DNA of 64,000 nt from Flavobacteriales bacterium (GTDB taxonomy: Bacteria > Bacteroidota > Bacteroidia > Palsa-965), in the NCBI GenBank assembly GCA_040377305.1, contig JBEIPA010000018.1:32001-96000 (forward strand). Direction: 5' to 3'. Positions within the stretch are counted from its first letter, which is position 1. Every line of letters starts with the position of its first letter. The notes below the pieces were generated by a model. It saw only the letters and a program-made list of their open reading frames with translations. It was not told where the DNA came from and did not search any database. Below are positions 1-64,000 of the stretch, piece by piece. The translations under genes were made by a program, and so were the position numbers.

Positions 1-2235
1 GGTCAACCCTTCCGCAACATGGCAAACCCGAATCAATTTCAGTGTGCAGACACTTACGGAGGAACCTGGTTTAACAACGGCGATATCGTCCACTACGATA
101 GCGGAATTCAGAACTACATGTTCTATTTGCTGTGTACCGGAGGATCGGGCACAAATGACATCGGAAACAATTTCAACGTGAGCGGAATTAACATGCTGGA
201 CGCGTGCTCAATCATGTATCGTAGTCTTACCGTTTACCTCACACCGAATTCTACATTTGCAGACGCAGGAATGTACGGCGAACAATCAGCAGTCGATTTG
301 TTTGGTCAGTGTTCAAACGAACAAATCCAAACTGCGAATGCGTGGTATGCAGTTGGAATCGGAAATCCATTCAGCGGAGTGGTAACTGCAAACTTTATGG
401 CCATTCCTTCTATGTCTTGTTCAGCTCCGGCAACAATTTCATTCGTGAATACAGGTTGGAACGGAACAACATGGCAGTGGGACTTTGGTGATGCAGGGAC
501 TTCTACTCAGCAATCACCAACACACACTTATTTGAATCCGGGAAGCTACGATGTAACGCTGATCGCAACAGGAATTGGAAATTGTGTAGGTGCTGATACA
601 ATGACCATCGTCAATGCAGTTACAGTGAACAACGTTCCGGGACCTGTACCTGCAACGTGCAATCCGGCGACCACAAACTATTGTTGCGCAAGCGGAATCC
701 TCAATGTGACATTCAATACGATCAACTACACGTCCAACGATGCTATCGACAATTACAGTGATTTCACGTGCGCCGATTCTACATTGCTTGTCGCAGGAGA
801 TCCGTACAGCTTAACTGTAACAACCGGAGGCGCAGCGACATCAACCGATGATGAAGCCGTTTCTGTTTTCATCGATTATGACAACGACGGGGCATTCACT
901 TCTCCCGGAGAAATGGTTTACTCCGACAGTGGCAGTGTCGGTGGACTTCACACAGGATGGATCAACACTTCCGTAAACGCTACATTAAACACACGTCTTC
1001 GTATGCGCGTGATTTCCGACGTCGCTACCAATAACATCACTGGAGGTTGTTATGCACCTGTACGCGGACAAGTTGAAGATTACATGGTGTACTTCACGCC
1101 GAATACTCTTCCGCCGGATGCAAACTTCACGGCCAATATTTTCACGGTTCCGGTTGGAGGAACAGTAAACTTTACGGATCTCACAATTCATGCACCAACA
1201 ACCTGGAACTGGACGTTCACGGGTGGTACACCGGGAAATTCGGGCACACAAAATCCTGTGGGTGTTCAGTACAACACAGCAGGATTGTATCCCGTGAAAC
1301 TCGTTGCAACAAACGGTTTCGGATCAGATTCAATTACGCAGATTCAATACATCAACGTAGTGAATACGGCAAACATCTGTCAGCAGACAACAATGACTTC
1401 CTTGTCCGGAAGCCTGTATGACTCTGGTGGTCCAAACGGAAACTACGTCGACAATGAAAATTGCTCCTTCCTCATCAATCCGGGGTGTTCAGATAGTCTT
1501 ACGCTCACCTTCTCTCAATTTGATCTCGAGCTCAATTGGGACTATCTGTACATCTACGACGGAACGACAACAGCGGCTCCATTGCTCGGCGTTTACACAG
1601 GAAATGTATTACCGCCTACGTTTACGTCTGTGAGTGGTTCATTCTTCATTGTGTTTACTTCAGATGTGTCAATTATTCGTCCGGGATTCACAGCAACGTG
1701 GAATTCAGTTGCAGTCGGAGCAGCGCCAGCAGCAAGCTTCAGCTACATGCCTGTTGTACCTCCTGCAAGCACACCGGTTCAGTTTACAGATCAATCGCTC
1801 AATCAACCTACAAGTTGGTTTTGGGATTTCGGTGATGCCGGAACATCAACTGCACAGAGTCCAACGCACGTTTATGCAAATGCCGGAAGCTATACAGTAA
1901 CCCTGGTAGTTTGCAATTGCGTTTCGTGTGATACAGTAACGTATCTCATCAATGTTGTTCCAAATGGAATTGAAGAACAAGCTTTCTCTGCATTCGAAGT
2001 ATTCCCTGTTCCATTCAGCGAACACACCACATTGATGTTGGGCGAAGGAATTGATCCGACTTCTGTAACGATTGGTGTAACCGACATTGCAGGAAGAACG
2101 GTTCAGACTTTGAAACCTGTTACACGCATGACAACCATTCACCGCAATGGAATGAACTCCGGCGTGTACTTCGTGAATGTTTACAATTCAACAGGCAGCA
2201 TGATCGGCACACGCAGAATTGTGATCACTGATTAG
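1..2235 (+). CDS. M4 (thermolysin-like) metallopeptidase, 5'-truncated, with PKD, GEVED and CUB-like domains and a T9SS type A C-terminal domain
   Basis: Frame is open from base 1 (GQPFRNMANP). VHYDSGIQNYMFYLL resembles the M4 C-terminal VHxNSGI motif; WQWDFGD PKD motifs; RGQVEDY (GEVED-like); DSGG..Y.DNENC CUB-like; C-terminal FPVPF..SGVYFV..IVITD. The HExxH motif would lie outside the window. Confidence 0.85.
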   Translation, partial: GQPFRNMANPNQFQCADTYGGTWFNNGDIVHYDSGIQNYMFYLLCTGGSGTNDIGNNFNVSGINMLDACSIMYRSLTVYLTPNSTFADAGMYGEQSAVDLFGQCSNEQIQTANAWYAVGIGNPFSGVVTANFMAIPSMSCSAPATISFVNTGWNGTTWQWDFGDAGTSTQQSPTHTYLNPGSYDVTLIATGIGNCVGADTMTIVNAVTVNNVPGPVPATCNPATTNYCCASGILNVTFNTINYTSNDAIDNYSDFTCADSTLLVAGDPYSLTVTTGGAATSTDDEAVSVFIDYDNDGAFTSPGEMVYSDSGSVGGLHTGWINTSVNATLNTRLRMRVISDVATNNITGGCYAPVRGQVEDYMVYFTPNTLPPDANFTANIFTVPVGGTVNFTDLTIHAPTTWNWTFTGGTPGNSGTQNPVGVQYNTAGLYPVKLVATNGFGSDSITQIQYINVVNTANICQQTTMTSLSGSLYDSGGPNGNYVDNENCSFLINPGCSDSLTLTFSQFDLELNWDYLYIYDGTTTAAPLLGVYTGNVLPPTFTSVSGSFFIVFTSDVSIIRPGFTATWNSVAVGAAPAASFSYMPVVPPASTPVQFTDQSLNQPTSWFWDFGDAGTSTAQSPTHVYANAGSYTVTLVVCNCVSCDTVTYLINVVPNGIEEQAFSAFEVFPVPFSEHTTLMLGEGIDPTSVTIGVTDIAGRTVQTLKPVTRMTTIHRNGMNSGVYFVNVYNSTGSMIGTRRIVITD

Positions 2236-3712
2236 GTGATCGCAGTTCTGCTGTTTTCTTCATCCACGATTCAAAGTCGAAGTATTTCGCGAGCAGTTTC
2301 TCGTTAGGATCCTGCTGCAGTTTCCGAAATGCACTCCACTCTGTAATGCAACGCATTTTCTTCTCACGTGCCGGAACTTTCTCATACATCGCTTCCAGAA
2401 AGCGCACAACCGATTCCGCCGATTTGAAGAATCCGTTTTTGCTCAACCAACGTTGAGTCGATTTCATCTGATACCCAAGATTGGCTTCTTTGTTTTGCCA
2501 ATGTATAATCAGCAACATCAGCTTTGCCGTTACCATAATTTCCGGCAGAGGCTGCACTGTAGTTCGTACCGATGCAATTCGGTTCAACCAGCGCGCTGAT
2601 CCCCGAAAATCTTTTCCGCCAAACAACAACAACGCCAGCGACAAAACAAGTTCATATTGCTCGCCCTGATAATATTCCCCGAACTTTCTCAACCCTTGCT
2701 CAACCGATTTCACCAACGGAATTCCTTTCTTATAATCCTGCTTGCGTGAGTAAATCTGAATTTCGGCTTCATGGGTATTGAGAAACATTCTTGCAGACAT
2801 AGCCTCATTCTTTAGCTTGTACTTGTCCATGTACGTACGTTGAACCGCAATCCAGTCCATCGCTTCGTCAAATTGCTTTTGCGCAATACACGTGTTCACA
2901 ATGTTGTTGATGTTGCTGTTGTAGATGTGCGGTATATCCAGAATAAACCAGGGATGCTTTTCCAGGTAGTCATGAATCAGCGCGTAGTTCTTCTTTCGCT
3001 CTTCGTGATTGGTAAAGAAAGCGGCTGCAGTCGCCAAAGCAGAATAGTAATAGTAGATCGTAAGAAAAGTTCTCGTCTTATCTTTCTCTGCCTGCTTCAT
3101 GATCTTACTCATAGCAGAAACGAGCTCATTGAGTGTCGATTGCTGAACTTTTCCGGCAGCAAGAAGATTACGAATCCGAAACGAATATTGCATGATCTGC
3201 GCTTGCACATCCATCAATGCGATAACGGTTCGCTCTTCCTGAATAACCTTATCGATTTCTGCCATGCCGCCCGTTAGTGAAAGCAGAGACGCCTCCCAGC
3301 GAATAAATGATAAAGCAGGAAATAATTTCTCCAGCTTCATGGTCTCTGCTTTGCCTTTGCGTGTAACCTTCAGACAAGTCTTGAACAGTTTCTTCTCAGC
3401 AAGTACATCCAGCGAAATCAGCTTCTGATACACGGCAATTGAAGGTCGGTTCCGGTGAAAATGAATCAGCGAATCAACAACCAGATTCTGCAGGTAATTC
3501 TTTTCCGTTGCGAATCGAAGTTTACCGGCTTTATCGAGATTGCTCTTTAATGATTTCTCGTCATACACGGATTGCTCCAGAATGGTATCGAACAAATCAA
3601 CGTAGCTGTTGCCTTCCTTTCCTTCGTGCCGCTGCGAAAGTAACTTGAAGTGTCGTTTCTCATTCATTGACAATGAATGAACCAACTCGTGTAATTCCGA
3701 TGAAGATTTCAT
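2225..3712 (-). CDS. Helical/TPR-like hypothetical protein (Bacteroidota 'SLSxxEKRxFK' type), possible regulator
   Basis: 495-aa ORF, no signal peptide, N-terminal LHELVHSLSMNEKRHFK, helical-repeat character, C-terminal YFDFESWM. Confidence 0.7.
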   Translation of the reverse strand: MKSSSELHELVHSLSMNEKRHFKLLSQRHEGKEGNSYVDLFDTILEQSVYDEKSLKSNLDKAGKLRFATEKNYLQNLVVDSLIHFHRNRPSIAVYQKLISLDVLAEKKLFKTCLKVTRKGKAETMKLEKLFPALSFIRWEASLLSLTGGMAEIDKVIQEERTVIALMDVQAQIMQYSFRIRNLLAAGKVQQSTLNELVSAMSKIMKQAEKDKTRTFLTIYYYYSALATAAAFFTNHEERKKNYALIHDYLEKHPWFILDIPHIYNSNINNIVNTCIAQKQFDEAMDWIAVQRTYMDKYKLKNEAMSARMFLNTHEAEIQIYSRKQDYKKGIPLVKSVEQGLRKFGEYYQGEQYELVLSLALLLFGGKDFRGSARWLNRIASVRTTVQPLPEIMVTAKLMLLIIHWQNKEANLGYQMKSTQRWLSKNGFFKSAESVVRFLEAMYEKVPAREKKMRCITEWSAFRKLQQDPNEKLLAKYFDFESWMKKTAELRSPNQ

Positions 3713-3902
3713 ACGTCTGAGGTCTAATAATAATGCCGGACATTATATCCGCATATATCTCAAATATAGCCCATTTAAGCATCCTTCTACCTTCTGAAAC
3801 CTTATATAAATTGACCTTTTCCCTCCCATAAATTGCTTCCTCAACAGTCCGGGAATATATTTGATTAAGCCTTATAAACTTGCCACACTGAAAACCCGGT
3901 TC

Positions 3903-6900
3903 ATGAACGCAAATCGTTTACTATTGAAACGTATTCTACTTTCTGCAGCAACTGCACTACTGATGTGCACGTCGCTTGTTGCACAAAGCAGCACCAACTG
4001 GACAATCAACTTCCAGGATGCAGGTTCCTTCGTTGAGAACAAAGGACAGTTTTACATTCCCGGCAGCTCAATAAAAAACGCAGATGTCCTTTACGCCATT
4101 GATGATGGAAACACACGGGTGTTCTTTACCAAACGTGGTGTGTCCATTCTTATGACGGACATGAATAAGCGCAAGAAAACAGAAGAAGAAAAAGCAGAAG
4201 AGCTACGTTCAGATGTGAAATGCAAATCAAACCGTGTAACTGTGAAGAACGATTACATTCACATGAACTGGATCAACAGCAATGCAGATGTGAAAGTTGT
4301 CGTGTCGGAACAGACTGCTGATTTTCATTCTTACTCCGTGAAAGACGCAACCGGCAACTGGATAAACACCAACAACATCTTAGGCTATAAGAAACTGACC
4401 TATTTCGGAGTTTATCCCGGCATTGACATTGAATACACGATTCATCCTGAAAAAGGTTTTAAGTACACACTAATTGTCCACCCCGGTGCCGACGTTTCAA
4501 AATTCAGCGTTCAGTATACCGATGCAGCCGGAATGTCAATTGATCCTTCCGGAAACCTTTTAATTCCTTCACTCTTCGGAAATGTAATTGATCACGCACC
4601 GGTTACTTATTACGCAGCAAACAAAACAACAATCGGTTCTTCGTTCGTACTCGACAACAATGTTGTTTCATTCAAGCTTGACTATTACGATCATTCGAAA
4701 CAAATCATCATTGATCCATGGACAGTAACACCTGCATTTGGCAACAGCAACAAAATATGGGAGTGTGAACATGATGCTGCCGGAAACGTCTACCTCTACG
4801 GTGGTGATTCACCTATGCGACTGCGTAAATACAATTCTGCCGGAACTTTGCAATGGACATTCAATACTGCATGGGATACATCCGGTTTCTGGGTTGGCAG
4901 TTTTGTTACTGATCAGTCAGGTGCATCCTATTGCACTTCCGGTTCCAACGGAGAAATTGTAAAAGTGAGCACGGCTGGTGCACAAGTTTGGTTCAACAAT
5001 CCGAATGGTTTGTTCGGTCCTTTGTTCGAATATTGGCACCTGACTTTGAACTGCGACGAAACGCAACTTGTTGTTGGTGGCATGCGCGCCCCGAACCCAT
5101 TCTCAATTAACAACTATCGGGGAGCGGTGATGAATATCAATCTGGCCAATGGAGCTGTACTCGGTTTTGTTCCGGTAGGTTGGGTTGCAGGTATAAACAT
5201 TAAAGAAGTGAAAACCATTACGTGGTCGCCGAACGGCAATTACTATTTCCTTACGTTGGATTCCATTGGATGCGTAACTCCTGCATTAACGTTAAGCTGG
5301 AAAACAATAAGCGGATATGGTTTCTCCTATGGAACCTGTGGTTATGGCGTAACGAATCAAGGCATCAGCGCAATCCGTTGTACTGCCGCGGATATTTACA
5401 CCCAGAATGGTACATCTGTTCACCGCAGGAATATTGCCAATGGTGCAATCACCGCAACCGCATCCATTCCCGGTGGTGCAGCAAACAACACTTTCGGAAA
5501 TTCACCACTCAACAGCGGACTCGATCTCGATTTGTGTGGTAACGTTTATGCAGGATCATCCAATCAGGTTGTGAAGTACGACGCAGCATTGAATCAGCTT
5601 GCAACAGCTGCGACTACCGCTGCTGTTTATGATGTTAGCGTAAACATCGGAGGTGAAGTCATTGTTTGCGGACCTGGATATGCTTCATCAATTAACATGA
5701 CCGCGTGTGCACCAGTCGTAATTAACTGCAGCACAACAGTACCGATGAGTACAACACAAAACCAATCAAACATTACGTGCTTTGGTCAGTGTACAGGACA
5801 AGCTTCTGTTACAGCTAGCGGCGGTAACGGAGTTTACACGTATGCATGGGCACCATCGGGCGGAAACGCTTCTTCAGCCACAGGACTTTGCCAGGGAACG
5901 TACACGTGTACCGTTACAGACGGATTGGGTGCAACAATAACCGCAACGTTCAACATCACTGCGCCTTCTGCAATTACCGGTACCACTTCTTCCTCTGCAG
6001 CTACCTGTGGTAATAACAACGGAAGCGCTTCAGTGAATGCATCAGGTGGAACAGGTGTACTTACATACTCATGGGCTCCATCAGGAGGTACTGCATCAAC
6101 CGCAAGCAACATTGCCGGAGGTAACTACACTGTTACAGTAACGGATGCAAGCGGATGTACAAACACGTTTACCGTAAACGTCCCAACTTCCGGTGGACCA
6201 ACAACCAGCGTTCAATCGCAAGGTGATGTTTCCTGTTTCGGTGGGAATGATGGAACCGGAACAATTACTGCAAGTGGCAATGGACCATTCACCTACAATT
6301 GGGCACCAACTGGCGGTAGCGCTGTAACAGCAACCAATCTTACTGCGCAGGTTTACACCGTTACAGTTACAGACAACAATGGATGTACAAGCACACAAAC
6401 CGTTGCGATAACAGAACCTACTGCAGTCGCACCGTCCATCAGTGCATTCACGGATGCAACATGCGGCAACAACGATGGCACTGCAACGGCGAACGCTACT
6501 GGTGGTGTTGGTCCTTACACGTACGCATGGGCTCCGTCAGGCGGTAACGCTGCGGCTGCAATTAATCTTGGTGCCGGAATTTATACGGTTACAGTAACTG
6601 ATGCGAACAACTGTACATCGACTACAACTGTTTCCATTGCGAACGTGGGTGCTCCGGTTGTTACAACACAATCTTTAATTGATGTCAGCTGTTTTGGACT
6701 CACCGATGGAAGTGCAACAATTTCTGCAACGGGTAACGGACCTTTCACTTACACATGGACTCCAACGGGCGGTAACGCTGCAACTGCAACAAACCTCGCA
6801 CAAGGAGCATACACGGTTACTGTTACCGACAATGGTGGATGTACTGCGATTCATACAGTCACCATTTCGGAACCAACACAAATCACATCGACCATCACAC

Positions 6901-8060
6901 CACAAGATGCAACCTGTGGAAACAGCAACGGAACAGCGAGTATCACTCCGACTGGCGGAACAGGTCCGTACACGTACATGTGGAGCAACACACAAACTAC
7001 GCAGCAAATCACAGGACTTGCGGCAGGTTCTTATTCCGTAGTTGTAACAGATGCGAATGGTTGTACTTCAACTGCGTCAACCACACTACTGAATAACGGT
7101 GCGCCGAGCATCCAGGTTACCTCGCAAACAGATCCAACCTGCTTCGGCATAACAAATGGAGCCGCTGCAATTCTCGCTACAGGCGGAACGGGTCCGTTTA
7201 CTTACAACTGGTCTCCTTCCGGCGGCACAGGTTCTTCTGCAACCGGTCTTGGTGCAGGAACATATACGGTGATCGTTACAGGATCCGATGGTTGCACGCA
7301 AACACAAACGATCACGCTCACCACACCACCTGCCATTGTTTCAACAACTTCATCTACACCTGATGATTGTAATTCCAGCAATGGAAGCGCTGTGATATCC
7401 GTCTCCGGCGGTAATCCGGGATATGTACTTGCCTGGAGCACGGGTAGCAGCAATGATACGCTTACAAATCTTACCGCAGGAACTTACACGTGCACGGTTA
7501 CCGATGCAAACGGATGTACAACAGTTGCAACAGTGTTAGTTGGAACAAGCGGATCTGTTACAGCTAATGCAGGTGTTGACGTAAACATTCTGCAAGGACA
7601 AACGACGCCACTCACGGGTACCGGAGGAAATTCCTGGAGTTGGTCGCCTGCTGGTTCTCTGGATTGTGCAACGTGTCAGAATCCAAACGCTACACCAAAC
7701 GTAACAACCACATACATTCTTACTGTGACGGATTCGCTGGGATGTACGGATACAGATACAGTAACCGTGTTTGTTGAAATCCAGTGCGGTGATCTTTTCT
7801 TACCAACTGCGTTCTCACCAAACGGAGACGGAGAAAACGACATTTACTGCGTGCGTAGCAATTGCATCAAAACAGTGCAGTTTGAAATTTACAATCGATG
7901 GGGAGAGAAAGTCTTTGAGACAACCAATCCGGAAATTTGCTGGGATGGATATTGGCGAGACAAACCATGTGAAGCTGCAGTGTTCACGTATTTCATCCGC
8001 GGCGAAATGATTGACGGAAGTCCGATTGACGGTCAGGGAAATATCACACTTGTAAAATAA
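3903..8060 (+). CDS. Large T9SS type B cargo (gliding-motility-associated C-terminal domain) with N-terminal FVENKGQ domain and SprB-like repeats
   Basis: Signal-peptide-like N-terminus; many GGxxPYTYxW..YTVTVTDxNGC repeats; C-terminal PTAFSPNGDGEND..IYNRWG..WDG..GNITLVK; followed by a PorP/SprF gene. ATG at 3903 preferred over TTG at 3861. Confidence 0.9.
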   Translation: MNANRLLLKRILLSAATALLMCTSLVAQSSTNWTINFQDAGSFVENKGQFYIPGSSIKNADVLYAIDDGNTRVFFTKRGVSILMTDMNKRKKTEEEKAEELRSDVKCKSNRVTVKNDYIHMNWINSNADVKVVVSEQTADFHSYSVKDATGNWINTNNILGYKKLTYFGVYPGIDIEYTIHPEKGFKYTLIVHPGADVSKFSVQYTDAAGMSIDPSGNLLIPSLFGNVIDHAPVTYYAANKTTIGSSFVLDNNVVSFKLDYYDHSKQIIIDPWTVTPAFGNSNKIWECEHDAAGNVYLYGGDSPMRLRKYNSAGTLQWTFNTAWDTSGFWVGSFVTDQSGASYCTSGSNGEIVKVSTAGAQVWFNNPNGLFGPLFEYWHLTLNCDETQLVVGGMRAPNPFSINNYRGAVMNINLANGAVLGFVPVGWVAGINIKEVKTITWSPNGNYYFLTLDSIGCVTPALTLSWKTISGYGFSYGTCGYGVTNQGISAIRCTAADIYTQNGTSVHRRNIANGAITATASIPGGAANNTFGNSPLNSGLDLDLCGNVYAGSSNQVVKYDAALNQLATAATTAAVYDVSVNIGGEVIVCGPGYASSINMTACAPVVINCSTTVPMSTTQNQSNITCFGQCTGQASVTASGGNGVYTYAWAPSGGNASSATGLCQGTYTCTVTDGLGATITATFNITAPSAITGTTSSSAATCGNNNGSASVNASGGTGVLTYSWAPSGGTASTASNIAGGNYTVTVTDASGCTNTFTVNVPTSGGPTTSVQSQGDVSCFGGNDGTGTITASGNGPFTYNWAPTGGSAVTATNLTAQVYTVTVTDNNGCTSTQTVAITEPTAVAPSISAFTDATCGNNDGTATANATGGVGPYTYAWAPSGGNAAAAINLGAGIYTVTVTDANNCTSTTTVSIANVGAPVVTTQSLIDVSCFGLTDGSATISATGNGPFTYTWTPTGGNAATATNLAQGAYTVTVTDNGGCTAIHTVTISEPTQITSTITPQDATCGNSNGTASITPTGGTGPYTYMWSNTQTTQQITGLAAGSYSVVVTDANGCTSTASTTLLNNGAPSIQVTSQTDPTCFGITNGAAAILATGGTGPFTYNWSPSGGTGSSATGLGAGTYTVIVTGSDGCTQTQTITLTTPPAIVSTTSSTPDDCNSSNGSAVISVSGGNPGYVLAWSTGSSNDTLTNLTAGTYTCTVTDANGCTTVATVLVGTSGSVTANAGVDVNILQGQTTPLTGTGGNSWSWSPAGSLDCATCQNPNATPNVTTTYILTVTDSLGCTDTDTVTVFVEIQCGDLFLPTAFSPNGDGENDIYCVRSNCIKTVQFEIYNRWGEKVFETTNPEICWDGYWRDKPCEAAVFTYFIRGEMIDGSPIDGQGNITLVK

Positions 8061-8068
8061 GCTGAGCC

Positions 8069-9103
8069 ATGAAGAAACTTTCAATCATCGCGATCGGAAT
8101 GCTCAGCCTAAGTGCTGTTGCAATTGCACAAGACGTTCACTTTTCCCAAAGCACGGAAGCTCCTCTCCTGCTCAATCCTTCTCAGGCAGGAATGGGTCAT
8201 GATGTTCTGGTAACGCTCAATTACAAGACGCAGTGGAAAAGTGTGACTACACCTTACAAAACACTTAACGCAGGTGCCGATTTTACCGTGTGGGGACAAG
8301 CAAATGAAAACCACATGGGCATTGGTGTAAACGTTTTCACAGACAAAGCAGGTGACGGCTCCATGAATACTACCATGGGCAGTCTCAACATTGCGGGCGT
8401 GCTTCGCGCGAGCGGCAACAACTTAATCTCAGGTGGAATTGCCTGTGGATTTGGTCAGCGTCGTCTTACTGAAAATTTCTCGTGGGATAATCAGTATGAC
8501 GGAATGCACTACATCCCGGGTGCCCCGAACGGTGAACCAGGTTCATTTCTCAATCACAATATGCTGGATGTCTCTGCAGGAGTTAGTTGGTACTATGGCA
8601 ACAAGACTTCCACAATCAGTTCCAACGATGCGAGAATTTTTAATGTGGGATTTGCGCTGCAACACATTAATCGTCCGCAATACAGTTTCTACGGAAATTC
8701 AACTGAACGCTTACCCATGCGCTTCATTGCTCATGGTAAAGCAGCAATCGGAATTAAGAACTACAGCGTGATTCTGGAACCATCTTATTTAGTGATGATT
8801 CAAGCTGGTCACCGTGAAATTACTCCGGGCCTCATTGTAAAATACACTCCGCGGGAAGCGTCGCGCTACACAGGGCGTGTAAAAGCGTCTGCGTTTTGCC
8901 TCGGAGGTTATTACCGTCACAAAGATGCATTTGCTGCTTGCGCCCGATACGAGTATTCGTTCTGGTCAGCCGGATTTAGTTATGACATTAACGTATCCAA
9001 CCTTCGCTCTGCAAGTCATGCAAAAGGTGGATTCGAAATTTCCTTACGCTTCATGTCGCCAGATCCTTTTGGACACAAGACAACACGAAGAATGATTGAC
9101 TGA
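8069..9103 (+). CDS. PorP/SprF family T9SS membrane protein
   Basis: AQDVHFSQ..PLLLNPSQAG, NYKTQW, SYDINVS.L..GGFEISL; directly downstream of type B cargo. Confidence 0.9.
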   Translation: MKKLSIIAIGMLSLSAVAIAQDVHFSQSTEAPLLLNPSQAGMGHDVLVTLNYKTQWKSVTTPYKTLNAGADFTVWGQANENHMGIGVNVFTDKAGDGSMNTTMGSLNIAGVLRASGNNLISGGIACGFGQRRLTENFSWDNQYDGMHYIPGAPNGEPGSFLNHNMLDVSAGVSWYYGNKTSTISSNDARIFNVGFALQHINRPQYSFYGNSTERLPMRFIAHGKAAIGIKNYSVILEPSYLVMIQAGHREITPGLIVKYTPREASRYTGRVKASAFCLGGYYRHKDAFAACARYEYSFWSAGFSYDINVSNLRSASHAKGGFEISLRFMSPDPFGHKTTRRMID

Positions 9104-9262
9104 TTGCAACCAGAAAACACTGGAGCATAGCTGAGGATCTCCAGGTTCTGTTTGTGCGTTGAGTAAAAGCGATGGGTGTGTTCTGATGATCGCGAAATGT
9201 GATATCAGAATCCCTGCAAACTGTGTGGAGTTCGTTGGTATACACTCCATCGCTTTTATTTG

Positions 9263-9427
9263 TTATTCAGGCTTGTCAGCTTTGCGATCACCTTTCTTCG
9301 ACTTGTCCCCTTTGTTTCCTGTCTCCTTGCTGTGACGTGAATCCATATCGTCACGAATTTCCGGACGTGGCTTCTTCGAGTGCCCCTGTTTGCTTTGCAT
9401 GTTGTTGGTGCTTCTTGAACCTTTCAT
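9263..9427 (-). CDS. Small hydrophilic protein, 54 aa (MKGSRSTNNMQSKQGHSKKPRPEIRDDMDSRHSKETGNKGDKSKKGDRKADKPE), not in the ORF track
   Basis: Translated by hand from ATG 9427 to TAA 9263; A-rich leader; long hairpin downstream at 9164-9258. Confidence 0.6.
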   Translation of the reverse strand: MKGSRSTNNMQSKQGHSKKPRPEIRDDMDSRHSKETGNKGDKSKKGDRKADKPE

Positions 9428-9803
9428 AAGTTTTCTGTTTAGAAGAAAAACAGCCTCGGTCCTTCCGAAGCTGTCCGAATATGCTCTTTCCCTTCGAAGT
9501 GTAATCGAGATTTACACTGGTCAAGTTATGAGGGTTTATTTCTCAGACCTCTCTGATAAAATCTCCCCTGAAGTGCATCAAATACACAGATACTCCTGCA
9601 AGCCCGGCTCCATTCTTCACATCTATGGAAATCCCTGAAATTCGAAGGTGATCGCTGCACAGCAAACAGAAATGCATCCACAGAATGTGCAAGAATTTTC
9701 CCGTGGGAAATCCAATTGATATAACGCAGGCACTAATGTGACAATGATCATGTCGCAGAAGGTAATTTGGTCGGAGGTTTGAGTTCTACAACAAAAGTGC
9801 TCT

Positions 9804-11447
9804 ATGCATCAACTCTGGCAATTCATTGCAGGCATTGGCTTATTCCTGTTCGCGCTTCATCTGATGGAATCATCATTGAAAGTGCTTGCAGGACGTACGT
9901 TCAAAGTTTTTCTTCGTAAGCATACGAGCAATACGTTAGAAGCACTTGGTAGTAGTGCTTTGGTAACCGGAATCCTTCAGAGCAGTTCGGTCGTGATTAT
10001 GATCATCCTGACATTCGTTGGCGTTGGAATCGTGTCCTTGCGAAATGCACTTGCGGTAACAATTGGTTCCAATTTCGGCACAACGCTCGACAGTTGGTTA
10101 GTTGCGACAGTCGGTTTCAAAATTGAAATTGACATCATTGCTCTACCAGTCATAGGTATCGCCGCAATTGTGATGATCTTCCTTGACAGTGAAAGAAAAG
10201 TGTTTCACTTGTTTCGCTTTCTTCTCGGGTTCGGTTTTCTGTTTCTCGGACTCGACTTCATGAAGGAAAGCATGACCGCAATATTCGAAGGATTTGACGT
10301 CGCGCAATTCGAAGGATATCCACGAATTGTTTTCGTAGCGTTGGGATTCGTCCTTACTTCATTAATTCAATCCAGTTCAGCTTCCATGGCCATATTTCTC
10401 AGCGCACTGCATACGGGAGCGATTCCTTTCGAAGCAACCGTGGCTGCAGTAATCGGAAGTGAACTTGCTGGTTCCGTGAAAGTGATTATCGGGTCCATTG
10501 GTGGTATTGCGGCGAAGTGGCAACTCGCAATCGGGAATGCCGTATTCAATTTCGTGATGTGTACAATCGCATTCATCTTCATGGATGGCTATATGTTTAT
10601 TGCCGGTACAATCACCGGAAAGGATCAGCTGTTGCAACTTGTTGCTTTTCAAAGCGGAATAAATCTGGTTGGGGTCATTCTATTTGCACCATTCCTGAAT
10701 TGGTTCGCGAGACTCCTCGAAAAATATGTAGGTGGGAAAGAAAAGCACTCATCATTTGTGATTGGGAAAGAGTTGCTGAAAGTTCCTGTTATGGCTATGG
10801 ATGCGCTTGTGCAGGATTCCGAATTGCTGATTCACCGCGTACTGAGATTAAACCTGGAGGCCTTTGCAACCGATCCTAAAATGTCACACGCCCGATCTGA
10901 AATCAGGATTGCAATTGATGAACGCAACAAGAAGCTGAAGTCGTACGACAAGAAATACGACGATATAAAAAAATCAGAAGGTGAAATTCTGATATATGCG
11001 CTCAAGTTCAAAGAGACGAACCCGGAAGAAAAGCGACGCATTGATGAACTACTCAAGTCTATTCGTCATGCCATGTACTCTGCTAAATCCATGAAAGACG
11101 TTATGCACAATCGCATTGAGTTTCACGAATCAGCAGACGATGTCAAATTCCGGCATTACATCGATTTCAGAAAACGGCATGAAGACTTCTACAAACTCAT
11201 CAATAAAAAAGTCAATTCAGAGAAACCTTCTGATTTTCACAGCCTGATTCACACCGCACTTGAAGATTATAACGAACGAATGGTGCATATCGTTGATGCT
11301 GCGAAGAAAGAAAAGTTGAGTCCGGAAGACGTTTCGTCCTTGTTGAATGTCAATCGTGAATTGTACACGTCATGCAAAACTGCAGTTCAGGCATTGCAAC
11401 TTTTTCACGAAGGCGATCCGGACAACCAGATCGGTTCTATACCTTAA
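9804..11447 (+). CDS. Na/Pi cotransporter family protein
   Basis: GIGLFLFAL, duplicated TGILQSSS / TSLIQSSSAS motifs, GSNFGTT; helical soluble C-terminus. Confidence 0.9.
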   Translation: MHQLWQFIAGIGLFLFALHLMESSLKVLAGRTFKVFLRKHTSNTLEALGSSALVTGILQSSSVVIMIILTFVGVGIVSLRNALAVTIGSNFGTTLDSWLVATVGFKIEIDIIALPVIGIAAIVMIFLDSERKVFHLFRFLLGFGFLFLGLDFMKESMTAIFEGFDVAQFEGYPRIVFVALGFVLTSLIQSSSASMAIFLSALHTGAIPFEATVAAVIGSELAGSVKVIIGSIGGIAAKWQLAIGNAVFNFVMCTIAFIFMDGYMFIAGTITGKDQLLQLVAFQSGINLVGVILFAPFLNWFARLLEKYVGGKEKHSSFVIGKELLKVPVMAMDALVQDSELLIHRVLRLNLEAFATDPKMSHARSEIRIAIDERNKKLKSYDKKYDDIKKSEGEILIYALKFKETNPEEKRRIDELLKSIRHAMYSAKSMKDVMHNRIEFHESADDVKFRHYIDFRKRHEDFYKLINKKVNSEKPSDFHSLIHTALEDYNERMVHIVDAAKKEKLSPEDVSSLLNVNRELYTSCKTAVQALQLFHEGDPDNQIGSIP

Positions 11448-11458
11448 ATACGACGATT

Positions 11459-12208
11459 ATGCTAAGCAAGAAACGCCAACAACAGTATTTTCTCCAGCGA
11501 TGGAGTTCGATACTTCATCATTTTGAACAGTTCGCACGTCGTACAAACGCCGATGATCTTCACCGAATTAGAGTAGAGCTAAAGAAAATCCGGGCCATGC
11601 TGTTCTTACATGAAGAAACAGGTGGTTCTGTATCGAAACGTGAACACCAGCTTGTTCGATCCATATTCAAACAAGCGGGTAAAATTCGCGATGCCCAAAT
11701 CAGCGCACACCTCGTTAAAGAAGCAGGTGTAGTTTCTATTGAGTTCTTTACAGAACATCGTAAGACAGTAGCAACTGAATCAAGAAAATTTGTGAAGCTA
11801 TTTAATGGCGAAGCAAACCACATGGTCAAGGAGAATACGAAAGTGTGGAAATCACTGAAGAACATTTCTTCCGGGGAACTGGAGAAATTATTCGCGAAGT
11901 TGTGGCTTAAAGTACAGAAGAGCTACGTCCCGAAATTGGTTCAGAAAGAATTACATGATTCCCGAAAGATCATCAAACGAATAGTCTACATCCATTCCAT
12001 GTTGAAGAACAAAGACATCAAAAAATTCGGTCTTGAAATTGAGCAAATGAAAATGCTCGAGGAAAATGTGGGTAACTGGAATGACACCAAAGTTACCGCT
12101 ATGTTACTGAAGAAAATTTCGGGAAGTGCGGTTCAACGTAAGAAACTAACCGCGATTAGTACCGATAGGCTTGAAAAAGTCCAAAAAACGGCCAACTCCC
12201 TATTCTAA
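11459..12208 (+). CDS. CHAD domain protein (polyphosphate-binding family)
   Basis: LHRIRVELKKIRA, AGKIRD, LHDSRKIIKRIVY, VGNWND; highly basic; ATG at 11459 follows the upstream stop. Confidence 0.8.
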   Translation: MLSKKRQQQYFLQRWSSILHHFEQFARRTNADDLHRIRVELKKIRAMLFLHEETGGSVSKREHQLVRSIFKQAGKIRDAQISAHLVKEAGVVSIEFFTEHRKTVATESRKFVKLFNGEANHMVKENTKVWKSLKNISSGELEKLFAKLWLKVQKSYVPKLVQKELHDSRKIIKRIVYIHSMLKNKDIKKFGLEIEQMKMLEENVGNWNDTKVTAMLLKKISGSAVQRKKLTAISTDRLEKVQKTANSLF

Positions 12209-12322
12209 GTTCGACCAACTCCGGCTCAACACCTATCTGTCAGGGAAAATCGGCGACCTATACATTTCTTCACTCAAATAATTTGAGATATATTTAGGTC
12301 GCTGCCCTGGATAAGATTAAAT

Positions 12323-12365
12323 AAAAAGTGGAGCAACTGCCCGCCCCCTTGCAGACAGTCGCTCC
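12323..12365 (-). terminator. Intrinsic terminator downstream of the 21-aa ORF
   Basis: Minus strand GGAGCGACTG...CAGTTGCTCC stem followed by ACTTTTTATTT. Confidence 0.65.
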
Positions 12366-12393
12366 GGAGAAAAACTAGCGCTTAATCTCTCTA

Positions 12394-12459
12394 TTAGAAT
12401 CCGAGGTTATCAGTAGTGATAATGCGGACAATGTCGTTGATGAGTGTAATGATTTCCAT
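12394..12459 (-). CDS. Candidate small peptide MEIITLINDIVRIITTDNLGF (21 aa)
   Basis: ATG..TAA TAG double stop, A/C-rich leader (ATAAACAACTACACATT-ATG), terminator directly downstream, divergent from the 12570 gene. Confidence 0.6.
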   Translation of the reverse strand: MEIITLINDIVRIITTDNLGF

Positions 12460-12569
12460 AATGTGTAGTTGTTTATGGATCCAAAATTCCTCTGAAACGG
12501 ATGGTTTTGTTAGAAGAAATAAGCGCGTTTTTGACATTCACTTAAATCGCTGTTTTACAGTAATTTACA

Positions 12570-14114
12570 ATGGAAGTAGTCGAATCAATTCAACGAATCA
12601 CCAGCCGTCTCACTGAGGAAGAGACGAGCACTGCAAGGGCCTATCTCACTGTCTTTAGCCAGAAAGGTAAAGAAGCGCGTGCGATACGGATGTTTGAAAT
12701 GATTGTTGAACACAATCAAAACAACAACAAGCAGCCTCTTGATTTCAAACAACTGGAGATTACGTTATACGGAGCTCCTTCTGCTACCAACTTCACCCGA
12801 CTCGCTTACAGACTGAGAGAAAAAATTCTTGAATCACTTGTTCTGGATGTCAATGCAAACCGCGAAGGCGCATATGACGATCGTACAAAGATCAACATCG
12901 AAGTCAGAAAAAATATCACGCAGGCACAAATTCTACAGAGTCGTGGCTTGCATGACATTTCAGAAGTCATTCTGGAAACAGTAATCAAGCAGTGCAAGAA
13001 ATATGAAATCCTGGAAGAGTTGCTGCTTGCAATCCGATTGCTCATTAATCTTCGTCGTGCTGAAGACGGAACAAAATTTTTAAAGAACTGGCTCGCAACT
13101 TATGAGAAGTTCGATTACATGAAGAGTGCGCTCATGAGGGCAGAAGCGAACATGTGTCTTGTGCACGCCGAACTCGATTTCAAAGCCGGTGAAAAAGCAA
13201 AAGCCGATTGGCTGAAACCTTTTCTGGATGAAATGATTGTTGATTACCGCAAAACATCTTGTGCACACATTGGCTTCAACTATTTTTATCTGCAGGCTCA
13301 GTACTTCCAGATCATTCGCGATTACCGCAATGCAAGAAAAGCCTTAGAAGACAACCACAATCTTCTGGAAACACATCCGAGTATTTTCACGAAAATCCGT
13401 GCGGGCAATGTATTGTCAAATATTGCCGACAATGATTTGTACCTCCGACAATTTGCGCGCTGCCAGAAAACTGCTGTGAAAGCGATGCAACATTTCAAAG
13501 AGACGAGTTTCAATCATCAGCAGGCCATTGAGCTTGTTTTCTATTCGCACTATTATCGCGGCGATTACAAAACAGCCAAGGAAACACTGGACCAGCTATT
13601 GCCCGACACAGAAGTATTGAGTGATCTGAAGTATCAGCAAGGTAAACGCATTTATCTGCTTGCCTGTACACATTTCATGATGCGTAACTACAACGTAACG
13701 CTGAAGCTGCTGAATCGAATTACGAATCCTATTGAGGCAGATAAAGAAGGATGGAATATCGGCTTGCGCATACTTACTATTATGACGTTGATCGAGTTGG
13801 AGAAATTCGACGAAGCAACTTCACGAATTGCAGCTTTGAAATCATTCATCGATTCGGTTGGAAAAGACGGCATCACTGATCGTGCACTTTCTATTCTCAC
13901 GCTCTTACGCAAATTGAGCAATGCTTCTTTTGACTTTAAAGTCGTGCACCAGAAAGAAAAAGAAAGAATCGAAGCACTGAGTGAACTGGAATGGACACCG
14001 AAATCGCCGGAAATGGTAATGGTTGATCAGTGGTTGCGTTCGAAAATTCTCAAGAAGCCACTCGAACTTGCACTCTCAGTTGAGGAAGGCACGCAGAAAG
14101 TCAGCGCGTCCTAG
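12570..14114 (+). CDS. Helical/TPR-like hypothetical protein, apparently the same broad type as 2225-3712
   Basis: 514 aa, no signal peptide, TPR-like helices (YRNARKALE, YKTAKETLDQ, FDEATSRI), N-terminal IQRITSRLTEEE, C-terminal VDQWLRSKI. Confidence 0.7.
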   Translation: MEVVESIQRITSRLTEEETSTARAYLTVFSQKGKEARAIRMFEMIVEHNQNNNKQPLDFKQLEITLYGAPSATNFTRLAYRLREKILESLVLDVNANREGAYDDRTKINIEVRKNITQAQILQSRGLHDISEVILETVIKQCKKYEILEELLLAIRLLINLRRAEDGTKFLKNWLATYEKFDYMKSALMRAEANMCLVHAELDFKAGEKAKADWLKPFLDEMIVDYRKTSCAHIGFNYFYLQAQYFQIIRDYRNARKALEDNHNLLETHPSIFTKIRAGNVLSNIADNDLYLRQFARCQKTAVKAMQHFKETSFNHQQAIELVFYSHYYRGDYKTAKETLDQLLPDTEVLSDLKYQQGKRIYLLACTHFMMRNYNVTLKLLNRITNPIEADKEGWNIGLRILTIMTLIELEKFDEATSRIAALKSFIDSVGKDGITDRALSILTLLRKLSNASFDFKVVHQKEKERIEALSELEWTPKSPEMVMVDQWLRSKILKKPLELALSVEEGTQKVSAS

Positions 14115-14319
14115 ATGAATTAATTTGCACTTCGGATTTGATTTTGCTTGCGAATTTACTGAGGTAAATTTTCCACAGGCAAATCACATCACTTTGGTTT
14201 TCCAGAGCAACCACTCCCCGCGTCTAAGTCAAAAATGCACATTCCTGGTTTTTCTCATGTGGAACTAGCACTACGTTATGCTAATAATGCAGTGGTATGT
14301 GATTTGAATCAACATTGCA

Positions 14320-14760
14320 ATGAAACAGCCCGAATTAAAACCCAAAGGCGTTTTCGTTATTGTTGACGAAAACAAGTACATGCACAAAATCTATCTGAGA
14401 TGTCTGAAAGAGCTGAAGCTGGATAATCAGGTGGTGAGTTGCCATAATGGTCAGGAAGCATTTTCCTATCTGAAAGACACGAAGGATAAAATATTTATGA
14501 TTTTGTCTGAGATAACCATGCCCAAAATAGATGGACATGAACTGAAACGCATGATTAACATGACACCGGAGTTGCATTCAAAAGCAATCCCATTTTTCTA
14601 TTTATCCGAAGTGCACCTCGAAGCTGTGATTAAAGCTGCCTATGGAATGGGAATTCAGGGTTATTTCCGGAAGTCGGCTGACATTGAGAAACTCCTAAAG
14701 ATTCTCACGTGCATCTTTGATTTTTGGACTCTTTGTGTTCATCCAAAAAATTTGAAGTGA
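14320..14760 (+). CDS. Single-domain response regulator receiver, atypical (phosphoacceptor Asp replaced by Glu)
   Basis: VIVDE, HNGQEA, MILSEITMPKIDG (canonical SDIxMP), GYFRK. Confidence 0.85.
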   Translation: MKQPELKPKGVFVIVDENKYMHKIYLRCLKELKLDNQVVSCHNGQEAFSYLKDTKDKIFMILSEITMPKIDGHELKRMINMTPELHSKAIPFFYLSEVHLEAVIKAAYGMGIQGYFRKSADIEKLLKILTCIFDFWTLCVHPKNLK

Positions 14761-14874
14761 AGTTGATTTGACTTTGCCGGCATTGTGCGATTTCAGTCGC
14801 GCTACAATATTGTCCGTAGAACCGTAGTAATATTTACCGTCTTTTTCGCTTTTCAGTATGTAGGTAAAATACAT
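14761..14874 (-). pseudogene. Truncated GIY-YIG nuclease (YazA-like), N-terminal half only
   Basis: MYFTYILKSEKDGKYYYGSTDNIVARLKSHNAGKVKST; similarity ends at the stop codon of the convergent receiver gene. Confidence 0.75.
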
Positions 14875-14998
14875 GTTACAGTAACGAAAATATGAATCGC
14901 AAAATGAGCAACCAAACTCAGAGGCAGACTTCTGAAACTTGAACTCCATCCTCTTAAAAACAAACGCCCCGCCGAAAAAGGCGGGGCGATAAAATGTT

Positions 14999-15017
14999 TG
15001 GCGGAGAGCGAGGGATT
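14999..15017 (-). repeat. Duplicate of the tRNA-Ser 3' end (att-like), with CCA
   Basis: Minus strand AATCCCTCGCTCTCCGCCA; 17 bp identical to 15179-15195. Confidence 0.85.
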
Positions 15018-15179
15018 AACTGCCTTGATCCTTGATCTCCCATTTCGAGAATCATTTTCTTTTCCGCTGCGCTACTTTTTGTTTTCTACAGTTCCTTCTC
15101 CGAGCGAAAAGCTCGATCCGTTACTGCACAAAACAAAAATCCCCGCCAAAAAGGCGGGGAAAAGAAATTGATTCATCTG

Positions 15180-15264
15180 CGGAGAGCGAGGGATTCGAAC
15201 CCCCGGACCTGTTACAGTCAACAGTTTTCAAGACTGCCGCGATCGACCACTCTGCCAGCTCTCC
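15180..15264 (-). tRNA. tRNA-Ser(TGA)
   Basis: GGAGAGCTGGCAGAGTGGTCGATCGCGGCAGTCTTGAAAACTG..long variable arm..GGTTCGAATCCCTCGCTCTCCG; TACTTTTG promoter box upstream. Confidence 0.97.
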
Positions 15265-15528
15265 GGGGGCAAAAGTAACAATCTGAACTAATTCAAAAAC
15301 ATGAAATCTTACTTTTCCTCGTTTTTTAAGCGCATTTCGTCGGTACTATCTGATGCTGCGGTAGATATATCAGAAATAATTGTACCTTTGCCCTTGTAAA
15401 ATCAGATCTGTCTCTAAAAACAGATTACAAGAACAAATAATTATACTGTCAAACCTTCTAGTGTTTAGACACTCAATTTTGCTGATTAGCTGAGTTTTTT
15501 TTCCTTAGATACGATCCCTTATTTTTTA

Positions 15529-16659
15529 ATGAATTTCAATGAACTAAACCTGATCACTCCAATCCTGGAGTCGCTCAGCAAATTAAATTACACAACTCCC
15601 ACACCCATTCAGGTTCAATCAATTCCACATTTGCTGGAAGGAAAAGACATTTTTGGATGTGCACAGACCGGTACCGGCAAAACTGCTGCCTTCGCAATTC
15701 CAATTTTGCAGCTTCTTAGCCAATCCGGCAACAAGTCGAATCACATTAAAGCATTGATCCTCGCACCAACACGCGAACTGGCTTTGCAGATTGATAAGTC
15801 ATTCGAAGATTATGGCAAAAACCTCGGACTTCGCCATGCGGTGGTTTTCGGTGGTGTAAACCAAAGCAGTCAGGTAAATGCGGTTCGCCGTGGACTTGAT
15901 ATTCTGGTAGCAACGCCTGGACGTCTTCTGGATCTTATGAATCAGGGTTTCATCAAACTGAATACAATTGAGTATTTCGTACTTGACGAAGCTGATCGCA
16001 TGCTCGACATGGGATTCATCAATGACATTAAGAAAATCATTGCGAAACTTCCAACTCAGAATCGTCAAACAATGTTCTTCTCGGCTACTGTTACGCCGGA
16101 GATCATGAAATTGGCGAATACTCTTCTTAAGAATCCCGTAAAAGTGAGCGTAACTCCGGTTTCAACTCCGGCAGAAACGGTTCAACAATCGGTATTCTAC
16201 GTTCAGAAAGAGAATAAACGCTCTTTGTTGAAGCACGTTATTACGACAAACACGATTAACCATGCCCTGGTTTTCACCCGCACCAAGCGTGGGGCTGACC
16301 GTGTGGCTAAAGAATTGAACAAAAACGGCATAAAAGCAGAGGCAATTCATGGCGATAAGTCGCAAAATGCCCGCGTTCGTGCCCTGGATGGCTTCAAAAA
16401 CCGCAAAATAAACGTTTTGGTGGCTACGGATATCGCAGCACGCGGAATTGACGTAGATAAGCTGACCCATGTGATCAATTATGAGATCCCGGAGACGCCA
16501 GAAACGTATGTTCATAGGATTGGTCGTACCGGACGTGCGGGCGAATCAGGATTTGCACTATCTTTCTGCTCGATTGATGAGCAGGATTATATGAAAGACA
16601 TTAAAAAGCTCATCCGCAAAAACATCGAGGTAGTGGAAAATCACCCTTGGTCTAACTAA
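15529..16659 (+). CDS. DEAD-box RNA helicase (RhlE-like)
   Basis: AQTGTGKT, PTRELA, DEADRMLDMGF, SAT, HRIGRTGRAG. Confidence 0.95.
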   Translation: MNFNELNLITPILESLSKLNYTTPTPIQVQSIPHLLEGKDIFGCAQTGTGKTAAFAIPILQLLSQSGNKSNHIKALILAPTRELALQIDKSFEDYGKNLGLRHAVVFGGVNQSSQVNAVRRGLDILVATPGRLLDLMNQGFIKLNTIEYFVLDEADRMLDMGFINDIKKIIAKLPTQNRQTMFFSATVTPEIMKLANTLLKNPVKVSVTPVSTPAETVQQSVFYVQKENKRSLLKHVITTNTINHALVFTRTKRGADRVAKELNKNGIKAEAIHGDKSQNARVRALDGFKNRKINVLVATDIAARGIDVDKLTHVINYEIPETPETYVHRIGRTGRAGESGFALSFCSIDEQDYMKDIKKLIRKNIEVVENHPWSN

Positions 16660-16704
16660 GTAATCAACAACAACAATTAATACAATCAATTAATCACAAC
16701 AACA

Positions 16705-16896
16705 ATGAAAAAAGGTACAGTTAAATTCTTCAACACAACTAAAGGTTTTGGATTCATTAAGGATGACGAAACTAACACAGAAATCTTCGTACACGTTACA
16801 GGATTGAAAGATGAAATTCGTGAGAACGACATCGTTGTGTTCGAAATTCAGGACGGACGTAAAGGGCCGAACGCTGTTAACGTGAAACTCGCGTAA
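16705..16896 (+). CDS. Cold-shock protein
   Basis: GTVKFFNTTKGFGFI, IFVHVT. Confidence 0.95.
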   Translation: MKKGTVKFFNTTKGFGFIKDDETNTEIFVHVTGLKDEIRENDIVVFEIQDGRKGPNAVNVKLA

Positions 16897-16923
16897 TCAG
16901 ACTCGGAGATGATATATCTCTCA

Positions 16924-16951
16924 AGGCGGACTTCGGTCCGCCTTTTTTTTT
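16924..16951 (+). terminator. Intrinsic terminator
   Basis: AGGCGGAC-TTCG-GTCCGCCT followed by a T run. Confidence 0.9.
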
Positions 16952-16971
16952 GCCGTAGATGAAGCGGTGAA

Positions 16972-17174
16972 AAATGGAACACGGATTTTGATGCCCTTTG
17001 TTTTCTAACGTCAAGAAAGGATGAGTTCGGTAAATTCAGAGTTCGGTTGGCGGATCCCATGAGATAAACTCAAGCCTATCTCATTAAATCCAATAGCGAA
17101 AACGAAAAGTTCAACCGTAGTCATCCGAGCAAGCCCACTAAACACTAGCGGACTTCAAAATCCGCGTTCCATTT
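16972..17174. repeat. ~200-bp inverted-repeat/rod-like element, copy A
   Basis: Terminal inverted repeat AAATGGAACACGGATTTTGA / TCAAAATCCGCGTTCCATTT; homologous to 44697-44896. Confidence 0.8.
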
Positions 17175-17319
17175 CAACCTCGCCAGATAACGCGCAATTT
17201 GAACCAGTTAAAACATCGCGGTTCTTATTGGGCAAATCCGATTCGGATTCCCCTCTGGTATTCGTAACTTTACTGTACCATTTTCGAATGATGAACCTTA
17301 CCATCCTGAAATTAAAAAC

Positions 17320-18819
17320 ATGAAGAAGGCGACTCTTGTTTTAGCTGCGGTTTTAGCGTTTTATTTTCTTTCTGCTCGCGAGCTTACTGCAAATCTCACG
17401 TCTGCTGCATTCAGCACTCCTGACAATAACACATACGTTGAAACATATCTTTCCATCATCGGAAATTCTGTTCACTATGTGAAAAACAAAAACGGACGTT
17501 ACCAGGCTGCTGTTGACATTCGTATGTCGGTGATGAAAGGTGATTCACTGAAAGATTACCGCAAGTACGTTCTCAATAGTCCGGAAACCGACGACACAAC
17601 GAAGGTTCCTAACTTCCTCGATCTGCAGCGATTCACTTTGCCAATCGGTCTGTATCAACTTACGATTACAATGTTCGATGTAAATCGCCCGACACAACGC
17701 GTAATTACCAATGGCCGTTCGCTTGTAGTTGACATTGACCCCGATTCAGTTTCTCTTTCGCAGATTGAAATGCTCGAGAGTTATTCGAAATCAGCTAACC
17801 AGAGTGTGCTTACTAAAAGCGGATATGATCTCATTCCGTATGTAGCAAACCTGTATCCCGGCAACATGGCCAATCTTTCTTTCTACGGTGAAGTTTACAA
17901 CACGAAGAAAGTAATGAATGATCAAAAGTTCCTCGTGTTGTATTACATCGAAGGAGCTGAAACGCGTACGAAGATGACTGACTACAATACGTTTCAGAAG
18001 TTTAGCGCTGCGCCGGTGAATTCAATCCTGTATACGTTCGACATTTCGAAATTGCCGAGTGGGAATTACAATCTCGTAGTTGAAGTTCGCAACGCACAGA
18101 ATCGTTTGATGAGTATGCGTTCTGTTGCATTCGAGCGATTCAACCCCGGAATGCAAATCAAGCTTTCGGATATTGCCAGCATTAGCGTTGAAAACACATT
18201 CGCGGCAAAAATCACCAGTGTAGATACGCTCACTGATTATATCCGCAGTCTCGGTCCGATAAGCACACAGAACGAAAAAGAGTTTGCTGAATCCTGCATT
18301 AAAAGCGGCGACATCAAACTCATGCAGCAATACTTCTTCAATTTCTGGCAGGTGCGTAATGAAACTACTCCGGAAGCGCAGTGGACTCTTTACAACCGCG
18401 AAGTACAGAAAGTGAACGCCAATTACGGAACACCAATCATGAAAGGTTATCAAACGGATCGTGGTCGCGTGTATCTCATGTACGGCCCGCCTGATCAGAT
18501 TATTGTAACGAACAGCGAACCAAGTTCATATCCGTATGAAGTGTGGCAGTACTACACGATTCGCGGAAGCGCAACGAACACGGATATTAATTCTCCGGGT
18601 AACACAACGCAGAGCAACAAGAAGTTTGTTTTTGCCAACTTCGATCTTGTGACGAACAACTACGTGCTTATTCACTCGGATGCACGCGGAGAAGTTCGCG
18701 ACGATCGCTGGAAGGTTCGCCTTACCAAGCGCGACAATGCCAACCCGAATCTCGATGACGGCAGTGCACCTGATCAGTATGGTGGACGTTCGAGTGATGT
18801 GTTTGACAATCCTCATTAG
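17320..18819 (+). CDS. GWxTD-domain protein
   Basis: Signal peptide; FFNFW..R..VNANY..GYQTDRGRVYLMYGPPD..YEVWQY. Confidence 0.85.
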   Translation: MKKATLVLAAVLAFYFLSARELTANLTSAAFSTPDNNTYVETYLSIIGNSVHYVKNKNGRYQAAVDIRMSVMKGDSLKDYRKYVLNSPETDDTTKVPNFLDLQRFTLPIGLYQLTITMFDVNRPTQRVITNGRSLVVDIDPDSVSLSQIEMLESYSKSANQSVLTKSGYDLIPYVANLYPGNMANLSFYGEVYNTKKVMNDQKFLVLYYIEGAETRTKMTDYNTFQKFSAAPVNSILYTFDISKLPSGNYNLVVEVRNAQNRLMSMRSVAFERFNPGMQIKLSDIASISVENTFAAKITSVDTLTDYIRSLGPISTQNEKEFAESCIKSGDIKLMQQYFFNFWQVRNETTPEAQWTLYNREVQKVNANYGTPIMKGYQTDRGRVYLMYGPPDQIIVTNSEPSSYPYEVWQYYTIRGSATNTDINSPGNTTQSNKKFVFANFDLVTNNYVLIHSDARGEVRDDRWKVRLTKRDNANPNLDDGSAPDQYGGRSSDVFDNPH

Positions 18820-18923
18820 CCAGTAGGCAGTAAGCAGTCGATTTACAATTCATTGGCATATCGGCACATTGGCAAATTGGCACATCGATCAGCAACCTGA
18901 GGTTTTCTGAGTAATATTGTACC

Positions 18924-19967
18924 ATGTCTAGCGTCGCGATCGTTATCCTGAACTGGAACGGCAAATCATTTCTTGAACAATTTCTGCCGGGCGTAATCGC
19001 AAACTCTCCTTCGTATGCAGAAGTAATCGTTGCAGACAACGCTTCGTCGGACGATTCGGTGAAGTGGCTGAAGCAAAATCACCCCAACATTCGGATTATA
19101 CAAAATGCTTCGAATGGCGGATTCGCAAAAGGCTATAATGATGCGCTCGCTCACGTTGATGCAGAATACTTCGTGTTGCTGAATTCTGATATCGAAGTCA
19201 CACACGCCTGGCTGGATCCGATGATTGCGTTACTCGACAAAGACTCATCTGTTGCGGCGTGTCAACCCAAGTTGCGTGCGTTTCACCAAAGAGATGAATT
19301 CGAATATGCCGGAGCGGCTGGCGGTTTCATGGACAAATGGGGATATCCATTTTGTCGCGGAAGAATATTCGACACGTACGAGAAAGACCATGGACAATAC
19401 AACGACGTATGTGAAATTGCGTGGGCAACGGGCGCTTGTCTCGTTATTCGAAAATCAGACTGGCTGAATACAGGCGGACTTGATCCTGATTTCTTTGCGC
19501 ACATGGAAGAAATAGATTTGTGCTGGCGTTTGAGAAATCGCGGCAGGAAAATCATGTATTGTCCCGACTCCGTAATTTATCACGTAGGCGGAGGAACGCT
19601 GAACAAAACAAGTCCGCGAAAAACATATCTCAACTTCAGGAACAATCTTATTCTCTTAACGAAGAATCATGCCTCCGCTTTTTTCTGGCTGAAGATTTAC
19701 CTGAGAATGTGTTTGGATGGCGTTGCTGCTTTTCGTTTTCTCTTTTCAGGAGATGGAAAACATTTCTGGGCAGTTGTTACCGCACACCTGAGCTATTGGA
19801 GGACACTCGGCACAACAATAAGAAAGCGTCGTAAAATCAAAAAGGAAGTTTCTGTATTTGCAACCTCGTGTATCTACCGCGGAAATATTGTGGTCGATTA
19901 TTTTTTACGTGGCAAGAAAAAATTCTCGGACCTCGACCCTTCCCGATTCGATCCCAAGAAAATATGA
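18924..19967 (+). CDS. GT2 family glycosyltransferase
   Basis: VAIVILNWNG, DNASSDDS, LLNSD, FAHMEEIDLCWR. Confidence 0.92.
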   Translation: MSSVAIVILNWNGKSFLEQFLPGVIANSPSYAEVIVADNASSDDSVKWLKQNHPNIRIIQNASNGGFAKGYNDALAHVDAEYFVLLNSDIEVTHAWLDPMIALLDKDSSVAACQPKLRAFHQRDEFEYAGAAGGFMDKWGYPFCRGRIFDTYEKDHGQYNDVCEIAWATGACLVIRKSDWLNTGGLDPDFFAHMEEIDLCWRLRNRGRKIMYCPDSVIYHVGGGTLNKTSPRKTYLNFRNNLILLTKNHASAFFWLKIYLRMCLDGVAAFRFLFSGDGKHFWAVVTAHLSYWRTLGTTIRKRRKIKKEVSVFATSCIYRGNIVVDYFLRGKKKFSDLDPSRFDPKKI

Positions 19968-20018
19968 AAGCCCGAAAAGTGTATGGTGCACATTCGAATT
20001 TTCAAATCATCGAATAAA

Positions 20019-20789
20019 CTACTCACCGAATATGATGCGCTTCTTTCTTGTGAGACCAAACTGACCTTCCGTCTTTCTTCTTAGGAACTGTATTGCTTCT
20101 TGCGGATCATCAGTATAGAACAGAAGTTCTTCGTCTTCCGGAGAAATTGTTTGCGCTTCATGCATTCTGTCGATGTGCGCTCTCAGGTGAGCATGAAAAT
20201 CCTTGCACATCACGACAATCGGGAACTGAAGAAACTTCCCGGTTTGAATTAATGTCAATGCTTCGAAAAATTCATCGAGTGTTCCGAATCCACCAGGCAT
20301 TACAACATATCCGTAGGAGTACTTCGAGAGTAAGACTTTCCGCACAAAGAAGTAACGTATGTTCACCCACTTGTCGAGATAAGGATTGGGTTTCTGTTCG
20401 TGCGGTAAAACAATGTTGCAACCAACCGACATCCCGCCTGCTTCTTTCGCACCACGATTCGCTGCTTCCATAATTCCCGGACCACCGCCAGTCATGGTAG
20501 TAAAACCAATACCTGCGAGCCCCTTCCCTACTTCACGCGCTAATTCATAATATTGATGGCCGGGTTTGAAGCGTGCTGAACCAAATACCGTTACACACGG
20601 ACCAACGAAATGCAGCTTTCTGAATCCACGGATGAACTCACGCAACACGGTTAATACGAATACAAATTCCTGCCAACGCGAGCGCGGACCTTCCAAAAAG
20701 TCTCTCTCATCAGTGTGTGCTTTCTCCGGAAGTTCTTCCTGCTTCTTCTGTTCTTCTGCTTTCTCCGGATTTTTAATCGGCTCTTCCAT
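20019..20789 (-). CDS. LOG family Rossmann-fold protein (nucleotide phosphoribohydrolase-like)
   Basis: VTVFGSAR, TGGGPGIMEAANRGA, MPGGFGTLDE. Confidence 0.93.
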   Translation of the reverse strand: MEEPIKNPEKAEEQKKQEELPEKAHTDERDFLEGPRSRWQEFVFVLTVLREFIRGFRKLHFVGPCVTVFGSARFKPGHQYYELAREVGKGLAGIGFTTMTGGGPGIMEAANRGAKEAGGMSVGCNIVLPHEQKPNPYLDKWVNIRYFFVRKVLLSKYSYGYVVMPGGFGTLDEFFEALTLIQTGKFLQFPIVVMCKDFHAHLRAHIDRMHEAQTISPEDEELLFYTDDPQEAIQFLRRKTEGQFGLTRKKRIIFGE

Positions 20790-20833
20790 AGTACCACGAA
20801 GATAACTGACATCTTGGTATGCCTGCGGCGCTC

Positions 20834-20988
20834 ACCACGGCGACACAGCGTTACGGCGCTTTCTTTGTGTTTGATTTTGGATTCCCAACCGGAGATACGG
20901 CGAACAGACACTATCGGTTTTTCGCCGTGTCCTCCGGTTGAGCAAAGAACGATAAACATTTAGCGCCGTTTCGCCGTGCCGCCGTGGT
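20834..20988. repeat. Nested intergenic palindrome built from 8-bp units
   Basis: ACCACGGCGACACAGCGTTACGGCGCT ... AGCGCCGTTTCGCCGTGCCGCCGTGGT, with an inner hairpin at 20888-20939. Confidence 0.75.
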
Positions 20989-21083
20989 AGCCAGCTGCAA
21001 GCGTCCACGAGTTCAAGTGTTCTTCGAGGCACAAAAAAACCGCCATCTTTTCAGACAGCGGTTCAATGGAAATCGTTTGAGAA

Positions 21084-22166
21084 TTACTTACAATCCGAAG
21101 TAACGTACTCGGCAGCATCTACATGTCCGAGTGAAGACGCCTTGCGGAAATCTTTGCACGCGTTTACGTTGTCTTTCAGATCACGCTCAACCAGCCCACG
21201 GCGGTAATACGCCTCTGGATCTTGCGGACGAATTGAAATCGCCTGACCATAATCGTAGATAGCTGAAGTCATTTTATTCATACGCTCGCAGCACTGTGCG
21301 CGGTGCATGTACGCATCATAGTTCAAAGGATCACGCTCAAGTGCTTTTGAGAAATTCACGAAAGCCAATTCATGATCGTCTTTGCTGAATTGGTGCAATG
21401 CAAGCTGGTACCAGCCATCAGCCAGGTGTGGTGACTTCTCTGTAGCACGTGTGAAATCTTCAACAGCCATGATCTCGTTTTTCAATCCGAGGTAAGCTTG
21501 TCCGCGCTTTGCATAGTACTGACCTGAATCAGGACACAATGCAATTGCCTTCGTAAGTTCATCTACAGCTTCCTGGTACTTACGAACTGTAAGTTTTGAG
21601 CTACCTTCTTTATAATGTTGCAAAGCTGTGTTCCAGCAGAAATTATCGTCGAACGCAATTTTTGCTTTTTCATGTCCAAGCGACATGGCACGGCTCAAAT
21701 CAACACACGCTTGTTCTTTGGTAGTTCCGTTATTCGTACACATTGCACGCTGGTAGTATGCATCTGACATTGTTCCATCAAGTCCGATCGCAACATCCAG
21801 ATCCGGAACAGCATCTGCTTTCTTCGATAGTCCGATGTTTGCCATCGCACGGCCGTAATAAAGTTTCGCCCAGTCTGAATAATTTTTCTTGATCTCGTCC
21901 TGATTTGCGCTCATCTTGTCGAACTCCGACATGGTTTCGAAGTCGGCTTTCAACTTGACAATACGACGTGCTTCAGCATCGATCTTATTGATTTCAGTTG
22001 TGTAGTCTGTAATTGCTCCGTTGAAATCGCCTTTGTCGCGTTTCATATCACCTGCCGCAGAAGGGCCTGTGTATACTGGAGCTGGAGTTGGAGTTTTTGT
22101 TTGAGCCGTTGCGAATGTGGTGATTCCGATCAAGGCAAGGCACAGAATGAAGTATTGCTTTTTCAT
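21084..22166 (-). CDS. Secreted TPR-repeat protein
   Basis: Signal peptide MKKQYFILCLAL; AYYxRG / ACxDxxxA TPR motifs. Confidence 0.88.
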   Translation of the reverse strand: MKKQYFILCLALIGITTFATAQTKTPTPAPVYTGPSAAGDMKRDKGDFNGAITDYTTEINKIDAEARRIVKLKADFETMSEFDKMSANQDEIKKNYSDWAKLYYGRAMANIGLSKKADAVPDLDVAIGLDGTMSDAYYQRAMCTNNGTTKEQACVDLSRAMSLGHEKAKIAFDDNFCWNTALQHYKEGSSKLTVRKYQEAVDELTKAIALCPDSGQYYAKRGQAYLGLKNEIMAVEDFTRATEKSPHLADGWYQLALHQFSKDDHELAFVNFSKALERDPLNYDAYMHRAQCCERMNKMTSAIYDYGQAISIRPQDPEAYYRRGLVERDLKDNVNACKDFRKASSLGHVDAAEYVTSDCK

Positions 22167-22308
22167 CTTAAGGTGGTATGGAGGTGCAAACTTATTGAAT
22201 TTACAGCTCTGTTTTACAGTAAAAAGTTGCTTATCGCCGGGACAAATATGCACCAATCATGCCAAAACAGTAGGCAATTGGGCTGTAGCGTAGTTGGCCG
22301 TCCAGCCT

Positions 22309-22447
22309 CCGTCGGCTGAAGCCTGACGGTTACCATTGCGATTATTCAGAATAACGTGGTGGGAGAAAAAATGTCGGAGACATTATTTCTCCCACCAAAT
22401 CTCCCCTACCGATAGAGCAATGATAACCGTGCGGCTTTAGCCGACGG
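22309..22447. repeat. Inverted REP-like doublet (BIME-like)
   Basis: CCGTCGGCTGAAGCCTGACGGTTACCATTGC and GCAATGATAACCGTGCGGCTTTAGCCGACGG; each is self-palindromic; inner hairpin at 22357-22396. Confidence 0.7.
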
Positions 22448-22465
22448 ATAGAAATATCAGCAGGG

Positions 22466-23572
22466 CTACTCCTTCTGCTGCACTGCACCATCGATGACTT
22501 CATACACCTTATAGGGCAACCCACGTCCTTTAAAAAGCACATGCATTCTGCCTGTCCCTGTATCGGTGATAAAAAGCTGACCAAATTCCGGCTTGCAAAC
22601 GAGTTCCATCAGACGATACACGCGATCAGCGTCTAGCTTGTCGTGAATGTCATCGAGCAAAAGCAGTGGTTTTTTTCCGGTATTCTGTTCAAGCAAACGA
22701 TATTCACTCAGCTTCAGCGCAAGCAAAAATGTTTTCTGCTGGCCCTGCGATCCGCTTTTCTTGAGGGAATGTGTATTGATGGAAAAATCCAGATCATCGC
22801 GGTGAATTCCCTGCGATGTGTATTCCAATGCTATGTCTTTTCGCTGCGCATCAAGCAAAGTCTGCTCAAACGATTTCGTGTGCAAAACCGATTCGTATTG
22901 CAAGGATACATGTTCACTTCCTCCTGAGAGAACGGAATAATATTCGTTGAACAAGGGCTGCAGTTTCGCAATGAATTCTTTTCTCCATTCGAAAATTTTC
23001 ACACCGTGATTGGTGAGTTGAATGTCGAGCACTTCCATTGTGCTGAAGTCGCCACCACCTTGCGCCATTTGTTTCAGCAATGCATTTCGCTGCGACAAAA
23101 CGCGGTTGTATGCAATGAGATGATCAAGGTAATTTCTATTGTACTGAGAAATCACCGAGTCAACGAATCGTCTGCGTTCTTCGCTTGAACCAGCAACCAA
23201 TACTCCATCGGCCGGACTCACGACCACTAATGGAATTAATCCGATGTGATCAGAAAGTCGCTCGTAGTCTTTGCCATTTTTGCGGAACACTTTTTTCTGT
23301 CCGCGCTTCACGCCGCAATAAATACTGTCGCTGCTTCCATCCTCTTTCGAAAAATCTCCTTGTACTACGAAGAATGGAGCATCGAATCGGATGTTTTGCG
23401 TGTCTGCAGGATTCAAAAAACTCTTGCACAGTGCGAGATAATGAATCGCCTCCAAAAGATTCGTTTTCCCGGATCCGTTGAGGCCCGTGAAGCAATTAAT
23501 GCGCGCCGAACACTCGATTTCGAGGTGCTCATAATTGCGAAAATTGACCAGAGAGAGCTTTTGGAGAATCAT
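22466..23572 (-). CDS. recF: DNA replication/repair protein RecF
   Basis: NFRNY, GLNGSGKTNLLEAI, GSQGQQK, LLLDD. Confidence 0.96.
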   Translation of the reverse strand: MILQKLSLVNFRNYEHLEIECSARINCFTGLNGSGKTNLLEAIHYLALCKSFLNPADTQNIRFDAPFFVVQGDFSKEDGSSDSIYCGVKRGQKKVFRKNGKDYERLSDHIGLIPLVVVSPADGVLVAGSSEERRRFVDSVISQYNRNYLDHLIAYNRVLSQRNALLKQMAQGGGDFSTMEVLDIQLTNHGVKIFEWRKEFIAKLQPLFNEYYSVLSGGSEHVSLQYESVLHTKSFEQTLLDAQRKDIALEYTSQGIHRDDLDFSINTHSLKKSGSQGQQKTFLLALKLSEYRLLEQNTGKKPLLLLDDIHDKLDADRVYRLMELVCKPEFGQLFITDTGTGRMHVLFKGRGLPYKVYEVIDGAVQQKE

Positions 23573-23684
23573 TAAGGCTTGAATTCCTGCAAAATTGACA
23601 AAATCAGGGCTTTTTTGGTACTAAAAGTCGAAAAAAATACTACTTTTGCGACCCTGATTCCAACAATTCACGATCAGAAATAGC

Positions 23685-24365
23685 ATGGCACAAGAAACGA
23701 AAGAACAGCCTACACTCGACATCGAGGCTGCGTACGACAAGACGGAAATGTATATCAACGAGAACAAGAAAAGTCTCGCTTTGATTATTGGTGGCGTCAT
23801 TGCATTGGTTGGTGTATTCTTCCTCTGGAAGTTTTGGTACCAGGAACCACGCAACATTGAAGCTGCTGAAGCAATGTACAAGGCTGAGATCTGGTTCCAG
23901 CGCGACTCATTCAATCTTTGCATCAATGGCAAAGGCGACACGCTCGGAATGCAGTCAATCGTTGACGAGTACGGCAGCACGCCTTCAGGCAACCTTGCAA
24001 AGTATTATCTCGGGGTTAGCTACCTGCGCACTGGTCAGTGGGATCTTTCAATCGAGACGCTCGAAGATTTTGACTCGGACGATATGTTCCTGAGCGCAAT
24101 GTCAATCGGAATGATTGGCGATGCGTATATGGAAAAAGGAATGGTTGATGATGCAATTGATCATTACCTGAAAGCAGCAAACAAAAATCCAAACAAATTC
24201 ACTTCACCTACATTCCTGAAGAAAGCAGCATTTGCTGAAGAAGACCGCGGAAACAAAGAAGATGCGTTGAAATTGTACGAGCAGATCAAAGTTGATTATC
24301 CTGAATCACAGGATGCAGCACAGATCGACAAGTATATCACTCGCGCCGGCGGTGTAGTAAAGTAG
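23685..24365 (+). CDS. Membrane-anchored TPR protein (YfgM-like)
   Basis: One N-terminal TM segment followed by TPR helices; upstream of ribH. Confidence 0.8.
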   Translation: MAQETKEQPTLDIEAAYDKTEMYINENKKSLALIIGGVIALVGVFFLWKFWYQEPRNIEAAEAMYKAEIWFQRDSFNLCINGKGDTLGMQSIVDEYGSTPSGNLAKYYLGVSYLRTGQWDLSIETLEDFDSDDMFLSAMSIGMIGDAYMEKGMVDDAIDHYLKAANKNPNKFTSPTFLKKAAFAEEDRGNKEDALKLYEQIKVDYPESQDAAQIDKYITRAGGVVK

Positions 24366-24536
24366 GAAACGCTTTAAGTCATTAAGTAGGCAAGTCGGGC
24401 TGCATCATGTAGACCGACTTGCTTATTTATAGCTTGGCCAGACTTGCTTACTTTTATACTTGCCTGCTTTTTACTGGCCTACTTAATACTTGCCTACTTA
24501 AATCCTTATTGACTTACTGACTTTTTAGACTTCACC

Positions 24537-25031
24537 ATGGCAACAGAACTAAAGAATCTCTCTTCTTACGATCCGGCAAGCGTTCCTTCCGGAAAAGGTC
24601 GTCGCATTGCAATCGTCGTTGCAGAATGGAATTCCGATGTCACATTCTCCATGCGCGATGCAGCGATTAAAACGTTATTGGAGAACGGTGTGGCCAAATC
24701 GGCTATCGAAGTGACTCATGTACCGGGCACGTTCGAATTGACATTAGGAGCTCAGCTGGCAGGCCAGCGAAAATCAATTGACGCGGTAATCTGCATTGGT
24801 TGTGTAATCCAGGGCGATACCCGGCACTTCGATTTCATTTGCCAGGGCGTGACTTACGGAATTACTGAGGTCAACATTTCACTGGACAAACCAGTCATTT
24901 TCGGTGTACTCACCACCAAAAACATTCAGCAGGCACGCGACCGCTCGGGTGGGAAGCATGGAAACAAAGGAGATGAGGCAGCAGTAACCGCTTTGAAAAT
25001 GATTGCGGTGAAAAACAGTCTTAAGCGATAA
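24537..25031 (+). CDS. ribH: 6,7-dimethyl-8-ribityllumazine synthase
   Basis: [34 protein letters not shown]. Confidence 0.96.
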
Positions 25032-25042
25032 GAATAGAATTG

Positions 25043-25080
25043 AAAAAGCCGTTCTGACAAATATGTCAGAACGGCTTTTT
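25043..25080. terminator. Bidirectional terminator between ribH and tRNA-Pro
   Basis: AAAAAGCCGTTCTGACA-AATA-TGTCAGAACGGCTTTTT. Confidence 0.88.
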
Positions 25081-25086
25081 CTTTTG

Positions 25087-25159
<73 letters not shown>

Positions 25160-25253
25160 ATCAAAACAGTCGATTTCTCAACTGGGCTGCAAAACTAATT
25201 AATTATTTTGCATTCTAAATGTCTTTTCAGCGCTTTTTTCTGCAAAATGATTG

Positions 25254-25327
25254 TGATCCCGTCGCGACTCGAACGCGAAACCTGCTGCTTAGAAGGCAGC
25301 TGCTCTATCCGGTTGAGCTACGGGACC
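25254..25327 (-). tRNA. tRNA-Arg(TCT)
   Basis: GGTCCCGTAGCTCAACCGGATAGAGCAGCTGCCTTCTAAGCAGCAGGTTTCGCGTTCGAGTCGCGACGGGATCA. Confidence 0.97.
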
Positions 25328-25411
25328 GGAAATTCTGCTGCAAAAGTAAGAGTTATTCGGTGACAAGGATCAGGAACCTGCAGTCAGAATAAATAGCGAC
25401 TTTTGCAGCGC

Positions 25412-26161
25412 ATGAGACTGGCTACTATTACTTTCTTGTTTTCATTGGTATTTGGTGCTTTACACGGACAAGATACACTTCGCAAACCTCGTCGTGTTAC
25501 ACCAATTGTTTTCTCCGGAGTTTCTTATCAGTTCGCCATCAACGGCAAACAAGCGGAAACCGATTTGGGCAACTTCGCATTCAAGAGTTACGCGCAACCG
25601 GAAATCGGGCTTGGAATTAAATACCAGCAAGACACTGCTGAATTTGCAACCGTTGGAATTTCTGCAACGCGTTATGTATTTACACTCGCGAGCAACAACG
25701 TTTTGTACGACAACGGAAATGAATATCCGATTTCAAATCGTCTGGATATTTACATGAACAACTTCGCGCTTAATACAACCTATCATCGCAGACTCACACA
25801 CAAAAGTCCAACGCACTACTTGTCGCTTGAGCTGGGCGCAGGGGTACATGTGATTCAGTGGTACGGAACTGTTCGCACAGAGGATACACAGGTTGGTCCG
25901 TACGCAGCAACGCACACTGTACATACACCGAAGGAAATTTATGCGTTGCCGTCCACAACCCTTGGATTGAATTGCTCACTGCTTTCCCGCGAACACAAGA
26001 CGAATTTTCTCTTCGGAATTAATTCTACACTCTATCTCGGTAAGTTCGATGAGATAGAATACAACGCCCGATATACTTCGGCAAACACCACGTTGAATTA
26101 TTCTTTGCGTTGGGCACCAATGATTTTAGCACCGAGAGTTTATGTGATGGCGATGTTTTGA
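25412..26161 (+). CDS. Hypothetical outer-membrane beta-barrel-like protein
   Basis: Signal peptide, alternating beta-strand pattern, C-terminal Phe. Confidence 0.55.
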   Translation: MRLATITFLFSLVFGALHGQDTLRKPRRVTPIVFSGVSYQFAINGKQAETDLGNFAFKSYAQPEIGLGIKYQQDTAEFATVGISATRYVFTLASNNVLYDNGNEYPISNRLDIYMNNFALNTTYHRRLTHKSPTHYLSLELGAGVHVIQWYGTVRTEDTQVGPYAATHTVHTPKEIYALPSTTLGLNCSLLSREHKTNFLFGINSTLYLGKFDEIEYNARYTSANTTLNYSLRWAPMILAPRVYVMAMF

Positions 26162-26177
26162 CATCGGTTATTCAAAT

Positions 26178-27266
26178 TTAAAATCGATGACTTGTCTTTA
26201 CCTGCCAATCGGTGTGGATTCCACCCGCAACAAATGCCATAACTCCATTCAAATCTTTAATTGTATTTCCTCCCTTTGGTGATGAAATGCTGCTCCAATA
26301 AACACCGCTGTTAAGAGATTCCTCTACACCTGTTGGCCCAATTGCAACGCATTTATACCCAAGGAAGCCATATACCCGTTTTGAATCAACAAACTCCACG
26401 CAGGATCGATATCCGTTAGGAGGTCTTGAGGGTCTCGTCCAAGTTCTACCACCATCCGTTGTAACGAAACAGTTTTTGGTCGTGTCGTCAGGAAGTAAGT
26501 AATCGCCACCTACGATTATGCCCAATGAAGTATCCCTCCACGCCATCGAAAAAATTCCCTGCGATGGTTTCCCTTGCAGAATCGGTGTTTCAAAAACTTC
26601 CCAATGATGTCCGTAATCGCGTGAGTGCCACAAGCGCGATTTCACTCCGCCCGTTGCAATGTACACGTGTCCGTTCGGTAATGTTCTGATGGTTGTTCCG
26701 CTTGCTGCGAATGCGGCTTCACCATCTACTAGTTGTGGACGATCTTCGAATGGGATGTCCTTCCACGTTTTCCCGCCATCAAAAGTTTCCATGAGAAACA
26801 ATCTGCCTTTTATTGGATCGCCGAAAATAAGTCCGTGTTTTTTATCCCAGAATCCAACGCCGTCGAAAAAATAAGCGCTTTCTGCATAGTTGACAATCTC
26901 AAGCCAGGTTTTCCCTCCATTGCTTGTTCTGAGAATCACTGAAGGAGTTCCTGCAGTTGCAATCACCGCGTTCTTTTTATCAAATGCGTGCAGCGTTCTG
27001 AAATCCATTTTCTCATGGTGCTGAACGCGACGCCACACAAATGTTTTTCCACCGTCAGTGCTTTTGCCTACAAGTCCACGCTGGCCACTGATCCAGATAA
27101 CCTTCTCATTCACGACAGAAAGTCCGCGAAAACCTTTCTTCACTGAATCGGCCATGGCTTGAGTTGCAGGCATGCCTGTACAGGTTAGCATGGAATATGC
27201 GGGTGTAGTGGCGTGAACTATAACAAATGTGAAGAGTCCGAGAAGACTGAGAATCAAGCGTCGCAT
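26178..27266 (-). CDS. BNR/Asp-box repeat (Ycf48-like) secreted protein
   Basis: Repeated STDGGKTF, TSNGGKTW, TFDGGKTW, SRDYGHHW, TTDGGRTW; signal peptide from MRRLIL. Confidence 0.85.
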   Translation of the reverse strand: MRRLILSLLGLFTFVIVHATTPAYSMLTCTGMPATQAMADSVKKGFRGLSVVNEKVIWISGQRGLVGKSTDGGKTFVWRRVQHHEKMDFRTLHAFDKKNAVIATAGTPSVILRTSNGGKTWLEIVNYAESAYFFDGVGFWDKKHGLIFGDPIKGRLFLMETFDGGKTWKDIPFEDRPQLVDGEAAFAASGTTIRTLPNGHVYIATGGVKSRLWHSRDYGHHWEVFETPILQGKPSQGIFSMAWRDTSLGIIVGGDYLLPDDTTKNCFVTTDGGRTWTRPSRPPNGYRSCVEFVDSKRVYGFLGYKCVAIGPTGVEESLNSGVYWSSISSPKGGNTIKDLNGVMAFVAGGIHTDWQVKTSHRF

Positions 27267-27338
27267 ATTACTAAAGTAGGGATAACTTTGCACAACCGTT
27301 CCTTGAACTGTGAACGGTGAACTATTTAACTGTGAACC

Positions 27339-28310
27339 ATGGATATGCAATACCGCCGTCTCGGCAAATCAGGATTACAAGTAAGCGCCCTTTCATTCGG
27401 ATCGTGGGTAACATTCGGTGCACAGATTGGTGACGATGTGGCACAACGTTGTATGGAAATCGCATACGAACGCGGAGTGAACTTCTTCGACAATGCAGAA
27501 ACCTACGCGAGTGGAAAATCCGAAATCGTGATGGGAAATATTCTGAAGAAGCTGAATTGGGACCGCACGAGTTATGTAGTGTCGAGCAAAGTTTTCTGGG
27601 GTGGAAAGAAACCCAATCAGATCGGACTTTCACGCAAGCACGTGATGGAAGCGTGCAATGCTGCTTTGAAGCGATTACAGGTTGAATATCTCGATTTATA
27701 TTTCTGTCATCGTCCGGATCCGGATACACCAGTAGAAGAAACCGTGCATGCAATGAATGTGCTCATTCAGCAAGGCAAGATTTTCTATTGGGGAACTTCT
27801 GAATGGAGCGCAGACCGAATCATCGAAGCACACACGTATGCGGAGAAGCACAATCTCGTAGGTCCCACGATGGAACAACCCCAGTACAATTTGTTTCACC
27901 GTGAGCGATTTGAGAAAGAGTATGCGCCGCTGTATTCGAAGTACGGAATGGGCACAACGATCTGGTCGCCGCTTGCGTCGGGAATGCTTACCGGAAAATA
28001 CAATGACGCACCATCGACGACCAATACGCGCATGGATCGTAATGATCTGAAGTGGCTGAAAGAAAGAATGCTTGGTGCAGAATCGGGAGATAAGATTCAG
28101 CAAGTGAAATCGTTCACGAAGCTGGCGAATGAACTGGGAACGGTTCCTACGAAACTTGCGATTGCCTGGACGTTGAAGAATCCGAATGTGAGTAGCACTA
28201 TTTTGGGTGCTTCAAAAGCGGAACAACTGGAAGAAACGTTGACTTCACTGGAAGCAATTGAGCTGTTGACGGATGATGTGATGAAGAAGATTGATCAGAT
28301 TTTCGCTTAG
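27339..28310 (+). CDS. Aldo/keto reductase (K-channel beta-subunit-like)
   Basis: YRRLGKSGLQVS, FFDNAETY, YWGTSEW, WSPLASG. Confidence 0.93.
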   Translation: MDMQYRRLGKSGLQVSALSFGSWVTFGAQIGDDVAQRCMEIAYERGVNFFDNAETYASGKSEIVMGNILKKLNWDRTSYVVSSKVFWGGKKPNQIGLSRKHVMEACNAALKRLQVEYLDLYFCHRPDPDTPVEETVHAMNVLIQQGKIFYWGTSEWSADRIIEAHTYAEKHNLVGPTMEQPQYNLFHRERFEKEYAPLYSKYGMGTTIWSPLASGMLTGKYNDAPSTTNTRMDRNDLKWLKERMLGAESGDKIQQVKSFTKLANELGTVPTKLAIAWTLKNPNVSSTILGASKAEQLEETLTSLEAIELLTDDVMKKIDQIFA

Positions 28311-28324
28311 CCATTTTGATGAAT

Positions 28325-28339
28325 TACCAAATTTTGGTA
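28325..28339. promoter_or_regulatory. Palindromic putative operator of the TA operon
   Basis: TACCAAA-T-TTTGGTA, 22 bp upstream of the antitoxin ATG. Confidence 0.55.
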
Positions 28340-28361
28340 CTTTTATTGTAACGTTAAAATC

Positions 28362-28604
28362 ATGGCAAAAAACACATCCATATCGCTGGGGGATCATTTC
28401 GAGAAATTCATTAGCAGTCGCGTTAAATCAGGACGTTATGGCTCAGCAAGTGAAGTAATCAGAACGGCCTTACGCATGCTTGAGAATGAAGAGAAGAAAG
28501 TGATTGCTCTGCGCAAAGCGATTGAAGAAGGAATTAACAGCGGAATTGTACACGATTTTGATCCGCAACAACATTTAAAAATGTTGAAAGCGCGGAAAAA
28601 GTAG
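28362..28604 (+). CDS. Type II antitoxin, ParD family (RHH)
   Basis: NTSISLGDHFEKFI..SGRYGSASEVIRTALRMLE. Confidence 0.92.
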   Translation: MAKNTSISLGDHFEKFISSRVKSGRYGSASEVIRTALRMLENEEKKVIALRKAIEEGINSGIVHDFDPQQHLKMLKARKK

Positions 28605-28606
28605 CA

Positions 28607-28906
28607 ATGGCGAAGTTTCTTTTCACTGAAGCCGCTATTCAGGATTTGACTTCCATTTGGGAGTACACCACGAGTGAATGGTCAAACGATCAGGCAGAAA
28701 AATACTATCAAATTATTCTGAGTGGCTGTAATAAGATTGCTCAGAAACCCCTTCTGGGCAAAGAGTATTTTGAAATTCCCGCTGGCTTATATGGTCAACA
28801 TATTTCAAGACATATCATATTCTATCTCCTGGTTGACAATTCAACAGTCCAGATCGTCAGAATTCTGCACGACAGCATGGACATTAAAAGCAAATTCCAC
28901 GATTAG
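28607..28906 (+). CDS. Type II toxin, ParE/RelE family
   Basis: AIQDLTSIWEYT..W...QAEKY, HIIFY, IVRILHDSMD. Confidence 0.92.
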   Translation: MAKFLFTEAAIQDLTSIWEYTTSEWSNDQAEKYYQIILSGCNKIAQKPLLGKEYFEIPAGLYGQHISRHIIFYLLVDNSTVQIVRILHDSMDIKSKFHD

Positions 28907-28912
28907 GAATTA

Positions 28913-30100
28913 TTAGCGAACCAGGGCATCCTTCTTCATCATCTCCCCCAACCTGTAATCATGATTGCAATTCTCGTACTTCATTGCAGTACGGAATTCT
29001 TTCATTGCATTGACTGCAGCATCGTGAGGAGGAATCGTTTTCAGATTCGGTTTGCCGCACCAGGTGATCACATCTTTCCAGGTGGTTGAAACGTTGATGG
29101 CGTTGAGTGACGCATAACCATTCGGATGTTTCTTCCACGTCCAGAAACACCAGCCAACAAATTTGCTGTCGGGAGCGTTGAATGCGTCGAGTGTTTGCTG
29201 GAGCAAATCGTAGTTGTTCTCGCCCCATTCACCGCACCAAATAGGAACATCGAGTCGCTCGCGGGTTTGAATAAATGGATTCATCTTGTCCATCGGCTTT
29301 CCGCCCAACCAGGTGTAAATGTGGAAGCTGAACATCATGTTGTTGTCGGGCAGCTTCGTGAACATGGTAAAATCTTTCGCGAAATTGGTTCCTTCAATAA
29401 TCACCATGTGGTTATTGTCGACACTCCGAATTGCTTTGATGATGCGATCATACATCTCCAGTAGATCAGGCTTACTCGATGGTGCGGGTTCATTCAGCAA
29501 ATCATAACCTGCAATGATGGTTTTGTTTGCATAACGACTCGCTATTTTCATCCAGAGATTCACCGTGGCTTGCTTGTTCGATTCGGTCTTCCACAAATTT
29601 GTTTTGATGGGATCACAAACGAAAAAGTTAGACTGTCCGCCAACAGCACCGTGCATATCGATTACTGCATACACATGATACTTCTCGCACCAATGCAACA
29701 GCGAATCGAGAATCTTCCAGCCCGAATACGAAGTATATGTTGAATCGAAAATGCGGTGATTGATTGGAATGCGCACCACATTAAATCCAAGCTCGCTGAT
29801 TGCTTTGATATCGCTTTCGCCAATGAAATTCCGGTAAACATCTTCCTGCAGCGCGTCGAACTCTGCTTTTCCGGCAATCGTAGTCATGTTCTTTACGATG
29901 TCACCTTCCTTGGTTAAACCGCCACCCCATATCCAACCTTCCCAAAGCAACCAGCCACCCAGGTTCACACCTTTGAGCTGAATAGGTTTGCCGGTACTGT
30001 CGATAATGGTTTGTCCATCGCGGGAAATAAATGAGGAAGCCTGAATCGTGCACACATTCACGATCAGAAAGCACAACAGTATTTGTATTCTCATTTTCAT
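28913..30100 (-). CDS. Glycoside hydrolase family 5, secreted
   Basis: GVNLGGWL, VRIP, IDMH, YDLLNEP (acid/base), SFHIY, GEWG (nucleophile). Confidence 0.9.
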   Translation of the reverse strand: MKMRIQILLCFLIVNVCTIQASSFISRDGQTIIDSTGKPIQLKGVNLGGWLLWEGWIWGGGLTKEGDIVKNMTTIAGKAEFDALQEDVYRNFIGESDIKAISELGFNVVRIPINHRIFDSTYTSYSGWKILDSLLHWCEKYHVYAVIDMHGAVGGQSNFFVCDPIKTNLWKTESNKQATVNLWMKIASRYANKTIIAGYDLLNEPAPSSKPDLLEMYDRIIKAIRSVDNNHMVIIEGTNFAKDFTMFTKLPDNNMMFSFHIYTWLGGKPMDKMNPFIQTRERLDVPIWCGEWGENNYDLLQQTLDAFNAPDSKFVGWCFWTWKKHPNGYASLNAINVSTTWKDVITWCGKPNLKTIPPHDAAVNAMKEFRTAMKYENCNHDYRLGEMMKKDALVR

Positions 30101-30109
30101 AAATACAAG

Positions 30110-31084
30110 TTACATGGAATGTTTTTTATCCGGCAGCATATTCTTTTCTGTCCAGTCGAGTCGTTGCTGCATGGGCGACTTTCTATGTGCACAGCCTTCC
30201 ACCGGACAAACCGCACAACTTGGAGTAAGGCAAGGATCAGCATGAATAAAAAATTCCATCTCTGCTCCCATTTCTGTCTGCAACAAATGTTCCAAAGCTG
30301 AGACTTCTGTATGCGCTTCTTCGAGTGTATAATACCACGGCAATGTAATATGCGCATCTACATGCAGCACCGAACCATATTTCAGTACACGCAAATTGTG
30401 AATGTCAATCCATTGCGGCCTTCTCTTCTCGTTGAGAATCCGGATCATCAATTTAATCTTGTCCTGATCCTGTTCATCCAATAAATTCGCCAAAGACTCC
30501 CGCACGATTTTATATCCGGTGTACATGAGATAACTTGCGAGCAATAACGCAAGCGCGTTGTCTATCCATTTTAATCCGGTGAAATATATCAGCACCATTC
30601 CTACAACCAATCCTATACTGGAAATGGTATCGGAAATAAGATGTCTCCCGTTGGCAACCATCAAAGAAGAATCCTGACTCTTACCGCGCTTCACGAGAAA
30701 ATATCCCATGATGAAATTTATGCCTCCGGATAAGGCCGATAACATTGCACCGATTTCCGGTTTGTGGAATTCCGGTGGAGTAATCAATCCCTGTATTGAA
30801 TGGTAGAAAATAAATCCACCGGCCAGTGTGACTAACGCTCCTTCAAATCCGGCTGAAACAAATTCAATTTTGCCGTGACCGTACGGATGATCTTCATCAC
30901 GCGGACGCGCTGCATACATCATGCTGAACATAGCGAATGTACCCGCAGCAACGTTTACGATACTCTCAAATGCATCTGTTAGAATTGCATTGGAATGGGT
31001 AATGTACCACGCAAAAAACTTCAGGCCCATCAGCAGAACGCTGAAGAGCAACATTACTTGCATGACGCGTACTTTGCGCTTCAT
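30110..31084 (-). CDS. Cation diffusion facilitator transporter
   Basis: DEDHPYGHGKIEF, HLISD, DIHNLR; Cys-containing C-terminal tail. Confidence 0.92.
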   Translation of the reverse strand: MKRKVRVMQVMLLFSVLLMGLKFFAWYITHSNAILTDAFESIVNVAAGTFAMFSMMYAARPRDEDHPYGHGKIEFVSAGFEGALVTLAGGFIFYHSIQGLITPPEFHKPEIGAMLSALSGGINFIMGYFLVKRGKSQDSSLMVANGRHLISDTISSIGLVVGMVLIYFTGLKWIDNALALLLASYLMYTGYKIVRESLANLLDEQDQDKIKLMIRILNEKRRPQWIDIHNLRVLKYGSVLHVDAHITLPWYYTLEEAHTEVSALEHLLQTEMGAEMEFFIHADPCLTPSCAVCPVEGCAHRKSPMQQRLDWTEKNMLPDKKHSM

Positions 31085-31126
31085 TTTTTCGGTTAAGAAA
31101 AAGCCCCGGTTTTCCGAGGCTCTTCC

Positions 31127-31996
31127 TTATTTAATGTTGATCAGATGCATATCGAATATCAGATCTGCTTTGCCAGGTATCATCGGCGGGCGACCATTTG
31201 CTCCGTACGCAAGTTGATAAGGAACAATAATTTGAGCCTTCTCTCCTTTGTGCAGCAAGTTCACAGCTTCTGTCCATCCTGCAATCATCGGCGCAACTCC
31301 ACACGCGTACGTGTAAGGCTGTCCGCGATCTACTGATGAATCGAACATATAACCGTTAAGCAAATAGCCGCTGTAATCGAGCGTAACTTGTTGTCCGCGT
31401 TTCGGAAGTGCACTATCCGGATGTGTTTCGAACATGATCATTTTCAATCCAGATGGAGTTGTGATCGTGTCTTTTCCGGTTCCATCCCACTTCGTTGGTT
31501 TCTTGATCACATCAACCACTTCCACTTCGAAAGTAAGATCGCTGTTTGCAGGAATTCCCGGACGGGCATTAGCACCATACGCATACTTCGCAGGCACTTT
31601 CATAATTGCTTTGTCTCCCGCGTGAAGATATTTCACAACAGAATCCCAACCTGCAATTACTTCGCCACCACGACCCGGATGAAATCCGTAAGGAACATTT
31701 CCATGACGGGAAGAAGCATCAAATACATTGCTCGTGTCGCCGGTGAAATAACCCTTGTACAAAACCAGTGCGCGATCCTCTGGAGTTTTCGGAAGAGGTC
31801 CGTTACCGGCATGGGTAATCGTGTACTCAATTCCGCAAGGCAACACCACGGCAACGGGCTTCTTTACTTTTTTAGAAGTCCACTTTCTTACCACACCATC
31901 TGCTGGTGGAGGATCTTTTTTTCCTTTCGCTGCCATGCAGGCAAATAGCCCTGCAACTCCAACGAAAATGATTAATGCGCTGTGACGGAATTTCAT
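31127..31996 (-). CDS. FKBP-type PPIase, two domains
   Basis: VIAGWD..IPANSDLTFEVEV and FDSS..MIAGW..IPGKADLIFD. Confidence 0.92.
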   Translation of the reverse strand: MKFRHSALIIFVGVAGLFACMAAKGKKDPPPADGVVRKWTSKKVKKPVAVVLPCGIEYTITHAGNGPLPKTPEDRALVLYKGYFTGDTSNVFDASSRHGNVPYGFHPGRGGEVIAGWDSVVKYLHAGDKAIMKVPAKYAYGANARPGIPANSDLTFEVEVVDVIKKPTKWDGTGKDTITTPSGLKMIMFETHPDSALPKRGQQVTLDYSGYLLNGYMFDSSVDRGQPYTYACGVAPMIAGWTEAVNLLHKGEKAQIIVPYQLAYGANGRPPMIPGKADLIFDMHLINIK

Positions 31997-32001
31997 ACTG
32001 A

Positions 32002-32949
32002 TTATTGTTCCATTGGTTTCGCTTCAACAACCTCTACTTCGAATACACGAGTAAGACTGTCGTTGTAACCTTGCTTCGGAGGAAGAATGAAAACAGATTT
32101 TCCTTTGTCTTTCATCTTCAATACGCTGTTCGTGAAGCCCGGGATCATCGGATCAAGACCAAGACGGAATGTCATTGGATCTTGTCCTTCAACCAATGTG
32201 TTTGCATCGAAAATTGTGCCATCGAGGTAAGTTCCTGTGTAACGGAGGCTCACCACCATTCCCGGCATCAATTGTACGCCAGTTCCCGGAACAGTTTCCT
32301 GATAGTAGATTCCGTTTTCATCAGGCTGTGCTGTGATTTTGTGTTTCGCGAGATAAGGCTTCAACAAAGAACCGTCGATTTTTTTCAACGACTTTGACAT
32401 GGAGTCTGCCTTCTGTTGGATAGGCATCATCACCGCCTGGATCTTCATCATCATATCCTGCTGCTTCTGACGTTCAGCTGCTGCTTTCGTCTGGAGCTCA
32501 TCAACTTTTGTTTTTGTGTAGATAGAGTCTACAGAAACAGTGAAGCCAAGGTATTCCATGGTGTCGTGTGCTGCATCGAATACGAACTCATCAGGATAAT
32601 ATTTCTTCAGTGAATCCATGCGAACGAAGAACGATACGCTATCGCCAACATGAAGACGGCTCATGATATCCAGGAAATCGCCTTTGAATTCTGAGCTATC
32701 CATGCGCATTGGATACGATGGAGAACGCGATTCTTTGTTCACGTCGATGAAGATGGAATCCTTCATGTCTTTGAACTTGATCTTGATGAAGATGGCTCCA
32801 CCTAATTCAACAGTTTCTTTTCCTTCACCTTTTTTGTGTGACTGGAACCAAGAACCGTTTTGTTCAGCCTCATAACCTGGCCACGGACTTACTGGACCGC
32901 AAGCAACCAGAAATGCTGCAGCAACGAATGCAAAAATTGACTTCTTCAT
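32002..32949 (-). CDS. FKBP-type PPIase lipoprotein
   Basis: Lipobox LVAC; YTGTYLDGTIFD, MIPGF. Confidence 0.85.
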   Translation of the reverse strand: MKKSIFAFVAAAFLVACGPVSPWPGYEAEQNGSWFQSHKKGEGKETVELGGAIFIKIKFKDMKDSIFIDVNKESRSPSYPMRMDSSEFKGDFLDIMSRLHVGDSVSFFVRMDSLKKYYPDEFVFDAAHDTMEYLGFTVSVDSIYTKTKVDELQTKAAAERQKQQDMMMKIQAVMMPIQQKADSMSKSLKKIDGSLLKPYLAKHKITAQPDENGIYYQETVPGTGVQLMPGMVVSLRYTGTYLDGTIFDANTLVEGQDPMTFRLGLDPMIPGFTNSVLKMKDKGKSVFILPPKQGYNDSLTRVFEVEVVEAKPMEQ

Positions 32950-32964
32950 TTTTTGATTTTGATA

Positions 32965-33816
32965 TTATCGGGTGTGCACTAATTCAACTGTATAAATCAC
33001 CGGCGTATTTGGAGGTACAATTCCAGCGGAACCTCCCGATCCAAAAGCCAGCCGCGAAGGTAAGATTATTTTAGCCTTTCCACCCTCCTGCATTCCTGCT
33101 AAAACGCGCTTGATTCCGGGTAAAACCTGCCCTTCGTCGCCCCAGGTAAATGAGAAACCACCATACGATTCACTGTCATCGAAAATACGACCGTTTAAAA
33201 GCTGACCTCTGAGAATGACTTCCACCGTATCGCCCTTCTCGGGTTTCTTGCCGGTGCCGGCCATATTCTCAATAAAAACCATTCCTACACTATCGGGAGT
33301 ATAAGTCACAGAATCACGGATGCAATACCTTTGGATCATGAGAATTTCGTCCGCATCAAAATCGCGTTTCGATTCCCGATCGGCAACTTCATCAGCGGTT
33401 AAGATGGCAACCACCTTCACGTTCATCACAATACTTCCGGTGTCGGGCATACCCGGAAGCAAAAGGTCGCTACCCGGAAGAATGAATGTTGCACTATCGC
33501 CTTCGGAAAGAACACTGAAGTAGCGACTTGCACTCGATTGCATGAAAATGGTTCCTGAGCCGGTTTCGAGTTGCGAATCATAGATCACTTCGTCGCCGAA
33601 TTTGTTGATCATGATTACTTCGTAGAAATCTTCTTCGCCCGCTTTCTTTCCGGATTCTCCGGGCATGTGAAGCATGTAATAAACGCCGGGTTCAGCTTCA
33701 GAATAACCCGGATATTTAGAATCATCTCCGCAGGAAGAAACTACCAGTAGAAACGGTAGTAGCAGTAAGAGCAAATTTCGGTGATGACTAGCGGAGAGAG
33801 TGCAACTTAATTTCAT
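32965..33816 (-). CDS. FKBP-type PPIase lipoprotein (start uncertain)
   Basis: VSSC lipobox-like; GQLLNGRIFD, VLPGI, AFG..VPPNTPVIYTVEL. Confidence 0.85.
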   Translation of the reverse strand: MKLSCTLSASHHRNLLLLLLPFLLVVSSCGDDSKYPGYSEAEPGVYYMLHMPGESGKKAGEEDFYEVIMINKFGDEVIYDSQLETGSGTIFMQSSASRYFSVLSEGDSATFILPGSDLLLPGMPDTGSIVMNVKVVAILTADEVADRESKRDFDADEILMIQRYCIRDSVTYTPDSVGMVFIENMAGTGKKPEKGDTVEVILRGQLLNGRIFDDSESYGGFSFTWGDEGQVLPGIKRVLAGMQEGGKAKIILPSRLAFGSGGSAGIVPPNTPVIYTVELVHTR

Positions 33817-34309
33817 ACATGACGCTTGAGCGCGGACCAATTTTGTCCTGATCGCCGGTTAAGCCATTCGCAAGATACGATGGCAGGATAAATCTCATTT
33901 TGTCGCCGGTCTGCATGAGCAATAAACCTTCATGCAAGCCCGATTCAACATAATCTTCTCCGACGCGAACATCTTTCAATGTGTCGCCTGAAGTGTAAAC
34001 TTTGCTTCCGTCGAGCAAATAGATATCGTAAGTGACCTGGGCTGTTAATCCCACTTTCGCGGAATCACCACTGCCCTCTTCCATCGTCATGTAGCGCACA
34101 CCGGTTTTGGTTTTGCTCATGGTCCAACTGTGACGAAGAATGTACTGGTCAATTTCGTCGTCCTGTCGTTGCGCATCCCATTGGTTCATCTGCTCGGAGA
34201 TATACTCCACTTCCTGCGTGGAAAGCGGCTTCTTCTTCTTATCGGGTTCTTCTTCAGAACACGAAAAAAGAAAAATGAATAGCGGAAGTATTGCGATTAT
34301 CCTGTTCAT
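33788..34309 (-). CDS. FKBP-type PPIase lipoprotein (GldI-like)
   Basis: Lipobox LFSC; GLHEGLLLM..GDQDKIGPRS; downstream of the DHH gene. Confidence 0.8.
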   Translation of the reverse strand: MNRIIAILPLFIFLFSCSEEEPDKKKKPLSTQEVEYISEQMNQWDAQRQDDEIDQYILRHSWTMSKTKTGVRYMTMEEGSGDSAKVGLTAQVTYDIYLLDGSKVYTSGDTLKDVRVGEDYVESGLHEGLLLMQTGDKMRFILPSYLANGLTGDQDKIGPRSSVMYEIKLHSLR

Positions 34310-34325
34310 TCTCTAATAACGAAGT

Positions 34326-35342
34326 TCAGGAGTTTTTAAGTTGTTCGCTGTAGTCTGGCAGCAGAGATTTGAACTTTTTAACAACGTCTTCCAGCGAAGC
34401 GTCTGAAATTCCACCAGCTGCGTTCATGTGTCCGCCTCCGCTGAAATTTGCTCTGGAAAACTGGTTCACATCAAATTTCCCTTTCGAACGGAAAGAACAC
34501 TTGATTTTTCCATCACGCTCGGAGAAAAACGCGGCAAATACAATTCCGCGAATGGTCAGTGCATAATTCACGAGTCCTTCGGTATCACCTTTCTTGTACT
34601 GGAATCGCTCGTGTTCTTCGTTACTCAGTGTGAAAAATGCTGTTTTGTATTCCATGAGAACCTGCAGCTTTTCACTGAGAGAAAATCCGAGAAGACGTAT
34701 TCTGCTTTCGTGATTATCGTCGTAAACACGATTATAAACTTCTGAATGTTTAGCTCCTCGTGCGATGAGATCAGCAACAACTCTGTGAGTAAATGCAGTC
34801 GTCGCCGGGAAACGGAATGAACCTGTATCGGTCATGATTCCCGCATAGAGGCAATCAGCAATAGCTCCATCAATAAAATCGAGTTGATTCATCTCGGCGA
34901 TGAATTCGTAAATCAATTCGCAGGTAGAGCTTGCTTCGGTTTTATGGAGGGAATATTTTGCAAAATCGGATGGTTGCGGATGGTGATCAATCATCACTTT
35001 CGGAATGTTGAGTGATGCGAGAAACTGCCCTACCACATTGATGCGACCGAGATCGTTAAAGTCGAGACAGAAAATAAGTTCCGACTGTGCGAAAGCATCT
35101 TTTGCTTTTTTCATGTCCTTCTCTGCGTTAATCACGGTGTCGTGACCTTTCATCCACCAGAGAAATTCAGGATAATCGTTCGGGACAATTACCGAAACGG
35201 TATGACCAGCTTTGATAAGATAGTTGCTCAATCCGAGTGATGAACCCATTGCGTCACCGTCGGGCGACCAATGTGTAACAATTGCAATCTTGCGAGGATT
35301 GGCGAGGAAAGGCTTAAGCGATTGGATAGATTCTGAGCTCAC
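34326..35342 (-). CDS. nrnA: DHH-family oligoribonuclease/PAP phosphatase
   Basis: [27 protein letters not shown]. Confidence 0.92.
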
Positions 35343-35488
35343 AGAGGGAAATTCGGTGTTTTAGAGGGTCAAATTTAAGGTTAAAAGAGGCGGCATGGTC
35401 TTTCAAAGCAGAAATAATACCTACTTTTGCACTCGATTTCGACGTCCGTTTAGGTCTAGAAACAACTGAATTTCAACTAATCACAAAT

Positions 35489-35908
35489 ATGGCAACGAAT
35501 AGAACATTTACAATGATTAAACCTGATGCAGTTGGAAACAACTACATCGGACCAATTCTCGCAAAAATCAACGAAGCAGGTTTTCGCATTGTTGCAATGA
35601 AATACACTCGTTTGAGCGCAGAAATGGCTGGACGTTTTTATGAAATTCACAAAGAGCGCCCGTTTTACGGAGAACTCGTTGAGTACATGTCTTCAGGTCC
35701 AATCGTTGCTGCAATTCTTGAAAAGGACAATGCGGTTGCTGATTTCCGCAAACTGATTGGTGCAACTGATCCGTCTAAAGCTGAACCAGGAACTATCCGC
35801 GCAATGTATGCGAAGTCAATCGCTGCAAACGCAGTTCACGGTTCTGACTCTGACGAAAACGCTGAGATCGAAGGCAACTTCTATTTCGCGCAGACTGAAC
35901 GGTTCTAA
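35489..35908 (+). CDS. ndk: Nucleoside diphosphate kinase
   Basis: [22 protein letters not shown]. Confidence 0.97.
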
Positions 35909-35923
35909 ATCGAATTCCGCTGT

Positions 35924-35963
35924 AAAAGGTCCTCTTGGCTTCTTGTCAGGAGGCCTTTTTTTT
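35924..35963 (+). terminator. Intrinsic terminator after ndk
   Basis: AAAAGGTCCTCTTGGC...GTCAGGAGGCCTTTTTTTT. Confidence 0.75.
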
Positions 35964-36138
35964 ACCACATAGATAATGTTGATGCCCGCCGTTTACTAAG
36001 GTGTTTGCGAAAAGCAAACAGAACATAGATTACATAGGGACATTCGATGTCAATTTTCCCTATGTATTCTATGTTCCGATTTCGTTTTTACGAAATCGCC
36101 TTTTAGAAAACAACAGTACTCAAACCTATGTGGTAAAA
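35960..36138. repeat. Multi-arm palindromic intergenic element (MITE/REP-like)
   Basis: Outer TTTTACCACATAG / CTATGTGGTAAAA; inner GAACATAGATTACATAGGGA / TCCCTATGTATTCTATGTTC. Confidence 0.75.
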
Positions 36139-36140
36139 TA

Positions 36141-38219
36141 TTAGAACTCAATTACCCTGGCACCCTGCTCTCCATTAACATGCACGGGAATCTTTCTACG
36201 CAAGCCTTCTTCCTTCCACTTCTCGACCCATTTTGATTTCACTTCGCCGGTGAGAATGATTTCGTTGGTCTCGACATCCTGCATTTCTTCCAGGAGCCAG
36301 AAGTTTTTTCCGTGAATGATAAATGCATCGAACGTAATGGCAGGAACCAGTGTATCCGGTCCTAGCCAGTAGTTCCGCTCGCCTTTGTTTAGAAATCCAT
36401 TCTGCAAACTGAATATTTCTGTTTTCGCGGAATCGGTTTCAGTGAGACTCACCTTATTGAATTCAGTTATTCCGATTTTTTTGTAACGCGGTTCAACATG
36501 AAAATTGAACTGATCCGGTTTCATGAGCGTCACACTATCCGTTATCAGGGTTACTTCCCCGTTCTCAACAATTCCGATAACCATTCCTTTGTTGATGTGG
36601 AAGATGGTGATTTCGTTTACAGAAGTGTTGAGACGTCGGCCCGCTGCAACGCATACAAATAAAATCACAAGACACGATGCTGTTGCAATCACGGCCCGTT
36701 TCATTTTCAGGTGGAAGGCAAACAGCACACCCGCAATCACAGCGTACAACAGAATTATTTCCAGCAAATTCCACCCTGATGTTTCGACAATGGCGGCAGG
36801 TAAATATTCGGTATAGCTCACAGAAGAATTCAATAGTGAAATCAGAAATCCGAATACAACAGCGAATACCGTTGCGAGCCATGTCCACCAGGAAACTGCA
36901 AGAAAAACTAATCCGGCATAAAGACAAATCGTCGAGAGCGGTATGATCACAAGATTAGTCAGAACAAACCATGTTGGAAATTGCTGGAAAAAATAAAGTC
37001 CGAGCGGAAACGTGAATACCTGTGCTGCGATTGTAACAGAAATCAGACTCCACAACGGTTTCATGATTTTGGAGCGAGGATTCCACCATGCTTCCACCAT
37101 AGGCTGCACGATTACGATTCCGGCTACTGCACAATACGAGAGAAGAAATCCTGCATCTTCTACAAGCAAGGGATCCATGATGAGCAGAATAATTGCAGAA
37201 GCAGCAAGTGTATTCAGCAAATGAGATTTTCGGTTGATGATTTTTCCGGTGATGATCACAGACAACATGGTCACCGAACGCAACACCGATGGAGACATGC
37301 CGGTCATGAATGCATAAAACCAAATCACGAAAAACTGTATCGCAAAGCTGATCCACTTTCCGTGTTTGCGTTTTTCCAGTGGAGCGAGCAGTTTCAGCAA
37401 GACAACGAACACCAGTGCGACGTGCATACCTGAGACAGAAAGCACGTGCAAAGTTCCGCTCGCAGAATACGAAGCCAGAAGTTGCGGATCGATTTCAGAA
37501 GCTTGTCCGAGCAACAGCGCCTCACTCACGGCGAGTTCTTGCCCGCTCAATCCGGCAACAATCATCCGTTCGCGGAAATAATTCCGGAGTTCCAGTGCAC
37601 GTGCCTTTACCCAAGATGGTTCGGTGTGACCTTTCTTCTGCCAATCTTCCTTCGCGAAACAAACGAAAGCAATTCCTTTTCGTTCCAGCCATCCTGCGTA
37701 ATCGAACTCGTCCGGATTCATTGGTGGTGTTGGCGATTGAACTCCTTTCATCACGAATAGTTCGTCGCCAAACCGAAGCAGTTCCGACATGGCATTACGT
37801 TGCACATACAACATTGTTTTAGCGTTGCACGGTTGCCATGCCGAGTCCACCAAAACTGCTGTTACTTCTGCGATGCAGCGAATGTTATTCTCCTTCGCTT
37901 CCGGATCGCTGAGAATGCGCACCATCACCGGAACCTCTTTTGTCACAGAAGCTTCGGAAGTGTCGAAGGAATTTTCGTGGTACTCGCGCAACATCATTCC
38001 GCTTGCGAGCATGAACAGAAAAATCACGATGCCATTTGCCGGATAAAACGAAGATGACTTTTTCAGCAGGAAATGTGTGGCGGCGACACCGATTAGTGCG
38101 GCACAACCGAAGACGATCAGAATGGCTGGCGATAAATCCCAAATGCATGCAGCGACAATTCCGAAGACGAACGGAATGAGAAGTCGCACCAGCGGGTATG
38201 GGGCAAGGAATTTTTGCAT
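36141..38219 (-). CDS. comEC: ComEC/Rec2 competence protein
   Basis: NPDEFDY, SGTLHVLSVSGMHV, SPSVLRS, GFLLSY. Confidence 0.93.
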   Translation of the reverse strand: MQKFLAPYPLVRLLIPFVFGIVAACIWDLSPAILIVFGCAALIGVAATHFLLKKSSSFYPANGIVIFLFMLASGMMLREYHENSFDTSEASVTKEVPVMVRILSDPEAKENNIRCIAEVTAVLVDSAWQPCNAKTMLYVQRNAMSELLRFGDELFVMKGVQSPTPPMNPDEFDYAGWLERKGIAFVCFAKEDWQKKGHTEPSWVKARALELRNYFRERMIVAGLSGQELAVSEALLLGQASEIDPQLLASYSASGTLHVLSVSGMHVALVFVVLLKLLAPLEKRKHGKWISFAIQFFVIWFYAFMTGMSPSVLRSVTMLSVIITGKIINRKSHLLNTLAASAIILLIMDPLLVEDAGFLLSYCAVAGIVIVQPMVEAWWNPRSKIMKPLWSLISVTIAAQVFTFPLGLYFFQQFPTWFVLTNLVIIPLSTICLYAGLVFLAVSWWTWLATVFAVVFGFLISLLNSSVSYTEYLPAAIVETSGWNLLEIILLYAVIAGVLFAFHLKMKRAVIATASCLVILFVCVAAGRRLNTSVNEITIFHINKGMVIGIVENGEVTLITDSVTLMKPDQFNFHVEPRYKKIGITEFNKVSLTETDSAKTEIFSLQNGFLNKGERNYWLGPDTLVPAITFDAFIIHGKNFWLLEEMQDVETNEIILTGEVKSKWVEKWKEEGLRRKIPVHVNGEQGARVIEF

Positions 38220-38338
38220 GGGTTTTGGCTAACCCCGCAAGAGTTTAACTCCTGCAGGGTTATGCGCGTGCGCGAGTATAAGAACTTCGTCTGGCGCTAG
38301 TCGGTTACAAACGTTTGTAAACGGATAAACACGCAAAT

Positions 38339-38451
38339 TCGCGCGTTTGCACAAACTTTTCCAAAGTTTGCCGACGATGTTGAATCGACCGTATAGATAC
38401 AGCGGTCATTTTTAAACTGTCGTCCAACTTTGGAAAAGTTGTGCAGCGCGA
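38339..38451. repeat. Long imperfect hairpin in the divergent comEC intergenic region
   Basis: TCGCGC..TGCACAAACTTTTCCAAAGTT ... AACTTTGGAAAAGTTGTGCAGCGCGA. Confidence 0.8.
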
Positions 38452-38467
38452 TTCCTATCTTAGAACC

Positions 38468-39010
38468 ATGAATCAAACAGTCTTTCAGGTTGAAGGCAAA
38501 CGTCACCGCGGTCCGGGTTATTTTTGGAAAGTATTATTATGTGTCGCTGTTGTTCTGATTGTCGGTGTCTTTACACTCTCTGATGGAAAGTTCATTTGGT
38601 TACGTCCAAGTCCTCTGCTCATCGCCATCATCTATTTCTCAACCCGGAATAAGAAAGACGACATCAAAGTTTTTGTCAACCAGCACAAAACCGATTTCGA
38701 ATTTGGCTACTACGACAAGGACAATAAATTGCAGGGACCGTTTCCGCTTGACGAGTATACGTACTGGGCGCACGAGCGTTCTCCAACGAATGGCGGCTGG
38801 AACATCGATTTGTATTTTCAGATCAACACGAAAGGTGCAACTGTTTATCTCAAAGAATCTATTGTTGCAAAAACTCCACCTGCAAACTGGACGCGCTCAA
38901 CGCAGAAATATGCAGATAATAACGGCGCTGTTTTCCTTGTTCCGGAATTACAGAGGCTGGTTGGTATTGTGGATGGCGTGGCCGCAGCAGAGACTTCGCA
39001 ATCCAATTAA
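38468..39010 (+). CDS. Hypothetical membrane protein
   Basis: Two N-terminal hydrophobic segments and a soluble C-terminal domain. Confidence 0.6.
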   Translation: MNQTVFQVEGKRHRGPGYFWKVLLCVAVVLIVGVFTLSDGKFIWLRPSPLLIAIIYFSTRNKKDDIKVFVNQHKTDFEFGYYDKDNKLQGPFPLDEYTYWAHERSPTNGGWNIDLYFQINTKGATVYLKESIVAKTPPANWTRSTQKYADNNGAVFLVPELQRLVGIVDGVAAAETSQSN

Positions 39011-39105
39011 AGCGGATTCTTCGACCCACGTTAACAAGGAATTTGATGCGCGACACTATATGGGTATCTTTTGCCAGTGAACGGCATTATTCTTCATAAA
39101 CCTCG

Positions 39106-39741
39106 ATGAGAAATTTATTGGCCGCATTCCTAGGACTATTGATTGCTCCAGCTTTAATAGCGCAGCACAGTGTTGTTGCACCCGTACTTGGTAGTGTGCT
39201 GATCAAAGGAATCCACAATTACGTACAAATTGGATTGCCTGGTATTGAAGCCGACTCCATTATGATAACTGCTCATCATTCCAAAATCCGAAAAGAAAAT
39301 AATTGGCTCTGGACGGTTAAGCCGGATACATCGTACACCGAGGAAACTATTATTGTAACCGCGTGGCGCAAAAATAAATTGGTATTGAAAGACAGTACTT
39401 CGTTTAAACTAAAGTGGTGTCCCGATCCAGTTGCTTTCATCGGAAATCACACAGGAACAAATGATACCACGACGAAAGAATTGCTGGTTGCATCACTCGC
39501 ATTGACGACGCGTGCTCTGAATTTTGAAATGGACGCTGCTTACGAAGTTGTGCACTTCGCAATGGTGATTAATGATGGTCCGGCAGTTTATCTCAACAAC
39601 TCCCTATTTTTGAGTGAGCTTCAGAAATCGGTAATACTCAAAACCAAATCAGGAGATTTGGTACATTTCTATGGCATTCTCGTGAAGTATCCTGACGGGA
39701 GATTCAAAACTGTGAATGGAATTACTCTGACGATTAAGTAA
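39106..39741 (+). CDS. Secreted protein resembling the GldM/PorM C-terminal domains
   Basis: Signal peptide; LIKGIHNYVQI, PDPVAFI, YEVVHF, KSGDLVHFYGILVKYPDG. Confidence 0.6.
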   Translation: MRNLLAAFLGLLIAPALIAQHSVVAPVLGSVLIKGIHNYVQIGLPGIEADSIMITAHHSKIRKENNWLWTVKPDTSYTEETIIVTAWRKNKLVLKDSTSFKLKWCPDPVAFIGNHTGTNDTTTKELLVASLALTTRALNFEMDAAYEVVHFAMVINDGPAVYLNNSLFLSELQKSVILKTKSGDLVHFYGILVKYPDGRFKTVNGITLTIK

Positions 39742-39749
39742 AATCGATT

Positions 39750-40628
39750 TCAGTAAATCTCTTTCTTCGCTGCCAGTAGCGTATTCTGCAACAACCCCGT
39801 AATCGTCATCGGACCTACTCCTCCGGGAACCGGCGTGATCCAACTGCACTTCGGAGAAACACTTTCGAAATCAGCATCGCCTTTCAAACGCCAGCCTGCT
39901 TTAGTATCGGGCGCATCAACGCGGGTTGTTCCAACGTCGATCACCACTACTCCGTCTTTCACCATGTCGCCCTTGAGAAATCCTGGTTTACCAAGTGCAA
40001 GAACGATGATGTCGGCTTGTTTGGTGAAGTAAGAAATATCGGGCGTGCGCGAATGACAAAGCGTGACTGTGCAGTTGGCGAATTTCGAATTGCGTGCAAG
40101 CAGAATACTCATCGGTGATCCTACAATGTGAGATCGTCCTATGACCACGCAATGCTTTCCGGAAGTTTCAATATTGTTTCGCTCGAGGAGTTGCGTAATT
40201 CCATAAGGCGTCGCCGGTAAATAACACGGAAGATTCAAAGCCATGCGTCCAACGTTTACCGGATGAAATCCATCAACGTCTTTCTTCGGATCAATTGCCT
40301 GAACAATTTTGTGTTCGTTGATATGCTTCGGTAACGGAAGCTGTACAATGAAACCATCCAATTCCGGATCGTTATTCAGTTTGTGTACAACTGCAAGTAA
40401 TTCCTCTTCGGTGATAGTTGCTTCAAACGTTAAAGCAGTAGAACGAAATCCGATGCGTTCACAGGCTTTCATCTTTGCATTCACGTATGTCATACTACCA
40501 CCGTCGCTGCCAACAAGTACAGCTGCCAGATGCGGCGCACGTTTTCCGTTTGCAACAATAGACTTCACTTCTTCAGCAATTTCAAGCTGAATCTGTTCGG
40601 CTATTTTCTTTCCGTCTATTAATTGCAC
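39750..40628 (-). CDS. folD: Methylenetetrahydrofolate dehydrogenase/cyclohydrolase
   Basis: [32 protein letters not shown]. Confidence 0.97.
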
Positions 40629-40690
40629 AACAACTTTTTTAACCTTGAACTTAGAACTTAGAACAACCGGAAACTGGGAACCGGGAACAT

Positions 40691-42025
40691 TTATTTGCGC
40701 ATCTTCGGCATATTCCGCATCATCTTCGCCATCTGCCCTTTATCCTGCATCATGCGCATCATCTTACGCGTGTCTTCGAATTGCTTCATCAAACGATTCA
40801 CGTCCTGAATTGTCTTTCCGCTTCCTTTCGCAATTCTGTTTTTGCGATTGCCGTTGATCACTTCCGGATTCTCGCGCTCTTCAGGTGTCATTGAATAAAT
40901 AATCGCTTCAATTCCTTTGAATGCATTCTCGTCGATGTCAACGTCCTTCATCGCTTTGCCAACACCCGGAATCATTCCCATGAGATCTTTCACGTTACCC
41001 ATTTTCTTGATCTGCTGAAGCTGTCCGAGAAAATCGTTGAACGAGAATTTATTCTTCGCAATGCGATCCTGAATTCTTCGTGCCTCTTTCGCATCGAATT
41101 GTTCCTGCGCGCGTTCTACGAGAGTAACAACGTCACCCATCCCGAGAATACGGTCGGCCATACGTTGCGGATAGAACACATCAAGTGCGTCCATCTTCTC
41201 GCCCATACCTACAAACTTGATTGGCTTGTCGACTACAGAACGAATTGAAAGCGCAGCACCACCGCGTGTATCACCATCGAGCTTCGTAAGGATTACTCCG
41301 TCGAAGTTGAGTATGTCGTTGAATGCTTTGGCTGTATTCACTGCATCCTGACCAGTCATCGAATCCACCACGAAAAGAATTTCCTGTGGCTTCACCGCGT
41401 CACGAACTGCAGCAATTTCATTCATCATCTCTTTGTCAATTGCGAGACGACCCGCGGTATCGATGATGACTACTGAATTTCCGTTTTGTTTTGCATGTGC
41501 CACTGCACGCTTCGCAATGCCAACAGCATCTTTCACGTCACGCTCCGAATACACTTCCACGCCAACCTGTTCACCCAGAACATGGAGCTGGTCAATCGCA
41601 GCAGGACGATAAATGTCGCAGGCAACGAGAAGTGGATTCTTTCCCTTCTTCGTCTTCAGCCAATGTGCAAGTTTTCCTGAGTGAGTTGTTTTACCCGAAC
41701 CTTGCAGACCCGACATCAGAATCACTGTAGGATTTCCGCCAAGCTGAATATCGGCCTGCGCTCCACCCATCAATTGAGTCAATTCGTCGTGCGTGATTTT
41801 CACCATCAACTGTGATGGAGAAACTGCCGTCAACACGTTTTGCCCAAGGGCTTTTGTCTTAACGTCGTCGGTAAATTTCTTTGCAACCTGGAAACTAACG
41901 TCGGCATCGAGAAGTGCTTTACGAACTTCCTTCAGCGTTTCCGCTATATTGATCTCGTTGATCTTTCCTTCGCCTTTGAGAACTTTAAACGCCCTGTCTA
42001 GCTTATCCGAGAGATTTTCAAACAT
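40691..42025 (-). CDS. ffh: Signal recognition particle protein
   Basis: [28 protein letters not shown], Met-rich M domain. Confidence 0.98.
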
Positions 42026-42211
42026 GTTCCTTGAATTAATGGGACTGCGAAGATAACGATTAGGGGGCGATTCCGAATTCAGAAATTCCGTGATTCCGCT
42101 ATTAAAGCCCGTCGAAACACGGAATTACGGAATTTCGAAATCACGGAATTGTGGTTTTAAACCTTTGGAGCGGTTAGACGTCATAAGTACAATTTGCCTA
42201 ACATTCGATCT

Positions 42212-43060
42212 ATGAAAAAGATACTACTCACCCTCTCAATCGCGACTCTCGGATTCGCTCCGTTAAGCGCACAAGACACAGACTCAACAGGCCTTCCCGG
42301 CGATAATTTCGATCTGCAAGGCGTACTTGAACTTTTTAAAAACGCGGAATCACTGGAAGCATTTGAAAAGGCGCTCAATTCGGAATCGAATGAAGTCAAC
42401 AATCTCGACGTTGATGAAGACGGACAGGTTGATTACGTGAAAGTAATTGATCATGCCGACAGCGGATCGCATGCAATCACATTGCGGGTTGATGTGAACG
42501 ACAAAGAATCCCAGGACATTGCTGTCATTGAAATTGACAAAACCGGTGATGAAACTGCGGAGCTCCAGATTGTTGGTGACGAAGAAATGTATGGCAAAGA
42601 TTTCATCGTCGAGCCCGAAGATGAAGTTGCGAATACACAAGACGGTAAATTCACATCCGGATTTGCCCCAGCGGTTGTCATTGTCAATGTGTGGGGATGG
42701 AGACCAATACGGCACATCTACGCCCCGACGTACGTTGTATGGGTTTCTCCCTGGAGATACAGAGTTTATCCTCCATACTGGAAACCATGGCGACCAGTTG
42801 CATGGCGGGTACACCATGCACGTGTAGTTCGCTATCATCATCATTGCCGGGTTGTTCACGTGCATCGTGTTCACCGCGCACACCGAATTGCACATCGTCA
42901 TCACGCAGGATCACCTCATTATCATCAGCGAAATGCGGCGCGAAGAAATAACGGAAACGTTCAGCGGAACAATGGTGGTGGAAATCGCAACAACGGAAAT
43001 CACCAGGGTGGAAAAAGAAATGGTGGCGGCGGTAAACGCGGTGGTGGTCGTCACAGATAG
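42212..43060 (+). CDS. Secreted hypothetical protein: acidic DxDxDG domain, aromatic/Pro-rich segment, His/Arg-rich tail
   Basis: Signal peptide; NNLDVDEDGQVDY; VHHARVVRYHHHCRVVHVHRVHRAH. Confidence 0.8.
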   Translation: MKKILLTLSIATLGFAPLSAQDTDSTGLPGDNFDLQGVLELFKNAESLEAFEKALNSESNEVNNLDVDEDGQVDYVKVIDHADSGSHAITLRVDVNDKESQDIAVIEIDKTGDETAELQIVGDEEMYGKDFIVEPEDEVANTQDGKFTSGFAPAVVIVNVWGWRPIRHIYAPTYVVWVSPWRYRVYPPYWKPWRPVAWRVHHARVVRYHHHCRVVHVHRVHRAHRIAHRHHAGSPHYHQRNAARRNNGNVQRNNGGGNRNNGNHQGGKRNGGGGKRGGGRHR

Positions 43061-43116
43061 TTTGTTGGTTAGGAGCAGTTTCAATCGGGAATATCATCGC
43101 GAATGATACTGTTACG

Positions 43117-43145
43117 AGGTGGTCTTTGGGAGGACCACCTTTTTT
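43117..43145 (+). terminator. Intrinsic terminator
   Basis: AGGTGGTCT-TTGGG-AGGACCACCT followed by a T run. Confidence 0.8.
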
Positions 43146-43276
43146 CATGCGTCGATAGATAGGGTCGATCAAACTGTGCCTCCATTCGAACTAACGAATA
43201 ACGCTGTTGCTTTTCTGCACCTCACGTTAAAGAGTATAGGTTGCACCGCTGTGCTCTAAAAAAACCTATACTACCC

Positions 43277-44356
43277 ATGAATAAATTTGCAAAATATTAT
43301 CTCCCTGGATTCCTGATTACCGGACTCTTCTTCGGAATGTGTACTTCTGCTGAAGACAAAGAATCCAAAACAGGAAAAGCAGGTGATCAGTTCGATCTGT
43401 TTGCCGTTATGGCCCTCTTTGAAAAATCTTCATCGCCTGAGGATTTTGAAACAGCTATCAATACAAAGTCGAATGGTGTAAATAATCTTGATCTGAATGA
43501 AGATGGACAGACGGATTACATCAAAGTAACTGATAAGAAGATTGATGAGAGTTCACACTGTTTCATTCTGCAGATAGATATTGCTGATGGTAGTACGCAA
43601 GATGTAGCCACTATTGAAATGCAGAAGGTTGCCGATGGTGAAGCGAATGTGCAGCTCATTGGTGATCCTGAATTGTATGGATCTGATTACATCGTTGAGC
43701 CAGCTTCGGAGGTAGCAGCCGCAGGTTTTGTAGTTGCAACTACGACAGCCGTGAATGTTTGGTCATGGCCTTATGTGACTCACGTTTACTCACCAGCGTA
43801 TGTCGTTTATGAATCGCCATACCGCTACGAATACTATCCCGTTTGGTATCAGCCTTGGCCTGTAGTTGCGTATGACGTTTACTATCCTACTATTTCTGTG
43901 CATCGGGTGAAGTACGAATACTCAGATGGATATCGCTTTGTTCACGTACATGAAAACTATCATAGCAATTACCGCGTTACCACGAAGTTTAAATACAAAG
44001 AGAAGGACTATGGCAATGGAAAATCCAATGGCAATGTTGTGGTATTCAAAAACAAGAATGATGGTAGTGGCAACAACGGGAATGGCAAAGACAATTCTTC
44101 TGGTAGTAACAACTCCGATGGAAAAGGAAACGGAAATGGCAAAGGAAACGAGAACGGAAATGATAAAGGAAATGGAAATGATAAAGGAAATGGCAATGAG
44201 AATAAATCCGACGACGATTCGAAAGGGAACGATGGAAAATCCAATCAGAAAAACGATGCGAATGCAGGTGAAGGAAATTCCGGTTCGAAGGGCAAAGGAG
44301 ATAATTCACAACCCAAAGATGGTGGTGGAAAGAATGGTGGAGGAAAACCCAAGTAG
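43277..44356 (+). CDS. Paralog of 42212-43060 with a G/N/K/D low-complexity tail; possible lipoprotein
   Basis: GDQFDL..LFEK..NNLDLNEDGQTDYIKV shared with the upstream gene; FGMC. Confidence 0.8.
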   Translation: MNKFAKYYLPGFLITGLFFGMCTSAEDKESKTGKAGDQFDLFAVMALFEKSSSPEDFETAINTKSNGVNNLDLNEDGQTDYIKVTDKKIDESSHCFILQIDIADGSTQDVATIEMQKVADGEANVQLIGDPELYGSDYIVEPASEVAAAGFVVATTTAVNVWSWPYVTHVYSPAYVVYESPYRYEYYPVWYQPWPVVAYDVYYPTISVHRVKYEYSDGYRFVHVHENYHSNYRVTTKFKYKEKDYGNGKSNGNVVVFKNKNDGSGNNGNGKDNSSGSNNSDGKGNGNGKGNENGNDKGNGNDKGNGNENKSDDDSKGNDGKSNQKNDANAGEGNSGSKGKGDNSQPKDGGGKNGGGKPK

Positions 44357-44650
44357 TACGATCCATGACACAGGAATAGATTACGGTGAAGACATTTTTA
44401 CCTCTCAAAAGCGTAGAATTCCTTCCCCACGCTGTTAATAACTCCAATGAATTGCGTCAACTATCTCTGATTTGTGTCGAAGGATCGAATAAATTTTCAG
44501 GGTGCGTTTATTTGATAGAAATTCGATTCAACAAACTCAGAAAACAACACCAAAGTATTCCTCAGCTGGCAGTCATATCCCACACCAAACACTCGGAAAT
44601 CAGCGGCCGGGTAAGAAATCAGGGAAGATTAACATGACGCTAAACCAGCG

Positions 44651-44679
44651 AAAAGCCACCATTCTCGGTGGCTTTTTTT
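44651..44679. terminator. Intrinsic terminator, possibly bidirectional
   Basis: AAAAGCCACC-ATTCTC-GGTGGCTTTTTTT. Confidence 0.85.
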
Positions 44680-44696
44680 ATTTACCGCCGCGCAGA

Positions 44697-44896
44697 AAAT
44701 GGAACGCGGATTTTGATGTCCGTTGTTTTCTTTTCTCTCGCTTGGATCACCGCGGTAAATACGAAGAGTCTGAATTCGATTATATGAGATAAACTTAAGC
44801 GCATCTCAGAAAATCCAAATTCACGCTGTTGATGATTTGTAGAATGATCCGAAGGAAACGCTCACAAGCCTCGTGCATAAAAATCCGCGTCCCTAT
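44697..44896. repeat. ~200-bp inverted-repeat/rod-like element, copy B
   Basis: AAATGGAACGCGGATTTTGATG ... AAAATCCGCGTCCC; shares ATGAGATAAACTYAAGC..ATCTCA core with 16972-17174. Confidence 0.8.
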
Positions 44897-45501
44897 TCTT
44901 CATTCTTCCGCTTATATCCTACGCGTTTCCGATCTCCATCCTTCACTGGTGGCGCCATTAGTCTTCTGATCGCGTCAAACACCACTGCGAACTTCTTATC
45001 GTAGTTGTCTTCCAGTTCATCCAAACGTTTCGAGAGTGTCTTGTTGTTCGCAATAAGCTCTCGCAGGCGCACAAACGCTTTAACGACCTGTATACTGGCA
45101 TGTACAGCCTTCGGTGAGTTAAGTACGCTGGCGAGCATTACAGTGCCATGCTCGGTGAATACATAGGGCATGTAACGACGACCGCCTCGGCCACTTGAGG
45201 TCGCATTTTGCGACTTCAGGTTTTTGTTCTCCTTATTTGAGGTCACAGACTGTGACCTCAAGTCAGCTCCTGAACTTGAGGTCGCAAATTGCGACCTCAA
45301 AGCTTCATGCTCTTTTTCAGTTAACTGAAACATGAAATCCTTTGGAAATCGTGCAAGGTTTCTCTTTACCTGCTCATTCAAACGTTTTGTGTCAACACCG
45401 TACATTCTTGCGAGATCCTCATCCAGCATGACCTGGTGACCGCGGATGGTGTAGATCAAAGAATCGTCTGTCTTGTTAATTAAGTCTTTCGGAGCGTTCA
45501 T
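44893..45501 (-). CDS. ORF6N (KilA-N-like) DNA-binding domain protein with a triplicated LRSQxxTS motif
   Basis: IYTIRGHQVMLDEDLARMYGV..LNEQVKRN..RFPKDFMFQLT..GGRRYMPYVFTEHG..MLASVLNS. Confidence 0.93.
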   Translation of the reverse strand: MNAPKDLINKTDDSLIYTIRGHQVMLDEDLARMYGVDTKRLNEQVKRNLARFPKDFMFQLTEKEHEALRSQFATSSSGADLRSQSVTSNKENKNLKSQNATSSGRGGRRYMPYVFTEHGTVMLASVLNSPKAVHASIQVVKAFVRLRELIANNKTLSKRLDELEDNYDKKFAVVFDAIRRLMAPPVKDGDRKRVGYKRKNEE

Positions 45502-45595
45502 ATCGTTGGGTTTTCTCAAAGATAATTCACCCAATATTATTCTGCATGAAAGACTAAGATTCTTAGCCGTAAATCAATGTATTGGCAAAAGATGT

Positions 45596-47383
45596 CTACA
45601 TCTTCTCCGGCACTTCAACTCCAATCAAGCGCATTCCTTCGCGGATTGTTCTCGATACCGTCATGCACAATGCAATTCTGAAGTTTTTCAGGTTGGCATC
45701 TGCTTCTTTGAGTACATCGCATGCGTCGTAGAACTGGTTGAATGTTCTTGCAACATCGTACGTGTAGTTCGCAACCACTGCAGGAGAATATTCTCTCGCT
45801 GCTTCCTGAATAATCGCAGGAAACGTAGAAAGCAATTTGATGAGATCTTTCTCCTTCGCGTGAATTTCAGCCGGCGCTTCGAATGCAGGAACTGTACTCA
45901 ATTCCGATTTTCTCCAGATGCTTCTGATACGCGCGTGTGTGTACTGAATGAACGGACCTGTGTTCCCTTGAAGATCGATACTTTCTTTCGGGTTGAACAC
46001 CATCGTCTTTTTCGGATCGACTTTCAGAATGAAATATTTTAAAGCCGCCATGCCAACCATGTGTGAGAGATGGTCCTGGTCCTCTTTGCTCATTCCTTCA
46101 ATCAAACCTTTCTCTGCGGCCATCTCCCGCGCTTCTGTCTCCATTTTCTCAATGAGATCATCGGCATCAACAACAGTTCCTTCCCGCGATTTCATTTTTC
46201 CTTCCGGCAGCTCAACCATTCCGTAAGAGAGATGATACAGTCCATCTGCCCATGCATAACCCAGTTTCTTCAATGAAACTTTCAGGGTTTTGAAATGATA
46301 GTCCTGCTCGTTTCCTACTACGTAGATCAGTTTATCAAACGGATACTCTTTGTGACGCTCAACGGCAGTTCCTAAATCCTGCGTGATGTAAACCGAAGTT
46401 CCATCGCTACGCAACAAGACTTTCACATCAAGTTTGGAATCTGTGTTGTCAATAATCACAGCTCCATCATCGCGTTTTTGAAAAACATTTTTCTTCAGTC
46501 CCTCCTCTACAATCTCTTTTCCGAGAATGTAGGTATTCGACTCGTAATACATTTTATCGAAGTCCACATTCAGCTTCGCATACGTTTTCGCAAAACCGTC
46601 GTACACCCAACCGTTCATTTTTTGCCACAGCTCGCGCACTTCAGAATCATTTGCTTCCCATTTACGAAGCATGTTTTGCGCTTCAAGAATCAATGGTGCT
46701 TTTTTCTCTGCATCGTCTTTCCCTATGCCTTGTGATTCGAGTATTTTGATCTCCGCTTTGTAATGCTTATCAAACTCCACGTAATATTTCCCGACAAGCA
46801 TATCACCTTTCATCCCACTCGACTCCGGAGTTTCTCCGTTGCCCCACTTCTGCCACGCCAGCATACTCTTACAAATATGAATCCCGCGATCGTTCACCAG
46901 ATTCACTTTCATCACCTCATTGCCGGCTGCTTTGAAGATTTCCGCGACGGAATACCCAAGCAGAATGTTCCGCATATGACCTAAGTGAAGTGGTTTGTTG
47001 GTGTTCGGTGAGCTATACTCAACCATCACGAATGGTGCTCCCAACACTACATTCTGTCGTCCCCAGGTCTCGTCTTCCTTCAGATGCACGAACGTTTCAA
47101 TCCAGTATTTCGAGTTGATTACGACGTTCAAAAACCCCTTCACCACATTCCACGAAGCAACTTCGGACACATGCTTTTGAAGGTATTCACCAATAATTTG
47201 CCCGGTTTGTTCAGGGGATTTACCTGCCATTTTCACATAAGGAAAAACAACAAGCGTGATATCGCCCTCAAATTGGGGGTTTGTCTTCTGGAAAGTAACG
47301 GATGCCGGTTCAATTGCAGATCCAAACAGTTCTTTCACAGCGCCGGCAACGTGAACCGACAACAACTGTTCTGGTGTATTCAT
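45596..47383 (-). CDS. argS: Arginine--tRNA ligase
   Basis: EYSSPNTNKPLHLGH, KMKSREG, GPFIQYTHAR. Confidence 0.98.
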   Translation of the reverse strand: MNTPEQLLSVHVAGAVKELFGSAIEPASVTFQKTNPQFEGDITLVVFPYVKMAGKSPEQTGQIIGEYLQKHVSEVASWNVVKGFLNVVINSKYWIETFVHLKEDETWGRQNVVLGAPFVMVEYSSPNTNKPLHLGHMRNILLGYSVAEIFKAAGNEVMKVNLVNDRGIHICKSMLAWQKWGNGETPESSGMKGDMLVGKYYVEFDKHYKAEIKILESQGIGKDDAEKKAPLILEAQNMLRKWEANDSEVRELWQKMNGWVYDGFAKTYAKLNVDFDKMYYESNTYILGKEIVEEGLKKNVFQKRDDGAVIIDNTDSKLDVKVLLRSDGTSVYITQDLGTAVERHKEYPFDKLIYVVGNEQDYHFKTLKVSLKKLGYAWADGLYHLSYGMVELPEGKMKSREGTVVDADDLIEKMETEAREMAAEKGLIEGMSKEDQDHLSHMVGMAALKYFILKVDPKKTMVFNPKESIDLQGNTGPFIQYTHARIRSIWRKSELSTVPAFEAPAEIHAKEKDLIKLLSTFPAIIQEAAREYSPAVVANYTYDVARTFNQFYDACDVLKEADANLKNFRIALCMTVSRTIREGMRLIGVEVPEKM

Positions 47384-47438
47384 TGGAAGTAATAAGTATT
47401 TAAGTAGGTAAGTACTAAGTATTGTCAGGTGTGATTTT

Positions 47439-47460
47439 GTCAGACTGAGCGTAGTCGAAG
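47439..47460 (+). repeat. Solo REP-like sequence
   Basis: GTCAGACTGAGCGTAGTCGAAG resembles Bacteroidota intergenic REP-type repeats as I recall them; not verified. Confidence 0.45.
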
Positions 47461-47477
47461 GCGGACAAAACGGGGAT

Positions 47478-48428
47478 TTAGTTCGAAATCTGGGACACTA
47501 CTTTGGTGAGAATCTCAAATGTATTCTCTGCCATTAGGTTCTCCCGGTCAAGGGTTGGGTTCACTTCAGCTATCTCAACGCAGCACACTTTTTCGTTCTG
47601 GACTAGACGAACAAGAAGTGATCCGGCTTCCTTCTCCGTGATACCATTACGTACAGGCGTCCCGGTTCCTTTGGAGATGGAAGAGTCCATACTATCTACA
47701 TCGAATGATATGTAAATAAGGTTGCATTGGTTCAGATAGCTCAGGGTATCGCGTGCAATCCGCTCCACTCCCTCACGTCGCACCTCAGCCGTACTGAATG
47801 ACTTCACATGGTGCTTTTTCATCAAACCGCTTTCTTCTGGTTCAAGATCCCTAACACTAATGTAAACGAGGTCCCTGTAGTTTATTTTAGGCGCAATACC
47901 TCCTATTTCTTTGAGGGTTTTCCACGCTTCGACCGTGTCTTTATCAGGTCTGTTCATCTTATTCGTCTGGTTGTCTTCACCTAACGAGGCTGCCAAAGGC
48001 ATGCCGTGAAGGTTACCCGATGGAGTAGTCCAAGGCGAATGGAGGTCAGCATGTGCATCGATCCAGATCACTCCGAGTCTTGACTTTGGGAAGGCCATTC
48101 TGATTCCAGCTATGGTTCCTCCGGCTGTAGAATGATCGCCCGCCAAAACAATAGGAAATCCATTCGCTTTCAGGGTTTTGGACACTTCTGCCCCAATCCT
48201 TTCGTACATCGTGATCAATCCTTTGATGCGTTTAGCATAAGGACTGCCTCCAGGCTCATATAAAAGGTGGTTTTCGTTCTTAACCTCGGTGCTCTCAAAT
48301 TGCTTGAATATGGAGGATCCGTAATCCAATGCCGCAATTTTAATCGCATCAACACCCAAACTAGCGCCGCGGGTTCCCGCTCCGATTTCGGACTTGACTT
48401 CTATAAACTTAATCTTTTTATTAGCCAT
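47478..48428 (-). CDS. rocF: Arginase
   Basis: AGDHS, DAHADL, SGNLHGMP, SFDVD, EVNP. Confidence 0.93.
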   Translation of the reverse strand: MANKKIKFIEVKSEIGAGTRGASLGVDAIKIAALDYGSSIFKQFESTEVKNENHLLYEPGGSPYAKRIKGLITMYERIGAEVSKTLKANGFPIVLAGDHSTAGGTIAGIRMAFPKSRLGVIWIDAHADLHSPWTTPSGNLHGMPLAASLGEDNQTNKMNRPDKDTVEAWKTLKEIGGIAPKINYRDLVYISVRDLEPEESGLMKKHHVKSFSTAEVRREGVERIARDTLSYLNQCNLIYISFDVDSMDSSISKGTGTPVRNGITEKEAGSLLVRLVQNEKVCCVEIAEVNPTLDRENLMAENTFEILTKVVSQISN

Positions 48429-48514
48429 AAAACAGGTCGGTTATTGCGTCAAATTCAATCTGAGTGAGTTACATTTGCAATTCTTTATCAAAGTAACTCA
48501 CTTAGATCCTCGTT

Positions 48515-49927
48515 ATGTCTCAAGGCCACATGGAAAATACGTACCAAAAGCTCATTGAACAAACCTTCAATTTTCCTCAGGAAGGCTTCAGTGTAACAGA
48601 TAACGAGCTGTATTTCAATGATATTCCCCTAAAAGACATTATCAAGAAATACGGCACTCCGCTAAAGATTACCTATCTGCCCAAAATCGGCGAACAAATC
48701 CAAAAAGCTAAGCGACTTTTCAATGTTGCTATGGCTAAAGTGGATTACAAAGGTAGCTATACTTACTGTTATTGTACCAAAAGCTCCCACTTCTCCTTCA
48801 TACTGGAGGAAGTACTGAAGAACGATTGCCACCTGGAGACCTCATCCGCGTACGATATTCACATTATTAAGGAGCTTGCAAAGAAGGGTTTGATGGACAA
48901 AAACAAGTTCATCGTGTGCAACGGATATAAGCGTAAACCCTACCAGTCGCTCGTTACGGAATTGGCGAATGACGGCTACAATATCCTACCTGTAATTGAT
49001 CACAAGACTGAAATCGACTATTATGCTAAGCATCTGAAAGCTCCAATGATGAAAATCGGTATCCGGATTGCATCAGAAGAAGAGCCGAATTTTCAGTTCT
49101 ATACGTCCCGCCTTGGCATCCGTCACAGCGAAATTGCCCAGTATTACAAAGATAAAATCGAGTCCAACCCTAAGTTCGAGTTGAAGATGTTGCATTTCTT
49201 CATTAACACCGGTATTAAGGACACTATTTACTATTGGACGGAGCTGGCTAAGTGTCTTAAAGTGTACCTGGAGCTCAAACGCATCTGTCCTACTTTGGAT
49301 TCGCTGAACATTGGAGGAGGTATGCCAATCAAGACATCTCTCGGATTCGAGTACGATTACGAATACATGATCGAAGAAATCATTTCCCAGATCAAGAATT
49401 TCTGCGAAAACCACGAGATTCAGGAGCCTAATATCTTCACCGAATTTGGTTCTTTCACCGTATCTGAAAGCGGTGCAGCGCTGTATTCTGTCGCAGATAT
49501 GAAGCATCAAAACGACCGCGAGCTTTGGTATATGATTGACTCGTCATTCATTACCACGCTGCCCGACACGTGGGGCATCAATCAGCGCTTTATTCTATTG
49601 GCAATCAACCATTGGGACAAGGAATATCAGCCGGTGAACCTGGGTGGAATGACCTGCGATTCGATGGACTACTACAATACGGAAGCACACGCCAATAACG
49701 TCTATTTACCAAAGGTTGCCACCAATGAAAAGGAGCCGTTATACATTGGATTCTTCCATACAGGTGCTTATCAGGAGTCGCTCGGTGGTTATGGCGGAAT
49801 TCAGCATTGCCTGGTTCCGGCTCCAAAGCATGTTCTGATTGACCGGGATGACAATGGCGTACTATCTACTCGCCTGTTTGCCAAAGAGCAGAGCTACAAA
49901 TCAATGCTGAAGACACTGGGCTATTGA
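48515..49927 (+). CDS. speA: Arginine decarboxylase (Bacteroidota short type, PLP-dependent)
   Basis: YCYCTKSSHF, ETSSAYD, LNIGGG, TEFG, TCDSMDYY, GAYQE. Confidence 0.9.
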   Translation: MSQGHMENTYQKLIEQTFNFPQEGFSVTDNELYFNDIPLKDIIKKYGTPLKITYLPKIGEQIQKAKRLFNVAMAKVDYKGSYTYCYCTKSSHFSFILEEVLKNDCHLETSSAYDIHIIKELAKKGLMDKNKFIVCNGYKRKPYQSLVTELANDGYNILPVIDHKTEIDYYAKHLKAPMMKIGIRIASEEEPNFQFYTSRLGIRHSEIAQYYKDKIESNPKFELKMLHFFINTGIKDTIYYWTELAKCLKVYLELKRICPTLDSLNIGGGMPIKTSLGFEYDYEYMIEEIISQIKNFCENHEIQEPNIFTEFGSFTVSESGAALYSVADMKHQNDRELWYMIDSSFITTLPDTWGINQRFILLAINHWDKEYQPVNLGGMTCDSMDYYNTEAHANNVYLPKVATNEKEPLYIGFFHTGAYQESLGGYGGIQHCLVPAPKHVLIDRDDNGVLSTRLFAKEQSYKSMLKTLGY

Positions 49928-50122
49928 AAATATGTTGATCTACTAATGAGGTAATGTGCTAATAGACAGTCGATCAAAAACTACTGGTTTATGGGGCGCG
50001 ACTAACTGTTGTTCACCCCAATTTGATTAGCACATTAGCAAATTAACCCATTAGCAAATTGATTTTATCTTTATCTTGTCGCGATTAATCGCAAATAGAC
50101 CACCCTTTATCGTAAGCCCCTC

Positions 50123-50809
50123 GTGAAGTTTTTGCAACCTTCCGTTTATTGTACCTTTCTGTTTTGCGTCTCTGCCTTTCTCTTTAATGGCTGCTCTGAA
50201 GACCTTTTCAATCAAAAATTGAAAGAAGGAATCATTGAATACAAGGCAGAACCTGTTAATGCAAAAGAGTCGATGGCAATGTGGGCTCCGGACAACATGG
50301 AAGTTAAGTTCAAAGACAATAAATGGTCTGCGAATCTCGAAGCCGGAATGGGTGCGATGAGAATGGATTTCATTTCTGATCCGGATAAACAAGAGTTCAT
50401 CAGCCTGGTTAGCTTCCTCGGGAAATTCTACAGCATAATGAAAGATGCCGAGATGGATTCCACCAACAAATATCTTCCGGAATACGAGGTTACTTACCCT
50501 GGCGATAAGAAATTAATCGCCGGTTATGATTGCGAAAAAGCGGTTTTGACTTTCAAAGACGGTTCTCCGGCTATGGAAGTGTGGTTCACAAAGGAGATTC
50601 AGGTCGAGAACCCGAACTGGGCAAACTGTTACTACAAAGTCGACGGAGTTCTAATGGATTACAACCTCCGCAAATTCGGTCTCGAGCTGCATTTCACCGC
50701 TACCAGTGTTTCCGAAGCAACAATTGATGCTTCTGTGTTCGAAATCCCAAGCGAATACAAGCAAAAGCCCAATTCTGAGCTGGAGCAAATGATGTCAGGC
50801 TTCTTTTAG
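50123..50809 (+). CDS. Lipoprotein, DUF4412/GLPGLI-like
   Basis: FNGC lipobox-like; KLIAGYDCEKA, VWFT, SVFEIPSEY. Confidence 0.65.
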   Translation: MKFLQPSVYCTFLFCVSAFLFNGCSEDLFNQKLKEGIIEYKAEPVNAKESMAMWAPDNMEVKFKDNKWSANLEAGMGAMRMDFISDPDKQEFISLVSFLGKFYSIMKDAEMDSTNKYLPEYEVTYPGDKKLIAGYDCEKAVLTFKDGSPAMEVWFTKEIQVENPNWANCYYKVDGVLMDYNLRKFGLELHFTATSVSEATIDASVFEIPSEYKQKPNSELEQMMSGFF

Positions 50810-51041
50810 CCAGTTCTCGGTACAGCTAAAATCTTCCCTAATAAATCTTCTGGCGCTTACTCGAACTGACAATACCGGTATCGAGATTGTCAGTCCGAGT
50901 AGCCATCACCATTTAGTTTGCCACAATTTGAGGCGTACCGAGGGATGGCAATCAACATCGGGACGTTAGTAAGAATAGCCTTCTTTCCCAGCGAACAATA
51001 AACCCCCTTCTACCTTTGTTAGATTAGCATAGCTACATCCA

Positions 51042-53666
51042 ATGGCAGAGAAGGAACCGGAAAAGAAAGGCAATCGCCTGCGTAACGAAATCAAGGAAAC
51101 CGGGAAGGAACCGGTTATCGAGAAGCCACGTTCACGCAAGAAGGTGGTTGAAGAGGTGGAGGAAGAAGAGGAGCCGGAACTTGCACCAAAAGCAAACAAA
51201 CCTCGCAATACCACTCAGAACACCGAGAAGGAAACTCCAAAGAAAGAATCCCGCAAAAAGAAAGAGAATTTCTTCGAGCGTATTCGCAACGACGAGAAAC
51301 TTCACAAGATCACGGGAACATTTCTTGTGTTCATTGTCACGCCCTACCTCGCGGTAGCATTCATTTCCTATTTCTTTACCTGGCAGGTCGATCAGGATAA
51401 AGTAATGGGTTCAACAGGCGATTTGCTTTTAGGCGATGTTGCTGTATCCAACATGCTCGGAAAATTCGGAGCACTGGTCTCTCACATTTTCATTCACAAC
51501 TGGTTTGGAGTAACGTCGTTCTGGTTTCCACTCCTTGCGGTTACTGCCGGTTTGAGACTGATGACCGGAAACGAAGTCCTTCCAATCAGAAAAATCTTTC
51601 GTTTCGGATTATTCTTCACCGTATTCGGATCTGTTCTTCTCGGTTATGCGTTTCGCAACCATTGGTTTTTCCCCGGTGGCGTTTTCGGATTTGAAATCAG
51701 TTCGTGGCTGAACGGAATTGTTGGTGCAATCGGCACAGGATTGCTGCTTTTCACAATCGCCGTTGGATTCCTCGTGGTTGTGTTCAATATCAATTTCGAC
51801 TTCTTCTCTAAGAAACCAGTGGAAGAAATTGCAGAAGTGGAACCTGAAGTTGAAGTGACGCGAAATAAACACAACGCACTGCTCGACATCGAAGAAGATG
51901 CGGAAGACGAAGATGAAGTTGAAGATGAAAGTATCTCAGAACCCATTCAGCTCAATCCGCAAATCACGGCCGAAATCGAAGAGGAGCCAGAACCTGTAGT
52001 TGAAGAAATTATCCCTGTTCCGGTTGCAACCGCTGTACTTACCAGTGATGATGGTGTGGAATTCTCTGTAGAGAAAACCGAAGAGAAACTGATGAGTGAT
52101 GATGATGTCGATCGCAAATCGAAAGAGCTTGTTGCTGAATTCGGTGAGTACGATCCAACGCTTGATCTTTCCGGCTACCAGTTCCCATCCATTGATTTAC
52201 TCGAAGCATATTCAACCGGAAGTGAGCCAGGCGTAAACGCAGAAGAATTAAATCTCAACAAAAACAGAATTGTTGAGACGCTCGGTAACTACGGAATTTC
52301 AATTGACAAGATCAAAGCAACGATCGGACCAACAGTTACGCTATACGAAATCATTCCGGCCGCTGGAGTTCGTATATCGAAAATCAAAAACCTGGAAGAC
52401 GATATTGCTTTGAGTTTGTCAGCACTGGGAATTCGTATCATCGCTCCTATTCCAGGAAAAGGAACGATTGGTATTGAAGTTCCGAATCAGAATCCGGAAA
52501 TGGTTCCGATGCGCGCACTCATTGCTTCGGAGAAATTCCAGAAGTCGCCAATGGATTTGCCGGTTGCATTAGGAAAAACTATCAGCAACGAAATCTTCAT
52601 CGCCGATCTTGCCAAGATGCCTCACTTGCTCATGGCTGGAGCTACTGGTCAGGGTAAATCAGTTGGACTAAACGCAATTCTCGTTTCGCTTCTTTACAAG
52701 AAACATCCTTCGCAAATCAAATTCGTTCTAGTCGATCCGAAGAAAGTTGAATTGACTTTGTTCAACAAGATCGAGCGACACTTCCTTGCAAAACTTCCTG
52801 ATTCTGCAGAAGCCATCATCACCGATACAAAGAAAGTCGTTCACACGCTGAGCTCCCTTTGTACAGAGATGGATACCCGTTATGATCTTCTCAAGGATGC
52901 ACAGGTCCGCAACCTGAAAGAGTACAACGCGAAATTCATCAGCAGAAAACTGAATCCGGAAAACGGACATCGCTTCTTACCGTATATCGTTCTTGTTGTC
53001 GACGAGTTCGCAGATCTGATCATGACTGCAGGCAAAGAAGTTGAAGCGCCAATCGCGCGACTTGCTCAGCTTGCACGTGCAATTGGAATTCACCTCATCA
53101 TTGCAACGCAGCGCCCTTCTGTAAATATTATCACCGGTACAATCAAGGCAAACTTCCCTTCGCGTATTGCTTTCCGTGTGACTTCGAAAATTGATTCGCG
53201 CACCATTCTCGACTCTGGTGGTGCAGAACAATTGATCGGTCGCGGTGATATGCTTTACTCGACAGGCAATGATCTGATTCGTTTGCAGTGTGCATTTGTT
53301 GATACTCCGGAAGTAGAAAAGATTACCGACTTCATCGGATCTCAGCGTGCGTACCCAAGTGCATATTTGCTGCCTGAGTTTATTGATGAAACAGCTTCGT
53401 CCAGCTCGGAGATTGATGAAGGCGATCGTGATTCATTGTTCGAAGATGCGGCAAGAATTATTGTTCAGCATCAGCAAGGTTCGGCTTCGTTGTTGCAACG
53501 TAAATTGAAATTGGGTTACAATCGTGCGGGTCGGATTGTCGATCAACTGGAGGCTGCCGGCATCATTGGACCGTTTGAAGGAAGCAAAGCACGCGAGGTC
53601 CTGATCAAGGATGCCTTGTCGTTAGAAGAAAAATTAGGGTCTGGTAAGAAGAATGATTTCACCTAA
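51042..53666 (+). CDS. ftsK: DNA translocase FtsK
   Basis: N-terminal TM domain, HLLMAGATGQGKS, DPKKVEL, ATQRPS, C-terminal gamma domain LGYNRAGRI. Confidence 0.97.
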   Translation: MAEKEPEKKGNRLRNEIKETGKEPVIEKPRSRKKVVEEVEEEEEPELAPKANKPRNTTQNTEKETPKKESRKKKENFFERIRNDEKLHKITGTFLVFIVTPYLAVAFISYFFTWQVDQDKVMGSTGDLLLGDVAVSNMLGKFGALVSHIFIHNWFGVTSFWFPLLAVTAGLRLMTGNEVLPIRKIFRFGLFFTVFGSVLLGYAFRNHWFFPGGVFGFEISSWLNGIVGAIGTGLLLFTIAVGFLVVVFNINFDFFSKKPVEEIAEVEPEVEVTRNKHNALLDIEEDAEDEDEVEDESISEPIQLNPQITAEIEEEPEPVVEEIIPVPVATAVLTSDDGVEFSVEKTEEKLMSDDDVDRKSKELVAEFGEYDPTLDLSGYQFPSIDLLEAYSTGSEPGVNAEELNLNKNRIVETLGNYGISIDKIKATIGPTVTLYEIIPAAGVRISKIKNLEDDIALSLSALGIRIIAPIPGKGTIGIEVPNQNPEMVPMRALIASEKFQKSPMDLPVALGKTISNEIFIADLAKMPHLLMAGATGQGKSVGLNAILVSLLYKKHPSQIKFVLVDPKKVELTLFNKIERHFLAKLPDSAEAIITDTKKVVHTLSSLCTEMDTRYDLLKDAQVRNLKEYNAKFISRKLNPENGHRFLPYIVLVVDEFADLIMTAGKEVEAPIARLAQLARAIGIHLIIATQRPSVNIITGTIKANFPSRIAFRVTSKIDSRTILDSGGAEQLIGRGDMLYSTGNDLIRLQCAFVDTPEVEKITDFIGSQRAYPSAYLLPEFIDETASSSSEIDEGDRDSLFEDAARIIVQHQQGSASLLQRKLKLGYNRAGRIVDQLEAAGIIGPFEGSKAREVLIKDALSLEEKLGSGKKNDFT

Positions 53667-53784
53667 GGAATTGGCTGAATTTCAGCGATTTCACCGCAAA
53701 AATTGTTAACAAGCTGCGTTCCCGCCAGCTCTGTTCTTAACTTTGGAACGCTTTTTGAATTCTCCTAGAAAACCAAATACCATA

Positions 53785-54507
53785 ATGAAAGCTCATTCAA
53801 TAATTTCCGGTCTCGCACTAGCAGCAATGATTGCCCTCCCTGCATCTGCTTTTGCTCAGACTAAGACTGGTCCTGATTACGATCCGAAAGCAAAGACAAT
53901 TCTTGATGGCGTTAGCGCTACTGCGAAAGCTTATTCATCAATCACGGCCAACTTCACCATTACCACTGAGAAACCAGGTGGCGTGAAAGAGAGTAAAACA
54001 GGAACTGTTATACTCAAAGGGAAGATGTATAAGATTATTCTGAACAGCAAAAATTCAGCGGGTAAAGATTACAAAGAAGAATATTACAACGACGGCACTA
54101 CGATGTGGACCTACAACGGTAATGACAACGAATGTCAGATCGATGCCGCACCGGATCCCGCGAAAAAGAAAAATGAAAACACCATTTCACCAACTGAAAT
54201 ATTCACGTTCCACGAAAAAGGATTCAAGTACACTTTCGTTGACGAGAAAACTGAAGGTGGAGTTGTTGTCCAAAACGTAAAGTTAATTCCTGAAAATCCT
54301 GACAAGAAAAACTATCACACGATCAAACTGAAGATCGACAAAGTGAAGAAGCAGATCATTAGCATTACTCAGTTGAATAAAGATGGTTCAACTACCACTT
54401 ATACTGTGAATACATTCACTCCGAATACGGTTTATACCGATGCAACTTTCAAGTTCGATAAAACGAAATATCCTGGTTGCACGTGCGTTGATCTTCGCGA
54501 CGAATAA
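53785..54507 (+). CDS. lolA: Outer-membrane lipoprotein carrier LolA-like protein
   Basis: Signal peptide, ITANF, NDGTTMWTY; downstream of ftsK. Confidence 0.75.
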   Translation: MKAHSIISGLALAAMIALPASAFAQTKTGPDYDPKAKTILDGVSATAKAYSSITANFTITTEKPGGVKESKTGTVILKGKMYKIILNSKNSAGKDYKEEYYNDGTTMWTYNGNDNECQIDAAPDPAKKKNENTISPTEIFTFHEKGFKYTFVDEKTEGGVVVQNVKLIPENPDKKNYHTIKLKIDKVKKQIISITQLNKDGSTTTYTVNTFTPNTVYTDATFKFDKTKYPGCTCVDLRDE

Positions 54508-54532
54508 CCAAAGCATTTACTAAGGGAATTGC

Positions 54533-54563
54533 AAAAACTCCGGCTCCAAAGGCCGGAGTTTTT
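54533..54563 (+). terminator. Intrinsic terminator
   Basis: AAAAACTCCGGC-TCCAAAG-GCCGGAGTTTTT. Confidence 0.85.
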
Positions 54564-54722
54564 GTTTGTATCATATTGATTATCAGTTTTGTCCGGCTTT
54601 TGTCCGGTTCGACGAATGCCTTGATTGCTTAGATCAATGACTATCAATGTTATACAAAGTTTGATGTTATTAAAAAGTCATGTAAACGCTTGATAGTGTT
54701 GCGTTTTCAAGCGATATTGCTT

Positions 54723-55142
54723 ATGCAAACCATAAACAATATGTTTTTAAGACCAACCTACATGCGATTCGCATGTGCTTTTGCTGTTTTATGTGCACTT
54801 ACGATTGCGTTCACATTCAAGGGAGAAGCGAAAGTCAATTCGAAATCTTCGGTCGCATTTGCGCAGAAGGAACTCATTCTGCAGATCCAGGGATTGACCG
54901 TGAAGAATTACACGGATGTACGCACAGCAATTGAAACTAATCCCGGTGTAACGTTTAAGGATTATTGCTTCAGTAACAACACCATCATGTATGTGATTGA
55001 TTCTGATCTGCATTCTGATTATCAATTCGTCGATAACGCACTTGCTCCGTTCAATCTCACTTACCTCGTGAAAGATGGAACGATAACACAGGTCCAGTCG
55101 AGCTGTGAAGATGTTCCTCAAGACGATAATTCAACAGAATAA
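54723..55142 (+). CDS. Small exported hypothetical protein (start uncertain)
   Basis: Hydrophobic N-terminal segment; stop 18 bp before the T9SS cargo gene. Confidence 0.6.
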   Translation: MQTINNMFLRPTYMRFACAFAVLCALTIAFTFKGEAKVNSKSSVAFAQKELILQIQGLTVKNYTDVRTAIETNPGVTFKDYCFSNNTIMYVIDSDLHSDYQFVDNALAPFNLTYLVKDGTITQVQSSCEDVPQDDNSTE

Positions 55143-55160
55143 TTTTCCGAAAGCACAAGT

Positions 55161-58100
55161 ATGAAAAAACTTTACGCATTATTATTCTTCGCTGGAATTT
55201 CTTCTACCCTCTTTGCACAAACTACGTTGATCAGTTCTACTGTCAACAACGGTGGATTTGAATCGGGTGCTGCTGGTTGGAACATTGTGAATGGAGCGCC
55301 GAACAATAAGTGGTTCATTGGCGCGGGCTTTCCCTGTGCGGGAACACAGAGTGCTTATATTGGGACAGCAGCTGGAAATAATAATTTCCAAGCTAATCAG
55401 GCTTCCGTCGTTCACTTATATCGTGATTTCACTTTTCCTGCGGGAGAAACGGACATTACTTTAACGTTTGATTTCAGAGGCATGGGAGAAGCGGGCGGTG
55501 GTGATCGCGTACGTGTGTATCTCGTTTCCACCGCAACTACACCTGTAGCAGGAACACAATTGGCAGTAGGACAAATTGGAGGTAGCTATTTTCAGACTGC
55601 TGCGTGCACAAATCAATCAATTACTATTAGTGGTACAGCAGCAGGTACAACACAACGCTTAGTATTTAGCTGGAGAAATGATGGTAATACAGGAACTAAT
55701 CCTGCAGGTTGCATTGACGATGTAACCATCATTACAGCTGTTCCTCCTGCTCCAAATTGCGCTGCATCGTATGCAACACCCATCAATGGTTCCGTGAATG
55801 TTTGTGAAACCACGGCGAACTTATCCTGGACTGCTCCGTCCTCAGGTGGTGCTCCGTCCGGTTACAAACTCTATTTCGGAACAAACAATTTCCCAACCAA
55901 TATTCATAATGGAACTAATCTGGGCTTAGTTACTTCATACAATCCGGGAGCCCTTGCATCGAACACAACGTATTTCTGGTGTATAGTTCCAACAAACGGC
56001 AGTGGTGACGCTGCAGGTTGTACGGTCTATTCATTTACTACCGGATCGTCAGGATGTTATCAGCATCCAACCGGAACACAAACGTTTAATGTTACGTCGT
56101 GCGGTGGAACTTACACTGATCCGGGAGGAGCCGGAAATTATACATCGAACTGTAATAGTGTAATGACTTTCTGTCCAAGTACACCGGGTCAGTACGTTCA
56201 GGCAACTTTCCTTGCACCTTTCGCTGTGGAGTCATGCTGCGATCTGCTAACTGTGTATAATGGTCCGACAACTGCTTCACCGGTTCTTGGAACGTATACT
56301 GGAAATACCATTCCTTGTTCAATTACTTCTTCAGATGCTTCGGGCTGTCTCACCTTCCATTTTGCTTCGGATGGAAGTACACAGTTAGCCGGATGGAATG
56401 CGCTGATCAGTTGTGTAGCTTCACCCGTGCCCGTTCTTGCAGGCAGTATCTGCGCGAATGCACCCGCTATTACAATGCCATTCTCCGCTTCGAATCAAAC
56501 CACTGCTTGTTATGGCAACGATTATAACAACGCAAGTTCGGGATCGTGCGGAACACTTTATGAATCGGGTGAAGACCGTGTTTATGAAGTAACCGTTGCG
56601 GCTTCCAGTTGCATTGGAATTTATTTGTCAAACTGCAGTTCATCGAACATCGGCTTCCAGGTTTATTCCGGTTGCCCGGGAAATCCAGGAACAGTTTGTA
56701 TCGGAAGTGCTGGCGGATCATCTCCGCTTGCTGGTAGCATAACATTGCCTGCCGCCGGAACCTATTACATCGTCGTTGATAGTTGGTCGGCACCTTCTTC
56801 TGTGAATTATAGTATTGCGGTAACTGATTATGGAACCGGACCAAGTAACGATTTACCATGCAGCGCAACGGCACTCGCGCTCAATGTTAACCTGAGCGGC
56901 GATAACGCGTGTTCAGGGTCTGCCAGTGAACCTGGAGCTGCGAGTTGTTTTACAGCCGGCAACTTAAATACAGTATGGTACTCCGTTGTGTGTCCTGCTT
57001 CCGGACAGCTTCGGATCCGTACAACTTTAGGTACACTGCTTAACACGCAGATTGCACTCTATTCCGGCACATGCGGATCGCTCACTGAGGTTGCGTGTAA
57101 CGACAATGCACCTGCGTGCGGAACATCGACTTACAACAACTCAGAAATTACTGTAACCGGATTAACCGCTGGTGCTACCTATTTCATCTGTGTAGACGGA
57201 ACCAACAACCTTACCGGAACTTTCGACATTCAGGCAGTTGACGGAACAGTTGGATTTCCTGCTATTGCAGGACAAGATTGTTCTTCACCAAATCCAGTTT
57301 GTGCTGCGAATGTTAATGTCGGAAATCCAGGTTATCAGGCTTACGGAAACATTTGTGATTTCCCGGGCGGCGGTGGAAATTGTCTGGCCTCAGGAGAGCG
57401 TGGATCTGTTTGGTACACAATTCCGATTAACGCGGCAGGTACTTTAGAATTCGACATCGTACCTAACGATTGGATCGGGGCACCAAGCACTGCAGGAACT
57501 GATTACGATTTCGCTGTGTGGAAGACAGCCGGAGCAGGTGCTGTAACGTGTGCAAACATTCAGGCGGGAGCTGTTCCGTTAGCATGTAATTACAGTGGAC
57601 TTGGCGTTACGGGTTGTGCGCCGGGTGGAAATGCACCTGCAGCATATCCTGGTTTTAATGGAGCTTACGAAGCTCCACTTGCAGTTGTAGCAGGTGAAGT
57701 TTACCAGTTGGTTATCTCAAACTTCTCCAACTCAACTTCCGGATTCACAGTCAACTTTAACATTGCTGCACCAATTAACTACACGGCTGCAGGATCAACG
57801 GTATCATGGACTGGTGGTACAAATACCGCATGGACTGTAGCTGCAAACTGGGGTGGTTGTACTCCACCGATTTGCGGAATCAGCGCAGTGGTCGGACCAT
57901 CTTCCAGTAACCAGCCTATACTCGTTGCAGGAAATTATTACGTGAATGATCTCACCATTAATCCGGGCGGAATCCTAACGCTGCAGGCAGGTGCTATACT
58001 GCACATCTGCGGAAATTTCACCAACTCGGGATCTATCATTGCAAGCCCAACGTCTACTATCATATTCGACAATGCCGCGGCAACACATACCATGACAGGA

Positions 58101-59555
58101 GCATTTGTTGGTAGCGACGCAATTGGAAATCTGACCATCACGCAAACAGGTGGATCAGTAATCCTTGCGAATAATGTTGACTTGAAAGGAAATTTCACCA
58201 CCAGCAACAACACCAGTATTCTAAACATTAATGGCAGATACCTCAAGGTTGCCGGCAATTTCATGAATAACGCCGGAGCTACTACTGTGATCAACACGGC
58301 TGCAAGTACGGTTGAGTTTAACGGAACGGGTGCGCAGACTTACAACCAGGGCTCTTCTATACTCACACTAAATAATGTTGTGATGAATAATAGTGGCACT
58401 GGCGTAACATGTGCCTCCCACATGATCCTCGGAACAGCTGGAACTTTAACTCTTACTGACGGTCCTATCATCACAAATGCATTTGAAGTTCAGGTAAGAA
58501 ATACAGCAAGCGCTGCATGTTCTCCCGGAAACGCAGCAAGCTTCGTGCGCGGAAATCTTCGCCGCTTTCTGAATGGTGCTGCTACATCTTATGATTTTCC
58601 GGTTGGTTCCGCAACTACAGGCTACCAACTCGCGAACATTACGTTCACAACAGCAACAACAATTCCTCAGTTGCTCGCGCGATTCGACAATTACGTACCA
58701 CCAACGGGACCTGCAGCCAATGAATGTCCCAACAACACCTACAACACGCTACCTTGTTTCAATAACGGGTACTGGACAATTTCAGCTAGTGCGAATCCGA
58801 ACAGTGGAACTTACACCACTACACTCTATCCAACCAATGTGAGTAACAACTCCGGGCTTGGCTGGACTGTTGTTAAAGGTGCAACCACGGCAACTTATGC
58901 GTTGAGCGGAACGTGTGCAGCAAGTACTGCGGCTCAGGTCATCCGAACAGGTATGAATGGATTCTCTGTGTTCGGAGTTGCGCAGTCGGCTTCTCCGTTG
59001 CCTGTTGAATTCATCTCCTTCACCGGAGTTGCACTCGATGAGAAAAATCAATTGTCGTGGTCAACTGCAACGGAAACGAACAACCAGTATTTCTACATAG
59101 AACGTTCTGATGACGGCGTGAACTTCACTACAATCGGACGTAAAGACGGCAATGGTACAACCAGCCAAATACACTATTACGCATTCGACGATTTCAGTCC
59201 GATCGAAGGAACGAACTATTATCGTTTGCGTCAGGTTGACTATAACGGAGCTGCCATGTATTCCGGAATTATTTCGCTTGATTTCCATCGCGGCCACATG
59301 ACTGTGACGAACGTGAAGCCAAATCCAACGAATGGTGAAGTGAATTTCGACTTTAACAGTCCGGTGGAAACGACGATTCACATTGTTATGACCGATGTAA
59401 CGGGTCGCGTGGTGAAAGACGAGTATGTAGTTGTTAATCCGGGTACCACTTTTGTGAACACCGTCATTGAAGAATCAGCGGCCGGAGTTTATACCATGAT
59501 TATTACTGAAGACAAAAATGCATTCCGTTCGGTAACCAGACTTGTTAAGTACTAG
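55161..59555 (+). CDS. Large Cys-rich T9SS type A cargo with FN3-like, CUB-like and beta-rich regions
   Basis: Signal peptide; LSWTAP..GYKLYFG; DPGG..NYTSN..FASDGS; PLPVEFISF..NYYRLRQVD..PNPT..GVY C-terminal domain. Confidence 0.88.
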   Translation: MKKLYALLFFAGISSTLFAQTTLISSTVNNGGFESGAAGWNIVNGAPNNKWFIGAGFPCAGTQSAYIGTAAGNNNFQANQASVVHLYRDFTFPAGETDITLTFDFRGMGEAGGGDRVRVYLVSTATTPVAGTQLAVGQIGGSYFQTAACTNQSITISGTAAGTTQRLVFSWRNDGNTGTNPAGCIDDVTIITAVPPAPNCAASYATPINGSVNVCETTANLSWTAPSSGGAPSGYKLYFGTNNFPTNIHNGTNLGLVTSYNPGALASNTTYFWCIVPTNGSGDAAGCTVYSFTTGSSGCYQHPTGTQTFNVTSCGGTYTDPGGAGNYTSNCNSVMTFCPSTPGQYVQATFLAPFAVESCCDLLTVYNGPTTASPVLGTYTGNTIPCSITSSDASGCLTFHFASDGSTQLAGWNALISCVASPVPVLAGSICANAPAITMPFSASNQTTACYGNDYNNASSGSCGTLYESGEDRVYEVTVAASSCIGIYLSNCSSSNIGFQVYSGCPGNPGTVCIGSAGGSSPLAGSITLPAAGTYYIVVDSWSAPSSVNYSIAVTDYGTGPSNDLPCSATALALNVNLSGDNACSGSASEPGAASCFTAGNLNTVWYSVVCPASGQLRIRTTLGTLLNTQIALYSGTCGSLTEVACNDNAPACGTSTYNNSEITVTGLTAGATYFICVDGTNNLTGTFDIQAVDGTVGFPAIAGQDCSSPNPVCAANVNVGNPGYQAYGNICDFPGGGGNCLASGERGSVWYTIPINAAGTLEFDIVPNDWIGAPSTAGTDYDFAVWKTAGAGAVTCANIQAGAVPLACNYSGLGVTGCAPGGNAPAAYPGFNGAYEAPLAVVAGEVYQLVISNFSNSTSGFTVNFNIAAPINYTAAGSTVSWTGGTNTAWTVAANWGGCTPPICGISAVVGPSSSNQPILVAGNYYVNDLTINPGGILTLQAGAILHICGNFTNSGSIIASPTSTIIFDNAAATHTMTGAFVGSDAIGNLTITQTGGSVILANNVDLKGNFTTSNNTSILNINGRYLKVAGNFMNNAGATTVINTAASTVEFNGTGAQTYNQGSSILTLNNVVMNNSGTGVTCASHMILGTAGTLTLTDGPIITNAFEVQVRNTASAACSPGNAASFVRGNLRRFLNGAATSYDFPVGSATTGYQLANITFTTATTIPQLLARFDNYVPPTGPAANECPNNTYNTLPCFNNGYWTISASANPNSGTYTTTLYPTNVSNNSGLGWTVVKGATTATYALSGTCAASTAAQVIRTGMNGFSVFGVAQSASPLPVEFISFTGVALDEKNQLSWSTATETNNQYFYIERSDDGVNFTTIGRKDGNGTTSQIHYYAFDDFSPIEGTNYYRLRQVDYNGAAMYSGIISLDFHRGHMTVTNVKPNPTNGEVNFDFNSPVETTIHIVMTDVTGRVVKDEYVVVNPGTTFVNTVIEESAAGVYTMIITEDKNAFRSVTRLVKY

Positions 59556-59575
59556 GTCTAACCGTCCTATTATCA

Positions 59576-59615
59576 GGCGTCCTGACAGTGTATACTCGTC
59601 AGGACGCCCTTTTTT
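59576..59615 (+). terminator. Intrinsic terminator
   Basis: GGCGTCCTGAC...GTCAGGACGCC followed by CTTTTTT. Confidence 0.8.
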
Positions 59616-59705
59616 CTTGCCAACGCACATATTTTTTGCGACCTTGTATCGTTATTGCTTTATGGAAAGTAGCTCCGCTTCGGCCCTGAAAGAGAGCAGC
59701 TTCAA

Positions 59706-60794
59706 GTGCAAACAGTATATTTGCTTCAGCTAATCAAGGTGGATTTGAAACAGTTATTTATAACAGGGGCCTTACTCCTCACTACCAGTATTCTATCGGC
59801 GCAGTTGACTGCAGAGGCAGGTGCCAATACACAAATCTGTCCGGGGTTGACATACAATCTTGGCGGAAGCCCAACAGCACAAGGAGGAACTCCTCCATAC
59901 AGTTATTCCTGGACACCGGCAGGCAGTCTGAATAACGGAACGATTTCAAATCCTGTTGCAAGTCCACAGGTTCCAACATGGTATTACGTTACTGTCACAG
60001 ATTCTGGTGCAGTCAATTCATACACCGATTCAGTATTCGTCGATCTTGATCCAAGCTGGGCATATAACGCGGGTCCCGACACGGCAATTTGCATCGGTGA
60101 TACTGTCAACATCGGTAATATAAATAACAGTTTCGCCGGTGGAGTAACATATAGCTGGAGCCCGGTTACTTATCTGGACAATCCTACAGCGCCACGACCT
60201 CAGTTCACCGGAACTATCACAACGACATACACGTTGGTAGTAACAAGTCCGGTGTGCAATCCAAAATCGTACACAGTAACCGTCACTGTAAATCAATTGC
60301 CCATTGTTGATGCTTCCGGAGGGACACGTATTGAAGAAGGTCAGTCAACTCCATTAACAGCAACGGGCGCCACTAATTATTTCTGGACACCGCCAACTGG
60401 ATTATCAGCAACAACTGGTTCACTCGTGAATGCAGAACCAACAACGGATCAAACGTATGTTGTTTTCGGAATAGATGATAACGGCTGCGTAAATTGGGAT
60501 ACGGTTACTGTTCACGTTACACCAAACGATGAAATCTATCTCTACAACACGTTCTCACCGAACAACGACGGTGTTAACGACTACTTCTACATTGGCAATA
60601 TTCAGAAATACCCGGAAAACCGTTTAGAGGTTTTCACTCGCACCGGTCAGCAGGTGTATGCAAAAACGAATTACGACAACTCCTGGGACGGCACGAATTA
60701 CGGCGACCGGCTTCCGGAAACGACGTATTACTTCACGCTTGATTTGGGTGGAGACAATCCAGTACTTTACGGACACGTAACAATTGTGCGATGA
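59706..60794 (+). CDS. T9SS type B cargo (gliding-motility C-terminal domain); start uncertain
   Basis: YNTFSPNNDGVNDYF..NYDNSWDG..GHVTIVR. Confidence 0.88.
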   Translation: MQTVYLLQLIKVDLKQLFITGALLLTTSILSAQLTAEAGANTQICPGLTYNLGGSPTAQGGTPPYSYSWTPAGSLNNGTISNPVASPQVPTWYYVTVTDSGAVNSYTDSVFVDLDPSWAYNAGPDTAICIGDTVNIGNINNSFAGGVTYSWSPVTYLDNPTAPRPQFTGTITTTYTLVVTSPVCNPKSYTVTVTVNQLPIVDASGGTRIEEGQSTPLTATGATNYFWTPPTGLSATTGSLVNAEPTTDQTYVVFGIDDNGCVNWDTVTVHVTPNDEIYLYNTFSPNNDGVNDYFYIGNIQKYPENRLEVFTRTGQQVYAKTNYDNSWDGTNYGDRLPETTYYFTLDLGGDNPVLYGHVTIVR

Positions 60795-61738
60795 GAAAGC
60801 TGAAACACTTGTTCGTAGTTACTGCGTTAATTTTTTCCTGCGGAATATCAGCGCAACAAATGCCCGATTACACGGGGTTCCCATCGGTGTTGTTTCATAT
60901 CAACCCGGCTTACACCGGTACGAAAGGAACTGTTGATGCGCGTCTCAACTACCGCAAACAATGGGCAGGATTCAGCGGCGCACCGGAAACCCAATTCGTC
61001 GGAATTCATTCCCGCTTGTGGAAAGGACGTGTAGGGATCGGAACAACGCTTTATAAAGACGTGATCGGCCCATCAACCATGTTCGATTACGGATTCAGTG
61101 CGGCATATCACCTGCATTTCCCCGATGTAGAATTTTCGGCCGGCATCAGTGTGCGTTTCAACAAGTACACCATGAATACTTCGGGAATGACCACCCATTG
61201 GGAAGGCGATCCTGCTGTAATTCCGGGTACAACTGCATTCGATAAAACCAAAAATGGCTTGGCGGGATTACTGCTTTACAATGATCGCTTCCATTTCGGT
61301 CTTGGAATCATGAATGTGATATCCGCGAAAGTTATTCTGGGTACGGGCAACATCGTGAAGATGAAACAACATTACTTCTTCACGTTCGGCTACAATTTCC
61401 ACGGCCACCCGGAATATGTATGGGAGAATAACCTCATGGGCGAATATGTCGACGGTCTTCCAATGACATTGAACTACAACCTACGGGTGCACTTCCGACA
61501 GAAGTTAATGTTTGGTGGAGGATGGAGATTGAAAGATGCCGTTTATCTGCAGGCTGGCTGGGTGTTCTTTAACACGGTGCAGGCTGTTTACTCGTATGAT
61601 ATCGGTATTTCGAAACTGCGTAAAGCACATAACGGTACGCACGAAATTACGTTGGGTTATCGTTTCGATTTCGAAAACAAGAAGTCGAAGTACAGAAACT
61701 TCAACTCGTTCCAAAAACAACGATATAGCATTTTCTAA
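60791..61738 (+). CDS. PorP/SprF family T9SS membrane protein
   Basis: INPAYTG, YRKQWAGFSGAPET, YSYD..GTHEI; ATGA overlap with the upstream gene. Confidence 0.92.
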   Translation: MRKLKHLFVVTALIFSCGISAQQMPDYTGFPSVLFHINPAYTGTKGTVDARLNYRKQWAGFSGAPETQFVGIHSRLWKGRVGIGTTLYKDVIGPSTMFDYGFSAAYHLHFPDVEFSAGISVRFNKYTMNTSGMTTHWEGDPAVIPGTTAFDKTKNGLAGLLLYNDRFHFGLGIMNVISAKVILGTGNIVKMKQHYFFTFGYNFHGHPEYVWENNLMGEYVDGLPMTLNYNLRVHFRQKLMFGGGWRLKDAVYLQAGWVFFNTVQAVYSYDIGISKLRKAHNGTHEITLGYRFDFENKKSKYRNFNSFQKQRYSIF

Positions 61739-61815
61739 GGGAAAAGGATTTAAGTAAGCAAGTGGGCGAGTCAAGGAGAAATCCCGACTCGCCTATTTGT
61801 TTACTTACGAATTAG

Positions 61816-62574
61816 TTACTCAATTACCGGATAAATTTCCGCTGCCCTCACCCTACTCGTCGAGTTAAAATGCCACCACTCAGTTTCAATTCTTGAGAAA
61901 CCGGCCGTGCGCATTACACTTCGTAACAACTCGCGATTGATCAATTGTGTTTCTGTGAGTTCTCCCGATTCAAAATATTCCGCTTCCTTCCGTGGATGAG
62001 CAAGCTCACCAAAAAAATCGTACGGAGTTCCCATATCGAGTTCAGTACCGTGTTCATCCACAATCGTAACATCCACAGCGGCACCGTAATTATGCAGAGA
62101 CCGATTTGCAGGATTCGACAAATACTTCTGCCTGTCCATTGGAGAAAGGTCTACACTATCCCACATCAGTTGTTGAATGGAAACCGGACGGGCACCATCG
62201 AATACCAGCAACGAGTAATACGGATATTGCATTTTCAATTCTGACTGTGCGGCAACGAGCTTATCGGCAACTTCTTTCTGCAGGTAACACCGATTGAGAT
62301 CGCCATACATGTCTTTGTGCGTGAAATTGTTCTCTGTTGAATACCGTAGATCAACCTGGATCGTACTGTCAAGTTCCAGGATGTTGACTAAGCCCAATTC
62401 CTCCATCTTCAATTCAATCGCAGATTTTTCCGGAGCAACCGCACCAGGCTCAACTTTAACGGTTGGCTGTGTGTCAAGCACAACCGAAGTAACGGGAACG
62501 TCAGGTTTTGGATGCTCAGAACACGCTCCAAGCGAGAGAGCAACCATCAGAAATAAAAAGCCCGTCATTTTCAT
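61816..62574 (-). CDS. M15D D-Ala-D-Ala dipeptidase (VanX-like) lipoprotein
   Basis: Lipobox LGAC; DGARP, SLHNYGAAVD, DMGT.YD, EWWHF. Confidence 0.9.
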   Translation of the reverse strand: MKMTGFLFLMVALSLGACSEHPKPDVPVTSVVLDTQPTVKVEPGAVAPEKSAIELKMEELGLVNILELDSTIQVDLRYSTENNFTHKDMYGDLNRCYLQKEVADKLVAAQSELKMQYPYYSLLVFDGARPVSIQQLMWDSVDLSPMDRQKYLSNPANRSLHNYGAAVDVTIVDEHGTELDMGTPYDFFGELAHPRKEAEYFESGELTETQLINRELLRSVMRTAGFSRIETEWWHFNSTSRVRAAEIYPVIE

Positions 62575-62616
62575 TGCACGTCAAAACTAAACCCTTTCAG
62601 TGAGTAATTTCGCAGC

Positions 62617-63513
62617 GTGTCACTACCAATAAGAGCTTTATTAATGGTGCGTCCTGCACGGTTTGCATACAATGAGCAAACTGCAGCAACCAATTCTTTT
62701 CAGTCGCCAAATACATCCGACGTCAATGAACTTGCACAAAGTGAATTCGACAACGTTGTAATCCAGTTAAAACAGGCCGGAATAAATATTGAACTCGTAC
62801 AAGACGATCCTGCTATACCATTGCCGGATTCTGTTTTTCCGAATAACTGGTTCAGCACCCATCCTTCCGGCGTGCTCATGCTTTATCCTATGCTTACAGA
62901 AAACAGGAGAGCGGAACGTAAAAAAGAAATCATAGACAAGCTTCGCACTTCGCACAAATACACCGTGGTGAAGGACCTTTCTCATCACGAAAACGAAAAC
63001 CGCTTTCTCGAAGGAACCGGAAGCATCGTATTCGATCACCAAACAGGTATTGCTTATGCAGGTATTTCTCCGAGAACTGATCGGGAAGTCTTGTTGGAGG
63101 TTTGCGACACACTTGGCTATATCCCGTTTGTATTTCTCGCTGCTGACCGAAACAACCAACCGATTTATCACACAAACGTTGTGATGGCAATCGGGCCTTC
63201 TATTGCCGTATGTTGTTTCGACGCCATTCACGACGAGAACGATCGTCAGGGTTTGTGGACTTTGCTCCGTAAATCCGGAAAAACAGTAGTTTCCATTTCA
63301 CTTCCGCAATTGGAATCCTTCGCTGGCAATATGCTCTTCATTTCGAACGGCGCTAATAATTTCGTTGCAGTTTCCTCCACCGCATGGGATTCACTAAGCG
63401 AAAATCAGAAAAGCATCATCTCCTCGCACGCAACACCTATCATTGCCAAAATCCCTACAATTGAGAAACACGGTGGCGGCAGTATTCGTTGCATGCTGGC
63501 TGAATTGTTCTAG
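62617..63513 (+). CDS. Amidinotransferase-superfamily hydrolase (CtlX-like)
   Basis: LMVRPARF, PDSVFPNNWFS, LEGTGS, YHTNV, GGGSIRCMLAE. Confidence 0.9.
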   Translation: MSLPIRALLMVRPARFAYNEQTAATNSFQSPNTSDVNELAQSEFDNVVIQLKQAGINIELVQDDPAIPLPDSVFPNNWFSTHPSGVLMLYPMLTENRRAERKKEIIDKLRTSHKYTVVKDLSHHENENRFLEGTGSIVFDHQTGIAYAGISPRTDREVLLEVCDTLGYIPFVFLAADRNNQPIYHTNVVMAIGPSIAVCCFDAIHDENDRQGLWTLLRKSGKTVVSISLPQLESFAGNMLFISNGANNFVAVSSTAWDSLSENQKSIISSHATPIIAKIPTIEKHGGGSIRCMLAELF

Positions 63514-63748
63514 GTTCAGAGTTGCGGGTTCTAAGATCCAGATTTCAGTAACCTGACCAGTACAACGCACATAGAACATGGAACTTAGAACCGTTCAAAC
63601 AGGGCATTTACCGCTTACAGAAACCCTACTTTTCAGGCACTAAAATTGACTATTTTCGTTCTCCGTTTATCCGAAACATATCATCATGAAACCGTCCTTA
63701 CGTTTACGTCGGGATTAATGAGTTCAAAGAAGTAAAAAACAATAGAAC

Positions 63749-64000
63749 ATGAGTAAAAACAACATTAAGGTCGCGCTGTTGCTGATTTTCGTTGCCTTCG
63801 TCGGCGTTTCAATGAAACAAGCCTGGGAGGGAAAGGGAATTGAACCTGATAACATCAACCCGAAATTCCGTCCGCAAGACGATTTCTACAACTATGTGAA
63901 TCAAATCTGGATCGGTAAGAACCCGATTCCGGCGACTGAAACAAGTTGGGGCAACTTCCACGTTTTGCAAGAGAAATCACAAACTGCTCTGCGTAAAATC
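63749..64000 (+). CDS. M13 family metallopeptidase, N-terminal part (runs off the window)
   Basis: Hand translation MSKNNIKVALLLIFVAFVGVS..RPQDDFYNYVNQIW..NPIPATETSWGNF. Confidence 0.8.
   Translation, partial: MSKNNIKVALLLIFVAFVGVSMKQAWEGKGIEPDNINPKFRPQDDFYNYVNQIWIGKNPIPATETSWGNFHVLQEKSQTALRKI

Follow-up and report, generated by a model that had tools for sequence, protein, structure and literature searches.

A palindromic repeat family at gene ends shares its arms with a GxxExxY gene cassette and is probably gene-less selfish DNA rather than a structured RNA gene

Bacterial MITEs are non-autonomous elements with terminal inverted repeats that arise by internal deletion of a gene-bearing parent. 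Another class of mobile palindrome is formed by the REPIN-RAYT system, which in the available text of its descriptions consists of extragenic inverted hairpin doublets, where the doublet is the unit and tandem clusters also occur (PMC3116915; PMC5581495). The RAYT enzyme is encoded there by a single-copy, vertically kept gene that is flanked by the same repeats, and a genome can hold several such enzyme-repeat pairs (PMC3116915; PMC5581495). TIRtrons, in the accessible part of their description, carry an enzyme gene within long inverted repeats that are unrelated to the GTAG REPs, and the corresponding TIR families are gene-less, moderately abundant, located downstream of genes and able to supply a stop codon (Di Nocera, 2013, PMC3733652). 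A further account, in the portion available, deals with HUH enzymes only (PMC6006769). The family PDDEXK_3 (PF13366), to which the enzyme considered below belongs, is tabulated with the function 'Unknown' in the available text of PMC3424549. In the literature that we searched, with subscription papers and supplements outside its range, no link between GxxExxY proteins and repeats was found.

The window analysed here is a stretch of 64,000 nucleotides of the source genome, termed G000 (G000:C24:32001-96000), and carries two copies of a palindromic element, copy A and copy B (Table 1). Judging by gene content and by the names of homologs, the host probably belongs to the Bacteroidota. The original prediction placed both copies correctly and in the same orientation, and the conserved blocks that it listed are present. 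Each copy folds as a long interrupted hairpin, as had been proposed (z = -5.8 and -2.8), and an intrinsic terminator does end about 17-20 nt upstream of each. The left arm of copy A reads AAAWD-GGAACRCGGATTTT, followed by GGAT at +44 and GATYYYATGAGAT at +76, and the right end of copy B overlaps the stop codon of an ORF6N gene (44893-44895, minus strand). Comparison with Rfam, including 6S, had been suggested as a check; neither copy belongs to any family in the scan, and neither matches a model, 6S included, at E up to 10. Across the whole window the scan returned three tRNAs and terminator-level chance matches, and nothing else.

Table 1. Parts of the two window copies and the terminators beside them (positions in the window)
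Feature	Position	Strand	Basis
Copy A, whole gene-less element (two inverted arms and loop)	16972..17174	.	Profile match, fold, orthologous-site comparison
Copy A left arm, outer linker version 'a'	16972..17065	+	Arm alignment, linker typing
Copy A loop AAACTCAAGCCT	17066..17077	+	Cassette downstream-arm inner flank joined to upstream-arm inner flank
Copy A right arm (inverted), outer linker version 'b'	17078..17174	-	Arm alignment, linker typing
Intrinsic terminator of cold-shock gene (16705-16896)	16923..16952	+	Host feature; empty site has it too
Copy B, whole gene-less element	44697..44897	.	Profile match, fold, orthologous-site comparison
Copy B left arm, outer linker version 'a'	44697..44790	+	Arm alignment, linker typing
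Copy B loop AAACTTAAGCGC	44791..44802	+	Sequence
Copy B right arm (inverted), outer linker version 'b'	44803..44897	-	Arm alignment, linker typing
Intrinsic terminator upstream of copy B	44651..44679	+	Host feature; at G013 empty site too

Only two copies had been claimed. A half-element profile search, with a profile built from the arms themselves, found 148 arm matches at 68 loci in G000 and none in a locally shuffled version of the genome; the loci occur in both strand orientations. Simple facing doublets account for 47 of the 68, and most others are tandem arm arrays or decayed doublets. Each element consists of two inverted arms of about 100 nt with three GGAT motifs at fixed spacing. The arm consensus is AAA-W-D-GGAACGCGGATTTT, with GGAT at +44 and GATYTWATGAGAT at +76, and a GTAG/CGTC foot is not conserved in it. 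Arms are 89-92 nt long in 210 of the 223 examined from G000 and a sister genome, G015, their linkers being variable in sequence and fixed in length. Median arm identity is 64%, with one of 4950 pairs above 90%, so the copies look old and there has been no recent burst. Identity between the two genomes (0.638) is the same as that within them (0.645 and 0.654).

The distribution of the family is narrow. Of the 41 genomes searched, only G000 (99 occurrences) and G015 (77) contain the arm pattern, and G015 by itself has dozens of loci. The apical or central hairpin was found in 2 of 35 genomes of the family, so that 33 of the 34 others lack it. Plasmids, phages and viral contigs gave no match to the element, and none of 300 genomes of the class has it, in a weak test that scored two candidates per genome. 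The exact arm pattern was found in 44 stretches of a species-genome collection; 40 of these lie in one record, which is not counted as a third genome, and the remaining four are single matches that fail the arm profile. Head-to-tail arrays of three to five arms, with a period of 108-118 nt, are present in G000 at C12:34696-35271, C35:18014-18500, C45:252160-252588 and C60:124784-125222; they are superficially CRISPR-like but are composed of duplicated arms.

Inverted arms of the same kind enclose a GxxExxY gene at G000:C60:144396-145293, immediately beyond the stop codon that ends a radical SAM gene. The gene matches TIGR04256 at 131 bits, against a cut-off of 35, and PF13366, and the 421 nt between its arms form the only gap above 110 nt between facing arms in G000. 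At the next-longest enclosure (103 nt, C11:90407-90707), the arms have between them the C-terminal part, about 25 codons long, of a GxxExxY gene of another allele. In both G000 and G015 the inner flanks of the cassette read AGGCT.. on the upstream side of the gene and AAACT.. on its downstream side, and the fused flanks are the common element loops, for example AAACTCAAGCCT of copy A. The doublets have the polarity of the cassette: in 38 of 50 elements in G000 and 23 of 31 in G015, one inner end is of the AAAC type and the other of the AGG/ACG type. The elements probably derive from this cassette. Because the repeat arms also enclose the GxxExxY gene, the copies are likely to be gene-less derivatives that were spread by its product into gene ends, and thus selfish DNA, not a structured RNA gene.

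A search for a co-occurring nuclease gene, as the original prediction had advised, thus yields an arm-flanked GxxExxY cassette in G000 and in G015. GxxExxY genes are present in 33 of the 41 genomes, and an arm-flanked ortholog at the orthologous site, 79% identical, is present in G015 alone; the next-best identity is 60%. The cassette occupies one locus common to these two genomes, not many, and at its site G007 has another palindrome and G010 another sequence, both without the gene. At least 7942 relatives of the protein exist, the 13 closest being 68-94% identical to it, and a metagenome scan found no member of this close clade (best 61%). Purifying selection acts on the gene (pN 0.14, with pS saturated). 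Residues E27, D66, E76 and K78, which we take to be the PD-(D/E)XK site, are invariant in 120 homologs. A sequence search for a solved structure of the protein found none. Its predicted structure (pLDDT 94) resembles restriction-endonuclease-like folds with modest scores, with SSO0001 at TM 0.56, a best Z of 8.2 and Hjc at Z 6.1 among many PD-(D/E)XK folds; such middling matches of a predicted model do not indicate a function.

The long arm is a lineage-specific form of a general layout in which GxxExxY genes have inverted flanks. In G000, each of eight full-length GxxExxY genes has its own inverted repeat of 16-38 nt, dispersed at 5-42 loci. Inverted flanks occur at 15 of 20 genome GxxExxY loci, versus 5 of 20 in a direct-repeat control, and at 33 of the 63 usable metagenome loci (of 80 returned), versus 2 of 63 in a swapped control and 17 of 63 for direct repeats; no clear inverted repeat is seen at the other 30. 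The flanking repeats of the closer loci begin with the same GGAAC-C-GAT-like foot. The compact palindromes that flank GxxExxY genes have gene family and layout in common with the element, and the 20-40-nt inverted repeats of closer homologs its foot as well. They differ from the present form, in which a GGAT-type periodic arm of about 9 nt is stretched to about 100 nt by linkers that vary in sequence but not in length, and in which, unlike in the compact palindromes, the two arms of an element differ in linker version. In G000, C7:71029-71076, C6:1397-1459 and C32:3956-4043, together with locus L223, hold compact relatives that have this foot and a GGAT period of 9 nt; they sit where G015 has the long element and are a likely ancestral form.

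By analogy, the element would work like REPIN-RAYT and TIRtrons, but it is not a member of either system, its enzyme being non-HUH/Y1 and a GTAG foot being absent. As far as the available descriptions go, it resembles REPIN-RAYT in its inverted extragenic hairpin doublets, which form the unit, its many copies and tandem clusters, the vertically kept single-copy enzyme gene flanked by the repeat, and the presence of several enzyme-repeat pairs in one genome. It differs in having a PD-(D/E)XK enzyme (PF13366) instead of an HUH/Y1 transposase, arms of about 100 nt with three spaced motifs and no GTAG foot instead of REPs of 20-40 nt, and copies that are only about 64% alike. With TIRtrons, as portrayed in the same partial sources, it has in common an enzyme gene within long inverted repeats unrelated to GTAG REPs and moderately abundant gene-less copies that lie downstream of genes and can supply a stop codon, whereas TIRYTs keep an HUH domain with a catalytic tyrosine and the GxxExxY gene has no such family match. 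Like MITEs, in the accessible text of PMC3733652, the element is non-autonomous, about 200 bp long, adjoins coding sequences and has terminal inverted repeats in common with a gene-bearing parent; unlike them it has no target-site duplication and no DDE transposase parent, is wholly palindromic and is strictly placed at stop codons. Its size and rod-with-bubbles outline recall 6S RNA (RF00013, RF01685), from which it is set apart by the lack of a model match, some 68 copies, the lack of covariation and a patchy presence. It is a real, long-armed and dispersed member of a nuclease-palindrome system that is apparently unpublished.

We assign a probability of roughly 0.65 to the reading that the element descends from the cassette through loss of the gene and that the nuclease, acting in trans, copies it to further gene ends. 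Loss of the gene from a GxxExxY cassette would leave a gene-less doublet. The GxxExxY protein might then bind the GGAT-core motifs (terminal, +44 and +76) on an extruded hairpin or cruciform, which the putative nuclease would nick, and host repair would copy the whole doublet into a gene-end site, often one that already has a hairpin, so that the doublet would be the replicating unit. Recombination between inverted motifs probably flips the inner part of the element, which would explain why every copy has both outer-linker versions and both kinds of inner flank, each once, and why the phase between the two is random. The original prediction of a MITE/REPIN-like mobile hairpin agrees with the dispersed copies, the empty or differently filled orthologous sites and the cognate nuclease cassette. 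Mobilisation by the nuclease is likely. Against it stands the restriction of the long arm to two genomes, because of which the co-occurrence of repeat and gene amounts to one evolutionary event, as do the old look of the copies, the single locus of the cassette, the GxxExxY loci with direct flanking repeats or with no clear inverted repeat, and the middling fold matches; in addition, 10 Y1 transposase and nine PF05635 genes in G000 could act in trans, although none of these Y1 (PF01797) or PF05635 genes lies within 2 kb of an arm.

More broadly, we see about an even chance that GxxExxY proteins mobilise REPIN-like selfish palindromes through PD-(D/E)XK instead of HUH chemistry, that such families compete for gene-end slots and replace one another there, and that the long form of this lineage has two unlike arms and an inner part that recombination flips. 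Domesticated mobility in the manner of REPINs would have evolved on a second enzyme chemistry if it is the nuclease that moves the repeats. The locus offers the GxxExxY family a defined candidate substrate, in the form of a cassette, about 68 gene-less derivatives and a partly deleted intermediate.

Comparison of orthologous sites reveals gain and loss of copies. At the site of copy A, G015 has a diverged copy, G010 is empty, G007 and G013 have other palindromes, and one contig of run X4 has 131 other letters instead. G013 has no element at the site of copy B, where the terminator and the ORF6N stop are about 5 nt apart, and G015 has a different palindrome there. The empty sites that the original prediction proposed to look for thus exist for both copies. 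The test of G015 clusters covered 45, which are part of its copies and include two that had been picked beforehand. G000 has an element at 18 of these sites and none at 17, and two-sided synteny is missing for the other 10. Alleles that are filled, empty or swapped can be compared site by site. Arms at orthologous sites are hardly closer than paralogs (best match in 3 of 29) and orientation markers are not kept there (20/32 and 16/27), and the copies have therefore been rewritten or re-inserted in place. In a near-identical strain (run X2) the left part of copy B is unchanged, so there is no sign of hypermutation.

Such loss of site-specific similarity would also fit gene conversion, and with it a reading in which the elements come from the cassette ends while the GxxExxY gene is a passenger, the copies being spread and rewritten by a Y1/HUH transposase or by host recombination and gene conversion. 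The 10 Y1_Tnp genes in G000 speak for this, as do several unrelated palindrome families that use the same sites, some of which enclose PF05635 genes. However, long arms flank neither a Y1 nor a PF05635 gene, each full-length GxxExxY gene in G000 has its own dispersed repeat, as expected for enzyme-repeat pairs, and the catalytic-type residues of the protein are invariant. We therefore judge the passenger status of the gene to be unlikely. We know of no nuclease activity of PF05635 proteins. Y1 and PF05635 genes were rejected as parents of the element, none being arm-flanked, and a 23S rRNA intervening sequence was rejected likewise, the copies lying between protein genes and 0 of 9 PF05635 genes being arm-flanked.

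The nuclease reading places the copies at gene ends, and there they are found. An element ends within 15 nt of an in-frame stop codon in 39 of 50 cases in G000 and 26 of 31 in G015, compared with 30 of 600 random positions. By crude ORF calls on 75 ends, the elements lie a median of 1 nt from the 3′ end of a gene. Insertion after terminators, which had been proposed from the window copies, does not hold for the family, since a terminator lies within 70 nt at 3 of 62 loci (background 24/300), two of the three being the window copies themselves, and copies abut stop codons instead. Outer-flank direct repeats average 2.36 nt in 50 elements, versus 2.32 nt in the control, and 1.39 versus 1.56 nt in a second set of 31, giving no target-site duplication, although old copies may have lost a short one. 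The gene context of the 62 loci, again from crude ORF calls, is tandem at 37, convergent at 19 and divergent at six; convergent sites make up about 18% of background spacers.

This placement, the convergent excess and the scarcity of terminators would all suit copies that are kept mainly as domesticated mRNA 3′-end elements, such as stabilisers, RNase III-type sites or modulators of translation or termination, with mobility being ancient. So would the 18 of 35 syntenic sites that are common to G000 and G015, genomes about 77% identical, and the frequency with which short unoccupied intervals have another repeated 14-mer (8 of 15; among gene ends taken as controls, 93 of 400). Fully empty sites in relatives argue against it, and so does the behaviour of the arms as pairing partners.

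The swap of GGATGA/TCATCC for GGATCA/TGATCC, which the original prediction took for compensatory, is present in the sequence of the two copies but is an exception in the family: among 42 elements with C or G at that position in both arms, 31 are mismatched there (Fisher p = 0.004, against pairing). Partner-arm complementarity in 50 G000 elements is 0.598, versus 0.642 (sd 0.006) for permuted arms, and each of the 500 permutations exceeds the value of the true partners. An arm pairs less well with its own partner than with random arms in 47 of 50 elements in G000 and 27 of 31 in G015. Against controls with swapped arms, the native copy has the better fold in no more than 8-10 of 50 cases, whether folded as RNA or as DNA and whichever strand is used. 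An RNAalifold alignment of 35 copies (five from G000, 30 from G015) gave a covariation term of +0.11 with a single double change in only 2 of 23 pairs, and retained only the invariant terminal and apical pairs; within arms, the top mutual-information pairs are not base-pairing. Much of the pairing deficit arises from the outer linker, which exists in two versions: 67 of 81 elements have one version on each arm (p about 1e-9), and which version an arm has does not depend on its loop side. A small residual deficit is left beyond this. Left and right arm subtypes tied to loop polarity were rejected as a cause, polarity-matched swapped arms still pairing better.

With more copies aligned, then, the covariation on which a structured RNA under pairing selection had been staked beforehand is absent. 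The same absence, between and within arms, and the poor showing of native folds against swapped ones weigh against mRNA 3′-end function as the reason for the copies; a role in mRNA can be a side effect, not the cause, and we hold the 3′-end reading to be quite improbable. A stand-alone structured ncRNA, such as a 6S-like RNA in many copies, would account for a rod of about 200 nt with internal bubbles and for the lack of a 6S or 6S-Flavo match elsewhere in G000 (the latter from a search run with no positive control), yet it is highly improbable in view of the Rfam result, the 68 loci in both orientations and tandem arrays, the other family genomes that lack the element, the anti-covariation and the arms in common with a nuclease cassette. 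For ncRNA discovery this is a caution, as a two-copy comparison of a palindromic repeat mimics a 6S-like fold with compensatory swaps.

Gene-less selfish DNA spread by the GxxExxY enzyme remains our preferred reading of the copies, and other palindromes are found in and around them. Palindromes of other kinds are nested in the loop or in one arm at L037:2521-2749, L055, L063, L077, L083 and L088, and in G000 at C38:60-319 and C50:39902-40131, which suggests that hairpins are insertion targets. The window contains further intergenic palindrome families at 38354-38440, 24359-24524, 47391-47421 and 49929-50060, the last of which matches an inverted repeat around a PF05635 gene at C46:102424. Repeated 14-mers occur at about a quarter of the sampled gene ends of G000. 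Six of the nine PF05635 four-helix-bundle genes in that genome (C11:25464, C46:102424, C38:16261, C7:50842, C52:210543 and C51:46652) and three of the 10 Y1 transposase genes are flanked by inverted repeats of their own, and there are therefore parallel gene-palindrome systems in G000.

Other features of the window were also noted. The ORF6N gene (44893-45534, minus strand) contains three short palindromic repeats at 45193-45300, the number of units differing in G013. A gene for a 1399-aa protein at 3861-8060 (+) has internal repeats of about 228 nt, and the 371-aa ORF that precedes copy B has a low-complexity G/N/K repeat at 44010-44196. Between that repeat and copy B lies a single-copy conserved non-coding rod (44530-44685, +) that ends in the terminator just before the copy. 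It is 88% identical over 290 nt in G015, above its flanking genes, and 84% identical over 147 nt in G013. With z = -2.9, one double change among three sequences and no Rfam family, it is a candidate small RNA and perhaps the lineage's missing 6S-like RNA.

Follow-up and report, generated by a model that had tools for sequence, protein, structure and literature searches.

This locus raises the question why an ORF6N gene carries three palindromes within its own reading frame, and whether it is the peptide, the RNA or the DNA that keeps them symmetrical. The gene lies in a window, i.e., the whole stretch of DNA that was analysed, of 64,000 nucleotides from a Flavobacteriales bacterium. ORF6N is a very common domain in phages and bacteria, whose mechanism is obscure and which is usually labelled an anti-repressor. 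The features of the locus are, by window position:

45596..47383, minus strand: argS (arginyl-tRNA synthetase), the neighbour upstream, which shows where ORF6N is inserted
44893..45501, minus strand: ORF6N gene, 202 aa (protein P0001), with a match to PF10543; the start is the ATG common to the orthologues
45361..45390, minus strand: codons of the predicted recognition helix TKRLNEQVKR (P0001 37-46), based on helix 37-46 of the model and on covariation with palindrome bases
45276..45300, no strand: palindrome A, LRSQFATS, 11/11 pairs, first in reading order, predicted own (cognate) site
45262..45275, no strand: 14-bp spacer (S-S-G-A-D)
45237..45261, no strand: palindrome B, LRSQSVTS, 11/11 pairs; half-site ends TCA-CA, the pattern of the sister x..Q helix
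45220..45236, no strand: 17-bp spacer (N-K-E-N-K-N)
45195..45219, no strand: palindrome C, LKSQNATS, 9/11 pairs, predicted imperfect own-type site
45175..45186, minus strand: GGRR wing-tail codons; the tail residues covary with outer half-site bases 2-4

Three palindromes in the reading frame of an ORF6N gene

The three 25-mers lie exactly where an earlier note on this DNA had placed them, with starts 42 and 39 bases apart and thus in frame, and they encode the peptides listed there. As palindromes they are unequal, since A and B are perfect whereas C, which the note had counted as a third full palindrome, pairs at only nine of 11 positions; C has CG at positions 8-9 in both arms, and at positions 5-6 AG in one arm and GG in the other. 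The double change in copy B, in which a Ser codon goes from TCG to TCA together with Ala to Val, is real as well. A search with a degenerate consensus allowing up to 3 mismatches returned exactly A, B and C in the window and nothing in 100 shuffles. The spacer residues NKENKN resemble, as judged by eye, the residues that usually precede the palindrome (EKEYEN), so this spacer may have arisen by duplication and need not be unrelated sequence. The array differs from a CRISPR-like one in that its repeats are not identical and its spacers measure 14 and 17 bp here and 2-17 bp in the G024 orthologue; Rfam gave no repeat family and no other match at the gathering score, the sub-threshold matches being chance hairpin matches. 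Contigs of other samples (X1-X3) revealed no gain, loss or inversion of palindrome units, and the same three copies are present in two other samples; assembly drops rare variants, however, and X1 may be the source sample. X2 differs from the window at 6/718 bases and X3 at 2/311, none of them within the palindromes. The one joint among the contigs (X6) derives from a distant ORF6N gene.

P0001 matches PF10543 with 126.8 bits (curated cut-off 27.8), which places it in the ORF6N family. Apart from a weak Rha match, the Pfam profile search gave nothing else, and in particular no catalytic, HUH transposase or nuclease domain. No RhuM was found in the window genome by a PF13310 profile search, no NCBIfam model matches P0001, and a sequence search for a related solved structure found none. 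The AlphaFold model (mean pLDDT 72, >90 in the helix region and <50 in loop 73-105) contains a predicted winged-helix domain followed by a long C-terminal helix (129-165, a putative coiled coil); the array codons correspond to the end of helix 61-77 and to loop 73-105. Its fold matches, Dachshund, Ski, pSK1 Par, RacA and MerR, are wHTH-like with Z scores of 5.0-6.4 (rmsd 2.2-3.9), all below 8, a range in which a score can reflect a merely common arrangement and is not safe alone. Three runs of homodimer prediction were mutually discordant (0.01, 0.68 and 0.00).

Symmetry of the DNA and its link to the predicted recognition helix

For a family-wide comparison, ORF6N loci were gathered from relatives and from genome, metagenome and viral collections via peptide patterns outside the palindrome or whole-protein searches; the collection was ranked by likeness to P0001, which favours similar loops. 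A palindrome was called as 11-N3-11 with a CA-NNN-TG core and at least 8/11 pairs. Under this rule, 228 of the 244 ORF6N genes with distinct loop DNA carry a palindrome in the loop: one copy is present in 201 genes, two in 19, three in 6, four in 1 and five in 1, i.e., two to five in 27 genes, and 16 have none. This agrees with the earlier expectation that ORF6N genes usually have one such motif. Loci L033-L153, found by DNA pattern, were excluded from this symmetry census and kept in the flank-copy, helix-code, tree, multi-copy and fitting-site counts, and broken or cut genes missed by the regular expression are in no count.

The 195 distinct units have on average 10.1 of 11 positions paired, a mean somewhat inflated by the 8-pair filter, compared to 4.9 upon synonymous recoding of the same peptides with each gene's codon usage. 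At least 10 pairs are reached by 79% of the observed units and by 0.25% of the recoding draws. At positions 1-5 and 8, every one of the four Watson-Crick pair types is found. Moreover, seven family units are read in frame +1 and thereby give a different peptide (VVANCDH type), and 28 further frame +1 genes were found later. Since the palindrome is kept at synonymous sites and read in two frames, it is the symmetry of the DNA and not the peptide that is conserved; a loss of palindromy through synonymous changes, which had been named as the decisive counter-evidence, was looked for across the family, and the outcome did not refute the constraint on the palindrome. The constraint on a DNA or RNA palindrome proposed before therefore holds for its DNA part. 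Mismatches on the sense strand are A-C in 51 and G-T in 28 cases (132 distinct arm pairs), so there is no G-U bias and no sign of an mRNA hairpin. The 3-nt centres had been described as freely varying, but this is not the case across the family, in which 170 of 259 frame-0 units have AAT (88) or ATT (82), i.e., both orientations.

What the DNA symmetry is linked to becomes apparent from covariation with the protein. In a set of 204 single-copy genes, the highest corrected mutual information couples helix residues 42 and 39 to bases 8-9 of the half-site, residue 38 to bases 5-6 and the wing-tail residues to bases 2-5. A helix with R39..E42 is accompanied by CG at positions 8-9 in 147 of 148 half-sites, x..Q by CA in 153 of 158, x..K by TC in 21 of 22, and x..R by C at position 9 in 66 of 70, and K38 goes along with GG at bases 5-6 in 226 of 248. 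Leave-one-out prediction of half-site base 9 was right for 390 of 408. On a FastTree tree built without the helix and loop columns (206 genes), three sets of independent pairs changed the same way in 10, 7 and ~13 cases, the opposite way in none, and showed no change in 1, 2 and 3. With the code fixed beforehand, 55 held-out single-copy genes gave fitting half-sites in 52/56 cases in frame +1 and in 48/54 in frame 0; the shuffled control had a mean of 31% and a maximum of 53%, although related genes are not independent, so that shuffle p-values overstate, and the trees are fast and partly unresolved. As the loop peptide differs between the frames and the code holds nevertheless, the link is to the DNA, and helix-to-loop contacts within the protein are excluded as its cause. 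Dyad symmetry at the DNA level and a site-helix covariation independent of phylogeny and reading frame are both expected of the operator of a helix-turn-helix protein, and among the options raised earlier the intragenic operator is the one that this covariation supports, as a putative operator.

Applied to the window, the helix TKRLNEQV (K38, R39, E42) predicts the half-site GG-T-CG. Palindrome A is therewith likely a perfect own site of P0001, and C would be an imperfect one that fits at positions 8-9 and has two unpaired positions. Judged by the same code, B likely matches the sister x..Q helix type perfectly, and the nearest relatives carry that helix. The change in both arms of B, called compensatory before, is a true paired change; a different helix specificity explains it better than a compensatory mutation that arose by chance.

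A helix-fitting loop site is present in 284 of 324 classifiable genes, and 40 have none at ≥9 pairs. Sixteen of these 40 have a flank site, which fits in 15 genes that span several clades and are not all independent, and 24 have no flank site in the examined stretch; the 25 genes that thus have neither a fitting loop site nor a fitting flank site include some with short flanks. Loci in which the loop palindrome is lost or decayed and a helix-fitting copy lies just upstream or at the stop codon are L022-L026, L530, L534, L542, L547, L251, L263 and L522. In general, 65 of 255 ORF6N loci have copies outside the loop, amounting to 88 sites against ~5 expected from base shuffles. Most of these are found immediately ahead of the start codon or immediately behind the stop codon of ORF6N genes, and they resemble the own gene's site beyond chance (mean distance 4.4 versus 6.0 at 49 loci). 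At one locus, L476 (G260:C17), the loop site does not fit, and the six palindromes in the flanks differ in specificity. Two or three ORF6N genes that differ in helix and site type stand in tandem at G020:C39 (L527), G023:C24 (L020), G011:C265 (L539) and L233.

The genome that contains the window has family-type sites only at its three ORF6N loci, where 12 of its 55 generic CA-N3-TG palindromes reside: three in the window gene, one at the paralogue on contig C9 and eight at that on C15. No family-type site lies upstream of the window gene. The C15 paralogue (G000:C15:115966-116974, L166) has six upstream copies with a period of 56-58 bp and one downstream copy, all non-coding and of an own variant, and its helix TKTLNRAV fits these seven. 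The C9 paralogue (G000:C9:106551-107042) combines an x..Q helix with a single site whose half-site equals that of copy B at positions 4-11 and differs at 1-3; cross-binding of this paralogue to copy B is possible but unsupported.

Helix types appear to have switched often. The 38 closest proteins are split 19/19 by helix class with ~14 changes, and copy number changed ~9 times, both counted on a weakly resolved tree. Where the window gene has A-V-A, close relatives with x..Q helices have V-A-V arrays. All 22 multi-copy genes with DNA available have at least one fitting copy (13.5 when shuffled). Among the 51 copies in multi-copy genes, 18 do not fit the helix and still have a mean of 9.9/11 pairs, so that plain decay of relics does not explain them. 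In the G024 orthologue, both arms of the second copy depart from B at pair 6/20, which indicates that extra copies are also kept symmetrical. The first copy fits the helix in 16 of 22 close relatives, but in 12 of 21 genes of the wider DNA set, where the last copy fits in 17; an order with the newest copy first was considered and is not established by these counts.

Proposed docking on the own gene and its alternatives

Our data directly reveal the symmetry at the DNA level and the helix code; they also reveal that most genes possess a fitting site in cis and that the helix type switches frequently. To account for them, we propose that a dimeric ORF6N protein docks on its own gene, likely limiting its own expression, and that the array holds alternating specificities, a reading to which we give slightly better than even chances. 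Its core, the binding of the own site by P0001, is predicted with good confidence from the code. The predicted recognition helix would read the half-site in the major groove and, by what is known of such proteins, a symmetrical dimer would place one helix on each half-site; such a dimer accounts for the symmetry, and no hairpin is needed. P0001 would bind the perfect site A and, more weakly, C within its own reading frame, and the middle copy B would serve the sister helix type rather than P0001. Extra copies might arise by duplication or by recombination between sister genes and be tolerated in the disordered loop, which would allow the helix to switch specificity while the gene keeps a matching site. 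The purpose of docking is less sure than the binding itself. As there is no upstream site here, self-limitation by a transcription roadblock is the simplest purpose, in which the bound protein would block the elongating RNA polymerase ~200 bp into the gene. ORF6N genes are found among ordinary genes and also within operons, one of them between the genes for the succinate-dehydrogenase flavoprotein and iron-sulphur subunits (L227); a strong roadblock would be polar there, which weighs against a strong one.

A bolder extension, which we consider possible but doubtful, is that ORF6N genes act as reprogrammable, self-addressed units of DNA binding in an arms race over specificity, each with its own target written into its reading frame, and that multi-copy genes keep a selected in-frame panel of addresses for rival alleles. 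Such a panel would be used as decoy, for immunity or for cross-control, and would also be a stepping stone for helix switching between specificities.

Alternatively, the symmetry could be upheld passively by template-switch correction of quasi-palindromes, with no role in binding. This would explain the paired changes and the well-paired non-fitting copies, but it predicts no link to the helix, which is near-deterministic and recurrent on independent branches, nor that a flank copy should fit in genes whose loop site is lost, and we regard it as very improbable. Somewhat less remote, though still improbable, is a single-strand hairpin or REP-like recombination unit that is copied, inverted or exchanged and diversifies the loop, as had been suggested with the recombination site and the expanding repeat-spacer unit. 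Folding of the array is strong on either strand (z = -8.4), copy number ranges from 1 to 5 in the family and is 1, 1, 1, 3 and 4 among the argS orthologues, the centres occur in both orientations, and tandem ORF6N genes and flanking arrays are common. Left unexplained, however, is why bases track distant helix residues in two frames and in the flanks. In addition, the mRNA strand has no G-U bias, the protein has no catalytic domain, the contigs X1-X3, with those of two other samples among them, contain no joints or copy changes, and the genome-wide search found no copy of the palindrome away from the ORF6N loci. The palindrome as a by-product of a conserved peptide has nothing more than the recurring LRSQxATS motif in its favour and is refuted by the excess of pairs over recoded peptides (10.1 versus 4.9), by the different peptide of the 28 held-out frame +1 genes and by the non-coding copies, which leaves it practically no probability.

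The main rival, in our view unlikely but less so than the alternatives above, shares the binding step and differs in its purpose: ORF6N would be an anti-phage or anti-element protein, and the in-gene site a self-mark by which it is neutralised or sequestered, comparable to aba for BstA; additional sites of sister specificity would then confer immunity to rival ORF6N alleles or act as decoys for them. P0001 matches the PADLOC candidate system PDC-S05 (PDLC04869) with 188.6 bits and also PHROG anti-repressor families, which belong to the Bro-N/KilA-N/ORF6N network, and the rapid turnover of specificity, the well-kept non-fitting copies and the requirement that a fitting site lie in cis would suit a conflict system. 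One PDC-S05 member cut phage plating ~1,000-fold, but the available part of that report describes the tested member with a Virulence_RhuM domain and not ORF6N, and mentions no in-gene palindrome (10.1101/2024.09.26.614923). BstA offers a precedent in that its aba elements are short, overlap the own gene, are cognate to each variant and act as DNA; according to the portion of the paper at hand, aba is nevertheless a 63-bp self-immunity element over the start codon with terminal direct repeats and no palindrome (PMC8585504). The ORF6N element is a palindrome of 25 bp located 200-300 bp inside the gene, lacks terminal direct repeats over the gene start and is cognate to the protein variant by covariation only. 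Furthermore, in a scan of 100 of 132 candidate ORFs, only 7 of 35 annotated neighbours can be clearly assigned to mobile elements or defence, and the window gene itself lies between argS and an unannotated gene.

Coming back to docking on the own gene, P0001 would resemble RacA, pSK1 Par and Dachshund/Ski, MerR-like winged-helix binders of palindromes or repeats, in its predicted fold (Z 5.2-6.4) and the long helix that follows, although sequence identity to them is only 6-25%. The sites of these three lie outside the genes of their binders. Sites overlaid on coding sequence are known from the lambda ori iterons in gene O, i.e., in the binder's own gene, and from lac O2, an intragenic auxiliary operator. 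In contrast to these, the predicted ORF6N site recurs throughout a family that spans many phyla and phages; it dictates eight loop residues, is read in two frames and diversifies fast with a readable helix-to-base code and several specificities per gene. REP/RAYT and Rickettsia palindromic elements are similar as short palindromes that flank a lone gene or lie in frame in coding sequence, but the ORF6N sites are not dispersed over the genome, come without a transposase domain and are tied to the helix of the host protein. Hence, a site inside the binder's own gene is not new as such; new are its family-wide, code-bearing nature, the two frames and the two specificities in one loop. A literature search, which most subscription papers lay beyond, found no description linking ORF6N with a coding palindrome, and the available parts of PMC9881135 and PMC10111431 describe none.

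If the docking reading is true, each ORF6N gene names its own DNA target, which a three-residue code predicts; the family would be directly testable and would supply naturally occurring small DNA binders that differ in specificity. Perfect predicted sites for two helix types can coexist in one reading frame, and such a two-type array is relevant to the question how a protein and its site may shift their specificity jointly while avoiding an intermediate that does not bind.

The argS site

The ORF6N gene is inserted 94 bp behind argS on the same strand, with the unannotated gene on its other side. ORF6N lies directly behind argS in 5 of 26 examined genomes of the genus, and one of these 26 has only 80 bases of flank; without the unpublished genome G008, in which the site is empty, the count is 5 of 25. 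The five genes have 3, 4, 1, 1 and 1 palindrome copies, and their helices differ. The 3' end of argS is variable in the genus (L422-L447), with ORF6N in these five genomes and different short repeats or other genes elsewhere.

Just behind the ORF6N gene, an inverted pair of a dispersed REP-like repeat occupies positions 44701-44718 and 44876-44893 of the window. Its 11-base core has 109 matches in the genome, which also contains 10 Y1_Tnp matches that are not linked to the repeat here. Further on, positions 42194-43060 and 43241-44356 encode tandem, apparently paralogous secreted-type proteins that have Gly/Asn/Lys-rich low-complexity tails and are without a Pfam match, and genes similar to this pair follow argS in several relatives.
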